DNA of 64,000 nucleotides. Source: an uncultured virus (IMG/VR IMGVR_UViG_3300045999_004337). Lineage: Duplodnaviria; Heunggongvirae; Uroviricota; Caudoviricetes. Numbering within the stretch: the first letter of the stretch is position 1; every line of letters begins with the position of its first letter. The notes under the pieces were generated by a model, which had not been told where the DNA came from, did no database searches, and saw nothing but the letters and a program-made list of their open reading frames with translations. A program made the position numbers and the translations under genes. Positions 1 to 64,000 of this stretch are shown here, piece by piece. The stretch lies in the IMG/VR virus record IMGVR_UViG_3300045999_004337; one strand, written 5' to 3'.

Positions 1-1
1 A

Positions 2-481
2 CATACTTTGAACTTCATGGAGCATCACTACATCTGGCTCTACAGGACACATGGGAGTCTAGGTGGATACAACATGACCATTGGTGGGGAAGGGAAACAG
101 AAGGGACTAACCGAGAAGCAGAGAAAGGAACAAAACAAGGCTAAAAATGAGGCTTGGTATAAAGCCAACAAGGAGAAGGTGAAGTCTCGACTGAAGGCGC
201 ACCGAGAAGCCAACAAGGAGAAGGTGAAGGCTCAAGAGAAGGCTCGGCGTGAAGCCAACAAGGAGAAGGTGAAGGCTCGGAAGAAGGCTTACTATGAAGC
301 CAATAAGGAGAAGAAGAAGGCTCAAGAGAAGGCTTGGCGGGAAGCCAACAAGGAGAAGGTGAAGGCTCAAGAGAAGGCTTGGCGGGAAGCCAACAGAGAC
401 AGGGCAAATGCATATCGGAAGGTTTGGAGGGAAGCCAAAAGAAAAACGGTGGCATCCATGCCACCGTCGTTCTCTGAATGA
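2..481 (+). CDS. 5'-truncated GIY-YIG-like endonuclease with C-terminal 15-aa helical repeats
   Basis: Frame is open from the window edge. E..YI...T....GYN.T.GG matches the end of a GIY-YIG domain, followed by ANKEKVKAQEKAWRE-type repeats. Confidence 0.55.
   Translation, partial: HTLNFMEHHYIWLYRTHGSLGGYNMTIGGEGKQKGLTEKQRKEQNKAKNEAWYKANKEKVKSRLKAHREANKEKVKAQEKARREANKEKVKARKKAYYEANKEKKKAQEKAWREANKEKVKAQEKAWREANRDRANAYRKVWREAKRKTVASMPPSFSE
160..400 (+). repeat. About five 45-bp coding tandem repeats
   Basis: gaagccaacaaggagaaggtgaaggctc recurs with 45-nt period. Confidence 0.9.
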
Positions 482-491
482 GGTTTTGTGG

Positions 492-632
492 TCAGTCCTT
501 CGACCAGGGCAAGAACTTCTTTACCCAAGTCCAGAGAGGTGCGCCAATAAGAGCACCAGCCACGAAGACCAAAACACTCCACCAAGTAGTTCCGAGGACA
601 TCACCGAACGATGCCAAGATTGTAGGTTCCAT
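492..632 (-). CDS. 46-aa single-pass membrane protein (not in the ORF track)
   Basis: MEPTILASFGDVLGTTWWSVLVFVAGALIGAPLWTWVKKFLPWSKD; AAGGAG RBS; ATACATA motif at 667-673. Confidence 0.75.
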   Translation of the reverse strand: MEPTILASFGDVLGTTWWSVLVFVAGALIGAPLWTWVKKFLPWSKD

Positions 633-731
633 ACTTTCTCCTTTGTGTTAGATTAGAAACCACCTCTATGTATGCCCTACCCGTCCCCAACTCCACGGAG
701 ACCTACATAGAGGGCAAGGAGAAACCCCCAA

Positions 732-953
732 ATGAACAGTTACACGGACGCATTCACCATTCCGACCGCAGGAATCTCATTCGCAGGGATGGCAATCCAC
801 AATCCGACGAGCAGCACGGCTACGGCAGTCGTGGTTCCCTTCCGTAGGGACAACGGAGCCACATTCACCGTAGCCCTGCAAGCGGGTCAGGTTCTCGAAC
901 TGAAGTTCCGTGAAGTCAGGTCCGCAGGTGTGACCATGATCGGATTCTACTGA
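732..953 (+). CDS. Small hypothetical late protein
   Basis: AAGGAG RBS; CTACATA motif at 703-709; beta-rich 73 aa. Confidence 0.7.
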   Translation: MNSYTDAFTIPTAGISFAGMAIHNPTSSTATAVVVPFRRDNGATFTVALQAGQVLELKFREVRSAGVTMIGFY

Positions 954-1624
954 GCAAAGAGGCTGACGAACCCTTCGGTTCCGCCGTTCCTGTAGATACG
1001 CATAGCCCTGGCAAGCCCATTGACATGATCGATGGGCTTTTCCTTGAAGACCTGTAGCGTTCCCGTCTCGCATGCGACTAGCACCACGATCTGCCCCACC
1101 TTCATCCCCGTGATCTCCTCGAACATCAGGGCATATGCCGTGGCTTGCTGGAAGTAGTTCTTGATGCCAGACTTGGTCTTCTCCCGCGTCGAACCCTTGA
1201 AGTCAACCACGGAGAGAGTCCCGTCATACTCGCAGATGCAGTCGGCTCTTCCCGCCAGACCGATGCGCTCGGACCACATCTGTAGTTCAAGCCCGTGGAC
1301 GAGACCTATCTTCTTCTCCGCATCGTCCCTCAGCATGTGGTAGAGGGAGTCGATCTCAGCATTCTCCGTCAGAGGCACGGGTTCGTTCTTCAACAGGCTC
1401 TCCATCATGGAGTGGATCCTGTTCCCCCTATCGATCACGCGGACGGCTTCAAGCGGGTTCTTCCTGCGCCATATGGCAAACCCGTCCTTCCCCTCGAAGC
1501 CAGTGACGGTGGTCACGGACGGAAGATGGATGCCGTTGGGAGTGACATAGACGCGACCTTCCTCACCTTCAAGGCATCGCAGCGGAGGAAGGTTGAGATC
1601 GATTGGTTGGTAGTTGAAGGTCAT
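947..1624 (-). CDS. PD-(D/E)XK exonuclease
   Basis: LPSVTTV, LAGRADC, VVDFKGS and YFQQATAYA motifs. Confidence 0.9.
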   Translation of the reverse strand: MTFNYQPIDLNLPPLRCLEGEEGRVYVTPNGIHLPSVTTVTGFEGKDGFAIWRRKNPLEAVRVIDRGNRIHSMMESLLKNEPVPLTENAEIDSLYHMLRDDAEKKIGLVHGLELQMWSERIGLAGRADCICEYDGTLSVVDFKGSTREKTKSGIKNYFQQATAYALMFEEITGMKVGQIVVLVACETGTLQVFKEKPIDHVNGLARAMRIYRNGGTEGFVSLFAQ

Positions 1625-1932
1625 GAAGTTGAGTCTAGGTCACATGGTGGAGTGGGGAAATGCTTGCTTCGTTTGGAGATGTCCATCTTCTGACCAGGTG
1701 TCTTCACCTTGGTCTTCTTCCTGATGTCCTTCTCCTCGAGAATCTCCTGAAAGAATCGCGTTGTCTCCGCGACATTCATACCAGCATACATTGCCTCACG
1801 CAGAATAGCAAGCGATTTCTCATCTGAAACTATTGCTTGCCAAGGCATGTCCAACCTATCGGCAACTCGTCTCATGAACGAATACTCAGATTCATGGCAG
1901 TCTTGGTTGTGGATGTTTCTGCGTCTCTTCAT
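1621..1932 (-). CDS. Hypothetical protein (start revised to MKRRRN)
   Basis: The longer ORF-track start runs through a terminator. CTACATA at 1941-1947 precedes ATG 1932. Confidence 0.6.
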   Translation of the reverse strand: MKRRRNIHNQDCHESEYSFMRRVADRLDMPWQAIVSDEKSLAILREAMYAGMNVAETTRFFQEILEEKDIRKKTKVKTPGQKMDISKRSKHFPTPPCDLDSTS

Positions 1933-1955
1933 GCTGAAGGTATGTAGTCTGTATG

Positions 1956-1986
1956 AAAAAGCAGAGGGGTCTTTCGACCCCTCTGC
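1956..1986 (-). terminator. Rho-independent terminator
   Basis: 11-bp perfect stem GCAGAGGGGTC, GAAA loop, then a U5 tract on the minus strand. Confidence 0.9.
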
Positions 1987-2092
1987 TCGGCAGCGAGACT
2001 CCTCATCGGGTAAGTTCTCGACGCGGGGATGAATAGCGTAGTCACTCGCCCTGTCATCCACGACCGACTCGGTAACGAGCGGTAGGAACATC
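1956..2092 (-). ncRNA. Candidate structured small RNA or long structured 3' UTR of gene 32
   Basis: Bounded by ATACATA (2095-2101) and the terminator, with several stems between. Confidence 0.4.
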
Positions 2093-2100
2093 GATATGTA

Positions 2101-3033
2101 TCAATCTTCTTCAACCAAGCGGTTGAAATACGATAGAGCGTCATTGTCATCGTCCGAAGACTCCTCCATCTTCGGCTTTTGCTCACGACCAGGAGACTTC
2201 GCTTCCTTTGCGGGGAACTTGGGCTTGAAGTCCTTCGGGGCATCCTCATCCTCGTCCAACTTCATGTTCTCTGCCTTGTCGGTTCCAGAGCCGTTGATCA
2301 CCGACTGGAACTTCGTCTTGAGTTCGCCGTAGGGCTTGAACTGGTCTGGCTTGACGAACTCCTGCAAGGAGTGCTCGGTCTTCCACAGGGCTTCAAGATC
2401 CTTGTCCTTGCCGTCGAGAAGAAGAGACGAAGCGGAGAACTCGGACTTGTCGTAGTTGCGGTAGCCCTCGACATTGCGGATCTTGATCTTGAAGTTCGCT
2501 CCCTGCCAGAAGTCGAACGGATTGACCGCATCCTCGTCCTTGTATTCGGGGTTCATCTTGTCGTTGATCTTGTCGAAGATCTTCTTGCCGTAGCGGTAGA
2601 GGAAGACCTTCCCGTTGTTGGCGGGATTGGTCGGATCATCGATCACCATGATGTTGCTGATGTAGGACAACTTGCGCTTGCGGTTGCGGGCAATGTTCTT
2701 GTCGTCCTCGACCCCTGAGTTCCAGAGTTCGTTGTTTGCCTCGCAGATCGGACACTTCTGTCCGATGGTGGTGGGGCAGTTCTCAATGAACCATCCACCC
2801 TTGCCCTGGAAGCCGTGGCTGAAGACCCGAACCCAAGGAAGGTCTTCGTTTGGAGGGGCAGGGAGGAAGCGGATCACGGCATAGCCGTTTCCCGTCTTGT
2901 CCACCTCAGGCTGCCAGAATCGGTCGTCCTTGTAGGAGTTCTCTCCTCCTCCCTTGGCGACCTTTTCGAGTTGCGATGCAAGAGTTGCTGCTGCTGTCTT
3001 TGAGTTCTTCTTGAAACTTGCGAAATCCGACAT
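2101..3033 (-). CDS. 32: Single-stranded DNA-binding protein gp32
   Basis: DDRFWQP, GNGYAVIRFLP, HGFQG..W.IENC, CPICE, NPFDFWQGANF; acidic tail. Confidence 0.97.
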   Translation of the reverse strand: MSDFASFKKNSKTAAATLASQLEKVAKGGGENSYKDDRFWQPEVDKTGNGYAVIRFLPAPPNEDLPWVRVFSHGFQGKGGWFIENCPTTIGQKCPICEANNELWNSGVEDDKNIARNRKRKLSYISNIMVIDDPTNPANNGKVFLYRYGKKIFDKINDKMNPEYKDEDAVNPFDFWQGANFKIKIRNVEGYRNYDKSEFSASSLLLDGKDKDLEALWKTEHSLQEFVKPDQFKPYGELKTKFQSVINGSGTDKAENMKLDEDEDAPKDFKPKFPAKEAKSPGREQKPKMEESSDDDNDALSYFNRLVEED

Positions 3034-3084
3034 GTGCTGTTTCTCCTTGTGTGTGCGGTGTGTGCGGATGTCTGACCTGAAAGA

Positions 3085-3112
3085 AGTATACTGCGTGTTC
3101 TGCGTATGTCAA
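3085..3112 (-). promoter_or_regulatory. Sigma70-type promoter of gene 32
   Basis: TTGACA-16 bp-TATACT. Confidence 0.8.
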
Positions 3113-3324
3113 GAGAGAGGCAACGATTCTTTTCTTGGAAGTAGATTCACTTCCATTGCCTCTCGCTCTATGTTTTCGATGATCGGCTTGGACAGATGGC
3201 GGGAAACGAGGGAGACATCGAGTCCCTCCTCCTCGCAAAGTTCGAGGACAGCCTCCATGTAGGTGATGTCCCTACCTGAGACCATTCGTTCCACCGCGTT
3301 CGATATCTGCTCTGGGTTTATCAT
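3109..3324 (-). CDS. 33: Late transcription coactivator gp33
   Basis: ITYMEAVLELCEE...LSKPIIENIEREA..NLLP; located beside gp32. Confidence 0.85.
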   Translation of the reverse strand: MINPEQISNAVERMVSGRDITYMEAVLELCEEEGLDVSLVSRHLSKPIIENIEREAMEVNLLPRKESLPLS

Positions 3325-3341
3325 GGTGACAAGTTTACCAC

Positions 3342-3371
3342 TATGTATGCGGGTTTCAAGGGGCATACATA
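3342..3371. promoter_or_regulatory. Divergent pair of late-promoter motifs
   Basis: ATACATA on minus (3342-3348) and on plus (3365-3371), between divergent genes. Confidence 0.7.
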
Positions 3372-3406
3372 CAAGGAGCCAAAGAAATCAAAAGGAACAA
3401 GCACCC

Positions 3407-4984
3407 ATGCCCACGGACATCGACAGCAACTTTCTGGTCACAGGAGCCTCTGGAGACGCGGTAATCGCGACAGACTACAGCCCCACGGATGCAGCGCACT
3501 ATCAGGTGATGAAGATTGCCTATGGAAGCACACAGGACTTCAATCGCGTCACGGCATCAAACGGGCTTCCCGTACAGATGGTCAACTCCCCGACCGTGAC
3601 GGTGTCCAGCATCTCCAATGCAGTGCAGACTTTCGGAAACATGGGAGTTTTCGGAATCGCTGGTGCTACAGCCATCGGTGTCACCGCTGCCAACTTCGGC
3701 ATCCGTTCCCTCACTGGCGGAATCCTGACATCGGGAACTGCCCACGACGGGGCAGACTTCGTCCGTGTCATCGGAGCATCTGGTGCGTTCCCAATCGGCG
3801 TGACTGCGGCAAACTTCGGAATCCGTTCCCTCACAGGCGGGTCGATTGCATCGGGAACTGCCCACGATGGGGCAGACTTCGTCCGTGTCATCGGAGCATC
3901 TGGTGCTTTCCCCGTAGGCATCACAGCCACCGCTCTGGACATCCGTGGACTCACATACACCAAGGACAGCATGTCCGTCCTGAACACGGTCTCCGTGCAG
4001 AACGGTCAGTCGAGTCCCTTCTCAACCACGATCACTCAGGGATTCCAGACAAGGCTTCTCAGGGCAAGCACGGGCGGAACCCCTGTCTCCAGCGAGGCTG
4101 CACTGTCCCCGCTCGTCGGATCGGCTGAGGACACCGTCCGCGTGGTCGGCATATCGGGAGCATATCCCGTCACCACGCTTGCAATGGGTCGCACTGGCTC
4201 CACGGATGTCCCTCTCAGGGTCGATGGCAGCGGAAACCTCTTCGTGAACCTTGCATCGGGAAGCATCGGTGTCACCGCGAACATCACATCCGCGAACTTC
4301 ACCCTATCGGGCGTATCCCTTGCTGCGGCAGGAACATCGGCAGGAGCGGTCTCCATCCACGGATACGCAGGAGCGGATGCCAATCCAGTCAAGGTGTCTG
4401 CTACGGACCTTGACATCAGGAACCTGAGCGCGACCAATGATTCGGTCAATGCGGTGATCCGAGTCCTCGGTGCGTCGGGAGATCAGGTCGGTCTCACGGG
4501 AAGCGCGATGAGCGTGTTGACCGACTTCGGTGCAGCGATAGCAAGAGTATCCTCGTTCAACCGCGTCAGGACCGACGATGCCAATGCTCCCACCGTCATC
4601 AACCGCATAGAGCAGACTACGGCTGCGGCTGAGAAGATACAGGCTGCCGTGGAGTCTTCGTTCGACTCGACCAGTTCGTCCATTCGAGTGAATGTGGTGT
4701 CGGTCAATCAGCCAACTGGCATCACTAGCGGAAGGGTATCATGCAACCCAACGGCAGCGGCTTTCGGCTCCTTTGCCCTCAAGAGCGGCATCCACCTCAA
4801 GACGGACATCGGAAACAGCAACACCAATCCCGTGTTCGTCGGTTCGGCAGCGATGCAATCCAGCAACACCAACGGCATTCCTCTGTACAACGGAGACGAG
4901 ATATTCATAGAGACGGACAATGCGAACAAGGTCTACTTTGCGTCTGCCATGGCAGGTCTCACCCTCTACTATGTCGGAACCTGA
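3407..4984 (+). CDS. Putative virion structural protein with internal repeats
   Basis: Gly/Ser/Thr/Ala-rich; repeated VRVIGASGAFPIGVTA and LDIR motifs; start revised to MPTDID. Confidence 0.7.
   Translation: MPTDIDSNFLVTGASGDAVIATDYSPTDAAHYQVMKIAYGSTQDFNRVTASNGLPVQMVNSPTVTVSSISNAVQTFGNMGVFGIAGATAIGVTAANFGIRSLTGGILTSGTAHDGADFVRVIGASGAFPIGVTAANFGIRSLTGGSIASGTAHDGADFVRVIGASGAFPVGITATALDIRGLTYTKDSMSVLNTVSVQNGQSSPFSTTITQGFQTRLLRASTGGTPVSSEAALSPLVGSAEDTVRVVGISGAYPVTTLAMGRTGSTDVPLRVDGSGNLFVNLASGSIGVTANITSANFTLSGVSLAAAGTSAGAVSIHGYAGADANPVKVSATDLDIRNLSATNDSVNAVIRVLGASGDQVGLTGSAMSVLTDFGAAIARVSSFNRVRTDDANAPTVINRIEQTTAAAEKIQAAVESSFDSTSSSIRVNVVSVNQPTGITSGRVSCNPTAAAFGSFALKSGIHLKTDIGNSNTNPVFVGSAAMQSSNTNGIPLYNGDEIFIETDNANKVYFASAMAGLTLYYVGT
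3674..3915 (+). repeat. 120-bp tandem duplication
   Basis: GVTAANFGIRSLTGG....SGTAHDGADFVRVIGASGAFP occurs twice. Confidence 0.9.
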
Positions 4985-4987
4985 ACC

Positions 4988-7006
4988 ATGTCCAATCCGT
5001 TCATAAACAGAAGGAACACGAAGAACCGAAGGAGAGGGGATTCTCCTTCGGTGAACACAACCGAAGGCGAGTTCATACGGATAGCCGACTTCGACACCTT
5101 CTACTGGTACACTCCGTCTCCTGGAGTCGGGGCTGACCGATGGGACAACATCCCGAATCAAACTTCGGGGTCGAACAACCCCTCCACGGCAACGCAGTTG
5201 GTGGTCGGAGCCATGAACCCATGGAACCATTCCGATGCGTCAAACTATCCTTCCAAAGGCTCCATAGCACCAAGGACTCCTACGAGAGTTGCGATTGGAT
5301 TCGACATGTCTGGCATTCCGGCTAGTGCATCCATCACCCAGGCTGACTTGAACCTAACCGTAGCGCAGAGCAGGGAATGGAACACCGAATCCTACGATCC
5401 ATCCGCCATACAGCAGGACATATGGATCGCTTCGTGGATTCCAACAGGAGCAGACGCGCCCCATAACACGCTAGCACCTGAGTCTCTTGGAAATGTCAAT
5501 CAATACGAATATGTGAAACCAATGATCCATATGTTCGATTGCGCCCAAGATGGTGGATGGGAATGGAGCAGTCCGCAATCCTATATCACCGGTTTCCCAA
5601 GTGGCTGTCCCAACAGATTCGTTGCCACTGTACAAAAAATGTCCGAACTTCCAACAGGAAAGAGATGTCTGAGAACAACACGACTAGATCAATCACCGAT
5701 ATTTGAAGAGATCTCCGATAGGTATGGCTATCCTGAAACGGTAACGGGACTGAATTCTCCTTGGGCAGAAAATGCTGGCATCAGGGCAAGATACGAGTTT
5801 GAAGTGATCTGCGATGCATTCAAGAGTGCGGGAGCCATCCCAGACTACATCACAATCAATAGCCCTCCAGGTGAGTACATCTCTCATGGATTTTGGATAA
5901 CTCCCACTACGAGGTTCGATGGAACTAGTACTCCCGGTTGGACGGATGAGTTCATCAACAACATTGTGAACGACCCAAGAGCCTCTCAGACATGGTATGG
6001 GGAGAAGAGTTTCAATGATCTCTACACGAACGACGGGGAATACCCACTCAACTTCTCCAACATGTACACAAGGACATACCATCCCCAATATCAAAACGAT
6101 TACATCAGATGGAACAGGGCTGCAATTGCCCTCAACCATAGGTTCATGGAGGAGTTTGTCGTAAAGACCATCAAAGGCAAGTTCGGAAACGAACAAAACA
6201 TCTGCAACGGCGATGTGTCGAAGATGACCCCCGAAAATGAGGCGTACACAGTAGACGGTCATCCAATGTGGATTGATGCTCACAATGGAAACGCAGGATC
6301 GCTGTTCCTCTATGGGGGATGGAATTTTCCAAACGTATATCAAGTTTTGAACAACGATCCAACTCGGCTGGTGTGGAACGACTATGCTGCCGCCAACGGG
6401 GGTGGAGTGCAATTCCTAGACACGGTGTGGAATCAGTTCATGGTTCAAATACACAAAATGCGTATGGCTAAGAGGAGTTCACCGAATCTTCCGATGAGAC
6501 ACTGGTTGTCGAGTATAGAGTTGAGTGCAGATGATGCACAATTCGGATCTCGATTTGGAACAGAAGATAGAGAACTGTTTTACGAACTGGTTCGCCATGC
6601 AAGTTTCATGAACCTAGAGATGTTCAACTGGTGGAACACATCGGAGCCAGATCAGAACACGAGAAACGCAAACTTTGAGAGGATGAACGAAGTTCTAGCC
6701 GACATAAATCAAAGGATAGGTGGCTTTAGGATTCACAGTCTGAACACAGACAGGGTAAACTTCCTCACAAGGTATATCGTGAGTGGATGCCCAACCAAGC
6801 CTGGTTCTGAACATCTGTACGTCTGGAGGTTCACACCGATAAACAGTGAAAACAACTGGACGTATTCGGATGCGAGTGACCCCAACAGCAAAAACGTGGT
6901 CTTTGACGACGGCGGTCGGGGGGCTTGGATTTACACCAACGCACCAACTCCACCAGTATTCGTGGAGCAGGACACCAACACTATTGGTGGATCAGGTGTG
7001 ATATGA
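4988..7006 (+). CDS. Hypothetical protein: N-terminal part of a DNRLRE-like domain plus a possible glycoside-hydrolase-like region
   Basis: RVAIGFDMSGIPASASITQADLNL motif; aromatic-rich, lower-GC remainder. Confidence 0.55.
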   Translation: MSNPFINRRNTKNRRRGDSPSVNTTEGEFIRIADFDTFYWYTPSPGVGADRWDNIPNQTSGSNNPSTATQLVVGAMNPWNHSDASNYPSKGSIAPRTPTRVAIGFDMSGIPASASITQADLNLTVAQSREWNTESYDPSAIQQDIWIASWIPTGADAPHNTLAPESLGNVNQYEYVKPMIHMFDCAQDGGWEWSSPQSYITGFPSGCPNRFVATVQKMSELPTGKRCLRTTRLDQSPIFEEISDRYGYPETVTGLNSPWAENAGIRARYEFEVICDAFKSAGAIPDYITINSPPGEYISHGFWITPTTRFDGTSTPGWTDEFINNIVNDPRASQTWYGEKSFNDLYTNDGEYPLNFSNMYTRTYHPQYQNDYIRWNRAAIALNHRFMEEFVVKTIKGKFGNEQNICNGDVSKMTPENEAYTVDGHPMWIDAHNGNAGSLFLYGGWNFPNVYQVLNNDPTRLVWNDYAAANGGGVQFLDTVWNQFMVQIHKMRMAKRSSPNLPMRHWLSSIELSADDAQFGSRFGTEDRELFYELVRHASFMNLEMFNWWNTSEPDQNTRNANFERMNEVLADINQRIGGFRIHSLNTDRVNFLTRYIVSGCPTKPGSEHLYVWRFTPINSENNWTYSDASDPNSKNVVFDDGGRGAWIYTNAPTPPVFVEQDTNTIGGSGVI

Positions 7007-7031
7007 CAGATGCAAGCAACTGGAGACTCTG

Positions 7032-8507
7032 ATGGAACCTAAACCGATACAGGCAAGGCTTGCCGGAACAGACATCAACGATCAGGTGAACTGGTATCAG
7101 AAGAACTCTGTAATCCCCCATGAGGTGCAGGATCCCCTCTTTGCAAGCCTGGTTCATTCACCAGTGCAGAATCCGATACCGAAGGCACAACAGTTCTTCC
7201 CCGACTTTCCAGGTGTGGGCGCAGCCAGAACCAATGAAGCCGAATCGCTGTCCAACGGAGGAGGGTACGCGGTGGGAAACTCCGTGGCTGAAAGCACCGC
7301 CGTGTTCTCAAACCCATCCGACAAGAACACAATGGATGTGAAGGCTCTCGTCAACGATTTCATGGCAGCACGGTCAAATGGTGGATTGACGCTGTCGATG
7401 ATACTCCTCGGGAAGCAAGATTTGTTCCCGAACAACGAGGAAACCGTACCTGAATACTCAGAGAGCAAGTATGTGAGGACAGGGGGGAGCGGAGAACCAT
7501 TCCATGATGATTTCTACAAGGACTCCGCTTGGATATCTTTTCACAGCAGGGAATCCACCAATGTTACGACGATGCCCAGCACCACATCCGTTTCGTTGAG
7601 GAAGAACTTCCACCACGGAGTCCTCAAACTAAACTCAAGCATGGTTGCTGGCATCTCACAGGGAACCAACCTGGTCTACATCAGGTCATTCGGTTCCTTC
7701 AACTGGCTGAATGCCGTTGGTCTGTCGGCTGGAGCCATGGTCACCTTCAACGAGAAGACTTTCCCCGTCAACGAGGCGTTGAGCGCAAGCAGACAATCAT
7801 CACCCACCATAATCACCTGCTCCAGCAAGACCTTGCAGTTCATGGGGGTGTCTGGAAACGATGCCGTGTTCCAAAACCTCTCGGAAACCACTCTGTTCAA
7901 CGGAACAAAATCCAATCAGCAGGTTTCGGCAAAGATCAACTGGGGCGACATCAACTATGCCGATGCTTCGACACAACCATATTCGATCAGTCAGGGAAAC
8001 ACTGAACTTGTGCTTAGATGCAGGTACTCAGGATCATATGGAACCGACAATCTGCTTGCACTCAACGTCACCGTAGAAAACAACGCTCTCTCCAAGAAGT
8101 TCTTCGGTGGATTCAACAACCTTGGAATCACCGCTGGCTCGTACATAGAGATAACAGGAGCATCTGTTTCATCCAACAACGGGATATACCGAGTCGAAGC
8201 ATTGTTCGACGGCATACCAGATGACGAAAACTACACCGAAGAGTTCAACTTGTATGTGCCAGGTGATCTAAATCAAGACGGCGTTGTGAACGCTGCCGAT
8301 TTTGCATTTTCAAATAGTCCCGAGCAACTTTCGTCGGTTCTGACAAATTTCGGACAATCAGGTACAACGACGGAGAACTACAAACCATATCAGTACCTCA
8401 GGTTGAGCAGGAACATAGTGCCGGAAACTGGTTCCTCCATGACCATACGAAATGTATCCAACCTCCCCATCCTGCATGTCAAGTACACGCAGGTAGTGAA
8501 CCCCTAA
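7032..8507 (+). CDS. Hypothetical virion-associated protein with dockerin/EF-hand-like motif
   Basis: PGDLNQDGVVNAADF...VLTNFG; also DVKALVND, FHSREST and PILHVKY. Confidence 0.6.
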   Translation: MEPKPIQARLAGTDINDQVNWYQKNSVIPHEVQDPLFASLVHSPVQNPIPKAQQFFPDFPGVGAARTNEAESLSNGGGYAVGNSVAESTAVFSNPSDKNTMDVKALVNDFMAARSNGGLTLSMILLGKQDLFPNNEETVPEYSESKYVRTGGSGEPFHDDFYKDSAWISFHSRESTNVTTMPSTTSVSLRKNFHHGVLKLNSSMVAGISQGTNLVYIRSFGSFNWLNAVGLSAGAMVTFNEKTFPVNEALSASRQSSPTIITCSSKTLQFMGVSGNDAVFQNLSETTLFNGTKSNQQVSAKINWGDINYADASTQPYSISQGNTELVLRCRYSGSYGTDNLLALNVTVENNALSKKFFGGFNNLGITAGSYIEITGASVSSNNGIYRVEALFDGIPDDENYTEEFNLYVPGDLNQDGVVNAADFAFSNSPEQLSSVLTNFGQSGTTTENYKPYQYLRLSRNIVPETGSSMTIRNVSNLPILHVKYTQVVNP

Positions 8508-8511
8508 AACA

Positions 8512-8540
8512 GGAAGACCTCCGTTTCGGGAGGTCGTTCC
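8512..8540. terminator. Hairpin between convergent genes
   Basis: GACCTCC-GTTTCG-GGAGGTC. Confidence 0.55.
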
Positions 8541-8601
8541 ATCTCTACCCGCCCAAAATGCGCGTCATCCCTTGCGGGTGAGAGGCGCGGCGAGTGTGTT
8601 C

Positions 8602-10527
8602 TCAGTTGTTGACCAGATCCACCACCTCGCACGATCCCGCGCTGCAAGCATAGGTCTGCGTTCCTACCGTGTTGTCGCTCTTCTCGTATCCCTGTAGTTC
8701 CGACCAGTCGATTGAAGGCATCTTGGATGCGAGTTCCTCGTACTCCTCCTTGGTGATGGTCTGATATGGAGCCTGACGGTATGTCCCAAGGTCGGCAGGA
8801 AGGAACGAGATGCCGCTGATCTGGTCGAAGTTCTCGTAGACGAATGCCGCCACATCCAGCCATTCATGCTCATGGACGGTGATGGTGACGGAAGGCTTGT
8901 GTTCGCACCAGTGGGTCTGATACTGCAACCACAACTTGAGGTGGTCGATTGCCCCGATGTCGTCCCGGACAACCGATCCGACTGCCTTCATGGGGAACGA
9001 GAACACCATCGTGCTGTCTGGCTTCATGACGCAGGGTTCGCATGGGAATCCCTTGTCGATCATCAACTGACACAATGGATCCTTGCGGTCTGCCCTGACC
9101 GTGCGGATGTAGTACTCGGCATGCCTTGGGTGGATTCCCGATGCCGTGTCCGTGAGGCTGCTGACGGTCCCCGAAGGCTTCACGCATGTGATCGCGGCAG
9201 ACGGATCGATTCCTATCGCGGAAGCGATTGTCCTGTTCGTTTCGATGGCTTCCTGCCTGAGTGCGGTCAGAACCTGAGGGAGATCGTGCGATGCATCCTC
9301 TCCGCGCATCATCCTGTTGTCGTAGATTCCCGTGAGGCTGACACCAAGGAGACGCTCCTCCTCGCAGTTCTTCTTCCATGCGCTGGACAGGTATGGGAAG
9401 TGCGTCATCGAGGACTGCCATGTTCCCAGTATGGTGGCAAGGCGAACCTTGCGCTTCAGGCTCTCGACCGTGTCGTCTGATCGGATCATGACCTCGCTGA
9501 GGTTGCAGAACTCGGAGTCGCGGAGGAGGATCTCCGAACATGGATTCGTCCCAAACTCATGGTCGGGATCCCTGCGCTCTCCTAGCCTTGCCACGGTCTT
9601 CCGTGCCGCATCCCTGTTGAAGATGCCGCGTTCTCCGCTCTTGGACTGATACAGGGAAATCCATTCCTGCATGAACACGCCGATCTCGGGCTTCTCCTTG
9701 TAAGCCACCGAGTTGTTTGCCAATGCCCTCTGCGGGTTCTGGTTCCACCATGCACCCATCTTGGCATCCCTCATCCTCTCGTCGGTGAGGTTGGAGAGGG
9801 AGATCAGGGCAGAACGGCGAACGCCTCCGACCACGACGATCTCCGCGATCTTGCAGACGATGTCATGGCATTCTATGGATGTGAGTTTCCTGCCAGCCGC
9901 TCCCTTGAATGTGGCAACCGTGAAGCGGAAGAGGTCGTCAAGAGGCTTGGGACCAGATGCCCTGCCTCCGAATGTCTTGAGACGCGCTCCCGCTGGTCGG
10001 ATCTTGGAGAGATCCCACTTGGGGATCTGACCATTGATGAGCAGGGAGACCAGTTCGCGGTATGCCCTTGCCCATCCTCCCTTGGAGTCCTGAACGACGA
10101 TGGTGGTGTCGGAGTCGCTGAAATGCTCGGACACCGTTGGCAACTTCTCGACATACTGCCGTTCGACGCTGAAGCCCACTCCAGTCCCGCACATGAGGAC
10201 ATAGAGGATCTCGTCGAATGCCCTGAGTCGGCTGATGGTCGTGTAGGCGCAGTTGTATCCCGCGACATTGTCGCGCTTGAGAGCCTCTCCAGCGGTCATC
10301 AGGCATCGCATGGAAGGCATGATCTCCAGGTTGAGGACTGCATCCTTGAGTTCCTGCCTCAGGGCAGGATCGACACTATGACCGTGCTTCTCCTTGAGGT
10401 GGGTGTCGAAGAAGGAGAAGTACCGTTCCACCGTCTCCTCCCATGTCTCCCGTCTCTTCTTGTCCTCAAGCCAGCGGCTGTATCGGCTGATGTAGATGAA
10501 GTGCTGGTAAGGTGTCGGTAGGCTCAT
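8602..10527 (-). CDS. nrdJ: Class II (B12-dependent) ribonucleotide reductase
   Basis: YNC, GVRRSA, TNPCSE, CNL, CVKPSGT; C-terminal ACSAGSC. Confidence 0.95.
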   Translation of the reverse strand: MSLPTPYQHFIYISRYSRWLEDKKRRETWEETVERYFSFFDTHLKEKHGHSVDPALRQELKDAVLNLEIMPSMRCLMTAGEALKRDNVAGYNCAYTTISRLRAFDEILYVLMCGTGVGFSVERQYVEKLPTVSEHFSDSDTTIVVQDSKGGWARAYRELVSLLINGQIPKWDLSKIRPAGARLKTFGGRASGPKPLDDLFRFTVATFKGAAGRKLTSIECHDIVCKIAEIVVVGGVRRSALISLSNLTDERMRDAKMGAWWNQNPQRALANNSVAYKEKPEIGVFMQEWISLYQSKSGERGIFNRDAARKTVARLGERRDPDHEFGTNPCSEILLRDSEFCNLSEVMIRSDDTVESLKRKVRLATILGTWQSSMTHFPYLSSAWKKNCEEERLLGVSLTGIYDNRMMRGEDASHDLPQVLTALRQEAIETNRTIASAIGIDPSAAITCVKPSGTVSSLTDTASGIHPRHAEYYIRTVRADRKDPLCQLMIDKGFPCEPCVMKPDSTMVFSFPMKAVGSVVRDDIGAIDHLKLWLQYQTHWCEHKPSVTITVHEHEWLDVAAFVYENFDQISGISFLPADLGTYRQAPYQTITKEEYEELASKMPSIDWSELQGYEKSDNTVGTQTYACSAGSCEVVDLVNN

Positions 10528-10585
10528 ATGCAGTTGTACTCCTTGGTCATGCCTGTGATGTCGGTTGTGATGTCGTGACGGTGAT

Positions 10586-10613
10586 ATCGTAGCCGGTCTT
10601 TCACCGGATGCAA
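10586..10613 (-). promoter_or_regulatory. Sigma70-type promoter of nrdJ
   Basis: TTGCAT-16 bp-TACGAT. Confidence 0.6.
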
Positions 10614-10638
10614 CGGGTCGTCAAAAGAATGGTTGTTT

Positions 10639-10818
10639 TCAGGGAGAGGACTGCGACATTGCCTGTCGGATCTTCTCTATGCTGTCCTGCGTGGTGGATA
10701 TCTCTAGGTCAAGGTTGATCATCTTTTCCAGGTCTCCAGCATTGTAGGCAAGATTCCTAGTGTGGTACAGCGCATCAACCTTGTTCTGCATTATCCGTAT
10801 GATCTCTTCGAGTTTCAT
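10639..10818 (-). CDS. Small helical hypothetical protein
   Basis: MKLEEIIRIMQN...; follows the fibre gene; start revised. Confidence 0.7.
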   Translation of the reverse strand: MKLEEIIRIMQNKVDALYHTRNLAYNAGDLEKMINLDLEISTTQDSIEKIRQAMSQSSP

Positions 10819-10829
10819 GGGTCTTCCGA

Positions 10830-13800
10830 TCAGTAGAACACGAGTTGCCTGAATACCTCGACATTGGCAGCCGCTCCCTTCCTGACCAGCCACAGGTACT
10901 TCAGACCATCCTGGGTCTTGAATACCTCCATGAAGTTGCCGAGCGCGGCAGTTGGAACCAGGTAGGGGACGACTCCCGCTCCGTGAACGAGCAGGGTGTT
11001 GCAGTCGAGGTAGTAGCACCTGTTGGTTGCATCCTTGGTGAAGTACAGCCTGTCGTACTGATCATAGGCATACATCGATCCCGTGGTCAGGGTTTCTGTC
11101 TGAGGTGATGTGTAGAGAACGGCAATCTTATCCGTGGTCAGGTCTATCCGCGTGAAGACCTGAGATCCTCCTCCGAGCACACGAATGACATTCCGTCCGG
11201 CGTTTGTGTCGATTGAGGAGTCGCTGATCCATTGAAGTGATGATCCCGCGCCTGGAACCAAGCCTGGCACGATGACATAGGAGGATGATCCCGATGCACC
11301 AGCAGTAGCCGTAGCGAAAGTCAATGTACCTGTGCTTGCAGTCACGGATGTGATGAGGTAGTCGCTGTTGGCAGCGGTGGATGACAGGATCCTCAGCCTT
11401 CTGGCGACCACTGGAAGGTTTCCAGTTGCTCCGATGTTCCATGGTCCCCATGCAGAGAAGGTGATGCCGCCAGAGACGGTTCCCACGGTCGGAGTATCAA
11501 GGTTGATCAAGGTCGAACCCGCACCGCTGACCACTTTGGTTCCCGAGGTGATTCCCGTGCCGAACGCATACCATCCGTTGTGGATGTAGGAACCCAGCGC
11601 GTTCAGGGTGATCGTTGTGGATCCCGTGGTTCCAGACCCCGTGTTGTTTCCCCAGAACGAGTTTGTATCTACGAGAGTCGTGACGGATTGGACTCCAACG
11701 GCTACTCCCGAAAGATAGATGTTCTGATCCCTGAACTGGGTTGCAATGGGTTCCCTTCTTGCAAGGACATACTTGGAGATTCCCGCATTGGCAGCACCTA
11801 CGGCAGCAATCGGAGCGTAGATAGCCGTGGTTCCTGCCACCAACTGCATGGCATTGGAAGCATGGTTTGTAGTGGCGGTGCTCACGGCAGGAGCAGCCTG
11901 ATTTCCGTAGAACATCACTACGCCGGTGGTCGGTGGATTGAACTGAATGGATGTCGGTGTTCCCGTCAAGGCATTGGTGAGCGACAAGGTCAAACCACCT
12001 GCGCCAGACACCACACGGGTAGCATTGGCAACGCCTGTTCCCGACACCCACCAGCCATTGACATAGGTCGGGGAGTTCGCGGTGAGCGTCAGCGTCAATC
12101 CCGTTCCCGATGCATAGGTGAAGCCTGTGGCGGGAAGCGGGTTGTTGACCGGATTGGACAGGGTGACACCGCCCGACACCGTACCCGCGTTCTGTATGGA
12201 CACGGCTGCGGTGAGACCGTTTTCGCCACCCGTGAGGATCGCACCGATTCCGATGTTCGTTCCCGTGGTCAGCCATCCCTTGGCGAACAACGGAACCGTC
12301 GTAGCCGAGGAGAAGGTGAATCCGTTCGCGCTGCCAACGGCAGTGGAAAGTGCTGTCTGCACGGGGAACTTGGTGAACTGAATGATGCCGCTAGGGGTTC
12401 CCACGCCCGCTGCGCTCAGGGTGAGCGTGAAGCCACCCGCACCGCTTGCGACCTGCGCTCCACCCGTGACATTAGTTCCGGTGACATACCACCCGTTGAT
12501 GTTGCTGGGCTGCGCCCTTGCGAAGGTTATGGTGGTGGTCGATCCACCCGTGGCTGTGTCTCCGTGATACTTGGATGCATCGACGAGGTTCGATGTGCTG
12601 AGTGCCACGCCGTTGGACAGCGTGTATGTGCCTGTTCCCGCTGCATTCGGCGTGTAGGTGAACGAAGTCGTGGACGGAACCGTGGCGATCTGCACCTTTC
12701 CAGTGACATTGAAGGCATTGTTGAGGTTCGTCACTCCACGGATGCTGACCCGTTGACCGACCTTGAGTCCATGTGGAATAGCGGTTGTGGCAGTGATGGT
12801 CGTGGTTCCCGCAAGACCGGTTATGGCAATCGGCTTCTGTTCGTAGATCTCATGGCTTGCCGTAGATCCACCGTCAGTCGGGATGGCACATGCCACCTGT
12901 AGGATTCCTTCATCAAGGATTCTTCCATGCGACAGGAGATCCACATCGTTCATCCTGTATATGAATGGCTGCGAATTTCCTCCAACCGATATGAGGACAT
13001 CGTGTGGATATGCCTGAATGATATAGATGGACGAAGAGTCGGGCTGAACATTCCAAGGATCGACGACGACGATGCTGTCGTAGCCGTTGGACTGAATCTG
13101 CCTCAACTGACCCGCACCTGTTCCGCTGAGGATTCTGATGGCATAGTTTGTCCATCGGTTGACAGCCCAGTTCTTGGTGCTGTCGAAGACTATCCTTCCG
13201 CTGGTGGAGGAGACCATTCCTCCATCATATCCCAATATGTCGTACCTGGATGTGCTGTCCGGAGCAACAGAAATAGGAGAGGCGAATGTGAGCGTGTTGG
13301 ATGTGTTGGACAGGATTCTTGCGATCTGCCCTCTTCCCGTGCCAGTCCAGATGTAGGCATAGTGGACGGAATCGCTTGCCCATTCGTTGCTTGCCCATGA
13401 GGCATTGCTGTCCGTGATGCTGCCTGTGGTTCCGGCTGTGACCGTACCAGAGTACCAGAGGCTTGAGTTCTCCGTTAGACGCTCGATTGACAGATCCGTT
13501 GGAGTGACAGGAACCATCGTGTTCTGCACAGCCTTGGCATACCACATGTCGGAGAGGACGCAGTAGTACTGCATGGCAACTCCTCCGTTGGCTGTGGTCG
13601 TGGTGGATGCAAGAACGATTCCACCAGACTGTATCATGAACACGGATGTGTCGTCAGGCTGAACATCCCAAGCGGTATCGACCGTAAGCACGGACGACTC
13701 TATGGAGTAGTCGGATGCAACCGCTGGGTTGGTGACGAATCCCAATGCAGTACCAGATCCCAACGGCATTGCCCAAGGATTGATGGCGTACATGTTGGCA

Positions 13801-14450
13801 TCTGCTACTGCTATGGTGTTCTGGCTGTTGTAGAGGATCTTCCTCATCTGACCGACGCCGGTTCCAGTGGTGATCCGAACCACATACCCAGCCCAATTGT
13901 TTAGTTGCGAGTAAGATCCCGTGCCAGCGGCGATTCCCCAGTTCTTGTTCGCATCGGTCAAGATGCACGATGTGGTGTTAGCCGTTATTGCCGTGACGGT
14001 TCCTATATCGGCAGAAACTGGTTCGGAAACCGAGCGCACGATTCTCGTCTGACCAGCACCCTTGCCGGAGGTGATCCTTACCCTGAACCCCACCGCAGAG
14101 CCAGAGAACGGAAGACCTGCCTGTATGGTGTTGGAAGTCGCGGAGATCACCTTGCCGTAGTAGCCAAGACCACCCGCAAACCTCATGCTGGTTCCGGTCG
14201 CCGCTGCGGCTGTATGCACCGGCGAAGCCAGTTGCATGTATGAGTCGGCAACGGTGTCGTATCTCCAGAAGTTTGCAGTGGCTTGGGTTAGAAGCAGATA
14301 GACGAACTTACCAGAGTAAGCATTGAAGTCGGTGTTGTCGGCAACACAAGAAGAAGACAGTCCCGAGACTGCGCCAGTTGGAAGTGGGCGAGTCCACTCC
14401 CAGACTGGAAGATCCACCTGCTTGGTCAGTTTGTTCGATGATAGGCTCAT
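10830..14450 (-). CDS. Large tail-fibre/appendage-like protein (1206 aa)
   Basis: Repeats of D..K.W..N.W..Y.VRI..GTG.GQ.R.I.SN and NGWYV.GT.I..GA.V.SG; Thr/Gly-rich. Confidence 0.75.
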   Translation of the reverse strand: MSLSSNKLTKQVDLPVWEWTRPLPTGAVSGLSSSCVADNTDFNAYSGKFVYLLLTQATANFWRYDTVADSYMQLASPVHTAAAATGTSMRFAGGLGYYGKVISATSNTIQAGLPFSGSAVGFRVRITSGKGAGQTRIVRSVSEPVSADIGTVTAITANTTSCILTDANKNWGIAAGTGSYSQLNNWAGYVVRITTGTGVGQMRKILYNSQNTIAVADANMYAINPWAMPLGSGTALGFVTNPAVASDYSIESSVLTVDTAWDVQPDDTSVFMIQSGGIVLASTTTTANGGVAMQYYCVLSDMWYAKAVQNTMVPVTPTDLSIERLTENSSLWYSGTVTAGTTGSITDSNASWASNEWASDSVHYAYIWTGTGRGQIARILSNTSNTLTFASPISVAPDSTSRYDILGYDGGMVSSTSGRIVFDSTKNWAVNRWTNYAIRILSGTGAGQLRQIQSNGYDSIVVVDPWNVQPDSSSIYIIQAYPHDVLISVGGNSQPFIYRMNDVDLLSHGRILDEGILQVACAIPTDGGSTASHEIYEQKPIAITGLAGTTTITATTAIPHGLKVGQRVSIRGVTNLNNAFNVTGKVQIATVPSTTSFTYTPNAAGTGTYTLSNGVALSTSNLVDASKYHGDTATGGSTTTITFARAQPSNINGWYVTGTNVTGGAQVASGAGGFTLTLSAAGVGTPSGIIQFTKFPVQTALSTAVGSANGFTFSSATTVPLFAKGWLTTGTNIGIGAILTGGENGLTAAVSIQNAGTVSGGVTLSNPVNNPLPATGFTYASGTGLTLTLTANSPTYVNGWWVSGTGVANATRVVSGAGGLTLSLTNALTGTPTSIQFNPPTTGVVMFYGNQAAPAVSTATTNHASNAMQLVAGTTAIYAPIAAVGAANAGISKYVLARREPIATQFRDQNIYLSGVAVGVQSVTTLVDTNSFWGNNTGSGTTGSTTITLNALGSYIHNGWYAFGTGITSGTKVVSGAGSTLINLDTPTVGTVSGGITFSAWGPWNIGATGNLPVVARRLRILSSTAANSDYLITSVTASTGTLTFATATAGASGSSSYVIVPGLVPGAGSSLQWISDSSIDTNAGRNVIRVLGGGSQVFTRIDLTTDKIAVLYTSPQTETLTTGSMYAYDQYDRLYFTKDATNRCYYLDCNTLLVHGAGVVPYLVPTAALGNFMEVFKTQDGLKYLWLVRKGAAANVEVFRQLVFY

Positions 14451-14472
14451 TCTTTCTCCCTAGATCCTGTGT

Positions 14473-15081
14473 TCATGCAAATGTGAGTTGTGATCGAATG
14501 CCGGTGTTGTACGCTTGTCTAGCCCAGTCCGAATAGAGTCGTTGGTCGTATCCCGCCAGCGTCGTCAGGTTGGTGACCGCGCGCACGTCCTGTCCGGCTG
14601 CTATGCTTACGGTGGCAAGGAGGTTTGCTGCCGAAGTCTGAGACACGGGAATGGCGTTGGCATTGACTAGACCATTGGTCACCGCATCCAGCGTGATCCT
14701 CTGCCTCTGAGCGGGATCGCATGCTGCCTGTGACTCCATCAACTTGACGATGCGCCTGAGCAAGATGATCTGATCGTCCGTCGAGGTGGTCTTGGTGTCG
14801 AATGAGCCTGAATTGACATCCAGAAAGATCTGTAGGACATCGGATGAAGCCATTCCCGCACCAGCCGTGTCGTATGTCAGGGTGAGGACATTGTTGGAGA
14901 AGGACTGCTCTCCCTTGTTGACATCCGCAAAGTTGTAGATGATGATGTTCCTGCTGACATTGGTTATCAGCAGGATGTTGTCCAAGGTGATGTTCTCTGC
15001 AAGACCCCTGAATTCAATCGTTTTTGCCGTTGGATTGAAGGTGTAGGATCCGGCGATGTCTGTTCCCAAAAGTCGTTTCAT
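14473..15081 (-). CDS. Putative virion protein
   Basis: YTFNP.AKTI, ILLITNV..NIIIYNFAD motif seen in T4-like structural proteins; ATAGATA at 15091-15097. Confidence 0.7.
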   Translation of the reverse strand: MKRLLGTDIAGSYTFNPTAKTIEFRGLAENITLDNILLITNVSRNIIIYNFADVNKGEQSFSNNVLTLTYDTAGAGMASSDVLQIFLDVNSGSFDTKTTSTDDQIILLRRIVKLMESQAACDPAQRQRITLDAVTNGLVNANAIPVSQTSAANLLATVSIAAGQDVRAVTNLTTLAGYDQRLYSDWARQAYNTGIRSQLTFA

Positions 15082-15093
15082 AGGTACTCCTAT

Positions 15094-15948
15094 CTATAAC
15101 GCGATAGCCATTGCAATAACGAATCCTTCATCGACTCCACCCGCTGGTCCAGTTGGACCTGTGGGACCAGTGGCTCCACCACCACCACCCCCACCAGACG
15201 AGGAGATGGTGAATGTCTGACCGCTTTGGGTGATGGTGACATTGGATCCCGCACTGATTCCTATAGGACCAGTAAGTCCGTTGAAGGACAAGACAAAATT
15301 AGTGGGAAGCGGACCTGTGGCTCCTGTTGCACCTGTGGCTCCTGTTTCCCCTGTCGGTCCTGTTGCACCAGTTGCACCAGTTGCGCCAGTTGCCCCTGTC
15401 GGTCCTGTTGCCCCTGTCGGTCCTGTTGCCCCTGTCGGTCCTGTTGCACCTGTGGCTCCTGTCGGTCCTGTTGCACCAGTTGCGCCAGTTGCGCCACCGC
15501 CACCGCCACCAACTATGCCAGTCACCCCTATGGTGAATGTCTGACCGCTTTGGGTGATGCTGATGTTGGTTCCAGCAGTTAGCCCAATAGCACCCGTGAT
15601 GCCATTGAAGGACAAGACGAAGTTCGTGGGAAGCGGACCTGTGGCTCCTGTTGCACCAGTTGCCCCTGTCGGTCCTGTTGCCCCTGTCGGTCCTGTTGCC
15701 CCTGTCGGTCCTGTTGCACCTGTGGCTCCTGTTGTACCAGTAGCACCTGTCGGTCCTGTTGCTCCCGTAGCACCAGCGGGACCAGTTGCACCCGTGGCTC
15801 CCGTTGCACCTGTGGCTCCCGTTGCACCTGTGGCAACCGCAAGAGCATTCGATGTGACATTCCACGCGGTTCCATCCCAGATCCAAGAACTGGATCCGCT
15901 TGTGAATACCTGACCTACGAATGGTGAGTTTGGGAAGTCTAGTGGCAT
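15094..15948 (-). CDS. Collagen-like fibre protein
   Basis: (GAT/GPT)n triplets; [13 protein letters not shown]-terminus; AMAIAL C-terminus. Confidence 0.9.
15205..15840 (-). repeat. Collagen 9/18-bp repeats within a two-block duplication
   Basis: cctgtcggtcctgttgcc arrays; [29 protein letters not shown] occurs twice. Confidence 0.9.
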
Positions 15949-15951
15949 GGC

Positions 15952-16542
15952 TTATTTCTCTGATACGCCCAGTATCTCGTTTGCCCTCTGCTGCGCGAGG
16001 AGTCCGACCGAGACGAGGTAGTTCATTCCTGCAACAGTGTTGGGGTCGTTGGAGATGACCTGCTGTGCGGCTGTAGCCAGTTGCTGAAAGTCAGCGACCA
16101 GTGGATCGGTCATCGCGGCAGCACGGAAAGCAGCCCTCTCCTGCGGGGTGAACCGCAACAGGAACTCGTAGGAGGTGTATCTGACGGGAGCAGGAGGTGC
16201 TTCCACGGCATAGTTCCACGATATGGACGATATCTCATCACAGGCTGCTACACGGGTGGATTCCTGACCGTTCCATTGGACTGCTAGGACTCTATCCTCA
16301 AGCGAGTGGGCATACAGCCGTATGCTCTCTATCCCGTTTCGGATCTCCCTCTCCTCTTCGGCGGTGAGGATTCCCATGGACAGGTTCCTCTGCTTGAACT
16401 CAGGATAGCGGGAGAGAATCTCCTCCTTGGCGGCTTGCTTGATTGAAGCCAGTGTGAACTCCTTGAGATGAGAAAACACCCTGTTGTCTTCGGAAAAGAC
16501 ATTTCCATTTTCGTCGCAAATGAGGACTTTGCTGATCGTCAT
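15952..16542 (-). CDS. Hypothetical protein (possible fibre assembly protein)
   Basis: ATGA-coupled to the upstream gene; FLLRFT..ER...GLL...RANEIL C-terminal motif. Confidence 0.65.
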   Translation of the reverse strand: MTISKVLICDENGNVFSEDNRVFSHLKEFTLASIKQAAKEEILSRYPEFKQRNLSMGILTAEEEREIRNGIESIRLYAHSLEDRVLAVQWNGQESTRVAACDEISSISWNYAVEAPPAPVRYTSYEFLLRFTPQERAAFRAAAMTDPLVADFQQLATAAQQVISNDPNTVAGMNYLVSVGLLAQQRANEILGVSEK

Positions 16543-17816
16543 TGCTGTATCGCCACTCCCACCCAAGGTGACCTGGAAGATGAATGCATCTCAGAAGTTC
16601 CAAATCCAACCGCTGGCGATGCCGACACGGTGGCACTATGGGCAAGTGCTGCGGTGAATCCGTGCTCCAGAGTATTGCCCAGCGTCATGGACGAGAACGT
16701 GTATCTTAGGTGACTCAGGTTGTTGTTGCTGAAGAATCTGTTTTGATAGTCTTCCCAGACAGCGGCACTGTTTGTTATGACGGACCAGGAATACGTCAGA
16801 CCGACCTTTGGGGTCATGTCCATTATGAACCCGATCCAGTATGTTCCGGGATTGATCCTAACGCTGGGCACTGCTTCAAATCTTTGAAAATCGGTAGATG
16901 TGAGGTTGAGCGAAGAACTCTCGTAGATCTTTCTGAAAGGAAGACCTGAGTTTAGGTTGGTTCCGTAGACGACAAACTTGAGAGCACCAGTATGACCAGA
17001 AGTAGAGGCGGCTCCACCCTGCATGGTTACTATTCGCGAAATGGTTGCCCCGCTACCGAAGAAGAATGGATGCAGGAACATACGATATCCGCCGGTGGTT
17101 CCCAAATTCACCGTATTCGATGTTCCTGTGGCTACTGTTCCATGTGGATTGATGATGATGTTCTGCGTAATCCCACCAACCCAGTCGGTTATCTTTGGAC
17201 CGTAGTTTGACGGAAGATATGCCGTGTTTTGCGTAGATCCATCTGCGAATCCCACCACACCGTTGAATGTAGCACCACCAGAGACGAACAGGTCGGATGC
17301 GGTGATGCCAGCATTCATGACCTGTCTGACGCTGAAGGTGTTTCCTTGGTTGGTTCTTGCCACGTTCGTGACAGAACCGGTTTCCCCATTCACACTAGAC
17401 ACGAAGTTCACGAACGAAACTACACCAGTCGCTCCATTGAACGATTGAACGAAGTTGGTGGGAAGTGGACCCGTGGCTCCAGTGGCTCCAACAACAGAAT
17501 CCACCATCGGCTGAATCCATTGGTCACTGGTTCCATCGGATACCCAGACATATTCCTTGCCCGTGTCTGCGTCGATCCATCTGTATCCCACGGTCGGGGA
17601 AACGGGTGGAGTCGATGAATAGGTGAATCCACCCACACCGCTTCCACCACCGCCGCCGGTTCCACCGCTGACGATTGGAATGGCATTTCCTGCCGTTCCT
17701 CCGACGAAGAGGATGGCATCGGCAATGTTGACAGCCAGTTCTCCCGTGGTCAGTCCTGGTGGGACAACACCTGCGGTGATGCCGTATTTCGTCTTGATGA
17801 TCTGATAGTCAGTCAT
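16539..17816 (-). CDS. Tail-fibre-like protein
   Basis: L..GELA.N.AD..LF.G N-terminus; G.RW.D.DTG.EY motif; VSSVNG.TG repeats. Confidence 0.75.
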   Translation of the reverse strand: MTDYQIIKTKYGITAGVVPPGLTTGELAVNIADAILFVGGTAGNAIPIVSGGTGGGGGSGVGGFTYSSTPPVSPTVGYRWIDADTGKEYVWVSDGTSDQWIQPMVDSVVGATGATGPLPTNFVQSFNGATGVVSFVNFVSSVNGETGSVTNVARTNQGNTFSVRQVMNAGITASDLFVSGGATFNGVVGFADGSTQNTAYLPSNYGPKITDWVGGITQNIIINPHGTVATGTSNTVNLGTTGGYRMFLHPFFFGSGATISRIVTMQGGAASTSGHTGALKFVVYGTNLNSGLPFRKIYESSSLNLTSTDFQRFEAVPSVRINPGTYWIGFIMDMTPKVGLTYSWSVITNSAAVWEDYQNRFFSNNNLSHLRYTFSSMTLGNTLEHGFTAALAHSATVSASPAVGFGTSEMHSSSRSPWVGVAIQQ

Positions 17817-17836
17817 GGTGCAATGTATCTAGTTGA

Positions 17837-19585
17837 CTAGAAGACCCCTCCATGTATCACGGACAAGCCCGATATCGTCAGGGTGTTTCCGCTCTGCGTT
17901 ATCTCTATGAACTGCCCTGCGGTGATTCCAATCGCTCCGCTCAGTCCGTTGATGGAATCGACATATCCACCCGTGATCCTGGTGATGGGAGCAGCAACCA
18001 TCTTCATGAACTCGACGGTGATGCTTGTGGTCGCATCCTTGTTCTGCGCGATCATGAACAGACGGTCGTCCTTGTTCAGGTCAATGACGGTCTGTATGGT
18101 TGCCGCTATGGGCTGCGCGGATGGATTGGAGGAGTTGGCATAGACCTCCGACTCGGAGATCCTGTCTCCATTCGCGCTGAGACCGCTGGAGATGTCGCGG
18201 TTGCAGCCGATGTAGAATCCACATGTATTCTGATTTCCCTCGTAGAAGTTGAAGGAGACCACGACATGGAATCGTCCACCCTCACCGATGTACTTCAGCG
18301 AGTTGGTTCCCGCGTCCTTGGTGAAGCCATGGAGCATTCCCGTCTGATAGGTTCCCTCCACCACCGACCTTCCGTTGATGACTCCGATGGGAGTGGCAGC
18401 GGTGTTTCCCTTGAGGTACAACACGCCGACATCGGCAGTCACACCACCACCTCCCGCGCCCCCAGCGGCAACGAGACCCGAAAGGTCTACGATGACACCA
18501 CCACCCGCCTGTTTGACGGAAATGCCGTTGCCACGGAAGTCTATGTCGTTGATCGTGGAGCGGACATAGTTGCCGTTCCACTTGACTCCCACGCCACCAC
18601 CCGATGCGGCAAGCCAGTCGAACTTGGATAGGTCTAGGTTTGGGTTGGAGAGCGGCGTGAAGACCTTCTGAAGACGCTCAAGAAGGTTCTTGCTGTCCAG
18701 GCTGATGACATTGTCTTCGCTCAGGATGAGCGGATACTGAGCGGAGACGATGGCGGAATCTCCCTTGTCACCCTTGTCGCCCTTCGCTCCCCTCTGTCCA
18801 GGCTCACCCTGCTCACCTTGGATGCCCTGAGCACCAATCGGTCCCATGTAGCCGCGTTCGCCTTGGTCGCCCTTTGGTCCCTGTATTCCCTGCGGACCCC
18901 GTTCTCCACGAAGACCCTTGATGCCGCGTTCGCCCTGGTCTCCCTTGTCTCCCTTGTCGCCCTTCTCTCCCTTTGGACCTCTCGATCCTACCTCTCCGAG
19001 ATCACCCTTCTCGCCACGGTCTCCCTTGTCTCCCTTTGGACCGTAGGGACCGCGCTCTCCAGGGTCTCCCTTCTCTCCTCTTGGACCTGGAGGACCGCCG
19101 AAGTCGCCCTTCTCTCCCTGATCTCCCTTGTCTCCCTTTGGACCAACGGGACCACGCTCACCCTGATACCCGATTGGACCACGGTCTCCCTTGTCTCCCT
19201 TGTCGCCTCTCTCTCCCTTGACGGAGATGACGGTGAAGGGCTGGTTGGGGTTCGGGGCAGCAGCCTCCGTCAGGGGCTGCTTGGGTTCGGATGGCTTGGG
19301 CTTGGGTTCTGGAGCCTTCTCCACCAACGAGAACATCGTGTCGATCTTCAGGGGGTCACCCGTGATGACGACATGTCCGTGTTCTTCGTTGAAGAGGCAG
19401 ATGCGGTGGTTTCCCTCTCCCCTGCGATACAGGAGGGGGTAGACGGCTTCGGATTCGTCCACCCTGAGGAACTTGGTTCCCCTGGGGATGTCCTTGATGG
19501 TGGTTACAAGTGAATAGGTGTCACCTTTTCGCGAACGAGAAAGGGATCCGTCTCCAATGAAACGAGAAAAGTTGTGACCAGACAT
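17837..19585 (-). CDS. Collagen triple-helix protein
   Basis: Long G-X-Y run (GDKGDK, GERGPQ); SGGGVG motif. Confidence 0.9.
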   Translation of the reverse strand: MSGHNFSRFIGDGSLSRSRKGDTYSLVTTIKDIPRGTKFLRVDESEAVYPLLYRRGEGNHRICLFNEEHGHVVITGDPLKIDTMFSLVEKAPEPKPKPSEPKQPLTEAAAPNPNQPFTVISVKGERGDKGDKGDRGPIGYQGERGPVGPKGDKGDQGEKGDFGGPPGPRGEKGDPGERGPYGPKGDKGDRGEKGDLGEVGSRGPKGEKGDKGDKGDQGERGIKGLRGERGPQGIQGPKGDQGERGYMGPIGAQGIQGEQGEPGQRGAKGDKGDKGDSAIVSAQYPLILSEDNVISLDSKNLLERLQKVFTPLSNPNLDLSKFDWLAASGGGVGVKWNGNYVRSTINDIDFRGNGISVKQAGGGVIVDLSGLVAAGGAGGGGVTADVGVLYLKGNTAATPIGVINGRSVVEGTYQTGMLHGFTKDAGTNSLKYIGEGGRFHVVVSFNFYEGNQNTCGFYIGCNRDISSGLSANGDRISESEVYANSSNPSAQPIAATIQTVIDLNKDDRLFMIAQNKDATTSITVEFMKMVAAPITRITGGYVDSINGLSGAIGITAGQFIEITQSGNTLTISGLSVIHGGVF

Positions 19586-19599
19586 CCCTCTATCTATGT

Positions 19600-20307
19600 T
19601 CAGTTGGAATCAGCCATGAGGGCTTTCCAGGACACAGGGAACAAAGGCTGTATGATCGCCTCGATAGCCTTTGCATACTCCTGAGACTCCCATTGGGCAT
19701 GGGGATCCTTCCGCAACTTACAGACCCTGGCGAACGCGGACAGGGATCCCGTCCACCACCATTCGGTGTATGTTCCCTGCGGCAGGACAAACCTCGCTTG
19801 CTCGGGGGCTACTCCATCGCTCAGTAGTTCCTTGTATGCCTCTAGGGCATCGTCCACCGACTCGTCGTATGCCTGTGTCGCATAGGTTGACCCAGCCATG
19901 AATCCGGAACTACCCTGCTTGGCTCCATCGGTCGGTGCAGACCTCCACCTTGGGTTGTAGACCTCGGGGGCATCCTTGACATAGCGGCGGGACACCTCGT
20001 TCTCCACCAGACCGACCTTGTGCTTGAAGAGTTGGGTTCGGATGGCAATCGGAGCCTTGATGTGGATGCTCACCTGCGGATGGGCAAATGGTGTCCAATG
20101 GTTGTGCCTGGCAAGGTAGTCTATGAGTTTCGCGTCCTTGTCGGTGAACTCCTTGACCTCCTTGTTGAAGGAAACACGGGCTGCATTGACCACCATCAGG
20201 TCGTCTCCCATGTGGGCTTTGTAGGTCACGAACCCCTTGTCAAGAACCTGTATGGTCTTCGGTGCTGCCTGTGCTTCCACTCGCTTGCCGCTTGTCGCCA
20301 TCAACAT
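19600..20307 (-). CDS. thyX: FAD-dependent thymidylate synthase
   Basis: VVNAARVSF, HWTPFAH, KH......NEVSRRY, PEQARFVLP. Confidence 0.95.
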   Translation of the reverse strand: MLMATSGKRVEAQAAPKTIQVLDKGFVTYKAHMGDDLMVVNAARVSFNKEVKEFTDKDAKLIDYLARHNHWTPFAHPQVSIHIKAPIAIRTQLFKHKVGLVENEVSRRYVKDAPEVYNPRWRSAPTDGAKQGSSGFMAGSTYATQAYDESVDDALEAYKELLSDGVAPEQARFVLPQGTYTEWWWTGSLSAFARVCKLRKDPHAQWESQEYAKAIEAIIQPLFPVSWKALMADSN

Positions 20308-20458
20308 ACTCTACTCCTTCTGTAAATGTCACCGCATAGTCCAAAGCCCTCTTCCAGAGTTGCTCGTCCATCTCCTTCACATAGGATTGGAAGGCATCAT
20401 GGAAGGCTAGGAAGGCTTCCAAAACCCGTCTGTCATCGTCTCGTCTCCGCTTGCCCAT
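20240..20458 (-). CDS. Small hypothetical protein
   Basis: Start is coupled to the primase stop; helical; overlaps the thyX start. Confidence 0.55.
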   Translation of the reverse strand: MGKRRRDDDRRVLEAFLAFHDAFQSYVKEMDEQLWKRALDYAVTFTEGVEYVDGDKRQASGSTGSTEDHTGS

Positions 20459-21519
20459 CAGTCCACCTTCTTCCATCTCTGGAATCGCAGGAGGGCTTCA
20501 GCACCACGGCATGTCGATGAGACCATCGTCTTCCTGATGTCGGCAGGATCCCTTCCTGCCATGACCATGTCGTTGATGTCCTTGAGGACGATGGACTCGT
20601 CCCAGACCACGACATCATGACCAAGGTCTATGTGCTTCTTCAACTGCCTGACCACCGCAGGGTTCCTAGGCTCGTTGTCAAGGGCAAACACCAGTTTCCG
20701 TCCCTGCAACGGCTTGGGGATGTTCGTTCCGTCGTTGATGCCGATCATTGCCACGGAGTTGGGGATGAACAGGGAGTCGAGCGGACCCTCGAAGACATGG
20801 ACGATCCCGTCCTTGTCGAGCCTCTCCATCCCGTACCACAGTTTCTCAATGGTCTTGTCCCCCTTGAGGGTGATGTAGCGGGCAGTCTTCCTTGCGTTCC
20901 TGTCCTCGGCAATTGACAGAGTCCTTCCCTGCGCAGCCACCATGTTCCCGTGGGGATCGAAGATGGGGATGACGAGCCGTGGATCCTGCTCCACGACCAC
21001 CGTGGGATCGATGCACTTCGCCCACTTCCCGAACTTGGGCGCATAGTAGAGGATGTTCCAGAACTTGCTGGGAATCATCCTCGTCTCCACGAACGAACGG
21101 CAGACATGGTTCTCAGGAAGATCCGAGACCTTCGTGAGTTCGTTCAGCGGAGAATCATCGCTCACCTTGAACTTCGGCTTGAACAGGCTTCCCAGCACTC
21201 TTTCCTCCTCCTTGGGCTTGGTGTAGTTGGAGTGTCCCGTCTCTCCGTTCCTCCACCGCTCAAGGGAGTACTCCTTGCACATGGCAGGAGACACCAGTTC
21301 CAGGAACTTGTACATCGTGTGGCTTGCGCCACAGTTATGGCAGCGGAAGAACATGTCGTTGTCCCGCTGATAGAAATATCCCCTAGCCTTGTGCTTGTTC
21401 TTCTTGGAATCCCCGCAGAGGGGACACCGCATGTTCGCAAGGTTTGCGCTCTTCCACACGAACCGATTGAGGCTCGGGGAAACGAGGTTGATGTACTTCT
21501 TGTCGATGAAGAGCGACAT
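20458..21519 (-). CDS. 61: DNA primase gp61
   Basis: CPLCGDS...CHNC zinc finger; EGPLDSLF, DNEPRN, KDIND. Confidence 0.96.
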   Translation of the reverse strand: MSLFIDKKYINLVSPSLNRFVWKSANLANMRCPLCGDSKKNKHKARGYFYQRDNDMFFRCHNCGASHTMYKFLELVSPAMCKEYSLERWRNGETGHSNYTKPKEEERVLGSLFKPKFKVSDDSPLNELTKVSDLPENHVCRSFVETRMIPSKFWNILYYAPKFGKWAKCIDPTVVVEQDPRLVIPIFDPHGNMVAAQGRTLSIAEDRNARKTARYITLKGDKTIEKLWYGMERLDKDGIVHVFEGPLDSLFIPNSVAMIGINDGTNIPKPLQGRKLVFALDNEPRNPAVVRQLKKHIDLGHDVVVWDESIVLKDINDMVMAGRDPADIRKTMVSSTCRGAEALLRFQRWKKVD

Positions 21520-22916
21520 CAGTCGAAACTCCAGTCCGAGTATCTATCCTCTCCATCCATGTCCTGCTTCTTGGAGAACTTGGGCTTCACGGGATCTTCA
21601 CCCTTCTTTCCGAACCCCTCGTCCCCCACTACCGCGCTGCCGACATCAAGTATCTTCATGCGCGACCTGTCGATGCCGACCGTGAACTTCCTGTTGCGGG
21701 AGATGTCGTTGTAGCGGTTCTTCAACTGCTTGACCATGATCTGCCCCTGCTCCTCAAGTTGCTCCGTGGCAATCAGGGCAAGCATCAGGTCGGCAGTCGC
21801 GGGAAGACCGAAGGACTCCGATGTGTTCTCAAGACCGACATCGGTGCTGTTGAAGCCGATGCGGTTGACCTGAGTGGCAGAGAAGATCGGGACATCGAAC
21901 TCCATCGCAAGTGCGCGGATCTCCTCCGCTATTGCCTTGACATAGGTGTAGGAGTTCACGGATGCGCTCATCTTGATCCTGGCTGAGGCGCAGATGTTGA
22001 GGTAGTCCACGAATATCACATCGGGAACGAACCCCTTCTTGGTCTTGAGGTCGTTCAGCAATGCCCTGAAGTGGTTGGCATTGGCAGTCGATGTCGGATA
22101 CTCCTTGACGATCAGCCTTCCCGTGTACTGCTTGCGGATCTTGCCCATCTTCTTGGCATAGATGTCCGCTGGAAGTTTCCTCAGATCCTCCATCGGGATG
22201 TCCATGAGGTTGGCATCGATCCTCTCCGCGATCCTCTCCTCCGACATCTCGCATGTGATGTAGAGGACATTGAGGTTCTGCGTCATGCAGGATGCCGCGA
22301 AGTGGCACAGGAACATCGACTTGCCCACGCCTGGACCTGCCATCAGGATGTTGAGGCTCTTCCGTGGAACCCCTCCCCCCGTGATGGTGTTGAACTGCTC
22401 TATGTCGAACGGTATGCGGTTCTCCGTCCTGTGGTAGAACTCGTACCGCTTCCCGCAGTCCTCGATGTAGTCGTGACCGATGTTCGTGTCGAAGGAGACC
22501 GCGAGTGCGTCCGACAGCATCTTGGGAAGGGAGCCGACATCCTTGTCCTTGGACTTCCCGTCGATGATGTGGATCGACTCAAGGATGGCGTTGTAGAGTG
22601 CCTTGTCCTTGCAGAACTTCTCCGTCTGCTCGACGAGCCAGTCCATCGCTGGAGGCTTCTCGTCGGAGAAGACCAATGCAAGTGTCTCCTTGCATTGCCT
22701 GATCGTCTCAGGATCGATGTTCTTCCTGGAGTCTAGGACGATCTCCATCGCCCCCTTGGTGGGCTTGGAGTCGTACTTCTGAAGGTACTCCGAGATCATG
22801 CCGAAGACGATCTTGGTGTCCTTGTCCCCGAAGTACTCCTCCTTGAGGAACGGAAGGACTTTCCTGTAGTACCCTTCGTCGCGGGTCAGTTCGCGGAGGA
22901 TGGTGTGTTCGAGCAT
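21519..22916 (-). CDS. 41: Replicative helicase gp41
   Basis: AGPGVGKS, EMSEERIAERID, VDYLNI, SESFGLPATAD, QLKNRY. Confidence 0.97.
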   Translation of the reverse strand: MLEHTILRELTRDEGYYRKVLPFLKEEYFGDKDTKIVFGMISEYLQKYDSKPTKGAMEIVLDSRKNIDPETIRQCKETLALVFSDEKPPAMDWLVEQTEKFCKDKALYNAILESIHIIDGKSKDKDVGSLPKMLSDALAVSFDTNIGHDYIEDCGKRYEFYHRTENRIPFDIEQFNTITGGGVPRKSLNILMAGPGVGKSMFLCHFAASCMTQNLNVLYITCEMSEERIAERIDANLMDIPMEDLRKLPADIYAKKMGKIRKQYTGRLIVKEYPTSTANANHFRALLNDLKTKKGFVPDVIFVDYLNICASARIKMSASVNSYTYVKAIAEEIRALAMEFDVPIFSATQVNRIGFNSTDVGLENTSESFGLPATADLMLALIATEQLEEQGQIMVKQLKNRYNDISRNRKFTVGIDRSRMKILDVGSAVVGDEGFGKKGEDPVKPKFSKKQDMDGEDRYSDWSFD

Positions 22917-22923
22917 GATGTTG

Positions 22924-22951
22924 AGTATACCGCACGGTCAAGGGAAGTCAA
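22924..22951 (-). promoter_or_regulatory. Sigma70-type promoter, probably leaderless gp41 mRNA
   Basis: TTGACT-16 bp-TATACT-7 nt-ATG. Confidence 0.7.
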
Positions 22952-23502
22952 GGGATATACGCAGCAAGCACATCATCTTCCTGAACCGCATTTGGTTCGT
23001 ATGAGATGATGTACGAGGAGTTTATCTCTCTGATCGCATCCTCTATCTCCTTCTGTCCAACGGGATTGTATACTCCCCATCCGATCTTGGTTCTGAACAC
23101 CCGCATGTCATCTATCAAGATGGTGTGGTTTCGTACAGACGAAAGATTGCGCAGTATGCCTAGTTCATAGATCAGAGGCGATGGAGTCTTTCCAGAAACA
23201 CCACACTCCCAATCTATATGGGCGTCCAGCCAGAATGTTGCTGGTGTCGGCAATAACGGGACTATCTCCTCCAACTTGTTCAGGCAGTCCCCAAGATGCA
23301 GTTCCACGATTCCCGCCTCTATCTCGGAAGAAAACCGCTGCTTGCAGATTTCGTGGTATCCAGAATGAATCTCTATGCTGATGACCTTCTTGTATCCAGC
23401 ATCGAGTGCTACCTGTATTCCGCTTCCTTTGTAGGAGCCAGTCTCCACGAACACATCGTTTCTCTTGTACTTCTTCAATACATGCGGCAAAAGCGTTGAC
23501 AT
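22948..23502 (-). CDS. SAM-dependent methyltransferase-like protein
   Basis: FVETGSYKG, ISIE, FWLDAH, ILIDD. Confidence 0.8.
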   Translation of the reverse strand: MSTLLPHVLKKYKRNDVFVETGSYKGSGIQVALDAGYKKVISIEIHSGYHEICKQRFSSEIEAGIVELHLGDCLNKLEEIVPLLPTPATFWLDAHIDWECGVSGKTPSPLIYELGILRNLSSVRNHTILIDDMRVFRTKIGWGVYNPVGQKEIEDAIREINSSYIISYEPNAVQEDDVLAAYIP

Positions 23503-23506
23503 GGTG

Positions 23507-23956
23507 TTATCCTTTTCTCAAACTCATTGACCAAGACACGGGGTGATCGGTGCATACTCCAGCAACGGGAGGAATATCCCTAGCCGAGCCAAGTTCCACC
23601 GTTATTCCATACGGGCTGTAGTTGCCAGGATACATCCACAGCGTTCCGTCGCTGACAAAGGTCATCCTGTCGGTTTCGTGCCAGAAGACCCTGGTGGAGT
23701 GAAACCTGAAGTTCAGGGCGACGAGCGCATCGTGGTTCTTTGCGTGGAACCAAAGACGCTTCGTCCTGTCGCCTATCCATGTGGATTCCACCAGGTAGGT
23801 CGGTGCATCGTGTCCTAGGAAGAACTGCCCATCGACATACCACACATCGACCTCTACATCGAAACCTGCCGCGATGGCGGCATCGATGTATGTCGGATTG
23901 TTCTCGCACTCTGGCTTTGCGCCAGTCAGGTTGCCTCTGTGGGATATGATCTTCAT
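23507..23956 (-). CDS. Glycerophosphodiester phosphodiesterase-like protein
   Basis: ISHRG...EN, GFDVEVDV, LGHD, GVCTD. Confidence 0.8.
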   Translation of the reverse strand: MKIISHRGNLTGAKPECENNPTYIDAAIAAGFDVEVDVWYVDGQFFLGHDAPTYLVESTWIGDRTKRLWFHAKNHDALVALNFRFHSTRVFWHETDRMTFVSDGTLWMYPGNYSPYGITVELGSARDIPPVAGVCTDHPVSWSMSLRKG

Positions 23957-24684
23957 CTGTTCCTGTTCAGGTATGCATTCAGGTCTTCAGGTGTGCCGAT
24001 CCCATGCATCTCGTCAACGAAGAAGGGAATCACCGTTCCACCGACACCGATCAACTCGTTGTAGACAGGTGCGATGTAGAACTCGTTGTTGACGCGGATG
24101 TTCTTGCCGACCATCTGCTTCGCTGCCTTCACGAAGTCCGACCCCTTGCGATACCAGTAGACACCGCAGGTGGCAATGTCTGAGATGGGTTCCTTCTCTG
24201 CCACGCGAATCACACTCCCATACCTTGCGGGAAAATCACCAATCTCCACGAAAGACCACTTGGGGTGGGTGGCATTGAAGCAGAAGACGATTCCATCCAC
24301 AGGAGAGTGTGTCTTGAGGTAGCCGAAGTTCTCCATGGAGCATTCCAGTATCTGATCGGAGTTGGCTATGAGCAGGTCTTCGTCTCGGTCAATGTACTCC
24401 TCGGCAAGCAGCGCGGTGCAAGCAGCACCTTCCGTGAGCCTATCGACCTCCACGATTCGGAATCGTCCCTTGGTTATCCTGTGGAGGGTCGATCTCATGC
24501 CTGGATACTTCTCCAGGTGCTCCTTGCGGACAAGGAAGATGAACTCGGATGCATAGTCGGAGAAGTTCTCGACCACCCGTTCGATCATCGGCTTGCCCTC
24601 GACATCGATCAAGGGCTTGGGGAATGTGTATCCCGCGCTGGCGAACCTGCTTCCCTCTCCTGCCATCGGTATCAGAATCTTCAT
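23953..24684 (-). CDS. Sugar-phosphate nucleotidyltransferase
   Basis: IPMAGEGSRF..AGYTFPKPLI, EK.PIS, GTPEDL. Confidence 0.9.
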   Translation of the reverse strand: MKILIPMAGEGSRFASAGYTFPKPLIDVEGKPMIERVVENFSDYASEFIFLVRKEHLEKYPGMRSTLHRITKGRFRIVEVDRLTEGAACTALLAEEYIDRDEDLLIANSDQILECSMENFGYLKTHSPVDGIVFCFNATHPKWSFVEIGDFPARYGSVIRVAEKEPISDIATCGVYWYRKGSDFVKAAKQMVGKNIRVNNEFYIAPVYNELIGVGGTVIPFFVDEMHGIGTPEDLNAYLNRNR

Positions 24685-25295
24685 AGTTCGTTCTCCATGA
24701 ACCTCAAGTATACATCAAGGGTCACCTTCGTGTGATCGGTCACAGCCCAAAGATGCCCTGCCATGCTGTTGACCGCTGCCATGATTCCCTTCGGGGAGTC
24801 TTCCACGCAGAGACACGAGATCGGATTCACTCCAAGTTCGGCAATCGCCAGGTTGTAGCAATCGGGATGAGGCTTGTTCCTCTTCACCATCTCGTTGGTC
24901 ACAAGCAGGTCGATGTGTTCCATCTGTCCCGTTGCCGTGAGCATTTCCCTAGCCGTCTCCTCTATGGAGTTGGTCACACAGGCTATCTTGATTCCCCGCT
25001 CCCTGAGATACCTGTGGAGTTCGATCTTCTCAGGCATGATCTTAGCCGACTTCCGTATGATGTCAAGGGTGTGCTTCTGCTTTTGCTCGTTGATCCTGGA
25101 CGCTGCATCGTCGGGAATGCCAAGCATCTGCAACTTTACCCGAGTGGGAAGTCCGTTGTATGTGGAGAGATGAGACTCGCGGTCGATTGCCGTGTATCCT
25201 GCCTCGACCAATGCCCCGTTCAGGGCATCGTAGTGCCAATCACAGGCATCGACAAGCACTCCGTCCAGATCAAAGAGAACCGCTTCTATGGTCAT
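24681..25295 (-). CDS. HAD-family phosphatase
   Basis: FDLDGVL, VTNS, KPHPD, EDSPKG. Confidence 0.92.
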   Translation of the reverse strand: MTIEAVLFDLDGVLVDACDWHYDALNGALVEAGYTAIDRESHLSTYNGLPTRVKLQMLGIPDDAASRINEQKQKHTLDIIRKSAKIMPEKIELHRYLRERGIKIACVTNSIEETAREMLTATGQMEHIDLLVTNEMVKRNKPHPDCYNLAIAELGVNPISCLCVEDSPKGIMAAVNSMAGHLWAVTDHTKVTLDVYLRFMENEL

Positions 25296-25978
25296 CTAGC
25301 CCTCACGATCCCCTTGATGAGAGGCATCGGTACAAGTTCTGCCTTGGTTGACACGATTCCATTCAGGAACAACTTGTGCGGAAGATCCACGAGGCTCGTT
25401 TCGTTCTTCATGTCCTTCATCTCTTCGACGATGAAGGAGTCCATCTTCAGTGCATTTTCCCTGCTGCAAGCGAAGATCCAGTCACATGGGAACACACCAG
25501 CCCCAGAACCGTCGATGTGTATTTTATCGACGGGAGGGACGGAATACCTGTCATGCAAGACATCGAAGCGTGTCTTGACTATGACATCGTACTTCTCTCC
25601 AATCGCCTGTTCGTGATCCTGCACCATCTTCAGACCGTCGTGCAGTTTGAAGTACTGTGAAAGGCTTAGGAATGCATCCTTTGGAAACCTATTGGAGATG
25701 AACGGCTTGACATTCCTTTCCACATAAGTCGATATCTCGTCGATCCTAACCCCGACTAGGTTCAGTCCTGCGAACTTCGACATGATAGAGTCGTTGGTCA
25801 GCATTTGATCCTCATAGAAGTTCAGAGACTGCTTGATGTACGGATGGTACGCATACTGCATGTCGTAGGTGGTGACGAAGACATCTGGTCGATGTTCACC
25901 AAAGACGGAGATGAAGTTGTCTCTGCACATGTCCCATGTGCGAAGGTTTCCCACCAGCAATATGGCTGTTTTCACATT
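25292..25978 (-). CDS. Putative glycosyltransferase
   Basis: AILLVGNLR, YDVIVKTRFD motifs; cluster context; GTG start VKTAIL inferred. Confidence 0.55.
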   Translation of the reverse strand, partial: NVKTAILLVGNLRTWDMCRDNFISVFGEHRPDVFVTTYDMQYAYHPYIKQSLNFYEDQMLTNDSIMSKFAGLNLVGVRIDEISTYVERNVKPFISNRFPKDAFLSLSQYFKLHDGLKMVQDHEQAIGEKYDVIVKTRFDVLHDRYSVPPVDKIHIDGSGAGVFPCDWIFACSRENALKMDSFIVEEMKDMKNETSLVDLPHKLFLNGIVSTKAELVPMPLIKGIVRAR

Positions 25979-26796
25979 CACTCCTTGGTAAAGTACTTGA
26001 GACTGCAATGCCACCCATCAAACACATGCACGGAGAACAGAGACGGATCCTGCAACAGGCATTGCAGCCATACTGCTTGTTCGTCATCTGCTAGATTCAG
26101 TTCTTGGTATCTGAGAAGACAACGGTGGCTGATGTCTCTGAACTTGATCAGGCTGTCCCTGTCTCCGACGAACACACCACCAGCCATTTTCTCCGGCGCT
26201 GCCTGTAGTGTGTAGAGAACATCGAAATCCCGACTGCTCAATCCACCGTTCAGGCAGCATAGGATGACTTTGCCGTCAATCATCTTGGAACAATCGATGT
26301 GTCGATGGGGAACGAACCCCGCCATCGCCTTTTTGCTGAGATAACCAAAGTCAACCCACATGAAGAATCGCGAATCCGACACATCATTCTCTATGGCATG
26401 GCAGAGAAAATCCACCTTTGAGTGGGTAAGTATGGTGTACATGGGATTCACATTCTCGGGATAGCGCAACTCCATCCTTCTTGGTATGAGAGATCGGTAT
26501 TCTTGGGATTGCATGATCTCACGCTCTCGACCAAGTCTGCTCCAGACCCATATGTTTTGGTTCATCCAATCCTCGTCGATTGGTATGATAGTCTTGTTGT
26601 GCTTGAACTCCGAAGATTCCACCATCGACATGACACGGTCGTGATGACGGGCATCGATGAACACTATCATCGGATAGTCGAAGCGAAGAAGATTGGAGAA
26701 GGCTTCCATGTATTCATTCACCGATCTACGGAACATGGGTGACTCCCACTCGGATCGACCGATGTCATAGAACGCAGTCACTATGGTAGCACTCAT
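25978..26796 (-). CDS. HtrL/YibB (WlaTC)-family glycosyltransferase-like protein
   Basis: TIVTAFYDIGR..W, SK..F, WVDFG, GG.F.G, DDEQ. Confidence 0.8.
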   Translation of the reverse strand: MSATIVTAFYDIGRSEWESPMFRRSVNEYMEAFSNLLRFDYPMIVFIDARHHDRVMSMVESSEFKHNKTIIPIDEDWMNQNIWVWSRLGREREIMQSQEYRSLIPRRMELRYPENVNPMYTILTHSKVDFLCHAIENDVSDSRFFMWVDFGYLSKKAMAGFVPHRHIDCSKMIDGKVILCCLNGGLSSRDFDVLYTLQAAPEKMAGGVFVGDRDSLIKFRDISHRCLLRYQELNLADDEQAVWLQCLLQDPSLFSVHVFDGWHCSLKYFTKE

Positions 26797-27593
26797 CAAA
26801 TCCCCCACTTGCTTGTGTCCACCCTGTCGTACTGATGGATGATCGGAATGACCTTGCCTCCGACCGAAGGGATCTCCCCGTCCTTCCATGAAGGCTTCTC
26901 CGTCAACTTGTCCCTGAACTTGTCCACGCCTACCGTGCCGAGATGCACCATCACGCCATCAGAAGGGCGGGTAACCGCTATGCGCTTCCTGCCGAAATCG
27001 GTTCCCATGAGGATGTTGAAGGATGACTGGTCGGAGACGCTTGCGGGATTGTGGTGGCACATGGTGAAGATCATCAGGCAGAGTTCCGCGACAGCCTCCG
27101 TCTTGCCGCACAGGACTCCGACATTGCAGATCTCGTTCCCGCAGAAATCGTCGTAGACATAGCCGAACCCCTCCATGAGGTTCCCGTTTCCCCAGTGCTC
27201 GTCCTTGTATGCGATGCATTCGCTGCCACAGACGATGTCCTTGCCCATTGCATCCAGTATCTCCTTGATGCGGGGGAAGGGATCGGAGTGGAAGTAGACA
27301 TCCCTGCTGTCGGTGACCACGACATATGGATGCTTGCCCTTGATTTCCATCAGGTACTTGTACTGAAACAGGAACCGTAGGTTGTGGGGAGGCTTGTTCA
27401 GGGAACGGGGATCGAACCTCAATACCCTCCACCCATGCTCAGGAACATTCTGGTCGATGTCTTTGCACAGTTCGTCGCTGGGGTTCACCAGTATGTTGCA
27501 TACCTCGTTCCCCGTTGCGGCAGCGGACAGATTCCACTTCTTGATCTGCTCCCAGTTGTATCCCGACGATGTGGACAATATGAGGTTCTTCAC
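26796..27593 (-). CDS. Putative GT-A glycosyltransferase
   Basis: RF..QY, TDSRDVYF..DPF, NVG...G, DQ..FN, IHQYDR. Confidence 0.7.
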   Translation of the reverse strand: MKNLILSTSSGYNWEQIKKWNLSAAATGNEVCNILVNPSDELCKDIDQNVPEHGWRVLRFDPRSLNKPPHNLRFLFQYKYLMEIKGKHPYVVVTDSRDVYFHSDPFPRIKEILDAMGKDIVCGSECIAYKDEHWGNGNLMEGFGYVYDDFCGNEICNVGVLCGKTEAVAELCLMIFTMCHHNPASVSDQSSFNILMGTDFGRKRIAVTRPSDGVMVHLGTVGVDKFRDKLTEKPSWKDGEIPSVGGKVIPIIHQYDRVDTSKWGI

Positions 27594-28498
27594 TTGGTCT
27601 CCAGAACATTGCGAATGATGTCAGACAGAATCTTCCTGCCGCCCCGTATGTATCGCTCAGACCTGTACCCCTCGCATGGGTCGATGGACTTCATCCTCTT
27701 CTGCTCCGTGGGATCCCGCATGACGGATAGGACTCTCTCCACGGAAGGCATAGGATCTCCCGAGATGTCGAGCGAGAGGAATGTGTCGGGATTGAACTCC
27801 TCGGCTATGTCGGGTGCGCCGAAGTAGAATGGGACGGAGTCAGCCGCATACACCTCGTAGATCTTCTCCGTGATGTAAGCCCTCTTTGGTAGGTTCTCGA
27901 ATGCCATGCCCACGGCATAGTTTGCCGTGAAGTCCAACTTGTCATCCACGCTGCCGACCGTGTTGAGCACACGCCCGCCAGAATCGCAATGGGAGTTCTG
28001 AATCAACCAGTTCAGAACCTGGTTGCGGATGGCATTGGATGGGTTGGACACGACTGCGGACACCTTCGCGATCTTGTCCCTCGAGTACTTCTCCCGCAGA
28101 CCCTGAAAGGATGAGATGCCATGCCTCACGCAGTAGTCCATGTGGTATCCCGCATAGAGAGGGAAGCGGAAGTACCTGTAGTTCCTGCCGTCATGGTCTT
28201 CCTCGAGGTCGAACCCGATGTAGGCATCGCAGTCGGGAGTGTTTGCGACCACATCGTAACTCTCTCCCGTGAAGGCGATCTTCCTGGCGGCATTGACGGA
28301 CTTCATCGAAACAGACGGATGGTAGATGGATATGGCAAGGTCGTACCTCGTTATGTCCTGAACCGATCCGTGCGGAAGGACGGATATCTCGCAGTCGGGG
28401 TCGATGTCCTTGAGCGCATGGGTCAGGAAGAACCTGTTCCTAGCGAAGTCGGCATCGAAGCCACCCCATGGGTTGACATACAGAACCTTCAGGCTCAA
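27590..28498 (-). CDS. Alpha-1,3-fucosyltransferase-like protein (GT10)
   Basis: FTGE, VVSN, AFEN....YITEKI.E.Y....VPFYFG; TTG start inferred. Confidence 0.85.
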   Translation of the reverse strand: MSLKVLYVNPWGGFDADFARNRFFLTHALKDIDPDCEISVLPHGSVQDITRYDLAISIYHPSVSMKSVNAARKIAFTGESYDVVANTPDCDAYIGFDLEEDHDGRNYRYFRFPLYAGYHMDYCVRHGISSFQGLREKYSRDKIAKVSAVVSNPSNAIRNQVLNWLIQNSHCDSGGRVLNTVGSVDDKLDFTANYAVGMAFENLPKRAYITEKIYEVYAADSVPFYFGAPDIAEEFNPDTFLSLDISGDPMPSVERVLSVMRDPTEQKRMKSIDPCEGYRSERYIRGGRKILSDIIRNVLETK

Positions 28499-29172
28499 AT
28501 CTCCACCACGACCTTCCTGTAGCCTTCCATGTCGGCTCGTTCCTTCACCTCGTACTTGCAGGAGTTCAGACCCTCGCTCTTCCAGTCGAGTTTCCGATCC
28601 CACATCTCCTTGACGCGGTCTATGTTCTTCCTGTAGTCCTGCTCGTCTATCTTCCTGTCGTGGTTGAGGGACTGAAAGAACCCGTTCTCAATCCTCGCTG
28701 CCTTCAGTCCCGCATAGTGGCAGCGGTAGAGCATGTCGTCGTCCTCGGCTCCCCATCCCCAGTACTCGTTGCTGTAGCCGTTCACCTGATCGAATGCCTT
28801 GCGCGGGAACAAGGTGACTCCACCGAAGTATCCCCCATAAGGCAGGGTGAAGTTGAACTGACTTGCCGCGCTTGCAAGGTGGGTCGGTTCATCCCTGTAG
28901 GAGTAGTCGGGACCGTTGTTGACCAGGTTCCTGAAGGGAATCATGTCCACATCGTGCATGACGAAGTAGTCGCAATCCTTGGATGCCTCCAGGAACCCGA
29001 TGTTGAGCAACTTGGCGCGGTTGAACGGCTTTCCGTGCGTCTGCTCCACCACAAGGATCTCATGGTCGATGCCGCTGTCGGCAAGGTACTGCCTGATGGC
29101 AGGAACGAACTCCTTCAGGTGCGCATCCCTGTCCCTGAAAGGAACGATGATGCACAACTTATGCCGTTCCAT
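28495..29172 (-). CDS. Beta-1,4-galactosyltransferase-like protein (GT7)
   Basis: [46 protein letters not shown]. Confidence 0.92.
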
Positions 29173-30187
29173 ACTTGAACTCCTTGGCAACTGCTTCCTC
29201 AAGCCGCATCATCACATCCTCGGTGAAGTACTTCTCTGGGTTCTCGTTGATGTTCTTCTCAAAGGCAGTCTTGCCATCGGGAAGTTCGATCCTTGTTGAG
29301 ACCTTCTTGAAGATGCCGTGGTTGATCGCGATGTCGGTCAGCCCGTAGTAGCGGTTCAGACCAGTCTCGTAGTTCAACTGCACATCGACCTGCTGGTTCT
29401 CCTTGGTGAGCCTAGACTTGTACAACTTGCAATGGATGATGCTGCCGATCACATCCCCGTCCGCGTTCTTCTCCTTCTTCTTGGAGAGGTAGACGATGGT
29501 GGATGCGGCATACTTCAGACCGCTTCCGCCACCCATCTCCTTGGTGGGGACATACGCACCCACGACATCGTAGGTGTGGTTGGTCATCACAAGGGGGATC
29601 CTTGCCTTGCCCAACTTCATTGTCAGGACGCGGAATGTAGCCTTGACCCCCTGCGCCCTAGTCATGTCGCGGACATTCTTGCCTTCGGCTGAGTCGTTGA
29701 CTTCCTTCTCGGTGGACAACATCCCTAGCGAGTCGAGGACGATCATCATCGGCTTCCTGTCGCTCTCGTCCATCTCAAGAACCTTGTCAACGATGTTCAC
29801 GCACTGCGTCTTGAACTCCTCAATGGTGGCAACGGGGAACACAGCCACCCTCTGCGAGTCCACTCCCCTTCCCTTGAACATGTCGGATGTCACCGCTTGC
29901 TCAGAGTCGAAGTAGAGTACCATTCCCTCGGGATTGTCCTTGAGGAACTGCGCGACGATCCCTAGGGTGAAGTAGGTCTTTCCCGTGGCAGACTCGCCCG
30001 CAAGGGCAATGATCTTGTTGTCTGCCACTCCTCCATAAAGGGATCCTGAAAGTAGCGCATTGAAAGCATAGGAACCAGTGTCCACGAATCCCGCGACATC
30101 GGCTCCGTCGATTCCATCCTCAACAACGCTGGCAAACTTGTTGCCAGACTCCTTCACGATCTGCTTCAGGAAGTTCATGTTGTTCAC
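29159..30187 (-). CDS. uvsX: RecA-like recombinase UvsX
   Basis: [31 protein letters not shown]. Confidence 0.96.
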
Positions 30188-30486
30188 TCTCCGCTCAACT
30201 TGAGGCTGACAGGCTTGACTCCGTTAGGAACGACGAGACCCGATCCGAATGCCGTGCTGTATTCGTTCAGGATGCCCGTCTCAGGATCGACGCAGTAGAT
30301 GAACTTGCTGCGGTCGATGGTCACCGAATCATCCTTGGCAAGGGGAAGCCACGGGACGAGGGCAAACTCGCCTGGCTTGACCTGTGCGATCCATGCTGGC
30401 TTCTTCAGGGTGATCGAATCGCCCTTCTCAGTCGTGTCCGCGAGGATCATCTCGCCCGTCATCAGTCTGACCAGTTTCACATTCAT
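30184..30486 (-). CDS. Conserved small T4-like protein
   Basis: VKLVRL.TGE..LA motif; AAGGAG RBS; promoter TTGACG-16-TAGAGT at 30511-30538. Confidence 0.75.
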
Positions 30487-30562
30487 GCTGTATCTCCTTT
30501 GTTGTTGCACACTCTACCATAGTTAGGCTGACCGTCAACCCAACTGTTTTCATTCTGTGCGA

Positions 30563-31537
30563 TCATGCAAACAATCCGTCGAGGCTGCTCTTCTTCTCCT
30601 CGTTCCATCCGATCACGGCAAGGATCGTCCTGAGAGGCTCCACGAATGCCTTCACGAACTGCATGTCGCGGTCTATGTAGCCGTCGAGTCCGAACTCCAC
30701 GGGCATCCTTCCGACGAATGCGACCACCTTCTCTCCAAGCGGATTGGGTTCCTTGAGGTAGACGAACTTGATCTTGTCTCCCTCGCGGATCTCCTGATAC
30801 ATGGTGTTCAGGCGCATCTTGCGCAGATGCCAGTTGTAGACGAGCGATGCCTTGGTCGCGATTGGAGTCCCCTTGGAATAGATGCTGGAAGCATCCAAGT
30901 AGTCCTTCATGCCGTTGCAACTTCGGGGGAAAGCCACCTTGTTGGCAGGAAGCCCCGCAAACTCCTCGCGGAAGGTCTTCACGAACCGATGGATGTCCTC
31001 CTCGTCCTTGTCCATCACGATGGTTATGGCTGTTTTCAGGGCATTCCTGACGACCTCTGGAGTGGATGACCTGACCGTCTCTATGCCCGTGATCTTCAGG
31101 TCTGGCTTCGGCAGGTAGACATCCTCCTCGCCTATCCTGACATTGAGCATGTACCGCTTCTTCCCCGTCCATATCCCCTTGGATGCGATGCACTCCCGCT
31201 TCATCCTCATGTGGTTGGCGTAGGAGTTCATCGTCTCCGACAGACGCTCGTAGGACTTCCGTATGACATTCTGTATGGCTTCCTTGGACAACTTGTCTAG
31301 GAACAAGGCTATCTTGCGCTCGTCCTTGCAGCCGGGAAGGGTCTTCCCCACGACCTTCTCCATGTCTAGGTAGACGGAGTCGGTGTCGATTGCGATGACA
31401 TAGTCCTCTCCGTCCGTCCCGATTGCCTTGTTGATGAACCTGTTGATGTCGCGCTCGACCCATTGCACGGCAAGTTGCCCCGACAGAGTGATGGCTTCGG
31501 CAATCTCCTCGTCGTAGTAGCGGAAGTATTCGTTTCC
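30563..31537 (-). CDS. 43: DNA polymerase gp43, C-terminal segment (palm/thumb), no proper start
   Basis: GNEYFRYY...AEAITLSGQ, IDTDS, KKRY, ITGIETVRSSTP; homologous frame begins at GGA 31537. Confidence 0.92.
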   Translation of the reverse strand, partial: GNEYFRYYDEEIAEAITLSGQLAVQWVERDINRFINKAIGTDGEDYVIAIDTDSVYLDMEKVVGKTLPGCKDERKIALFLDKLSKEAIQNVIRKSYERLSETMNSYANHMRMKRECIASKGIWTGKKRYMLNVRIGEEDVYLPKPDLKITGIETVRSSTPEVVRNALKTAITIVMDKDEEDIHRFVKTFREEFAGLPANKVAFPRSCNGMKDYLDASSIYSKGTPIATKASLVYNWHLRKMRLNTMYQEIREGDKIKFVYLKEPNPLGEKVVAFVGRMPVEFGLDGYIDRDMQFVKAFVEPLRTILAVIGWNEEKKSSLDGLFA

Positions 31538-31656
31538 TAACCTACTGCGCCGTAAGCGGAGTTCAACTGGATCTTACGAACCAGTTGTCGATTGTGATAC
31601 AAAGATGCATCATCAATCAACCGCTTACGGAGCAGTAGCAAGTCCTCATTGCTCAT
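31537..31656 (-). CDS. 43: DNA polymerase gp43, middle segment with motif B
   Basis: MSNEDLLL...QLVRKIQLNSAYGAVG-stop; ATGA-coupled to the endonuclease stop (alternative ATG at 31674). Confidence 0.85.
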   Translation of the reverse strand: MSNEDLLLLRKRLIDDASLYHNRQLVRKIQLNSAYGAVG

Positions 31657-32351
31657 TTGCTCGTAATTCGACATGACCAACCTTTCAGTTTGCCTTTCTT
31701 TATGACCTTTCCCGAAACAGCAGATTTCCAAAGAGTAGTGAATGGTAATCCCTGTATCTTGCACCACTGATTCAGCCGATTTGTCTCAAAAGATGTTCCA
31801 TCCTCCTTTACTACCAGGTAACTTTGGTTGAGTGAGTCTAACATCTTATCTCTATGGATTGACCATATATCCCGAGATATCTGTTTCATGGCTTCCGAGT
31901 GCGATGGTCGTTTCTTCCCTCTGATGGCGGCTGTCGCCAGTTTTGCATTTTCTATGGCAACTCTAGCATATTTCTCTGGATTAGCGGCTCTAGTTTTATT
32001 ACCCGCTGCTACGCATTTAGCGAGACTGCTTGGGTTTCTCATTGGATTCCTGTCTCCAGAGTTATCAACATGATCCCACCCGCCCTTTCCACCAGGTCTC
32101 AGATTGTAGCAGAGAGGATCGGATGACCACAAGTCTCCAATCAAGATTCTTTCCCGTTCATACATCTCATGCGCAGTAGAGCATTCTTCTAGAATCTCTC
32201 GGCTAAAGGCATCAACACCATAAGCCTCAATGTCCCTATCCAACTCAACTCCACTACCGAGATAGGAATCGTTCAGGTTGTCCGTTCTATGTGCGCCTAT
32301 GTAATACCTAAATGTTTTCGTGTTGGTGGTCTTGTAGACGAGGTAATGCAT
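31653..32351 (-). mobile_element. Free-standing GIY-YIG (Seg-like) homing endonuclease inside gene 43
   Basis: LVYKTTN......YYIG.H, YLGSG, YNL.PGG; lower GC than flanks. Confidence 0.92.
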
Positions 32352-32382
32352 TTTCGGGTTCTCCCTTTCCGAAAATATCTAT
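32350..32382 (-). promoter_or_regulatory. Late-promoter motif plus hairpin enclosing the endonuclease RBS and start codon
   Basis: ATAGATA overlapping ATTTTCGG-aaAGGGAGaac-CCGAAAAT(G). Confidence 0.7.
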
Positions 32383-32399
32383 TACCAATCGCACTCAAA

Positions 32400-33884
32400 T
32401 CACATCAAACCTCGTTTTTTTAGTTCATTTTCTACATCACGAAGGCTAGCCTTGGTCTCAAGCATCAGCCTCTTGTACTCCTTGCGCTGCTTGTACATCT
32501 TCTCCATGAGTTCGGGAAGGAATCCCTGCTTGTCCTTGCGGTATGTCGTTCCGTTGGCAGCAAGGGAAAGGTTCTTGTGCCGTGCCTTTTCGATTTCCAC
32601 CATGTAGGTGTTTGACTGCTTCATCACGGACGATGCCGTGATCGATCTCCTGAGTCCATCGGAAGTCTTGGTGTCGGGACTCAGGTTGTAGTGGCAGATG
32701 AGCATCGGATAGAGGGCATCAAGGTCGAAGGACACCACCCATCTGTGCATTCCGACCTGAGGTGGCTTGACATATGCCCCCTTGAACGCTTTGTCCTTTC
32801 GGTTCCTCCGCTTCTGTGGGATCGCGATCCTCTTCTCGCTGAGGTGATGGTAGATGATCTGCTCCCATGTCCTGACCTGCGAGAAGACATCCTGCATGTT
32901 GACCTTGGCTGAATAGGCAAGGGCTACCGCTTGCTCAAGCAGCCGCTTCTTTGCCTCAAGTTTCTGCACAAGGACGGTGTCCCGTATGTTGTACTCCACG
33001 AACTTGGTGAAGTCGTTCCGATAGAACTCCGAGAAGTTGTCGTGCTCGGAGTGATCCAACTTGGTCTCCCCGAGTTCGATCTGCGCGATGTCTCCTAGTT
33101 TGTATGACTCCCGCGTGACGAATGTGAACTTTCGGTAGAGTTGATAGTAGTCGATGGTGTTGATGCCGACCATCTCGTAGGTGACGCTCTCCTTGCCGTG
33201 GAACTCGACCTTTCTCTTGCGCAACTTCCCCCAAGGGGAGAGTTTCCGCGCATACTGCTCCCCGAGGAGATTTCCGATCCTGTGGACGATGTACGGGATG
33301 TCGAAGAACTCGACATTCCACCCCGTCACGATGTCGATCCCAAGGCTCTGCCATGTCAGCAGGAAGTCACTCAGCATCTGCTCCTCGTTGTCGTAGAGGT
33401 TGACGAGGACATCGGGCGGCATCCTGGACTTGTCCACCTTGCCAAGGGCAAATGTGTACTTCTTGGAACCGCAGATGATGGTGATGACATTGATCCGCTC
33501 GTTTGCCGTGTCGATGTCGGGGAATCCTGCCTCGGACTCGGTCTCTATGTCGATGTAGGCGATGCGCAACTGGTTGAAGTCGTAGTCAACCTCTCCCTTG
33601 TACTCGTCGCCTATGAACTGATAGACATAGTCCGTGTTCCCGAAGATGGGGAACGAGGAGACATCCGAGTACTTCTCCATGAACTCGCGGGAGGAATCGA
33701 TGGAGTCGAACACCATAGGTTCGACGGGTCTGCCGTCGAGGGACTTCCACTCGCTCTTCCTCTTGCTGAGGATGAAGAGGGTGGGCTTGTACACATCCTC
33801 CTCGGCGAACGGCTTGCCGTTCTCGTAGCCGCGATGGAGTATCCTGTTGCCACGGATGGCGACATTGGTGTAGAACTTGGGCAT
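32400..33884 (-). CDS. 43: DNA polymerase gp43, N-terminal segment (3'-5' exonuclease, motif A)
   Basis: DIETE, GWNVEFFDIPY, YNIRD, SFDLDALYP, RKEYKRLM. Confidence 0.96.
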   Translation of the reverse strand: MPKFYTNVAIRGNRILHRGYENGKPFAEEDVYKPTLFILSKRKSEWKSLDGRPVEPMVFDSIDSSREFMEKYSDVSSFPIFGNTDYVYQFIGDEYKGEVDYDFNQLRIAYIDIETESEAGFPDIDTANERINVITIICGSKKYTFALGKVDKSRMPPDVLVNLYDNEEQMLSDFLLTWQSLGIDIVTGWNVEFFDIPYIVHRIGNLLGEQYARKLSPWGKLRKRKVEFHGKESVTYEMVGINTIDYYQLYRKFTFVTRESYKLGDIAQIELGETKLDHSEHDNFSEFYRNDFTKFVEYNIRDTVLVQKLEAKKRLLEQAVALAYSAKVNMQDVFSQVRTWEQIIYHHLSEKRIAIPQKRRNRKDKAFKGAYVKPPQVGMHRWVVSFDLDALYPMLICHYNLSPDTKTSDGLRRSITASSVMKQSNTYMVEIEKARHKNLSLAANGTTYRKDKQGFLPELMEKMYKQRKEYKRLMLETKASLRDVENELKKRGLM

Positions 33885-33891
33885 TTGTCTT

Positions 33892-36036
33892 TCATTCCAT
33901 GAGGTCGTCTAGATCGCTTGGAACCTCCTCAGCGATCCTTGCCTCAGCCAACTTGATGTACTCAGGGTTCAGTTCGCAACCCACGAAGTCCCGTCCGTTC
34001 TCCATTGCCACGACAGCAGTCGTACCCGATCCCGTGAACGGATCCAGGACGGTGCATGGAACCACGGAGGCATCCTTGCACTTGCAGGTTGGCTTCCACC
34101 CCTTGGGTGTCCTCTCCGCTGCCTTGAGGGAGGGAACCGTCCCCTTGGCAGTCCGCGTCTGCCTTCCCGAGATCCGTTCGGGTGGGACGGAGTCGTTCCT
34201 GCCGAAATCCCCACCCCAATGCTTCCCGTGCTTCTCGTAGTCGCTCATGCCGACATTGACATCCATCTCCCAAGGCGCACCGCACTTGGAGCAGCAGCCA
34301 TGTGCGCTGGTTCCCGCAAGGACGCATGGAAGGATGAGGTTCTTGGGATAGACCGCGAAGTGCGCTCCCTTGTAACCCTTGGTATTGACCGTCCACACGG
34401 AACGCTTGTTCTTCCTTCCATCGGAAGCCCACACCCTGTCAGGCTCAAGGGCAGGATCACGCGATCCCTTTTCCTCGGGCTGAGTCCTGTTCTTGTTTCC
34501 TGGCGCATGAGGTGCGCCTACGGCTTGCTCCTTGATTGCCTCATGGTCATAGTAGTAGTGCGACTTCTTGGTGAGCATGAAGATGTATTCATGCGCTCGG
34601 GTGCATCGATCCATGACCGACTCGGGCATGGGATTGGGCTTGGAGTTGTGCGTCAATATACCAGATGCCAATGCAAAGAGATGTGGTTCGTCCTCCACAC
34701 CGAGATCGTAGACTTCCCTACAGCGGGCTTTGTTGATCTTCACGATCTCATTTCGACTCTTTTCGTTGCAATGACCGCTTCTCTCCTTGCGTAGTTCTCC
34801 ACGGAAAGAAGGAAACGACTTTTCTCCACAACTGGCGTGGCTGAGATTCAGCGTGAGGGTATACCCCAACCTAGCACATGCAGTTCTGATGTTTTGCTCA
34901 AGCCTGTAGTTTCTACAAAACCCAAGTCTCCACCGATTGCCCGTCTGGCATCCATCGCCAGAAAGATACCCATCCATCATTCGTTCCAAGAATCTGTTCG
35001 AGTATCTCCACACCACGGGACTGAAACCCTTGTCGTATGCGGTGGTTCCAACGATCATCTCATCCAATATTGCGTTGAGCACCTTACCATAGACGCGGAT
35101 GGCTTGGTTGTTTCCGTCAACCGAGATGGTAGCAGTTCCTCCAAACTTCTTCGCTATCCTCTGAATCTCCGACCATCGGTGGTTTTCCTTTGAGTGACCA
35201 GATATCTGAATGGTGTCTCCGCTACGGGAGCCTTCTGCGAGATAGAGTCCAGCAAACCACGCCGCGTCCTCGTCTATGAAGCAATCTCTCGGATTTTCGG
35301 GTGGTGGTAGTGTACATGAGAGAAGAGTATCACCGATTACCAGTTCACTTGCGTCCTTCAAGCCGTCACTAGTCGGAAACTTGTGTGTGGGTGTGCATGA
35401 GATGCGTTCCCCCGAACGAAGGACTATTTCAAGTTCATCCCCCCTCCTCTTACTTTTGCTCATGCCAAGAAGATTCGTCCAACTGGTTCCATTCCAAAGT
35501 TGTACCGTAGATGGATCAAGGCGGTAGAGATCGCGAATCATCATCACGCACTCTCCGCTATTCTTGGTGCGAACATAAACACAGGTTCCACCACTAAGAC
35601 ACCAGATGCATTCCTGACGCAGCCACCACCCGTCTGCCTGTAGCGCAAAGGCTACACGCCAAGGGATGCCGATCAGATCCTTGTGCTTCAGACCCTTCTG
35701 CTTCTTGCGGTTTCCAGGAATGGTGGTTGGCATGTCCCTCTGTCCCCCGATTGTCTGTGGAGGAGGAGGGACATTGTACTGAGCCATGTAGGAGTCGCCA
35801 AGGTTCAGCCACAGAGTGCCATCAGGACGAAGAGCACGGCGAACTTCACGAAACACATCAACCATTGCATCGACATACTGCTGCACTTCGTTCTCGCATC
35901 CGATCTCACTCTGACCTCCGTTGTACGAACGCAAGCCGAAGTAGGGGGGTGAGGTGATGCATGTGTGGACGGAGTTGTCCGCGATCTGCTTGAGTCCCTC
36001 GCGGCAATCGCCTTCGATGATCCTGTATTTGTTCAC
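33892..36036 (-). CDS. N4/N6 DNA methyltransferase (beta order) with intein
   Basis: TSPPY near the N-terminus; LDPFTGSGTT near the C-terminus; HFAVYP. Confidence 0.93.
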   Translation of the reverse strand: MNKYRIIEGDCREGLKQIADNSVHTCITSPPYFGLRSYNGGQSEIGCENEVQQYVDAMVDVFREVRRALRPDGTLWLNLGDSYMAQYNVPPPPQTIGGQRDMPTTIPGNRKKQKGLKHKDLIGIPWRVAFALQADGWWLRQECIWCLSGGTCVYVRTKNSGECVMMIRDLYRLDPSTVQLWNGTSWTNLLGMSKSKRRGDELEIVLRSGERISCTPTHKFPTSDGLKDASELVIGDTLLSCTLPPPENPRDCFIDEDAAWFAGLYLAEGSRSGDTIQISGHSKENHRWSEIQRIAKKFGGTATISVDGNNQAIRVYGKVLNAILDEMIVGTTAYDKGFSPVVWRYSNRFLERMMDGYLSGDGCQTGNRWRLGFCRNYRLEQNIRTACARLGYTLTLNLSHASCGEKSFPSFRGELRKERSGHCNEKSRNEIVKINKARCREVYDLGVEDEPHLFALASGILTHNSKPNPMPESVMDRCTRAHEYIFMLTKKSHYYYDHEAIKEQAVGAPHAPGNKNRTQPEEKGSRDPALEPDRVWASDGRKNKRSVWTVNTKGYKGAHFAVYPKNLILPCVLAGTSAHGCCSKCGAPWEMDVNVGMSDYEKHGKHWGGDFGRNDSVPPERISGRQTRTAKGTVPSLKAAERTPKGWKPTCKCKDASVVPCTVLDPFTGSGTTAVVAMENGRDFVGCELNPEYIKLAEARIAEEVPSDLDDLME
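34645..35601 (-). mobile_element. Intein (319 aa) with LAGLIDADG endonuclease
   Basis: W|CLSGGT, CTPTHKF, FAGLYLAEG, DGYLSGDG, VYDL.V, LTHN|S. Confidence 0.93.
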
Positions 36037-36087
36037 TAGCCTGTCTCCTCAGGGATGTGGTGAAGCAACGCTCATTCGCACAAGGGA

Positions 36088-36115
36088 ATGATAGCACGGA
36101 TGAGACGAGATGCAA
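36088..36115 (-). promoter_or_regulatory. Sigma70-type promoter of the methyltransferase-gp43 unit
   Basis: TTGCAT-16 bp-TATCAT. Confidence 0.6.
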
Positions 36116-36151
36116 TGGGTATGGTGTCGGGATTCTTATCGCAGCAAAGAA

Positions 36152-36424
36152 TCAGACTCGCTCGACCATGTAGGCATGATCCTGATGGACGACATCGTAT
36201 TCCTTGTAGTGGTTTCCCTTGACCTTGGTGATGTCCCAGAGAACCCTGTCGCCCACCTTGATGTCTTCGGTCACCTGATCTCCGACCGCGATCACCTTTG
36301 ACCATACGAGGCGGCAAGTGACCTTCTCCTCGTAAATGATTCCAGCCTCGGTGGTCTTCTGACCCCCGAAGTCCCTGAGCAGCAAAAGGTTCTTTCCAAC
36401 TGGTCTGAATTCACCGCTTGGCAT
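36152..36424 (-). CDS. GroES-like co-chaperonin
   Basis: RPVG, KTTEAGII, VIAVG, IKVGDRV. Confidence 0.85.
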   Translation of the reverse strand: MPSGEFRPVGKNLLLLRDFGGQKTTEAGIIYEEKVTCRLVWSKVIAVGDQVTEDIKVGDRVLWDITKVKGNHYKEYDVVHQDHAYMVERV

Positions 36425-36743
36425 TGTTAGCCTTCTTTTCCTTGAGGTATGAATGGAAGAGGATCGCATAGTTGATGATGTCAACGCAGGTGTCCTCAAG
36501 GCTCTCGTCCTTGACCTTGAACTCCCCTGCCTCAACGAAGGACGAGAGGCGGGACAACTTGTCCGTCATCCTGACCAGCATCCCTGCCTCCGTGGTGCAG
36601 ATTCCCATGGACTCGCATCGGGTGAAGTTGGCAAACGGCTCCTTGCCAGACCTACCCGCATAGTCCGCGTTCTTCACCTTCATCAGTTCAAATGCCTTGC
36701 CACAGAGTTCTCCGTGGCACTTCAGAAGTTCGTCGCGTGTCAT
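36411..36743 (-). CDS. Nucleotide-modification-associated domain protein (DUF1599-like)
   Basis: KNADY, ANF, VRMTDKLSRL, DESLEDT..DIINY. Confidence 0.8.
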   Translation of the reverse strand: MTRDELLKCHGELCGKAFELMKVKNADYAGRSGKEPFANFTRCESMGICTTEAGMLVRMTDKLSRLSSFVEAGEFKVKDESLEDTCVDIINYAILFHSYLKEKKANNAKR

Positions 36744-36763
36744 GTATTCTCCATGTTGATGAT

Positions 36764-37273
36764 TTACACACCAGTGCTGCCGAACCCGCCGTTCCTGTCG
36801 GTCTTGACGGATGGTCGGTCGGCTGACTCCATCAGGACATACTCTTCGTTCCTCACCAGTTCTCCCTGAGCGATGCGCATTCCATGCGTGATGTTCTGCC
36901 GGACAAGGGAATCGTTCTTCAGAAGGATGAAGCACTCCTCCACATAGTCTGAGTCCACTATGCCCTCTGCGTTCTGCATTACAATCCCATTCCTGAAGGA
37001 AAGACCAGAACGGGGATGGATTCTCATCGAATGTCCCTTGGGGATGTCGAAGATCAAACCCGTGGGTATCAGGACGCGGAACTCCGCTGGAACCTTGAGA
37101 TGGTCGTGGTTGCAGTAGAGTTCGACAGGCTCGTTCATCCTGGTGTATGCCTTGACCTTCTCAAGTCCCATGATGCAAGCATGGAGGTCGAAACAGGAAG
37201 ACCCGTCCGTGGCAAAGGTGGGGATGCTTGCCTCTGGTCTGACCTTGAAGACAGAAAGTATCTGTACGCTCAT
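36764..37273 (-). CDS. dut: dUTPase
   Basis: FDL, PRSGL, GIVDSDY, RIAQ, RNGGFGSTG. Confidence 0.96.
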   Translation of the reverse strand: MSVQILSVFKVRPEASIPTFATDGSSCFDLHACIMGLEKVKAYTRMNEPVELYCNHDHLKVPAEFRVLIPTGLIFDIPKGHSMRIHPRSGLSFRNGIVMQNAEGIVDSDYVEECFILLKNDSLVRQNITHGMRIAQGELVRNEEYVLMESADRPSVKTDRNGGFGSTGV

Positions 37274-38589
37274 CGGCTAGCCTTCTTCCTGTCCTTGCTG
37301 CGGTTCAGCAACTTCTTGAGACGTTCCCTGCGCTGATCGTCCGTCTCGGCAACCTCTGCCTTGACAGGAGTCGGCGGCACAGGAGGATGTGCCGTAACGC
37401 TCATCGTCACGGAGTCGGTTCCGAACGGGTTCTGCCTGTATTCCTCATCCTTCTGCTTCATCGCTGCAAGCATCGGAGCATACTCAACCAACTTCTGCTC
37501 GTATGCCTGTATGTTCTGAGCCATCCTCTGCTTCTCCGGGTCGGGATAGAAGGGGTTGTTGAGAAGGCGTTTTGCCACACCAAGCCCTTCCTCATATCGG
37601 TGCAGATAGAACGATGTGGAAGCCAGTATGTCGTCCATCTGCCACCTGTAGATGTCGTTGTCGATGAACAGGATGTCGAAGTGCGGATATGGCATCTCCG
37701 CTGCCATCTTGGCATGGAGCCAGGCAAGCCTTGGCTCCTGCACCATCATGTACATCCTGGCGATCTGGTAGATCGGTTCTGCGCGGATGGGACGGAACCG
37801 CCATGCAAGGAGGAACTTCTCCTTTATCTCCCCGAACGGCTTGTTCTGTATGGCTGCGATCATGGCAATGCGGTACAGTGAGTAGAAAACCTCCTCTTCC
37901 CAACCACCCATCTCCACGCGCTTCATGTAAGCCTCTGCGGACTTTTCCCATTGCTGTGAGTCGAAGTAGGACTGCGCGAGGTAGAACTGGTTGCGGGTGT
38001 TGGTCGGATCAGCCTTCATGGCTTCCTCCAGCACGACTGCATCCCTGCTGTACTTCTCCACGGGATCGATGCCTACATTCCTGGCTCCACCCATCGTCCT
38101 TGCGCAGATGTTGTAGTTGCCTTCGAGTTTGCCGATCTTGGGATTGGCTTTCTCGCATATCGCGTATTCGTGCAGGACTCCCTTGTACTCCCACTTGGCA
38201 TCGAGTTTGAAGACCTGGTTCCTCCACCAGAAGAAGGAACCGCGCTTGATGCGCAGTGCGAAACTATCCATGTCCGTTCCATCGGGAAGTATGAGTTCTC
38301 CCTCGAGGTAGTCGTCCGCGTCGATCACCCACGCATAGTCAGCCTTGCCTTCAGCAGCCTTGAAGGCAAGGGTTCGGTTGTGACCGAAGTCCTTCCACTC
38401 ATGGTCGTGGAGTTCACCTGGTATCCCCTTCTCCTTGAAGAAGTCGGTGATTATCTGCTTGGTGTTGTCGGTGGAACCCGTGTCACAGATGACCCAATGG
38501 TCGATGTACTTGTAGACAGAGTTGAGGCATTCAAGGATGATGTGCGATTCGTTCTTGACGATCATGCACAAGGTCACGGTCGGGCGCAT
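37270..38589 (-). CDS. GT2 glycosyltransferase with TPR repeats
   Basis: LCMIVKNE, DTGSTD, W.DF..NR, IDADD, GVLHE, FYLAQSY; ATACATA at 38614-38620. Confidence 0.9.
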   Translation of the reverse strand: MRPTVTLCMIVKNESHIILECLNSVYKYIDHWVICDTGSTDNTKQIITDFFKEKGIPGELHDHEWKDFGHNRTLAFKAAEGKADYAWVIDADDYLEGELILPDGTDMDSFALRIKRGSFFWWRNQVFKLDAKWEYKGVLHEYAICEKANPKIGKLEGNYNICARTMGGARNVGIDPVEKYSRDAVVLEEAMKADPTNTRNQFYLAQSYFDSQQWEKSAEAYMKRVEMGGWEEEVFYSLYRIAMIAAIQNKPFGEIKEKFLLAWRFRPIRAEPIYQIARMYMMVQEPRLAWLHAKMAAEMPYPHFDILFIDNDIYRWQMDDILASTSFYLHRYEEGLGVAKRLLNNPFYPDPEKQRMAQNIQAYEQKLVEYAPMLAAMKQKDEEYRQNPFGTDSVTMSVTAHPPVPPTPVKAEVAETDDQRRERLKKLLNRSKDRKKASR

Positions 38590-38628
38590 AGCAAAGATCT
38601 CCTGTTGTTCATCTATGTATCGGTTGTC

Positions 38629-39045
38629 TCAGTTCTTTCTCTTGCCGATGTGGTACTTGGGTATGAGTTCCCATTCAGCCTTATCCCTGTGGGGGATTAT
38701 CTTGATCTGCGCCAGCGAGACGATGGGATCGGATGCCTTCTTCTGATCGACGATGGTGAGAAGCCCCCACTCGTCCATGAGGTTCGCAATCGTGTTCCTT
38801 CGTCCGATGTCAGTGTCGTCTATGTCCGTGGGAAGCCCGTCCAATGCAAAGAGTTCCTTGAAGTGGACGATGTAGTACTTGCCTCTCTTGTGCAGTATGT
38901 GGCAACTCTGATAGAGTTTCTTCTCCTGCCTCGACGAGACTCCTATTCGGGTCAGTGTCTCCTTCACCTTGAGGAAGTCCTCGTCAGCCTTCAGGAAGAT
39001 TTCCAGGAGGTCTTCGACCTCCAGTTTCAGCGTTCGTTTGTCCAT
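38629..39045 (-). CDS. regA: Translational repressor RegA
   Basis: FLKVKETLTRIG, LYQSCHILHKRGKYYIVHFKELF. Confidence 0.97.
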   Translation of the reverse strand: MDKRTLKLEVEDLLEIFLKADEDFLKVKETLTRIGVSSRQEKKLYQSCHILHKRGKYYIVHFKELFALDGLPTDIDDTDIGRRNTIANLMDEWGLLTIVDQKKASDPIVSLAQIKIIPHRDKAEWELIPKYHIGKRKN

Positions 39046-39083
39046 TGTGTCCTCACCAAATAGTCAGAATGTCTTTCATTCTG

Positions 39084-39485
39084 TTATTTAGTGTTTTGGA
39101 CACCTCCACGAATGCCATCCCCGCGCTTCAGTATCTGCGATATCGTCCTGCTGCCAAGGACATCCTTGATCTCCTCTGCCTTCTTCACGGAGCATCCGAA
39201 GAGATCGACTATGGTCTGAACCAGTTCGGTATCGGGCTTCTTTGCCCACTTACCCATCCTCTTCCGTGGACGGATGGAGTGGAGATGGTACTCGTACTGC
39301 ATCTGCTTGTCCAGATGCCATCGGGTGTTCATCATGTTAGCCTGAATGACCGTGTCTGCGAACTGAGACAGACCCCTGTTCGTCAGGTAGGGAGCATAGT
39401 CGGAGACCGATCTTCCCTCGTCCCGCATCAGGTTCACCTTGGTGTGGGTTACGCTGTTCATGAAGTCGAATGGGGAGTCATTCAC
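39084..39485 (-). CDS. 62: Clamp-loader small subunit gp62
   Basis: PFDF.NS, Y.PYL.NR.LS, ANMMN, RKR..KW.K. Confidence 0.9.
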   Translation of the reverse strand: MNDSPFDFMNSVTHTKVNLMRDEGRSVSDYAPYLTNRGLSQFADTVIQANMMNTRWHLDKQMQYEYHLHSIRPRKRMGKWAKKPDTELVQTIVDLFGCSVKKAEEIKDVLGSRTISQILKRGDGIRGGVQNTK

Positions 39486-39964
39486 GGCTGATCCTTCTGT
39501 TCGTCCTTGGCGATCTTGAACGGGAGGTGATCCGGATCAGACAGTTGATCGACTACCTGTTTCACCTGTCCCACATCGGGAATGATGGCTTCCGTCGATC
39601 CGTCATGACGCATCGTGAACCACCCGCAGGAAATCGCTATCGCATCCCTCTCGGCAGTCAGCCGTTCGATCTCGGCATTGAGGTGGGAGAACGCTCCCTC
39701 CATCGATGGATCCGTCAGCGGGTTCAGCCTGTGCAACTTTCGCACTTCTGCCCGATGCTCATCGCATTTCTTGAATGCCGCATCTCGCTGCTCCATGAGC
39801 GTCTTGCAGGTATTCTTCAGTCCATCCCGCTCACCCTTGACACGGGCAATCTCGGAACGAAGTCTGACTATCTCGACAGCGGCTCTTGTGACCTCTGGTT
39901 GAAACGGAGTCAATTTCGGCATTATGTCGCGCAGGATTTCCAGTGTGTCTTTAGGTGCTGTCAT
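39482..39964 (-). CDS. Hypothetical coiled-coil protein
   Basis: EI.RL..ERD motifs; overlaps neighbouring genes. Confidence 0.65.
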   Translation of the reverse strand: MTAPKDTLEILRDIMPKLTPFQPEVTRAAVEIVRLRSEIARVKGERDGLKNTCKTLMEQRDAAFKKCDEHRAEVRKLHRLNPLTDPSMEGAFSHLNAEIERLTAERDAIAISCGWFTMRHDGSTEAIIPDVGQVKQVVDQLSDPDHLPFKIAKDEQKDQP

Positions 39965-40460
39965 GGTTATACTCCTTCGCTTGGCGGATCAAGGCGATGG
40001 CGTTCGCAGCCCACGCCGCAGCCCGCTTCGCATCCCAAGACGCATCAAACGCCGTATCCGCCGCGCATGCCGCAGCGACCTCCCGCGTCGCTTCCCGACC
40101 TATTCCAGCCGTCGCAGCCCGAGCCACACGCCGCGCCACAGTTCGCGCCGTATCCGCCGCGCACGACGTGCGCTCCTCGCACATGGCTCGCCATGTGTCG
40201 CCGTGTCCATCGCGGTCGGCGAACGGCTGGTACTCCGCGAGTTCGCGCCACATCTCCGCGAGCGGGTCGCTCTGCGCCTTGAGCGCGGCGAGGTCGGCGC
40301 GGAGGCGGGTGATCTCGTCGGCGGCTTCACGCATGAGCGCATGGACATCATCGAACAACTTGGTTGCGGCGCGGTCGGTTTCCAAAGAGCCGAACTGGTC
40401 TTTGCGAACGATGGTTGGACGCATCCGCAGCCTCGTCACAATGTCGTTTGGGTCGTTCAC
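39951..40460 (-). CDS. Hypothetical Ala-rich protein
   Basis: DIVTRLR, EAADEITRLRADLA; high GC. Confidence 0.65.
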   Translation of the reverse strand: MNDPNDIVTRLRMRPTIVRKDQFGSLETDRAATKLFDDVHALMREAADEITRLRADLAALKAQSDPLAEMWRELAEYQPFADRDGHGDTWRAMCEERTSCAADTARTVARRVARAATAGIGREATREVAAACAADTAFDASWDAKRAAAWAANAIALIRQAKEYNHDST

Positions 40461-40720
40461 GGCTTATCCTCGGCTAGGTCATATGTCTGTGCGAAGATGT
40501 CTGGCTTGCACGGGTAGAACTCACCAGCCACCCCGCGAATGACCCAGTCTCCCTTGCTGACGAGATGATCGCCTTCTAAGGTTTCAATCGTGAATGTGTC
40601 GCCGCGCATGCTGCCTGGCTTCCATTTGGTCAAACCCATTGCCATGATCGCATCAAACGAAACCTGGGTCGCGTTCCATTGAACGGCTTCAACTACGACT
40701 GGCTTTTTCCTGAACTTCAT
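40457..40720 (-). CDS. Conserved phage protein (KFRKKPV..EAVQ family)
   Basis: IETLEG, GDWVIRG..GEFYPCKPDIF..TY. Confidence 0.85.
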   Translation of the reverse strand: MKFRKKPVVVEAVQWNATQVSFDAIMAMGLTKWKPGSMRGDTFTIETLEGDHLVSKGDWVIRGVAGEFYPCKPDIFAQTYDLAEDKP

Positions 40721-40758
40721 CGCTTTTCCTCCTTCTTGAAGCAGTGCCAGCCGCTCAT
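40717..40758 (-). CDS. 13-aa minigene MSGWHCFKKEEKR
   Basis: ATGA overlap at both ends; GGAGGA upstream. Confidence 0.45.
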   Translation of the reverse strand: MSGWHCFKKEEKR

Positions 40759-41096
40759 CGCTGCTCCTCCTTGAACTCATCTGGGTAGATCATTGCAAGA
40801 GCATCCGTAAAGTCCTCACACACCTTGCAAACACCAATGTCAGGTCTCAGGGCATAGCCACAAATATGATTTGGGACAGGCTGTGTGGGGAGCATACTTT
40901 CCTGCACTACATCGACAACAGACTTCAGAAGCCGCCGCGCCTCGTCGCGCTCGGCGGTCACGCGGGCGAGGTCGGCGCGGAGCGTGGCGTTGGTCAGCCA
41001 TGCCTCCGCAAGGCTCGCATTCAGTTCCGCGATTCGTTCTTTCGCCGCCCAACACTCGCCATAGCACTGCTCCTCCAGCGTGCGTTCGCCGCTCAT
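40755..41096 (-). CDS. Hypothetical protein with AERDEARR motif
   Basis: LRADLARVTAERDEARR; ATGA coupling. Confidence 0.7.
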   Translation of the reverse strand: MSGERTLEEQCYGECWAAKERIAELNASLAEAWLTNATLRADLARVTAERDEARRLLKSVVDVVQESMLPTQPVPNHICGYALRPDIGVCKVCEDFTDALAMIYPDEFKEEQR

Positions 41097-41362
41097 CGCC
41101 CCTCCTTCGCGAAGCAGTCCCAGCCGCGATTAGCAGCGATTACCTCTGGCGAGGTCGGCTTAGACAGAAGATCTGCCCGCGCCTCGCAGTACTCCCGCCG
41201 CGCCTCGTCGCGGTCGGCGATTGCCTCGTCGCGCTCGGCAAGAGCCGCACGGATCGCCGCTGCAAACTCCTCGACGAACTCTGGACCCAACTTCAGCGAC
41301 CCCACACGAGACTCCATCATCTCGCAGCCTACCTCAATGATCGCCCGTTGATTCTCGGTCAT
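41093..41362 (-). CDS. Hypothetical protein with AERDEA/RDEARR motif
   Basis: GGAGG RBS; ends RGWDCFAKEGR. Confidence 0.7.
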   Translation of the reverse strand: MTENQRAIIEVGCEMMESRVGSLKLGPEFVEEFAAAIRAALAERDEAIADRDEARREYCEARADLLSKPTSPEVIAANRGWDCFAKEGR

Positions 41363-41463
41363 GACTGCACCTCCTCGAGGAAGCATCCTCGTTCTTCGCT
41401 TTGTGTTGCTGAAATATACCCTCAGACCGAAGCATTTCGTCTATCTCGTCAGGAATGTATTCC

Positions 41464-42414
41464 TCATTTCTTGAACTCGCACGAAACCATCAGTTCGCTG
41501 ATGCAAGCCATCGTGTTGATCTCCTGATCCGCAGCGAACGCAGCCTTGTACTGGTAGTCTGCCAAGGTCAGGATAGCCTGTGGGATCGACTGCGGCTCAA
41601 GGACATCGTAGATGCAGTCGTAGATAGAACGGAACATACCGACATGGTCGTTGTCGATGTTGCTTGCCACCCACTTTCGGATGTTGCCGAACTCCCTCTT
41701 CTTCATGAAGCCGATGAGGTCGTTCACCTTCTCCGAGGATGTGGTTCCAAGGATGCCGACATCCACCTTGCCACCCAAGGCATACTTCTGAAGGTCGTTG
41801 ATGGTTCGCCTGAAGTCAGGGAACCTGCGCATGACGAGTTCTGCCACCACCTTGTTGTCATACTCTATGTCCTCAGCCTCAAGGATGGAGCATATCCGCT
41901 TGTGCATGCGCTTTGCCATGATCGGCTTCTCCGCAGCGGGAATGCGGAAGTCGATCACCGTGCATCGGGAGTGCAGAGGCTGGATGATGCGGTTCTTGTA
42001 GTTGCAGGTGAGGATGAAGCGGCAGTTCTTGGAGAACTCCTCCATGAAGCCACGGAGTGCTGGCTGCATGGACTGCGGATTGGAGTAGTCGAACTCGTCA
42101 AGGATCACCACCTTGTTCCCGCCGCTGAACGAAACGGAACTCGCGAACTCGCGGATCCTCGTCCGCAAGGTGTCGATGTTTCCGTCCTCGGAGCAGTTGA
42201 TGAGGATCCAGTCGCATCCCATCTCGTCGCACAGAGCCTTGGCAACCGTGGTCTTTCCCACGCCAGGACCACCGCAGAGAAGGAGGTTCTGAACCTGACC
42301 CTCCCGTATCATGGCATCGAATGTCTCCTGAATGGACTGAGGAAGGACGCAGTCCGCTATTCGGCGGGGTCTGTATTTCTCACACCACAGGTATTCGTCT
42401 GCTGAGAGCAGCAT
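41464..42414 (-). CDS. 44: Clamp-loader large subunit gp44
   Basis: WCEKYRP, GGPGVGKTT, LDEFD, LHSRC. Confidence 0.97.
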   Translation of the reverse strand: MLLSADEYLWCEKYRPRRIADCVLPQSIQETFDAMIREGQVQNLLLCGGPGVGKTTVAKALCDEMGCDWILINCSEDGNIDTLRTRIREFASSVSFSGGNKVVILDEFDYSNPQSMQPALRGFMEEFSKNCRFILTCNYKNRIIQPLHSRCTVIDFRIPAAEKPIMAKRMHKRICSILEAEDIEYDNKVVAELVMRRFPDFRRTINDLQKYALGGKVDVGILGTTSSEKVNDLIGFMKKREFGNIRKWVASNIDNDHVGMFRSIYDCIYDVLEPQSIPQAILTLADYQYKAAFAADQEINTMACISELMVSCEFKK

Positions 42415-42427
42415 CGTATGGTTCCTT

Positions 42428-43108
42428 TCAGGACTTGGATGTCTCGGGGCGCAATGCGATCCAGTATGAAACGCCGTTCTTGGTTCCCGTGAACTTTGCC
42501 ACGGATATCTGACCGATCCCGATCTGCACCACATAGTCGTCGGGAATCATCTTCAGGAGATCGATGTCGATGAACGCGGAGAACTTCTCGTTTCCCGTGT
42601 TGGGATCAATGGTCTTGCTGTAGCGGTTGCTGGAACTATCGAGACCGACCTTTCGGTCGAACGCGACGATTTCGATTCCCGACTTCTTGTTTCTGATGCA
42701 GAGCGCGTCCAGTTGGAGGACTGACGCTGCCTTCTGAATCTCCGATATCTCCGTGGATGAGAGAGGGAACTCAGCCACGATGTCTGGCATTCGGCTGATC
42801 GACTTAGCCTTCTCGACCAGTTTCTCCTCCGCATAGTAATACTCGACCGCGCTTCCCTTGGAGTCCAAGGAGACGAACTTGTCGTCGAAGGAGTAGTCGG
42901 GATCCGTGAACAGGCTTGTGGTGGCAATGAACTTGCCGAGATCGAAGATGGCAAACGGCTTCGGGAAGTCCTCGTCCACCTTGACCTCTGCCACGATGTT
43001 CCTGGCATTGGACATTGTGCGTATGGTGTTGCCCGCGTCCACATAGATGGACGAGCGGATGCCCGAAAAGTTCTTCAGGATGTCGAATGTCTTCTTGCTA
43101 ATCTTCAT
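42428..43108 (-). CDS. 45: Sliding clamp gp45
   Basis: MKISK.T..ILKNFS.I, FAIFDL..F, YWIAL. Confidence 0.93.
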   Translation of the reverse strand: MKISKKTFDILKNFSGIRSSIYVDAGNTIRTMSNARNIVAEVKVDEDFPKPFAIFDLGKFIATTSLFTDPDYSFDDKFVSLDSKGSAVEYYYAEEKLVEKAKSISRMPDIVAEFPLSSTEISEIQKAASVLQLDALCIRNKKSGIEIVAFDRKVGLDSSSNRYSKTIDPNTGNEKFSAFIDIDLLKMIPDDYVVQIGIGQISVAKFTGTKNGVSYWIALRPETSKS

Positions 43109-43302
43109 TTCGTTTTCTCCTCATCGTCAAGATCGTCAATCGCGTCATAGATATCTTCTCCACCATTCAGCATGTCCTTGAGATCCCTCAGGTGGTGCTT
43201 GGTCTCATGCCGTCTCTTCTGCCTCTCCTGCTTCCTCCCGTTGGGGGATATCTTCCTTCGGTCGAAGCCGTCGAAGTCGGAGTCGTGCCAGTCCCTGCTC
43301 AC
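43105..43302 (-). CDS. Small hypothetical protein
   Basis: Coupled ORF immediately upstream of gp45. Confidence 0.65.
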   Translation of the reverse strand: MSRDWHDSDFDGFDRRKISPNGRKQERQKRRHETKHHLRDLKDMLNGGEDIYDAIDDLDDEEKTK

Positions 43303-43730
43303 TTCTCATCCTCCTCTGCGTCAGAGAGGTAGTCTACACCGAATGTCTCTTCGATCAAGTGCTTTCTCATGTCTTCTCCGTAAATCTTTAGAGGAACATA
43401 GTTGCTGAACCCAGGCATCTCCCTTGGACAATATGCCCGTGGGTAGTCTAGTTTGGAGTAGTGCTTTTCATCCAGATTCACCAGTTGCGTGTCGCGGAAG
43501 TCCCCGCAGTTGCAGTCGTCGCAGATGTATGACTTCTGAAACTTATCGCTGATCCTTCTTGCGGGGCATGGAGGTATGCTGAGTTCCTCCGATCCATGGC
43601 ACGATATGTCCCGTATCTCGCGGATCTCCTTCTCCACCCTCGTCCCAAGGAACCCCCTGGAAGCATAGGCATCTGCCACCTGCCATGCCTTCTGAAATAT
43701 CCCCTTGAGGTATCTGCTCCTGTCCATCAC
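43299..43730 (-). CDS. Cys-rich hypothetical protein
   Basis: SCHG, PCP, CDDCNCGD, CP.EMPGF. Confidence 0.7.
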   Translation of the reverse strand: MMDRSRYLKGIFQKAWQVADAYASRGFLGTRVEKEIREIRDISCHGSEELSIPPCPARRISDKFQKSYICDDCNCGDFRDTQLVNLDEKHYSKLDYPRAYCPREMPGFSNYVPLKIYGEDMRKHLIEETFGVDYLSDAEEDEK

Positions 43731-45451
43731 GACATCATCCTGGAGAAGTTGTTCTTCTTCTTGAAGGTGAGGACTTCCTGGAACTTGTCTATCAACTGAT
43801 CGCTCTTGTGCGATATCACGAAGATGTTGCAGCGGGAACCAAGTCCCTTCAGCAACTTCATGAACTCGTCCATTCCCGTTCCATCCAGACTTGAGTCGAA
43901 CACCTCGTCAAGGACAAGAAGGTTGCAGTTCGTGCTGTTCTTCAATCGTGCAACCTCTCTCCATGCAAGAAGGAGGGAGAGGTCGATGCGCATCTTCTCT
44001 CCCTCGCTGAAGGAGGAATAGGTGAACTCGTCCCTGTGCCTCGACTTGATGGTCTCCTCGAAGTTCTCGTCTAGGTTGAACTGCACGAAGAAGTCCATGG
44101 AGGACAGGTAGTGGTTTATCATTTTGTTCATGACGGGAAGGTAGTGGCGGATCACCTTCGTCTTGATGCCCGTGTCCTTCAGCACCACCTGTGCATTGGA
44201 AAGGATGCCCTGCTCCTTCTGCTTCGCTGCCAACTCGTTTTCCATGGCAAGCATCTCACCCTCAAGCGCATCCAAGGCATCCTGCTCCTGCTGCATGGAA
44301 TCACGCGACTTGCGTATCTTATCCGCATCCGCCCGCAGCCTGTCGAGCATCTTCTCAGCCACCGAGAGTTTGTTCCTGTGCTCGTTCATCACATCGGTCA
44401 TCTTCGCAAACTCCGCATCCACGCCAAGAAGATTGTTGTCTTGGATGAATGCCTCTTCCCTTGATATCCTGGTTCCGATGTCGGACAGAGCGGAGTCTAT
44501 CTGCTCTATCTTGGAGATTCTGTGGGAAATCTCCTTGTCCAGATGATCCTTGTCCAACGGCTTGCCGCAGGAAGGACACATGCTGCCACCCGAAGACAGG
44601 TTCGAGATCTCCTTCTCGACTGAAGTCTTCTTCTTGACGAGAGACGCTTCCAGTTTGCGCATGTCCGTGATCGACTGGTCTTTCTTTCGCTTGATGTCCC
44701 GTCTCTCGTTTATCCTGTGGAGGATGTTGCCGCCCTTCCTGACGGCAGCATCGAGGGACTTCCTGTTCTCCTCGGTCGATGAGATTTCCACCTCAAGTTC
44801 GTCCAGCGAGGAGCGGCTCTTCTCCTCCAGAAGGGCGATGTATTTCCTCTGTGTCTCCATCTTGCTGCCGATGATGGAGATAGTCGTCTCGCAGTTCCTG
44901 ATGTCCTCCCTGTTCGCGGAGACCCTGTTCTTCAGGATGAGGTTCATGGCAGAGAACACGCCGATGTCCAGCAGGGACTCGACTATAGCCCTTCGGTCTG
45001 CCGCAGGTAGCCGCATGAATGGAATGTAGTTGGTGGATCCAAGGATCACCACCTGACAGAATGTCTTGAAGGACATCCTGAGGATCTGCTCCTCTAGCAT
45101 CCTCTGATAGTCCTTGGTCGTGGAATCCTGGTCGATGAGAGTCCCGTTCTTGTGTATCTCAAAGACCTTGGGATTGAGTCCCCTGCGTATCAGGTAGTCG
45201 TTGGAGCCAATGGAGAACTCGCACTCGACAAGGCAGTCCTTGCCGTTGATGCTGTTGGGCAACTGAGGTATGTTGATGTTGCGGTACGGCTTGCCGAAGA
45301 GGCAAAAGCACAAGGCATCAAGGAAAGTGGTCTTTCCTGCCCCGTTCTCCCCGCAGATGAGGGTCATCTCCGTCCTGTCTAGGGAGATCTGCGTGAAGTA
45401 GTTTCCGTATGAAAGGAAGTTCTTGAATCGGATCGTCTTGAATATCAGCAT
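43727..45451 (-). CDS. 46: Recombination nuclease ATPase gp46 (Rad50-like)
   Basis: GENGAGKT, CPSC hook, FSEGE, LDEVFD. Confidence 0.97.
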   Translation of the reverse strand: MLIFKTIRFKNFLSYGNYFTQISLDRTEMTLICGENGAGKTTFLDALCFCLFGKPYRNINIPQLPNSINGKDCLVECEFSIGSNDYLIRRGLNPKVFEIHKNGTLIDQDSTTKDYQRMLEEQILRMSFKTFCQVVILGSTNYIPFMRLPAADRRAIVESLLDIGVFSAMNLILKNRVSANREDIRNCETTISIIGSKMETQRKYIALLEEKSRSSLDELEVEISSTEENRKSLDAAVRKGGNILHRINERRDIKRKKDQSITDMRKLEASLVKKKTSVEKEISNLSSGGSMCPSCGKPLDKDHLDKEISHRISKIEQIDSALSDIGTRISREEAFIQDNNLLGVDAEFAKMTDVMNEHRNKLSVAEKMLDRLRADADKIRKSRDSMQQEQDALDALEGEMLAMENELAAKQKEQGILSNAQVVLKDTGIKTKVIRHYLPVMNKMINHYLSSMDFFVQFNLDENFEETIKSRHRDEFTYSSFSEGEKMRIDLSLLLAWREVARLKNSTNCNLLVLDEVFDSSLDGTGMDEFMKLLKGLGSRCNIFVISHKSDQLIDKFQEVLTFKKKNNFSRMMS

Positions 45452-45468
45452 CCGTCACTCCGACCTAT

Positions 45469-45960
45469 CTATGCCATGACTTCCAGACCAAGCATTGGAT
45501 TCTTGGTAGCGTACCATTCGGGGACATCGGAGTGGTTCCATTTGGCTATCCTGCTCTTGTCACCGAGGTAGTACCTTCTGTACGCAACCACGGGATCTGC
45601 GTCCTTGTACTGCTCGGGCATTGCCTGTGCGAACGGGGTCAGACCGATGTCGGGCAAGGAAGGCAAGTTGATGCCGCACCAGACAAGGACTTCCATGCTC
45701 TTGTGAGTTCGTCCGTAGCGTCTCTCGTATTCGTACTCAAGGGCAATCCCATGCCTATAGAGCCAGATGTAGTTCTGTAGGCTTGCCGAAGTCCATATGG
45801 TGCATGGATGCTTCATGTGGGTCTGCTTGTAGGGAGCGGTTCCCTTGGGATGGGCAGCGCACAGCAACTGAGCCGTCTCAAGGATCATCTTGACGCAGTG
45901 CTTGTCGCACAGATCTCTGGCGGCAGTGATTGGATGGCGGTTGACCACGAAGATGTTCAT
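45469..45960 (-). CDS. Pyrimidine-dimer DNA glycosylase (DenV-family)-like protein
   Basis: MNIF, DKH.VKMILETAQLL, HPCT.W, F.QAMP, AYR.YY; promoter TTGACA-16-TATCAT at 45967-45994. Confidence 0.85.
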   Translation of the reverse strand: MNIFVVNRHPITAARDLCDKHCVKMILETAQLLCAAHPKGTAPYKQTHMKHPCTIWTSASLQNYIWLYRHGIALEYEYERRYGRTHKSMEVLVWCGINLPSLPDIGLTPFAQAMPEQYKDADPVVAYRRYYLGDKSRIAKWNHSDVPEWYATKNPMLGLEVMA

Positions 45961-45990
45961 AGGAGGATGATACAGCAAAAACGACCGATG

Positions 45991-46143
45991 TCAAGCGACA
46001 TTCGGCTTGGGAGGTGTCGGAATGATTGCTTCCCTGGTTCCAGGCTCCCTGATGGTGGATCGCGGCTTGTCGATTCCGGAAAGTCTGCTGTTGACCAGTT
46101 TCACCTTGTAGTTGTTCAGAAGCCTGATGTTCTTCACCTTCAT
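45991..46143 (-). CDS. Small basic hypothetical protein
   Basis: MKVKNIRLLNNY...; ATGA-coupled. Confidence 0.5.
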   Translation of the reverse strand: MKVKNIRLLNNYKVKLVNSRLSGIDKPRSTIREPGTREAIIPTPPKPNVA

Positions 46144-46583
46144 CGGGTCGTCTCCGCATCTATGTCTAGTTTTCCCGTCAGTATCTTTGAGACTATCTCT
46201 CCACCAGCCACCATCTTGAGCATCTCCACCTTGTAGAAGTTTATCCCCGCCTTGAAGGAAGCGGATGATTCCCATGGAATGACCAAGCGGACGAATCCCG
46301 TGTTCCCGCCAACGACGAAGAATCCATCCCGAATCATTTCGTGGGTCGTTCCTGTCTGAAGGACGAAGTTCTGGGTGACACCGCATGAGTAGATGAGGGA
46401 AGACCTGTATTTCGTCCTCCATGCCTTCATGCGGAACCTGTAGTCGCCCAACTCGTAGGTCGATCCCGTGCCTCCGATCAGGTTGGCAAGGGGGATCGGC
46501 TGTAGGTCGTCATCATAGACCTTGAACTCAAGGACGAAGGTGGAACCCTGGTCGAGATGGTAGTCTGCGTTCATGCTTGCCAC
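46140..46583 (-). CDS. Hypothetical beta-sandwich protein, paralog of 46587-47015
   Basis: D..LDQG.TF.L.F...KILTGK. Confidence 0.7.
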   Translation of the reverse strand: MASMNADYHLDQGSTFVLEFKVYDDDLQPIPLANLIGGTGSTYELGDYRFRMKAWRTKYRSSLIYSCGVTQNFVLQTGTTHEMIRDGFFVVGGNTGFVRLVIPWESSASFKAGINFYKVEMLKMVAGGEIVSKILTGKLDIDAETTR

Positions 46584-46586
46584 AGG

Positions 46587-47015
46587 TCACTCTCCATCCG
46601 CTATGGGGGTTATCTTGCCGACCATTATCTTGGTAGCCTCGTAGGTCGATCCCTTGTAGTCCCTGACCTCTATCTCGTAGTCAAGGAGCATCCCGTGCTT
46701 GAGCAAGGATGTGGTGGCATCGCTCATGACGAACATGACCCGCCCAGGAAGAGACTGAAAGACATAGAAGCCATCGGCTGTGGTTCCATCGTCCGCACCC
46801 GCGCCAGTTCCCAGCATCGTCACGCCGGAGATGTTCACCAGTGACAAGGTGGAGCCGCTGTGCTTGCTCCTGCGGCAGTTCATGGCGAACGAATACGAGC
46901 CTATGGCATCGTTGACCACCGTGCCAAGGGAGTTGCCGCCGTCTTCAGTCAGGTCGAACTGAAGGATGAAATGCGTCCCCTGCTCTATGCGGAAGTCCCT
47001 GGTCTCAAGTGCCAT
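46587..47015 (-). CDS. Hypothetical beta-sandwich protein (possibly baseplate/tail-associated)
   Basis: DF.IEQG..F.L.F, YEIE, KIMVGKI. Confidence 0.7.
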   Translation of the reverse strand: MALETRDFRIEQGTHFILQFDLTEDGGNSLGTVVNDAIGSYSFAMNCRRSKHSGSTLSLVNISGVTMLGTGAGADDGTTADGFYVFQSLPGRVMFVMSDATTSLLKHGMLLDYEIEVRDYKGSTYEATKIMVGKITPIADGE

Positions 47016-47030
47016 CGGTTTTCCTCGGGA

Positions 47031-48782
47031 TCAATACTTGCACTTCCTGCCTTCAGGACAGGACTTCGTGGAACCACCCTTGCCAGCCCAGAGGTCTTTG
47101 CAAGCCCAATGCTGCGCACCCAACTTGGTCTTCTTCTCTTCACAGGAGTGGCGGGCGCGGAACGACTTCCTTGCGGCAGGAGAATAGTTGTGACCGTATC
47201 CCTTAGCCCCGTAGTGGATGATCTTCTCCTGACCACCCTCGCATGCCTTCACCATCTTCTTCTTCCCTGGACTGGTGGAAGCCCTTGGCTTGTTGCAGGG
47301 CATGCTTTCCTTGTCAACGGCTTCCGTGACCTTCCTGCCCATGCGGACGGGCTTGCCATCGGCTGTGGTCAACTTCCTGCCGCCAAGGAGTTCGGAGATC
47401 TTCTTGCCTGACTCAAGCCCCTTGAGGAACTGCTCGTCCTTCCAGTCGCGGGACTTCTGCTTGTTGACCTTCTTGGTCTTGCCTTCCTTGATCTGACGGA
47501 GGATGGAGTCCTTGTTCAGGAACTCCGAGAACACCTTCTTCTCCTCGTTGACGGACTTCCACTTGCCGCCCTTGCGCTTGTAGCACTGGGCAGCCCATCC
47601 GTTGGCATAGGCAGAGTTTCCTGTAATGGTGATGAACCCATTCTGTATCATCACCCATGTATTGTTTTCTGTCTCTGGACACCAAACTGCTTCGTTGTCC
47701 ACTTGCGTGAACTTGACATTTTGAAGAGAATGGTGCTTCTTGTTTCTGATGATAGTCGCTCCCCTCATTCCGACAGAATCGCCAGCCTTCTTATCTCTAT
47801 ATGAGACATGATACCCATTGAGGTAAGCCGCCAGAATGGCAGACCAGAAGTGATCTTCGTTCTTCTGTGAAAACCCTAGAGTGTGTCTTCCTGTGATCTT
47901 GGTGCTGACACCCTGATCATGACCATCATAGACTATCGCGCTTGCAAGGAACACCTCACGCTGATCCTTGCTCATTCCCAAAACCCTTTCCGTCCACAGA
48001 TCTCTCTTAGACCATTCGGATAGTTGCTGCGACGAAGTAGTATCTTCTAGGACAGCACAAGTTACTATTCTCTTGTGGTTCTTCCTAGCCAGTATCTCTT
48101 GTGTTTCCAAAAGTTCCGTTTTCACAAACTTTTCACCGCGATCTATGCCATATTGTACAACCCACTTGTGGTTTGGGGTGCAACGAATCTTGAAACCAGT
48201 AGGCTTCTTCATCTCAACCAATGGTGCATCTTCAAAATCGTGAAGATTGAGGATAGGCTTCCATTCCAACCTATCCTTTTCGATGTTGTATGTGAGAATC
48301 TCATCACCAACCTTGAGTTCATCTCTATAGGCAGGACCAAATCGAGTCACAGCCATGGAATCCAAAGGAACACATGGATACACATCGAACTTTGCCTTAG
48401 CCTGTCTGATGCAGTCTGCCCAAAGGTCGGGGCTTGTCGGCTTGTTCTTCTCTAGGAGGAGATCCATGGACTCAATCAGTCCGTTGGCTGCATCGATCTC
48501 ATACTCCTCGCTGATCTTTCCCTTGCCGTAATTTGAGACCATGATGGGCTGTCCTTTCCTCTCTGGATTCGGATCGTGCTTCCTCTTGGTGCGGACGGCA
48601 GAAGCCCTCTGATTCTTGGTCAGGCTAGCCCTCTTGGCATTCGACATGCACTTTGGCTTTGGCTCTCCAGGCTCCCTTGCGCATGGACCTATTGCCTCGC
48701 CCTTTGAGTTTATGCGTTTCCAACCACCCTTGGGGTGGGTGGGGCTAAACCAGTCCCGTAGGTCTTCCTGTAGTGTCTTCAT
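47031..48782 (-). CDS. Modular basic protein of T4-like phages (DUF5872/DUF6321-like modules) with intein
   Basis: EDLRDWF..GGW, KFDVYP/SAYANGW, ARKSFRARH.C; ATACATA at 48804-48810. Confidence 0.8.
   Translation of the reverse strand: MKTLQEDLRDWFSPTHPKGGWKRINSKGEAIGPCAREPGEPKPKCMSNAKRASLTKNQRASAVRTKRKHDPNPERKGQPIMVSNYGKGKISEEYEIDAANGLIESMDLLLEKNKPTSPDLWADCIRQAKAKFDVYPCVPLDSMAVTRFGPAYRDELKVGDEILTYNIEKDRLEWKPILNLHDFEDAPLVEMKKPTGFKIRCTPNHKWVVQYGIDRGEKFVKTELLETQEILARKNHKRIVTCAVLEDTTSSQQLSEWSKRDLWTERVLGMSKDQREVFLASAIVYDGHDQGVSTKITGRHTLGFSQKNEDHFWSAILAAYLNGYHVSYRDKKAGDSVGMRGATIIRNKKHHSLQNVKFTQVDNEAVWCPETENNTWVMIQNGFITITGNSAYANGWAAQCYKRKGGKWKSVNEEKKVFSEFLNKDSILRQIKEGKTKKVNKQKSRDWKDEQFLKGLESGKKISELLGGRKLTTADGKPVRMGRKVTEAVDKESMPCNKPRASTSPGKKKMVKACEGGQEKIIHYGAKGYGHNYSPAARKSFRARHSCEEKKTKLGAQHWACKDLWAGKGGSTKSCPEGRKCKY
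47616..48374 (-). mobile_element. Intein (253 aa) with degenerate endonuclease
   Basis: P|CVPLDS, LKVGD, CTPNHKW, VWCPET, ITGN|S; lower GC. Confidence 0.88.
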
Positions 48783-48827
48783 GCTCCGCACCCTCTGTTC
48801 CAATATGTATCAGAACGCGGAAAGGGG

Positions 48828-49880
48828 CTATGAAGAGATGGACTCGACATAAACCTCGCGGAGAAGGCTTTTCAGGTCGGCAGCATCATCCATCTTGAGT
48901 TCGTCTATGTACCCGTCTATGAGTTCCATCGTGCTTCTGGACAGGTCTTTCTCGGTGATCGCGACATCCTGATCGGTATCATCGTCTGAGGAGTTCTCCA
49001 CGATCTGTAGGTCATGGATGCCAGCCTCGAACAACTTGTCGCAGAACATGTCGAACTTGCCCTGGTTCTTCTTGGATGTCACCACAAGACGGACATAGCA
49101 GTTTCTGTATTTTGAGAAGTTGAAGTTCCCGTGTCCCAAGGTGTCCATGGATGTGTCGTATGAGACCCTGCGGTAGAGCCTGACGGGATTCTCGACGAAC
49201 TCAAGGGAACCCGTCTCCGTGTCCAGCACATGGAATCCCTTGACCTCGTCCACCTCGGAGAACATCATCTGATACGGAGTGCCTAGGTATTCGACATTGC
49301 CGCTCTTCTGCTTGCAGTGGAAGTGACCCGAATAGACCTTCTTGAACCTGTGGAGGTCGGAGGCATCCATCCCCCCTTCGTGCCTGATGCCACGGATGAC
49401 CTCGTATCCGTTCAGTTCAAAGTGTCCGAAGAGGACATCGGCATTGCTGCTCTGTAGGTACTGACCCACCTCCTCCGCATTCTCCTTCGTGATCCACGGG
49501 ACGAACCCGCAGACCATTCCGCCGATGACCACATCCTTGGGATGCTCATGGATGATGAAGTCCTCCCCGAACACCTCTACGAGCGAGTTGACTGAGTTGG
49601 TGTTCTTCCAGTAGCAGTCGTGGTTGCCGATGACGCAGTGCATGGTCACTCCGTTGTCGGAGAACCACTTGGTGAACCTCGTCCTCACCTTCGACATGGT
49701 GTTGATGTTGACATACTTCCTGCGGTCGAGCAGGTCGCCCATGTTGATGACCGTGTCGATCCCGTGCTGCTTCAGGTATGGGAAGAACACGGTCTCGAAG
49801 AAGGACAGATAGGCATCAAGAAAGACAGGATTGTCGTTCTTGTTGCCAAGGTGAAGGTCTGTGATGATGGCAATCTTCAT
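48828..49880 (-). CDS. 47: Recombination nuclease gp47 (Mre11-like)
   Basis: TDLHLG, GDLLD, GNHD, GHFE, SGHFH. Confidence 0.96.
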   Translation of the reverse strand: MKIAIITDLHLGNKNDNPVFLDAYLSFFETVFFPYLKQHGIDTVINMGDLLDRRKYVNINTMSKVRTRFTKWFSDNGVTMHCVIGNHDCYWKNTNSVNSLVEVFGEDFIIHEHPKDVVIGGMVCGFVPWITKENAEEVGQYLQSSNADVLFGHFELNGYEVIRGIRHEGGMDASDLHRFKKVYSGHFHCKQKSGNVEYLGTPYQMMFSEVDEVKGFHVLDTETGSLEFVENPVRLYRRVSYDTSMDTLGHGNFNFSKYRNCYVRLVVTSKKNQGKFDMFCDKLFEAGIHDLQIVENSSDDDTDQDVAITEKDLSRSTMELIDGYIDELKMDDAADLKSLLREVYVESISS

Positions 49881-50455
49881 TTCTCGCCCTTTGGCTTCCT
49901 GCTCTTGATCGGCTTCATCGTGGACGGGTTGGTGGAAGCCTTCTTCCTTCTCCCCTCGAAGTTGTCCAGATCCGTATCGGAAAGCGAGAGGGAGCGAAAG
50001 AACTCGTCCACCTTGTTGTGGTCGTTGAATGCCTGACTGAGCCACTTGGGGATCTTCCCATGCACATGAGCCATCTCTATGCTCTTGAACTTGATGTAGT
50101 TCTGCTTCTTTTCCTTCTGTATCCTGCGCACGAAGGCATAGTAGATGATCTGCGTGAAGTAGGCAAAGGGATTCTTGGACTTCTTGGGGTCGAAGTTCGC
50201 GGCATACATGAGGCAGTTCTCTATCCCATCCCCTATCATCTCGTCCCTGTACCGCGCATGGGACAGGAAGTTCGGTCTGTAGGAAAGCCTCTCCGCGATT
50301 GATATGAAGCATTGACCGATGTATTCGGTCACGGGTGGAGGAGGAAGACCTTCCTTCTTAGCCTTCCTGATGTCCTTCTTCCACTTCACCATCTCGTCGT
50401 AGAAGACCTTGTTGTCTATGTAATGTCCGCTCTTGTCGGTTTCTTCCATTCGCAT
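49877..50455 (-). CDS. 55: Late sigma factor gp55
   Basis: HYIDNK.F, IAERLS.RPNF, NPFAYFTQI.YYAF.RRI.KEK; promoter TTGCTT-16-TAAGAT at 50477-50504. Confidence 0.96.
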   Translation of the reverse strand: MRMEETDKSGHYIDNKVFYDEMVKWKKDIRKAKKEGLPPPPVTEYIGQCFISIAERLSYRPNFLSHARYRDEMIGDGIENCLMYAANFDPKKSKNPFAYFTQIIYYAFVRRIQKEKKQNYIKFKSIEMAHVHGKIPKWLSQAFNDHNKVDEFFRSLSLSDTDLDNFEGRRKKASTNPSTMKPIKSRKPKGEK

Positions 50456-50624
50456 CGTCTCCTTGCTTTCGCGATGATCTTACACCATGATCGGCTGAAA
50501 GCAAGAGGTAACTTTACATTCTTCATGCCGGTGTTTGATTCTGATGTCAATGCCCTTGACAGCCGGAAACGAGGATGGTAACTTGAGTGTGTCATGTTTC
50601 ATCAAGAAGTGTTCCTATAGTGTC

Positions 50625-51389
50625 TTAGAGATAGTCACTTGGATTGGAACTCCAGTCACGGTAACTGTTTCCATAGGGTTCGTCGCCCTTCTCCCTGATG
50701 TCTACATCGTTCTCTCGGATTTGACTTGAAGCCTTCCTTGATTCGCCTTCGTCGTCGTCGAAGTCGTCTTCCTTGGAATCGTCTCCGTTCTCGTTCATGA
50801 ACGAACCAGCCATGAGGAAGTCCTCGATCAGACCTTCCTCCATCATCTGCTTGAACAACTTGGGAGGGAACATGAAGTTGACGATGACCATCTCCTTGTC
50901 TCCCTTGCCCGCCTGGAAGTTCTCCATAGGCTCGACCATGGGAGGAAAGAATCCAGGCATGGAGCCAGTCGTTCCTGCCATCTCAAGAAGAAGCCTGCTC
51001 ATCTCGTCCTCTATCTCCTTGAGGGGATTGGACGGTCGGCTGTCCTCGGCGTGTTCGACGGGTGGGGGTGCTTCTGCTTGTGGCTTTGGTTGCGTGGACG
51101 GGATGTCCTCCTTCACCATCTGCTTCTCGTAGACATCGATGACATCCTGCGAAGGAGACATCTTGAGACCGACCCAGTTGTTGGGGATGGTCACTTCGTT
51201 GGTGTCCGTCCTTCCGATCCAGTTCTCCATGACAGTCGCTGCCTTGAGAGATCCAGTGAAGGGATCCACGAAGGGGATCTGCCGTATCTGCATCGGTCTG
51301 AAGACCTTCATGCCGTTGCGGTTCCTGGACATAATGCTGGCGACTATCTCCTCGCCAGACCGCAACTTGAGCAGTATGTATTCCTTCAT
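50625..51389 (-). CDS. Conserved hypothetical protein downstream of uvsW
   Basis: LKLRSGEEIVA N-terminus; acidic tail; ATGA-type overlap. Confidence 0.75.
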   Translation of the reverse strand: MKEYILLKLRSGEEIVASIMSRNRNGMKVFRPMQIRQIPFVDPFTGSLKAATVMENWIGRTDTNEVTIPNNWVGLKMSPSQDVIDVYEKQMVKEDIPSTQPKPQAEAPPPVEHAEDSRPSNPLKEIEDEMSRLLLEMAGTTGSMPGFFPPMVEPMENFQAGKGDKEMVIVNFMFPPKLFKQMMEEGLIEDFLMAGSFMNENGDDSKEDDFDDDEGESRKASSQIRENDVDIREKGDEPYGNSYRDWSSNPSDYL

Positions 51390-52876
51390 GGGAGATTCTC
51401 CGTTCTTATTAGCACGGGTCTGAAGTCGAACTTCTCCGACCTGTATATCTTCATTCGTTCCGCGAAGTGCCGAAGCGTGTGGTTCTTTCTCGATTTCCAT
51501 GACAGATCATCTCCAATATCGTATAGCCTGGCTAGTTCCTTGTGTTCCGACACCCTGAGTTGCCTTCCAATCGACTGAAGCACCCTGATGCGGGACTTGG
51601 TCGGAGAGGCAAAGACGATGTTGTGCAGCCTCTTTATTGAGATTCCTGTGCTGAAAGTCCCGTATGACGCGACCACGATGCACGAATCGTTCTTCTCCAG
51701 TATCGTCCTGACATTCTCGCGATCCTCTGCCTCCGTTCCTCCATGGACGAAGAACACCTTTCGGTCACCGTCCTTGGAGAGCATGTCGAAGAGAACCTTT
51801 CCATGCTTCTCCACATACTGAAAGAGCACCAGCGTGTTTCCCTTCAGCCTGTTCGACAGATCGACTATGAACCTGTTCCTCTTTGGATTGGCGATCAGCC
51901 ACAGCATCTCGTCACTATAGGTATGCTTCGACATCAACCGTCGTTCCTCGTCGGGATACTGAAGCAATATGGTGTCGATCCTGAGACGGGACAGGATGCT
52001 CTCGTCTATGAGTTTCTTGGTCGATGTCACATGATAGGATGGTCCGAACAGACCTTCGATGATCAACTTGTGGCATTGCATGCCGTCAAGCGTTCCCGTG
52101 GTTCCTATCCTGTGCTGGCACTCGACCATCTTCTCCATGATGCCTGACAGGGACTTTGCCTTGAACATGTGGCATTCGTCGCCAAACACGATGTCGAACT
52201 GCTCGAAGTACGACCTAGGCTCCTTGAAGATGGACTGCCATGTCGTGATGACCACCCTCTTGTTCGTCTCCTTCTCCTGCCCTGCATAGATGGAATGGCA
52301 GTTCTTTCCCACCTTCCATCCCGTTCCCTCCGCATACTTCTCGAAGTCCGATGCCATCTGCGTCACCAGACCTATGGTGGGAACCACGATGAGTGCCTTC
52401 CCCTCGACATGCTCGAGGAGATGGCGCAGCAACAGGTAGATGATGAGGGACTTTCCGCTTCCCGTTGGGGATACGAGAAGGACTCTTCCCGCATTGGTTG
52501 CCTTGACCACGGCATCCCTCTGATGGTCGTGCAGGGAGGGGATACCTGAAGCCTTGCCCACGCATCGGTCGAACAGGGCATCCACCTCTTCCGGAGCCAA
52601 GGGGAACTTTGTCTCGGGGGTCAGGCTGCTCTCTATGCGGTAGCCGCGATCTGCTGCGAACTTGGTCACATAGTTTTTCAGACCCCTGTAGATCGTAGCC
52701 TTGCCGATGTTGTATAGATGGATGTCGCCGTTCCAACGCGACTTGCGGAATCTATTGATGAACTTGTGGTTGGGAACCTTGAAGGAGAAGCAGTCGCTCA
52801 GTTCCTTGGCGATGCCTCGTTCGCAACGGACGCGAATGAACACCGAGTTTACATCTTCAAGAACCAATGTATCCAT
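51386..52876 (-). CDS. uvsW: SF2 helicase UvsW
   Basis: SPTGSGKS, DECH, TGT, QSIGRQLR. Confidence 0.96.
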   Translation of the reverse strand: MDTLVLEDVNSVFIRVRCERGIAKELSDCFSFKVPNHKFINRFRKSRWNGDIHLYNIGKATIYRGLKNYVTKFAADRGYRIESSLTPETKFPLAPEEVDALFDRCVGKASGIPSLHDHQRDAVVKATNAGRVLLVSPTGSGKSLIIYLLLRHLLEHVEGKALIVVPTIGLVTQMASDFEKYAEGTGWKVGKNCHSIYAGQEKETNKRVVITTWQSIFKEPRSYFEQFDIVFGDECHMFKAKSLSGIMEKMVECQHRIGTTGTLDGMQCHKLIIEGLFGPSYHVTSTKKLIDESILSRLRIDTILLQYPDEERRLMSKHTYSDEMLWLIANPKRNRFIVDLSNRLKGNTLVLFQYVEKHGKVLFDMLSKDGDRKVFFVHGGTEAEDRENVRTILEKNDSCIVVASYGTFSTGISIKRLHNIVFASPTKSRIRVLQSIGRQLRVSEHKELARLYDIGDDLSWKSRKNHTLRHFAERMKIYRSEKFDFRPVLIRTENLP

Positions 52877-52890
52877 GCCAGTATGTATGA

Positions 52891-53397
52891 CTATGGATCG
52901 ATCTTTACTCCGTTGAATGATATGGTAAACTCACCCTCGTTCAGAACCTTCCCCTCGAACATCAGGACTTCGACTCCAGACACCTCAAGGATGTCGATGC
53001 CAAGTCGGCACTTCTCCTGCCATCTTTCGGGAACCATATCCCATATGGTCTTGTGACCAACGACCGACTTTATGCCAGCCATGACGATGGCTCTGGCGCA
53101 GTCGGGACAGGCTATGAAGGGGCAATACATCGTCGTGTTGAGGGTGGTCAGACCCTTGAACGCGCATCGGTATATGACTGCCCTCTCAGCGTGTTCGATG
53201 TAGTCGTACTTGGTCTTTCCCTCAGGCTCACGCATCGACGGGTAGCGGTTAGCCTCTGCGGCAATGATGCCTGAGGAGGGGAATACTATCAGGGCTGCGT
53301 TCTGAGTCCTGCTGTCCTGACTCCTTGCCTGTGCATGGATGTAGGCTTGCCTCAGGTAGACCCTGTGTATTCCGTCAGTCGTTGTCTTCATGGTCAT
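52891..53397 (-). CDS. cd: dCMP deaminase
   Basis: HAE and CPDC zinc motifs; S.D..TQ..A. Confidence 0.88.
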   Translation of the reverse strand: MTMKTTTDGIHRVYLRQAYIHAQARSQDSRTQNAALIVFPSSGIIAAEANRYPSMREPEGKTKYDYIEHAERAVIYRCAFKGLTTLNTTMYCPFIACPDCARAIVMAGIKSVVGHKTIWDMVPERWQEKCRLGIDILEVSGVEVLMFEGKVLNEGEFTISFNGVKIDP

Positions 53398-53828
53398 GCT
53401 CCGCTCATGAACTTCTTCCACTCTATGGCTGACTTGATGTCCCATCCGCGCCGTCCAAGCCCCTGTAGCACCGACTCCAGGTACTTGACCTTCTCCTTCT
53501 GGTAGTGGATCCTAGCCTCCATGCGGAGGAGATCCTTGTCGGAATCAAGGTAGATGTCTATGTCGTTGCGCAGGATCTTCAGACCGAAGGGTTGCCATCC
53601 CTTCTCGTCCAGGGTCTCCTGATCCAGTTTGCCCAGGTAGTATTCCCACTTGAGCCTCCTCAGTTCCTTTATCTCCATCATGCTCTTGTGGAGGGACAGG
53701 GACTCCTCGTGGAGGATGTTCAGGTACTTGCCGTGGAGTTGGGGAGTCTTGAGCGACTCAAGGTCGAGATTGACATCGTCGATCTGCATGTCCTTCTCGA
53801 CCATCTTCTTGATTGTTTCGATGTCCAT
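53394..53828 (-). CDS. uvsY: Recombination mediator UvsY
   Basis: LDLESLK.P.LH.KY, WEYY.GK, IKSAIEWKKF; promoter TTGATT-16-TATACT at 53835-53862. Confidence 0.93.
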   Translation of the reverse strand: MDIETIKKMVEKDMQIDDVNLDLESLKTPQLHGKYLNILHEESLSLHKSMMEIKELRRLKWEYYLGKLDQETLDEKGWQPFGLKILRNDIDIYLDSDKDLLRMEARIHYQKEKVKYLESVLQGLGRRGWDIKSAIEWKKFMSGA

Positions 53829-53858
53829 GTCGGGAGTATATCACGGAACCAGACGGAA

Positions 53859-54413
53859 TCAAGAGATTCCCTCAAGGGAAAACGATTCATACGCGAAGGA
53901 AGCGGAAATCGTCACGGGGTTCGTGTCCACCAGCATCGTGTTCAGGTCGAAACCTTCCAATGAGACGGGGAACAACTTATGGAACACGAATCTTATGTTC
54001 GGCTGCTTTGCTGAGTTCAGGCAATGGATGGTGGCATCCGAGTAGTAGTTTGCATCGTTTCGCAGGACTTCATAGAAGTCCTCGAAGGGAACCACCTGAC
54101 GCATCCATGTGTAGATCTCGTTCCAGTTCGCGAAGTTCTCGTCCAATTGAAACCGCACATTCAGCCTGTCCGCTCGGATGGATGATCCAGGAACATGCAG
54201 TGAGAGGAACTTGTTCCTGACCTCCACCTCTCCGATGCTCAGGGATGGTATGTTCGTGGAGGTGCACCAGAATGTCGTATTGGGAATCCTTGCGAATGTC
54301 AACTTGAAGTGCGTGTCCAGCATCGCATTCTCTGTGTTCGGCATCCTTCCAAGAGGGTTGATGCTTCCACCGATGGCATTCGCTAGATCTGGTTCAAAGG
54401 AGTATTGGCTCAT
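53859..54413 (-). CDS. 3: Tail completion/tube terminator gp3
   Basis: F...RIP...F.C...NIP, F.LDE...NW.EIY.W, FPVSL; located after gp23. Confidence 0.88.
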   Translation of the reverse strand: MSQYSFEPDLANAIGGSINPLGRMPNTENAMLDTHFKLTFARIPNTTFWCTSTNIPSLSIGEVEVRNKFLSLHVPGSSIRADRLNVRFQLDENFANWNEIYTWMRQVVPFEDFYEVLRNDANYYSDATIHCLNSAKQPNIRFVFHKLFPVSLEGFDLNTMLVDTNPVTISASFAYESFSLEGIS

Positions 54414-54429
54414 GCAGTTATGTATGGGT

Positions 54430-54462
54430 AAAAAGAAAGTCGGGGGGATTTCTCCCCCCGAC
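54430..54462 (-). terminator. gp23 terminator
   Basis: GTCGGGGGGA stem with short loop, then a U-rich tract on the minus strand. Confidence 0.9.
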
Positions 54463-54489
54463 CCTTGTTTCTCAGACCTTCAGGTCAGA

Positions 54490-55977
54490 TTACTGACCAG
54501 TCACACCCTGAACGCCGTGGAGGTTGTCCACGCGGAACACGCGGTAGTAGATGTTGTTGCGGTAGTTAGCCGAAACGGTCACATTCTGCGTGTTGTTGAA
54601 GGGATTGACTGCCATGCCGTAGCGGGTCTTGAACCCGATCTTGGGCTGGAAGGTGCTTGGATCGATTGCGCGAACCATCTGGAGCGGGATGTACGGGCAG
54701 TAGAACAGACCCGCATCGTAGGGGCTTCCGCCCTTGTATCCGACGCAGACGAAGTCACGAGCCTGACCAGTGTCGCGGACATCGCCAACGCTGGAGTAGG
54801 GATCGACATAGACCTTGATCTTGCCGTTGAGGACTCCGACGAAGGTGTTGCCTGTGTCGTCAACATCGAGGTTGACATTCAGCGCGGGGCTGATGTTGAG
54901 GAATCCACCCATTGCGAGAGCCGATGCAACATCCGCAGAGCAGATGATGAAGTTGCCCTTGCCACGGCGAGTCTGCTTCGCGATGGTGTTTGCCTCGCGC
55001 TCAATCTGGAACATGAGACCACGGAACTTCTCAGCCGACCAACGACCGTCCGAGTCGCGGATGAGGTCGTAGACACCGCCAGGCGATGCAACGCCGATGG
55101 TGACACCTGCGCCACCGAGACCAGTGACGAAGTTGTAGGTCACGCCAGCGGCGCGGTAGAAGAGATCCGAATGCTGCGCACCGAGTCTGGCTGTCGAGTA
55201 GATCGAACGCACGACTTCGCGGTTGATCTCAGCGAGGATTTCCGTGCTGAGGATGTTCGCGAGTTCCGTCTCAGCGTCAAGACCGTGGATAGCCTTGAGA
55301 TCCTGAGCGAGTTCGATTGTGTACTCTGCCTTGAGCGCACGGGTGTTAGCCGTGACGGTCGAGCGGTCGATGGTGAATGCCATCGTGTTGAAGTCGCCGT
55401 TGGCTACTTCACCGAGTCTTTCACCGATTTCGCGTGACATTCCGCTGTAGGCTTCCCAACCGCTGATGCCCGACACGCCGCTGCCCGTGACACCGACGAT
55501 GCCGTAGAGAGGATCACCGACGAACGTGAATTCGGCGGTCGGACCCTTGTCAGCGACGGCAGTCGAACCCGAGAAGCGGGTGTATGCCTCGCGGTAGAAC
55601 GCTTCTTGAGGCGCATTGGCTCCCTGAGAGAGGGTGCGGTCGTTGTAGGTGGACTTCATCGCGAAGATGAGTCCGTTTGGCGCGGTCATCGGCTGAACCG
55701 ATGCGACATCGTATGCCATGAGGTTAGGCATGGCACGGCGAACGAGCGAGATGAGGATGGGGTCGTAGCCAGCCATTGGTCCGCTGTTAGCGAATCCAAG
55801 ACCACCTGCACCACCTGCATTGTTGACGGCATCCTCGCGGAGTGCCTGTTCCTCGTTTTCAAGCAGGATCGATGTGACTGCCCTGCGGTAGTTGTCCTTG
55901 ATGGGAGAAAGGCTGTCGTGCTCGAGCACGGGCTGCCACTTCTGCTCCAGTTCCTCTACTAGTGAAAATGTACCCAT
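54490..55977 (-). CDS. 23: Major capsid protein gp23
   Basis: LISLVRRAMP, VQPM, RALKAEY..ELAQDLKAIHG, FQPKIGFKTRYG. Confidence 0.98.
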   Translation of the reverse strand: MGTFSLVEELEQKWQPVLEHDSLSPIKDNYRRAVTSILLENEEQALREDAVNNAGGAGGLGFANSGPMAGYDPILISLVRRAMPNLMAYDVASVQPMTAPNGLIFAMKSTYNDRTLSQGANAPQEAFYREAYTRFSGSTAVADKGPTAEFTFVGDPLYGIVGVTGSGVSGISGWEAYSGMSREIGERLGEVANGDFNTMAFTIDRSTVTANTRALKAEYTIELAQDLKAIHGLDAETELANILSTEILAEINREVVRSIYSTARLGAQHSDLFYRAAGVTYNFVTGLGGAGVTIGVASPGGVYDLIRDSDGRWSAEKFRGLMFQIEREANTIAKQTRRGKGNFIICSADVASALAMGGFLNISPALNVNLDVDDTGNTFVGVLNGKIKVYVDPYSSVGDVRDTGQARDFVCVGYKGGSPYDAGLFYCPYIPLQMVRAIDPSTFQPKIGFKTRYGMAVNPFNNTQNVTVSANYRNNIYYRVFRVDNLHGVQGVTGQ

Positions 55978-56017
55978 TTCTGTCTCCTTTTTGTTCGGGA
56001 TCTATGTCCCGTGTTGG

Positions 56018-57286
56018 TTAGCGGTTCTTGAAACCCTTCTTGGAGAGGACGCTTGCGTACTTCTCCATGATGGGATTTGTCTGTGTGGTTTCTTGTTCCT
56101 GAAGGTTCTCTTCTTCGTCACCCGTGTCTAGGACGATCTCCTCGACCAGGTCGGTGCTTGCCGAGACAGGCTTCCTGACTCGACGCGAACCACCGAAGTA
56201 TGATTCCTTGAGTGCCGTGAGTTTCTGCTCGAACAACTCTTCGCTGTCGAACTCGATTCCCTCAGCGAGGGTGCGGAGCCTCTCGACCTGAGTGGAGGCT
56301 AGACCTTCGCAGTGCGACTCAAAGATGTCGTTGCAACGGAGAGCAAGGATCTCCTTGCGGAGTTCGATTGCCTCCGCTGCCCTCTCGTTGATCTCGTTGC
56401 GGAGGACTTCGTTCTCCTCGGACATCTCGGAGACGAGGTCGATCTTCTCCTCTGGAACCTGGACATAGTTCTCAGCGAAGACATCGCGGATGCCACGGAG
56501 GAAGTTCTCCGCGATCTCCGTCTTGATGCCAGCCTCAGCCACAAGTCGGTTCTCCTTGAGCCACTCTTCCGCGATGTACGAGATGTAGTCGTTGACACGC
56601 GAGGAGAGTTCGTCCAGGATCTTGGCTGTGTTCTCCTCGACTGCCGTCTCGTATGCTTCCTCAAGACGGGCTACCATCGAATCATAACGCTCGTTGACAG
56701 CAGCCTCGAAGACTGCCGTAGCCTTGGTCTTGAATTCGTCGGTGAGGTCGGCTCCCTCGAACATGGCAGAGACATGCTCGCTCATGGTGAAGTCCGACTT
56801 GTCGGGGATCTTAGCCTTGCCCTTGAAGGGGAGTTTCGGAACGATGGTCGAGCGGTTCTTGCCGTCGAGTCCGTCCGTGGTCTGCCACTTCTTGATCTTG
56901 CCGCCACCGAAGTCGGTGTCGGTGTCGCTGGTGGAAACGACCTCGTACTCCTCGCTGACATCGTCCTCGAGGTCCGAGTCATCCTCGTCCTCGTCGATGT
57001 AGTCTTCGTCCTCGTCGGAGTCATCGTCCTCGGAGAGTTCTTCCTCGGACTCATCGCCCTCGTCGATGTAGTCTTCGTCCTCGTCGGAGTCATCGTCCTC
57101 GGAGAGTTCTTCCTCGGACTCATCGCCCTCGTCGGACTCGTCGGACTCGTCCTCATCGAACTCCTCTTCCGAGTAGTCCTCGTCCTCAAGTTCCTCTTCG
57201 TCGTCAACTCCCTCCTCATCGGTGGGATCGACTTCGGTGTCCTCAAGGATCTCTTCTTCTTCAAAGAACTCTTCTGGCTTGGGCAT
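56018..57286 (-). CDS. 22: Prohead scaffold gp22
   Basis: EFK.KA..VFEAAV, Y..Y..EEW..EN, LKESYF; very acidic N-terminus. Confidence 0.93.
   Translation of the reverse strand: MPKPEEFFEEEEILEDTEVDPTDEEGVDDEEELEDEDYSEEEFDEDESDESDEGDESEEELSEDDDSDEDEDYIDEGDESEEELSEDDDSDEDEDYIDEDEDDSDLEDDVSEEYEVVSTSDTDTDFGGGKIKKWQTTDGLDGKNRSTIVPKLPFKGKAKIPDKSDFTMSEHVSAMFEGADLTDEFKTKATAVFEAAVNERYDSMVARLEEAYETAVEENTAKILDELSSRVNDYISYIAEEWLKENRLVAEAGIKTEIAENFLRGIRDVFAENYVQVPEEKIDLVSEMSEENEVLRNEINERAAEAIELRKEILALRCNDIFESHCEGLASTQVERLRTLAEGIEFDSEELFEQKLTALKESYFGGSRRVRKPVSASTDLVEEIVLDTGDEEENLQEQETTQTNPIMEKYASVLSKKGFKNR
56990..57133 (-). repeat. Perfect 69-bp tandem duplication
   Basis: EGDESEEELSEDDDSDEDEDYID occurs twice. 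Confidence 0.9.
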
Positions 57287-57323
57287 TTGATTCTCTCCTG
57301 TAATCTTCCCTATGTATCAAAAG

Positions 57324-57971
57324 TCAGAGTTTGGACACAAAGTCCATAAAGACCTGCATTTTAGCCTCGTCCAGTTCCCTGATCGAAGCCTTCTCAATCT
57401 TGTTCTTGTACGAGTCAATGGTCTTCTCGGCAAGGACTCCGTTGTTCCAGACCCATTCCTTGCCTTCCATGATGCCGTTGACGAATGCATTGGGTGCGGA
57501 TGGGTCGGCTACGATGTCAACCGTGGCAAGGGAGAAGTCGTCCTGCACCTCGTTGATGCCGTTGACCTGCTTGAGCGATCCCATTCCACGCGAGGAGACT
57601 CCTAGACGGACTCCCTCGTCGATCAGGTTCTTGACGATGTTGCCGTATGGCGTGTCTAGGACTTTTGCCTTGCCGTAGACCGTCGTCCCGTTCATCTTCA
57701 TCTCCTTGATGATGTGGGAGACGCGGTCTAGGTTCAGGGCTGGTCCCTGTGGATGCCCAAGTTCACCAAGGGAACGGTTCGTCCTGATGTAGTCCTTGTT
57801 GTAGCGGTCAACCTCTCGCTCCATGATGGAGCAGGGATAGACTCGTCCGTTCTTGTTGACCTGCTCGGACTCCATGAAGATGCCACGGATGAAGTAGTTC
57901 TTCTTGCCGTTGCCAGCGTCCTCGACGAGAGTCTGAATGTTCTCTTCCTTGTGTTCCGTGATCAGAAGCAT
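57324..57971 (-). CDS. 21: Prohead protease gp21
   Basis: N.NGRVYP, GELGHP, GVSSRGMGS, DIVADPSAP. Confidence 0.97.
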   Translation of the reverse strand: MLLITEHKEENIQTLVEDAGNGKKNYFIRGIFMESEQVNKNGRVYPCSIMEREVDRYNKDYIRTNRSLGELGHPQGPALNLDRVSHIIKEMKMNGTTVYGKAKVLDTPYGNIVKNLIDEGVRLGVSSRGMGSLKQVNGINEVQDDFSLATVDIVADPSAPNAFVNGIMEGKEWVWNNGVLAEKTIDSYKNKIEKASIRELDEAKMQVFMDFVSKL

Positions 57972-57974
57972 GGA

Positions 57975-58361
57975 TCAGCCCTTCTTGCCCTTGGAGCGCA
58001 GGATCTTGAAGTCATTGGCATCGATCTTGCCGTTCTTGTTGGCATCGATCTTGGACTGATTGCCCTTGAGGCGTTTCCACTCCTTGCCTCCCGCAACAGT
58101 AGCGGCAGATCCCTTCTTGGGAGCATTGGAGGGATGCGGCTTGCTCCAGTCGAATGGCTTTCCGCCACCATAGCGGTTGGCTGACATCTTGCCCTCATTG
58201 ACTGCATCATCCATGCCATTGAACAGGTCGGCTGCGACCTCGCGCTTGACATCGTCGAGACGGTCGGAAATAGCCCGATAGAGAAGGTTTCCCGTGAGTT
58301 CCTTGGCTGAGACGAAGTCTTCGTCCACAATTGCCTTGATGAGGTTGTTTGATGTACCCAT
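57975..58361 (-). CDS. Prohead core protein (gp67-like position) with EF-hand-like motif
   Basis: Between gp20 and gp21; IDANKNGKIDANDF. Confidence 0.7.
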   Translation of the reverse strand: MGTSNNLIKAIVDEDFVSAKELTGNLLYRAISDRLDDVKREVAADLFNGMDDAVNEGKMSANRYGGGKPFDWSKPHPSNAPKKGSAATVAGGKEWKRLKGNQSKIDANKNGKIDANDFKILRSKGKKG

Positions 58362-58385
58362 GCGTATCTCCTTGGATTCAGATAT

Positions 58386-60077
58386 TTAGTCTTTCTTCGA
58401 TTCCGGCTTCTTCTTAGAGACGGACTTCTTCGCTGGCTCTTCCGGCATCATCTCCTGCTGCATCTGCATCTGCTGCAACTGCTGCTGCATCTGTACATCA
58501 CCGACCATCTGCGTGGATGCCACCTGAGTCGATACGGTGGTCGGAACTGCGGACTGAGGATCCGTTGCCTTCTCGTCCTGAATCTCGGAGAAGACATCCT
58601 CAATCTCGTCCTCGGTCATCCTCAGGATGTTCTTCTGTATGTACTTCTTGGAGAAATACTTGCCAATGTGGGCATCTGCCATGTTGACCAGGTTGAGCCT
58701 GTTGGTCATGATCTCGTTGTCCTTGGCTTCCGTGAAGTATGAATCCTTGCGGAAGTTGAACCTCAGAAGAGGCTCCAGCATCTCCCAATCGTCCTTGGTT
58801 ATGACTCCCTTGAGGATCAACTGAGTCTTCAGTAGTTCCCTGAAGAGTTCGGAGAACTTCTTCTGCAACCTTTCGATGAAGCGGAAGAACTTGAGTTCGT
58901 CTCGGGTGATCTCAGCCTGACGACCCATGTTGAAGCCGTTCTGGTCGGTCTCTAGCCTTGAGAACGGGACATTGAGGCTCTTGTAGAGTTTCTTCTGGAA
59001 GTAGAGGACATCGTCCATCTGACCGAGGTTTTGACCGCCTGGAAGGGTTCCGATCTCGGTTCCCTTGCCGCCTTCGCGCCTAGGAAGCCAGAAGTCCTCA
59101 AGCATGGTCATGTGCCGCCGTTCGTCCTTGAGTTCTCCCGTGGAGGCATCGTAGACCAACTTGTTGCGATAGCGGTTCATGACCTCCTTCAGATACTGCT
59201 CTGCCTTTGCCTTGGGGAGGTTTCCCGTGTCGATGTAGAAGATTCTTCGCTCTGGCGCTCTTGCCATCCTGTAGATGACGAGCGCGTCCTCCATCATCTT
59301 CAGTTGGTTCATGGGCTTGAGAGCCTTGTGGATGTATGACAGAACCCTCTTCTTGCCAGCGTCGAACAGACCGCTGTGGACATAACAAACGGAGTCCGTG
59401 GCAATCCTAACGCCCTTCAGAGGGGTGACGGGAGTGTATGCTGCGGTGGATGTGACCGTTTCCTCTCGCTCGGTGTAGACGAAGAACTCGTCCACCCGCT
59501 CAACCACATCCGCATTGGTCTTCGTGTCCTTCTTCTTCTGCACATTGCGGATCTTGCGGATATTGGTGGATTCGATTGGTCGTATCTCCACCATTCCAGC
59601 CTGTGGGTTGTTCTTGTCGATTATCTTGTGGAAGTAGAGCCTTCCGTCAGTATACCACTTGCGGAATATCTCGTATCCCTTGTCCTGAAACTTCAGCAAC
59701 CTCAGGACTTCAGAGAACTCATTCTCTATCTCGGAGGCTATCTTCTGTGGAACCCTCTTCTTGTCCACTAGTATCTCTACGGGATTGTTGCTGCTGTCGT
59801 AGACTATTGCCTCGTCGCAGATGTCGGCTATAGCCATCTCCACCTCGGGATAGAGAGCCATTTCCCGATACTTGCGTATCATGTCGCTGGTGGACTTTAT
59901 GCCGCCATCGAAGTCCATGTAGGACGAGAAATAGACACCTGAAGTCACGGGCAAAGCACCGTCATCATAGTCTGGAGGAGCGAACGAAGCGGATGCGGTG
60001 ACATCCTCGCTCTTCACGGTGGGGGCGACAGTCTTGCCTGTGCGGCTTATCGAATAACCAAAAATGTCAAATGCCAT
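58386..60077 (-). CDS. 20: Portal protein gp20
   Basis: YR.ARAPERRIFYID.GNLP, EDFWLPRREGGKGTEI.TLPGG. Confidence 0.98.
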   Translation of the reverse strand: MAFDIFGYSISRTGKTVAPTVKSEDVTASASFAPPDYDDGALPVTSGVYFSSYMDFDGGIKSTSDMIRKYREMALYPEVEMAIADICDEAIVYDSSNNPVEILVDKKRVPQKIASEIENEFSEVLRLLKFQDKGYEIFRKWYTDGRLYFHKIIDKNNPQAGMVEIRPIESTNIRKIRNVQKKKDTKTNADVVERVDEFFVYTEREETVTSTAAYTPVTPLKGVRIATDSVCYVHSGLFDAGKKRVLSYIHKALKPMNQLKMMEDALVIYRMARAPERRIFYIDTGNLPKAKAEQYLKEVMNRYRNKLVYDASTGELKDERRHMTMLEDFWLPRREGGKGTEIGTLPGGQNLGQMDDVLYFQKKLYKSLNVPFSRLETDQNGFNMGRQAEITRDELKFFRFIERLQKKFSELFRELLKTQLILKGVITKDDWEMLEPLLRFNFRKDSYFTEAKDNEIMTNRLNLVNMADAHIGKYFSKKYIQKNILRMTEDEIEDVFSEIQDEKATDPQSAVPTTVSTQVASTQMVGDVQMQQQLQQMQMQQEMMPEEPAKKSVSKKKPESKKD

Positions 60078-60099
60078 TCAGTTCTCCTGCAAATCGCTA

Positions 60100-60669
60100 T
60101 CAACCACCAGGCGTGAGCGGCGTGAGGGTTGGAAGCGGGGTTGCATCAGGCGTTCCGACGTTCGATGTGAAGTAGGTGTAGGCTAGCGTGACCGAGAACT
60201 CCTCGATCTGATCGACCGCATCGTAACTCACTTCGATGGGGGAGATTTCCGTTGGGAAGCATCCGACCATCGTGTAAGCCTTGACGGGCTTGCCTGTGCG
60301 GTCGAGTTGGTTGATCGTCCAGTCGCAGAAGATGGGCTGCGAGAAGTTGAGGAACTCGTTCCTTGCGACATTCCGCTGCATCGACTGAATGCCATCGACC
60401 CAGAGTTCAAAGAGGTTCCTCAACTGGAACTTGCTGTCGTTGTAGACGGAGATCGTCCAGTCTCCGAAGGCACGGTCGCCGGGAACCTTGAGCCGTCTTC
60501 CGCGATAGGGAACCTCTATGGTTCCGAGCGCGGTTCCTGGCAGGGTGGCGGCACGGACAAGGAACGGAGTCAGGGGACTCTCGGTTCCTCCGATTCGTCC
60601 CTGAACCTCGAAGAGGGTTGGCTTTACTCCCGAACCTGTGAATGCGTTGGCGAAGTTTCTGATGTTCAT
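60100..60669 (-). CDS. 19: Tail tube gp19
   Basis: LPG...G.IEVPYRGR..K.PGDR.F..W, IEEF.VT. Confidence 0.96.
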   Translation of the reverse strand: MNIRNFANAFTGSGVKPTLFEVQGRIGGTESPLTPFLVRAATLPGTALGTIEVPYRGRRLKVPGDRAFGDWTISVYNDSKFQLRNLFELWVDGIQSMQRNVARNEFLNFSQPIFCDWTINQLDRTGKPVKAYTMVGCFPTEISPIEVSYDAVDQIEEFSVTLAYTYFTSNVGTPDATPLPTLTPLTPGG

Positions 60670-60694
60670 TCTGGTTTACTCCCTATCCTTCTAT

Positions 60695-63415
60695 CTATTC
60701 GAGGGTCTGAAGGTTGAAATCGGATCTTGTTGCGATGAAGTTCAACTGGATGAAGTTGATGGACTTCTGCGGCTTGATGTAGATGTCAGCCACGAACTGG
60801 TTGCTGTCGATGACCTGTGCGGTGTTGTTGGTCTCGTCGCAGACCACCTTGAAGTCTGCAATAGCCCTCTGACCGACCAGGCTGTTGAGGAACGGATTCA
60901 CCAGGTTCCTGAACTGAGATCTGGTGAACTCGTCGTTGAACTCGAAGAGGCTGAACTTGGCGGCACGGGCAATCGCCTTCTCTATGGAGATGAACACGCG
61001 GCGAACATTGATGCGGTCGAACGCGCTGTTCTTGACCAGAAGGGTCTTGTCCCCGAAGAGGACGGTTCCGCTTCCATCGGCAAACTCGTTGAAGAAGTTG
61101 ATCTGGTTCTTGTAGAGTTCGTCCCTGTCGTCCTTGGTGAACTGGGTCTCCAGACGGATGACATTCCTGAGGTTGCCTCTTGCGAATCCGGCGGGGGATT
61201 CCCAGAAGACTTCCTGACCGCACATGATTCCCGCGATGTCGGAAGACAGGGACATCTTCCGCGTCTGCGAGTTGTAGGTGTCGAAGAATATCTTACGTCC
61301 AGCGACGAGGACCGTGTAGGAGTTCGACGGGATCGTCAGGTTGGTCTTCCTGAACTTGACGGCATTTGCCGCAACGATTCCCGAGTTGGGGTTGAATCCT
61401 GCGGGCGGTGCTGTCGGAATGACGAGTATGGTGTCCTTCCTGGGTTCGATGACCGTGTCGAAGACCTGGCTCTCAAGCACCGTCTGCGACTGAGAGAGGT
61501 CGTTGGAGACGGACGATTCCGGGATGAAGATGATGTCTGCCGCATTGTCGTCCTGGGCGAACAGGCTGTATGCTGCCATGAGTTCTGAAAGGGTAGCCGC
61601 GCTGTTTCCAGCCGAGTCTCCGAACTTCAACTGAGTGTCGTATGACCCCACCCGCGTGTAGGTGATGCCGTCAGCACCGACCTTCTGCGAGGTGATGTCT
61701 CCGAAGACCGTGCTTGCAAGCGATGTGCTGTTGCCCAATCCGCCCTGATACGGAAGAACCTTCGTCATGTAGACGAACTGCGAGTTGGTGTTGATGTAGT
61801 CCTTGTAGAAGATGGACTCTCCGTCCAGGTTCTTGGCATCGGATGCCTTGGAGAGGAGTTCAAACCGCTCAAGGATGGAACCCTTAGTACCGAACTTTCC
61901 ACCCGCATCGACAACTGCGATGCTGATCTCGTCGTTCGATCCTCCCTGCGACAGGGCATAGGACGAAGTGGCAGGGATGCTTCCGAACAACTTGGACGAG
62001 GAGAACGGCTCTCCGCTGGATGTAGTCGTGGAAGATGAGTCGCTGCGAACGCCAAACTGCACGATTCCGAACTTGAGGTTGTTCCTGACCCCCGTGATGC
62101 CACCCGTGACATCGAAGGTGATTCCGACCGTCTCGATGTTGGACGAGTCCTGGTCAATCCTGCGCTTGTAGGATCTGCCTCCGGTGATACCGATCAACTG
62201 CGCCCAACCCTTGACGGTTCCCGATGGAGCAGAACCGATGAGTTCCTCTCCCGCCCGCGACCAGTTGATCACATAGTTCTCGAAGTTGCTTGTCTGGACC
62301 GACTGAGGACTAGATGGCTCCACGAACAGCGGCTGGAAGTTGGAGGGAAGACCGCTTTCCGACACGACCTCTACGCGGCTGATGGTGAATGCCGTGTTGC
62401 CTGGATCGGGAGATCCCGTGCGGAACCTGGTTCCCATGTTGGAGTAGTCTCCGTTCAGGAACAGGATGTCTACGAAGTTGCTGTTAGTGGTATTCAAGCG
62501 GCAGAAGATGTTGCCAGGAATACCGTAGTGGTAGAATGGATTGAACCTGTGGTCTCCGTCGCCAGGAGCGAACCTTTCGGCTGCGTAGTAGTTGGCTGCG
62601 TTGCCATCGGGATTCGACCCAGTTCCCGTCAAGGTGAAGTTTTGAGCCGTGGTTCCACGGGCATACAAGATGTTGAACTTGTTGATGTCCTGATTGACGG
62701 TCGAGATGAACTCGGTCGCTGCGACCTTGGGCTGAACCGTGACTGTGAACCAAGGAATGCTCTCGAACGAGACACCAGCCGAGGACTGCTGCGCACCGCT
62801 TCCGCGATCCGAGAAGCCCGTGTATGTCACTCCGTAGTTTCCGCTAGATACTCCCGTGATGGCTCCTGCATAACCACCAAGTAGGGTGAAATCGCTGTAT
62901 GCGGGGGTGGAAACGCTGTCGGATGTTCCTCCGTCGAAGAGGACGACTCTGAGCGAGTTTCCGAATGTGCCAGGATACCTTGCCTTGAAGTATGCCTTCG
63001 TCTCGATCCCGTCTCCTGCCGAGAATCCACCAAGAGTCCTGAACTGGTCGATGTTGCGGATGGTCCGCTGATCAACGCTGCCGATCCATGTCACGCCCGC
63101 ATCGTCCGATGTGGCATTGACCTCTCCAGCCTTGATGGCACGGATGACCTTCAGAGGCGAGGAGTAGCGGAGGAAGTTTGCCGCAGCGTTGAAGTCCTGG
63201 TTTCCATCGACGGCGGATGCATCGCTTGTCGGCTTTCCGAAGATGGTCGCAAGGTTGCTTTCCGTGCTGATGTTGGTGGCAACCAGACCTGGTCCCCAGT
63301 TGAAGATTCCGACCATGCCGCCAACATTGAGTCCCTCGGGGACGATGAACTGCGAGAGGTCGATCTCTGAAACATTTACTCCAGGACTGAGTTGCGTTGG
63401 AATGGGATTAGCCAT
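60695..63415 (-). CDS. 18: Tail sheath gp18, copy B (906 aa, large central insertion)
   Basis: LSPGV.V.EID, F.WGP, SPAG..RG, FDRINVRR, SINFIQLNF. Confidence 0.95.
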   Translation of the reverse strand: MANPIPTQLSPGVNVSEIDLSQFIVPEGLNVGGMVGIFNWGPGLVATNISTESNLATIFGKPTSDASAVDGNQDFNAAANFLRYSSPLKVIRAIKAGEVNATSDDAGVTWIGSVDQRTIRNIDQFRTLGGFSAGDGIETKAYFKARYPGTFGNSLRVVLFDGGTSDSVSTPAYSDFTLLGGYAGAITGVSSGNYGVTYTGFSDRGSGAQQSSAGVSFESIPWFTVTVQPKVAATEFISTVNQDINKFNILYARGTTAQNFTLTGTGSNPDGNAANYYAAERFAPGDGDHRFNPFYHYGIPGNIFCRLNTTNSNFVDILFLNGDYSNMGTRFRTGSPDPGNTAFTISRVEVVSESGLPSNFQPLFVEPSSPQSVQTSNFENYVINWSRAGEELIGSAPSGTVKGWAQLIGITGGRSYKRRIDQDSSNIETVGITFDVTGGITGVRNNLKFGIVQFGVRSDSSSTTTSSGEPFSSSKLFGSIPATSSYALSQGGSNDEISIAVVDAGGKFGTKGSILERFELLSKASDAKNLDGESIFYKDYINTNSQFVYMTKVLPYQGGLGNSTSLASTVFGDITSQKVGADGITYTRVGSYDTQLKFGDSAGNSAATLSELMAAYSLFAQDDNAADIIFIPESSVSNDLSQSQTVLESQVFDTVIEPRKDTILVIPTAPPAGFNPNSGIVAANAVKFRKTNLTIPSNSYTVLVAGRKIFFDTYNSQTRKMSLSSDIAGIMCGQEVFWESPAGFARGNLRNVIRLETQFTKDDRDELYKNQINFFNEFADGSGTVLFGDKTLLVKNSAFDRINVRRVFISIEKAIARAAKFSLFEFNDEFTRSQFRNLVNPFLNSLVGQRAIADFKVVCDETNNTAQVIDSNQFVADIYIKPQKSINFIQLNFIATRSDFNLQTLE

Positions 63416-63424
63416 TTTCTCTCC

Positions 63425-64000
63425 TTAGATGATCTCGGTGAAGGTGCTGTCTGTCCTGGTCGCGATGAAGTTCAACTGGATGAAGTTGATGCTTCGGTTG
63501 GGCTTGATGAAGATGTCTGCGACGAACTGGTTGTTGTCGATGACCTGACCTGTGTTGTTGGTCTCGTCGCACACGACCTTGAAGTCGGTGATGCCGCGCT
63601 GCGCCTGTATGCTCCTGAGGTAGGGGATGACCAGGTTGCGGAACTGAGACCTAGTGAACTCGTCGTTGAACTCGAAGAGGCTGAACTTCGCTGCGGTGGA
63701 GATAGCCCTCTCCACCGTGATGAAGAGCCTACGGACATTGATTCGGTCGAACGCGGACGGCTTCTTGAGAAGGGTCTTGTCTCCGTAGAGAAGGGTTCCC
63801 TCTCCGCTGAATGTAGCCACGGGATTGACACCCGCCGAGTAGAGGATGTCACGCGCAGCCTGATCGGGGTTGAACGCCAGTTTCACGACATTCTTCAGCG
63901 ATCCACGGTTCGGTCCCGCTGGGGAGAACCAAGGCTGAGACGTGAACTCGCTCCTTGCGGCAAGACCAGCCGTGTCGGAGTTCAGAGGGATGTATCGGAA
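63425..64000 (-). CDS. 18: Tail sheath gp18, copy A (5'-truncated by the window edge)
   Basis: PWFSPAG, GDKT, FDRINVRRLF, RSINFIQLNF. Confidence 0.95.
   Translation of the reverse strand, partial: FRYIPLNSDTAGLAARSEFTSQPWFSPAGPNRGSLKNVVKLAFNPDQAARDILYSAGVNPVATFSGEGTLLYGDKTLLKKPSAFDRINVRRLFITVERAISTAAKFSLFEFNDEFTRSQFRNLVIPYLRSIQAQRGITDFKVVCDETNNTGQVIDNNQFVADIFIKPNRSINFIQLNFIATRTDSTFTEII

What the first reader, a model, noticed from the sequence alone, without database searches (positions are those of the whole stretch)
30563..33884. DNA polymerase gene in three pieces, with a stop/frameshift junction immediately after motif B
Seen: the N-segment stops at the fingers (..KKRGLM*), a GIY-YIG gene follows, then a 39-45 aa ORF carries KIQLNSAYGAVG. 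Its last codons read GCA GTA GGT TAG GAAAC, while the homologous continuation GGA AAC GAA TAC TTC (GNEYF) is in another frame. The junction is an imperfect 5-nt duplication, GTAGG-TTAGG; removing either copy restores AVGN or ALGN. Established: two-piece gp43 split at the fingers occurs in some T4 relatives, and T4 gene 60 uses a Gly-codon/UAG take-off with Gly landing. Inference: an active enzyme needs a short ribosomal hop (GGU to GGA over UAG) or a -1 shift (giving VGLGN). Otherwise this is a repair scar at the endonuclease target, or a sequence error.
Basis: partly seen in the sequence, partly recalled or inferred. Interest (0 to 1): 0.85.

Follow-up and report, generated by a model that had tools for sequence, protein, structure and literature searches.

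The report
Five-base ribosome hop in phage polymerase
A lake-water T4-like phage carries a selfish endonuclease cassette in its DNA polymerase gene, and the cassette leaves a 5-base interruption that ribosomes most likely skip with the help of a conserved RNA helix.

Summary
On the minus strand the family-B polymerase lies in three stretches. These are an N piece (33884-32400), a Seg-like GIY-YIG endonuclease gene (32351-31653), and a 45-codon ORF (31674-31537). That ORF ends GCA GTA GGT TAG, and the rest of the polymerase (31537-30563) continues in another frame with no start codon.

The same GGT-TA-GGN junction occurs in 27 viral contigs from 27 datasets, about 10 polymerase lineages only 44-52% identical. 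The 73 uninterrupted relatives examined lack it. Close relatives in other lake samples lack the endonuclease, the extra codons and the 5 bases together, so these form one mobile cassette.

One lineage has an unsplit polymerase with no endonuclease but still has the insert. Aeromonas phage 25 has a homologous endonuclease and a group I intron at the same codon boundary.

All 15 distinct carrier sequences share a covarying 16-bp RNA helix. Its 3' strand ends on the first base of the take-off codon. Non-carriers lack it.

Best reading: a programmed +5 hop of peptidyl-tRNA-Gly from GGU over UAG to GGN, driven by helix zipping. It works like the T4 mobA/gene 60 cassette but is unrelated to it. No translation was measured, so the hop itself is inferred.

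The parts
32400..33884 (-). polB N piece (43A-like): exonuclease domain and first part of the polymerase domain, ending KKRGLM then TGA
   Evidence: ORF. Pfam DNA_pol_B_exo1 E 1.7e-24 and DNA_pol_B E 3.6e-14.
31653..32351 (-). Free-standing Seg-like GIY-YIG homing endonuclease gene, 232 aa, GC 44.8% against 53.9% for the window
   Evidence: About 34% identical to the GIY-YIG gene inside the split polB of Aeromonas phages 25 and phiAS4.
31537..31674 (-). 43B ORF1: own ATG (31674), 45 codons (N-terminal extension plus fingers helix and motif B, KIQLNSAYGAVG), then TAG
   Evidence: GC 45.9%. This stretch is replaced by unlike sequence in the endonuclease-less alleles of runs X15 and X22.
31535..31542 (-). 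Recoding site: take-off GGT 31542-31540, TAG 31539-31537, landing GGA 31537-31535. The extra 5 nt can be written GGTTA (31542-31538) or TTAGG (31540-31536).
   Evidence: The X22 contig lacks 5 nt at 31538-31544.
31622..31638 (-). 5' strand of the closing helix (alignment A2 columns 25-41), inside the Leu-Leu-Leu-Arg-Lys codons of the N-terminal extension
31542..31558 (-). 3' strand of the closing helix (A2 columns 105-121), covering the Ala-Tyr-Gly-Ala-Val codons and the first G of the take-off codon
   Evidence: 16 pairs, 97.5% of cells paired, 7 pairs with compensatory changes.
31564..31587 (-). Inner hairpin, 7 bp (the two Gln-Leu codon pairs), 10-nt loop
   Evidence: 96% paired, 2 pairs with compensatory changes. 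Weaker evidence on its own (39 of 500 shuffles reach the score).
30563..31537 (-). 43B remainder: palm (DTDS) and thumb, 324 codons, in the other frame, no start codon before 31468
   Evidence: Differences between carriers fall almost only on third codon positions of this frame, starting 9 nt after the insert.
31519..32448 (-). Approximate extent of the mobile cassette: 3' tail of 43A, endonuclease, ORF1 and the insert
   Evidence: Joint 31519->32448 with 144 other letters in the X15 contig, which otherwise differs at 3 of 957 positions in the C piece.

Best explanation
The polymerase gene was invaded by a mobile cassette. The cassette consists of a Seg-like GIY-YIG homing endonuclease gene, a cassette-borne copy of the roughly 135-nt fingers/motif-B coding stretch with its own start codon, and a 5-nt insert (GGTTA placed before the native Gly codon).

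Shown:
- The cassette splits polB into a 43A-like and a 43B-like gene.
- It is present or absent as one unit in near-identical phages.
- It recurs in about 10 divergent polB lineages.
- It always reads GGT TAG GN.
- It always carries a covarying RNA helix that ends on the first base of the take-off codon.

Inferred, step by step:
1. The ribosome translating 43B stops with peptidyl-tRNA-Gly on GGU in the P site and UAG in the A site.
2. The lower half of the 5' helix has already re-formed behind the ribosome.
3. Zipping of its last 7 pairs is predicted to release 4-13 kcal/mol. It can only happen if the mRNA slides about 5 nt through the ribosome.
4. That slide strips the take-off codon from the tRNA.
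5. The tRNA re-pairs with GGN 5 nt downstream and decoding resumes at AAC. The product reads ..AYGAVG-NEYF.., the canonical uninterrupted polymerase sequence.

Also inferred: the insert exists because it breaks the endonuclease's target in the motif-B DNA. This would be self-immunity, as the 50-nt insert is for MobA in T4 gene 60 and as an intron at the same codon boundary would be in Aeromonas phage 25.
For: Real and recurrent.
- The junction is identical in 3 IMG/VR contigs and in a bridging contig of run X12.
- 27 of 28 pattern hits in viral contigs are polB junctions, from 27 datasets.
- When the take-off codon and the next four bases were left free, 8 of 8 hits and 19 of 19 hits read GGT TAG G.

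Selected, not decayed.
- Carriers are 44-52% identical in polB and 39-47% in the endonuclease, yet all pieces stay open.
- The motif N-x-[YFH]-F-R follows the landing codon in every lineage.
- Differences between L094 and L032 downstream of the insert fall almost only on third positions of the new frame, beginning 9 nt after the insert.

Cassette behaviour.
- 7 of 7 split loci among the 80 relatives carry the insert, and 0 of 73 others do. Of those 73, 61 show 500 or more codons open upstream in one frame; the other 12 are cut by contig ends.
- Carriers sit at 3 separate places in the C-piece tree.
- L094 and L032 are 100% identical from -762 to +16 around the junction, but 50-87% and 87-96% identical in the flanks.
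- Contigs in X15 and X22 are 95-99.7% identical in the C piece, lack the endonuclease, and have in-frame replacements of 144 and 93 nt. The X22 contig lacks exactly 5 nt at the junction.
- Cassette GC is 45-46% against 54-55% in the flanks.

Recoding is unavoidable in one lineage. L108/L113 have a single 545-codon polB frame, no endonuclease, and the same insert and helix.

Same site as a known element. Phage 25 has 43A, a homologous GIY-YIG gene, a 43B exon 1 ending ..YGAL, a 347-nt group I intron, and an exon 2 starting GNNFF.

The helix.
- 16 pairs, 97.5% of cells paired, 7 pairs with compensatory changes.
- 0 of 500 shuffles reach the covariation score. Slid controls pair at 24-40%, against 97%.
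- Carriers fold with z -3.2 to -7.8. Ten non-carriers gave z +0.5 to -3.3.
- L085 (endonuclease, split, no insert) gave z -0.7, and phage 25 exon 1 gave z +1.2.
- None of the 12 control folds shows the closing helix. Four of the ten non-carriers show a shorter local pairing of the Arg-Lys codons with the Ala-Tyr-Gly codons.
- Predicted gain from zipping the last 8 nt is -4.3 to -12.8 kcal/mol.

Direction of the shift.
- Only the +5 position offers G-G re-pairing in every lineage.
- Upstream refolding duplexes stimulate forward and attenuate -1 shifts at a stop-codon site in 70S ribosomes (PMC6321510, passages).
- Synthetic stop-hops are cited in PMC5009743, whose reference list carries a title naming +5 and +6 shifts (passages).
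Against: - No protein, ribosome-profiling or RNA data exist for any carrier. No RNA run was listed, so the hop, its efficiency and the product sequence are all inferred.
- Synthetic stop-hops are inefficient by my recollection, and a replicative polymerase is essential.
- In the window and two other lineages the landing codon (GGA) does not match the take-off codon (GGU) at the wobble base.
- The helix geometry argument is my own reasoning by analogy. It says the lower half sits where an SD duplex would, and the upper half can form only after sliding.
- Manning and Atkins report that the 5' stem-loop of gene 60 is not conserved among its homologues (section 19 read).
- The carriers share the cassette by descent, so the 15 sequences are not independent. 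The shuffle control overstates significance for related sequences.
- L085 shows that a homologous endonuclease can sit in a split polB without any insert. The immunity role is therefore not obligatory.
Confidence: 0.68

Rival explanations
1. Recoding occurs, but as a -1 shift (product ..AVG-LG-NEYF..) or a +2 shift (..AVG-G-NEYF..), not as a hop.
For: Both restore the frame. The insert lies at what I recall to be the fingers/palm boundary, where one or two extra residues might be tolerated. The free third base of GGN fits A-site decoding as well as re-pairing.
Against: There is no slippery heptamer. The -1 codon NGG has all four bases at position 1 across lineages, and the +2 codon UUA cannot pair with tRNA-Gly. 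No conserved downstream structure was predicted. An upstream duplex attenuates -1 shifting in 70S systems (PMC6321510).
Confidence: 0.1
2. The 5 nt are removed or skipped at the RNA level, by polymerase realignment between the two GG or by processing and religation, so the mRNA is collinear.
For: The helix ends exactly at the insert. The window has a TAGG..TAGG near-repeat. No RNA data contradict it (one search listed no RNA run).
Against: The near-repeat is not conserved; lineage B has TTGG/TAGG. A nascent-RNA helix cannot form while its 3' strand is still in the RNA-DNA hybrid (reasoning). The 5' strand offers no splint across the would-be ligation junction (checked by eye). No homopolymer run is present. 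I know of no precedent.
Confidence: 0.05
3. The 43B gene is broken and not rescued. The phage tolerates it, uses another polymerase, or the C part is made from an internal start.
For: A stop and a frame change are what a pseudogene looks like. A GTG lies at 31468. Only part of each genome is held (G001 is 23% complete).
Against: All frames stay open across 44-52% divergence. The 23 codons between the landing codon and the first start are conserved polB sequence. Substitutions there fall on third positions. GGT TAG G and a covarying helix are conserved. There is no second polB in the 64-kb window. The unsplit lineage L113 would lose its whole palm and thumb.
Confidence: 0.08
4. Sequencing or assembly error.
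For: A 5-nt indel in one metagenome contig could be an artefact.
Against: The same junction occurs in 27 contigs from 27 datasets and about 10 lineages, and in Logan contigs of further runs.
Confidence: 0.01

Closest known systems
T4 mobA / gene 60 bypass cassette (described in PMC5009743 passages, and in Manning & Atkins bioRxiv 10.1101/2022.08.31.505936, abstract and sections 12 and 19)
   Same: A free-standing homing endonuclease splits an essential replication gene. The downstream piece starts with about 45-48 codons and then a non-coding insert. The take-off codon is Gly, a UAG follows it directly, and the landing codon is Gly. Endonuclease and insert travel as one element. Some lineages have lost the endonuclease but kept the insert. 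In T4 the insert is reported to block self-cleavage.
   Different: The host gene is polB, not topoisomerase. The endonuclease is GIY-YIG, not the HNH-type MobA. The shift is 5 nt (a 2-nt gap) instead of 50 nt, so there is no room for a take-off stem-loop or an SD inside the gap. The conserved signal is a long 5' helix ending on the take-off codon, whereas the 5' stem-loop of gene 60 is reported as not conserved. There is no sequence homology.
Split gene 43 (43A/43B) of Aeromonas phage 25 with its seg-like GIY-YIG gene (PMC2988022 passages; record DQ529280)
   Same: polB is split in the fingers region. The endonuclease is homologous (about 34% identity, E 1e-20). 43B starts with a short exon ending at motif B. 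There is an interruption between the Leu/Val/Ile codon and the Gly codon. The phage 25 pieces are reported to co-purify and be active.
   Different: Phage 25 has a 347-nt self-splicing group I intron there (Rfam RF00028, 64 bits). The window has 5 nt and no intron (no Rfam hit in L081 or L030). Phage 25 exon 1 has no stable structure (z +1.2).
Synthetic stop-hops in E. coli (Weiss et al. 1987, seen only as cited in PMC5009743)
   Same: Peptidyl-tRNA leaves a codon next to a stop and re-pairs with a matched codon a few bases downstream. The cited title lists +5 and +6 events.
   Different: Those were engineered constructs. The review states that no natural in-frame stop-hop is known. Here the event would be natural, out of frame, conserved, and equipped with a dedicated helix.
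RF2 (prfB) +1 frameshift and upstream-duplex stimulation (PMC6321510)
   Same: [quoted passage not shown]
   Different: RF2 shifts +1 onto an overlapping codon and uses an SD:anti-SD duplex. Here the duplex is within the mRNA and the shift is +5 onto a non-overlapping codon.

Membership tests
Endonuclease-linked translational bypass cassette (T4 mobA/gene 60 type) | A free-standing homing endonuclease gene splits an essential gene, and a non-coding insert lies shortly downstream in the 3' piece | tested here: met
   43A, GIY-YIG gene, a 45-48 codon ORF, the insert, then the rest of 43B.
Endonuclease-linked translational bypass cassette (T4 mobA/gene 60 type) | Gly take-off codon followed directly by a stop, and a Gly landing codon | tested here: met
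   GGT TAG GN in 27 of 27 polB junctions. The landing codon is GGA, GGT or GGC.
Endonuclease-linked translational bypass cassette (T4 mobA/gene 60 type) | Homology to MobA and to the gene 60 bypass sequence, inserted in the topoisomerase gene | tested here: not met
   The endonuclease is GIY-YIG/Seg-like and the host gene is polB. The gap is 2 nt, not 47-50 nt.
Endonuclease-linked translational bypass cassette (T4 mobA/gene 60 type) | Endonuclease and insert move together as one element | tested here: met
   Exceptions recorded: L107, L105, L119 and L113 have lost the endonuclease but keep the insert. L085 has the endonuclease but no insert.
Endonuclease-linked translational bypass cassette (T4 mobA/gene 60 type) | The insert protects the carrier DNA from its own endonuclease | not testable with these tools
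   Indirect only: an intron sits at the same codon boundary in phage 25.
Endonuclease-linked translational bypass cassette (T4 mobA/gene 60 type) | Ribosomes demonstrably bypass the insert | not testable with these tools
   No RNA or protein data.
Split gp43 (43A/43B) of T4-related phages | polB encoded as two genes split in the fingers region, with a seg-like GIY-YIG gene between them | tested here: met
-1 programmed frameshift site | Slippery X XXY YYZ heptamer and a 3' stimulatory structure | tested here: not met
   The sequence is NUN GGU UAG. RNAalifold predicts no pairs 3' of the site.
Group I intron | Match to the catalytic core (Rfam RF00028) | tested here: not met
   No hit in L081 (the window region) or L030. 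Phage 25 scores 64.2 bits.

The most novel reading that the evidence does not exclude
This would be a second, independently evolved family of homing-endonuclease-linked translational bypass elements, and the first natural 'stop-hop'. A mobile GIY-YIG cassette in T4-like phage polB genes carries a minimal 5-nt coding interruption (GGU UAG GGN) together with its own cassette-encoded 5' 'zipper' helix. Completion of the helix would pull the mRNA 5 nt through the ribosome. If so, it offers a far simpler, comparative-data-rich model than gene 60 for how mRNA pairing at the ribosome exit drives forward sliding.
Probability: 0.6. Interest if true: 0.92.

Novelty: new variant of a known kind. Interest (0 to 1): 0.9.

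Why it matters
Programmed bypassing in bacteria and phages has rested on essentially one family, T4 gene 60 and its homologues. Its mechanism is intricate, and its 5' structure is reported as not conserved.

This is an unrelated element with the same logic: endonuclease, split gene, Gly-stop-Gly. It is reduced to 5 nt and carries one strongly covarying helix placed exactly at the take-off codon.

Three consequences follow if the reading holds.
- It makes testable the idea that mRNA pairing behind the ribosome can drive forward slippage.
- It shows that selfish endonuclease cassettes have more than once relied on recoding to hide their target site inside an essential, highly conserved coding sequence.
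- It warns annotators that polB in three pieces in uncultured T4-like phages may be a working gene.

Tried and rejected
- megablast of the 3.6-kb region against 50,697 phage records gave no match.
- blastn found only cyanophage polB. In all 40 listed rows (of 167 matching records) the record span is 5 nt shorter than the query span. No listed cultured phage therefore has the insert.
- The genome contigs pattern scan gave 25 hits, none of them polB (0 of 25). About 140 chance hits were expected by my estimate.
- The metagenome-contig scan gave 3 hits. All three were compared and belong to the L030 lineage.
- No tRNA gene lies in the window.
- No RNA holder was listed among the sequencing runs, so expression and RNA-level removal could not be examined.
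- The window's own assembly is not held. The nearest record, G001, is 41.6 kb and 23% complete.
- Two look-ups of earlier findings returned nothing.
- A TAG reassignment was considered and dropped, because reading through TAG stays in the wrong frame.
- The inner hairpin alone is not convincing (39 of 500 shuffles).
- Literature searches for polB or gp43 bypassing found no description of this element. Subscription-only papers are not covered; Petrov et al. 2010 J Mol Biol was seen only as cited.
- No structure prediction or complex prediction was run.
Full report
**What is in the window.**

The gene lies on the minus strand.
- ORF 33884-32400 encodes 494 aa of a family-B polymerase, ending KKRGLM then TGA. 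Pfam gives DNA_pol_B_exo1 at E 1.7e-24 and DNA_pol_B at E 3.6e-14.
- ORF 32351-31653 encodes a 232-aa protein. It has a weak SegE_GIY-YIG Pfam match (E 1.2e-4, below the cutoff). It has tblastn relatives in 852 phage records, many annotated Seg-like or GIY-YIG homing endonuclease.
- An ATG at 31674 then opens 45 codons ending ..LVRKIQLNSAYGAVG, followed by TAG (31539-31537).
- The polymerase continues as GGA AAC GAA TAC TTC (GNEYF..) from 31537 down to the stop at 30563, one base out of frame. There is no ATG, GTG or TTG in that frame before 31468.
- The C part holds the DTDS palm motif.
- The window has no second polB and no tRNA gene.

**The 5 nt are real.**

- Three IMG/VR contigs are identical to the window over 8 kb, junction included.
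- Of the 24 sequencing runs listed, all labelled lake water, freshwater or simply metagenome, 12 hold at least half of the sampled words.
- Contigs of four runs were laid on the region. A contig of X12 bridges the junction without a difference (31407-31594). One of X11 covers 31510-32816 without a difference, though only 26 nt lie on the lower side of the insert.

**The junction recurs in distant relatives.**

- 80 polB loci were fetched with the C piece. These were the best 80 of 381 confirmed relatives.
- 73 read ..GGN AAY GAR.. without interruption. Seven have the interruption: three copies of the window phage and L030-L033.
- L030 is only 48-52% identical in polB and 45% in the endonuclease. 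It has the same layout and reads ATT GGT TAG GT AAC.
- A pattern leaving the take-off codon and the four following bases free found only GGT TAG G. This held with two different flanks: 8 of 8 and 19 of 19.
- A pattern that frees the downstream sequence found 28 places in viral contigs. 27 are polB junctions from 27 datasets and one is a chance hit.
- They fall into about ten lineages by downstream sequence: NEYFRYYD, NQYFRYYS, NVYFRWYQ, NEFFRYYS, NEHFRHFD, NEYFRFFD, NAYFRFYN, NVYFRFYS and others.
- The codon before the take-off codon varies (GTA, ATT, ATA, CTT, GTG, CTC, TTG). The third base of the landing codon varies (A, T, C). GGT TAG G does not vary.
- The same pattern gave 25 hits in bacterial and archaeal genomes, none in a polB.
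- The cultured cyanophages listed lack the 5 nt.

**It is a mobile cassette.**

*Association with the split*
- All 73 uninterrupted loci encode one continuous polB where the contig allows it to be seen. 61 have 500 or more codons open upstream, and 12 are cut by contig ends.
- In a tree of 57 distinct C pieces, the three carriers included sit in three places. The well-supported branches force three changes. The window is a long branch there, so its exact place is unsure.

*Shared core with divergent flanks*
- L094 and L032 are identical from -762 to +16 around the junction, covering most of the endonuclease gene, ORF1 and the insert. Their polB flanks are 50-87% identical on the N side and 87-96% on the C side. 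This is the pattern left by homing with co-conversion.

*Empty-site alleles in other samples*
- A contig in run X15 differs from the window at 3 of 957 positions in the C piece and 70 of 1437 in the N piece. It replaces 31519-32448 with 144 letters.
- A contig in run X22 (25 differences in 524 nt) replaces 31575-32448 with 93 letters. It also lacks 1+2+2 = 5 nt at 31538-31544.
- Both replacements keep one reading frame by my arithmetic on the coordinates.
- A loose end in run X11 reads, after reverse complement, ..GCT GTA GGA AAC GAA.., the uninterrupted form.
- These empty-site alleles lack the endonuclease and about 18 extra codons, and where the junction is visible (X22, X11) also the 5 nt.

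*Composition*
- The endonuclease and ORF1 have 45-46% GC, against 54-55% in the flanks.

*How the insert can be written*
- In both lineages it can be written as GGTTA placed between the Val/Ile codon and the native Gly codon. The native third base is kept in the landing codon.

**States of the element.**

| State | Loci |
|---|---|
| 43A, endonuclease, 43B with insert | window, L030 group, L102/120/122, L109/112/125, L114/126 |
| Endonuclease deleted, split and insert kept | L107 |
| 43B with insert, other genes upstream, endonuclease present | L100/111/124, L110/116 |
| 43B with insert, other genes upstream; only a C-terminal trace of the endonuclease (L119) or none detected in the 699 nt held upstream (L105) | L105, L119 |
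| Single unsplit polB (545 codons open before the junction), no endonuclease, same insert | L108/L113 |
| Homologous endonuclease (44%) and split 43B, but no insert | L085 |

The unsplit lineage matters most. There the palm and thumb can be made only by changing frame at this site.

L085 shows that the insert is not obligatory for carrying the endonuclease.

**Same site as an intron in a cultured phage.**

- The endonuclease is about 34% identical to the GIY-YIG gene in the split gene 43 of Aeromonas phages 25 and phiAS4.
- In phage 25 (DQ529280), 43B is annotated as split by a group IA2 intron.
- Exon 1 ends ..KILINSLYGAL at TTA. A 347-nt intervening sequence follows. Exon 2 starts GGT AAC AAC (GNNFF).
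- Rfam finds the intron core at 64.2 bits. It finds none in the window region or in L030.
- The 5-nt insert and the intron therefore occupy the same codon boundary.
- The review of Edgell et al. (PMC2988022, passages) reports that the phage 25 pieces co-purify and have polymerase activity.

**A conserved RNA helix at the take-off codon.**

*What was found*
- RNAalifold was run on 14 distinct carrier sequences. It predicted a 7-bp hairpin and a long-range helix joining the Leu-Arg-Lys codons of the N-terminal extension to the Ala-Tyr-Gly codons of motif B.
- Extending the window showed that a single mismatch is followed by seven more pairs. These reach through the Ala and Val/Ile/Leu codons to the first G of GGT. 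The partners in the upstream Leu codons change in step with the variable Val/Ile/Leu codon.

*Covariation counts on 15 distinct sequences*
- The 16-pair helix is paired in 97.5% of cells.
- Seven pairs show changes on both sides. For example, pair 28-118 is UA 8, CG 3, GC 2, AU 1.
- No shuffle of 500 reaches the covariation score.
- Sliding the partner by 1-3 columns drops pairing to 24-40%.
- The sequences share descent, so the shuffle figure overstates independence. The slid controls and the number of pair types do not depend on that.

*Single-sequence folds*

| Group | Result |
|---|---|
| Eight carriers, 110 nt | -28 to -43 kcal/mol, z -3.2 to -7.0, closing helix in all eight |
| Window, 130 nt | -57.7 kcal/mol, z -7.8 |
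| Ten uninterrupted relatives | z +0.5 to -3.3, closing helix absent; four show a shorter local pairing of the Arg-Lys codons with the Ala-Tyr-Gly codons |
| L085 (endonuclease, no insert) | z -0.7 |
| Phage 25 exon 1 | z +1.2 |
| Unsplit carrier L108 | helix kept, z -6.0 to -7.0 |

The helix therefore goes with the insert, not with the split or the endonuclease.

**How it most likely works (inferred).**

1. With GGU in the P site, UAG is in the A site and is decoded slowly.
2. The lower nine or ten pairs end 7 nt upstream of the take-off codon. A Shine-Dalgarno duplex can sit at that distance.
3. The upper seven pairs involve the E-site codon and the first base of the P-site codon. They cannot form unless the mRNA moves.
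4. Their predicted worth is -4.3 to -12.8 kcal/mol.
5. A forward slide of 5 nt lets them form and removes the take-off codon from the tRNA. It also puts GGN in the P site, the only nearby triplet that offers G-G pairing in every lineage.
6. Decoding resumes at AAY and gives the canonical ..G-N-x-[YF]-F-R.. sequence.

Three sources fit this picture.
- Upstream refolding hairpins next to the E site stimulate +1 and attenuate -1 shifting at a stop-codon site in 70S ribosomes (PMC6321510, passages).
- Synthetic stop-hops are cited in the Atkins review, whose reference list carries a title naming +5 and +6 shifts (PMC5009743, passages).
- The title of a gene 60 preprint proposes that pairing of mRNA leaving the ribosome drives forward bypassing (10.1101/2024.12.09.627546, title and abstract only).

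The protective role of the insert against the endonuclease rests on two analogies. One is MobA and gene 60 (Manning and Atkins, section 12). The other is the intron at the same site in phage 25.

**What argues against it.**

- Nothing here measures translation.
- By recollection, short synthetic hops are inefficient.
- GGU to GGA is a wobble mismatch in three lineages.
- The 5' stem-loop of gene 60 is reported as not conserved.
- L085 lacks the insert.
- A -1 or +2 shift, RNA-level removal, or a tolerated broken gene are the rivals. Each is set out above with its odds.

**Comparison and novelty.**

- The element works like the mobA/gene 60 cassette, but it is not a member of that family. The endonuclease family, the host gene, the gap length and the signals all differ.
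- It is a member of the split-gp43 arrangement known from Aeromonas phages. There the interruption at this site is an intron.
- Six literature searches found no description of a bypass or frameshift in polB of T4-like phages.
- The held library lacks most subscription journals. Petrov et al. 2010 was seen only as a citation.

Noticed in passing
window 33892-36036 (-): The gene directly upstream of polB is a 714-aa N6/N4 DNA methyltransferase. It is interrupted by an intein with a LAGLIDADG-like domain. Pfam gives N6_N4_Mtase at E 1.3e-37, Intein_splicing at E 7e-9, and LAGLIDADG_3 weakly. This is a second selfish element next to the polB cassette.
   Followed up: partly
A2 columns 13-20; window about 31650-31643 (-): A purine-rich Shine-Dalgarno-like motif sits a few bases 5' of the helix's 5' strand. 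It reads GGAGG in most carriers, GAGGA in the window and AAGGA in L108. A17, G18 and G19 are invariant in 15 of 15 sequences, including a synonymous Glu third position. When the helix is closed, the motif would lie opposite the take-off codon near the ribosome's anti-SD. Its function was not tested.
   Followed up: no
L094 (IMGVR_UViG_3300008261_002279), N piece: The polB N piece of this carrier matches the window's in two blocks in different frames (query 32-281 and 342-492). About 60 residues are missing between them. This may be a deletion, a second interruption or a chimeric assembly.
   Followed up: no
L100/L111/L124, L110/L116, L105, L119: In these carriers the 3 kb upstream of the endonuclease or 43B holds unrelated small genes instead of the polB N piece. 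In L110 one of them looks like a sugar-nucleotide dehydratase; this reading is by eye and was not searched. The two polymerase genes appear to have been separated in the genome.
   Followed up: partly
L085 (IMGVR_UViG_3300025849_000555): This locus has a homologous endonuclease (44% identity). A small ORF with a Cys-x2-Cys pattern lies between it and a split 43B that has no 5-nt insert and no helix. It is a natural control for the immunity hypothesis.
   Followed up: partly
window 29159-30187 (-): A UvsX/RecA-like recombinase gene follows polB after a 108-aa ORF. The neighbouring polB loci of cyanophages S-B68 and S-CAM1 carry a RecA-like or DNA repair gene at the corresponding place.
   Followed up: no
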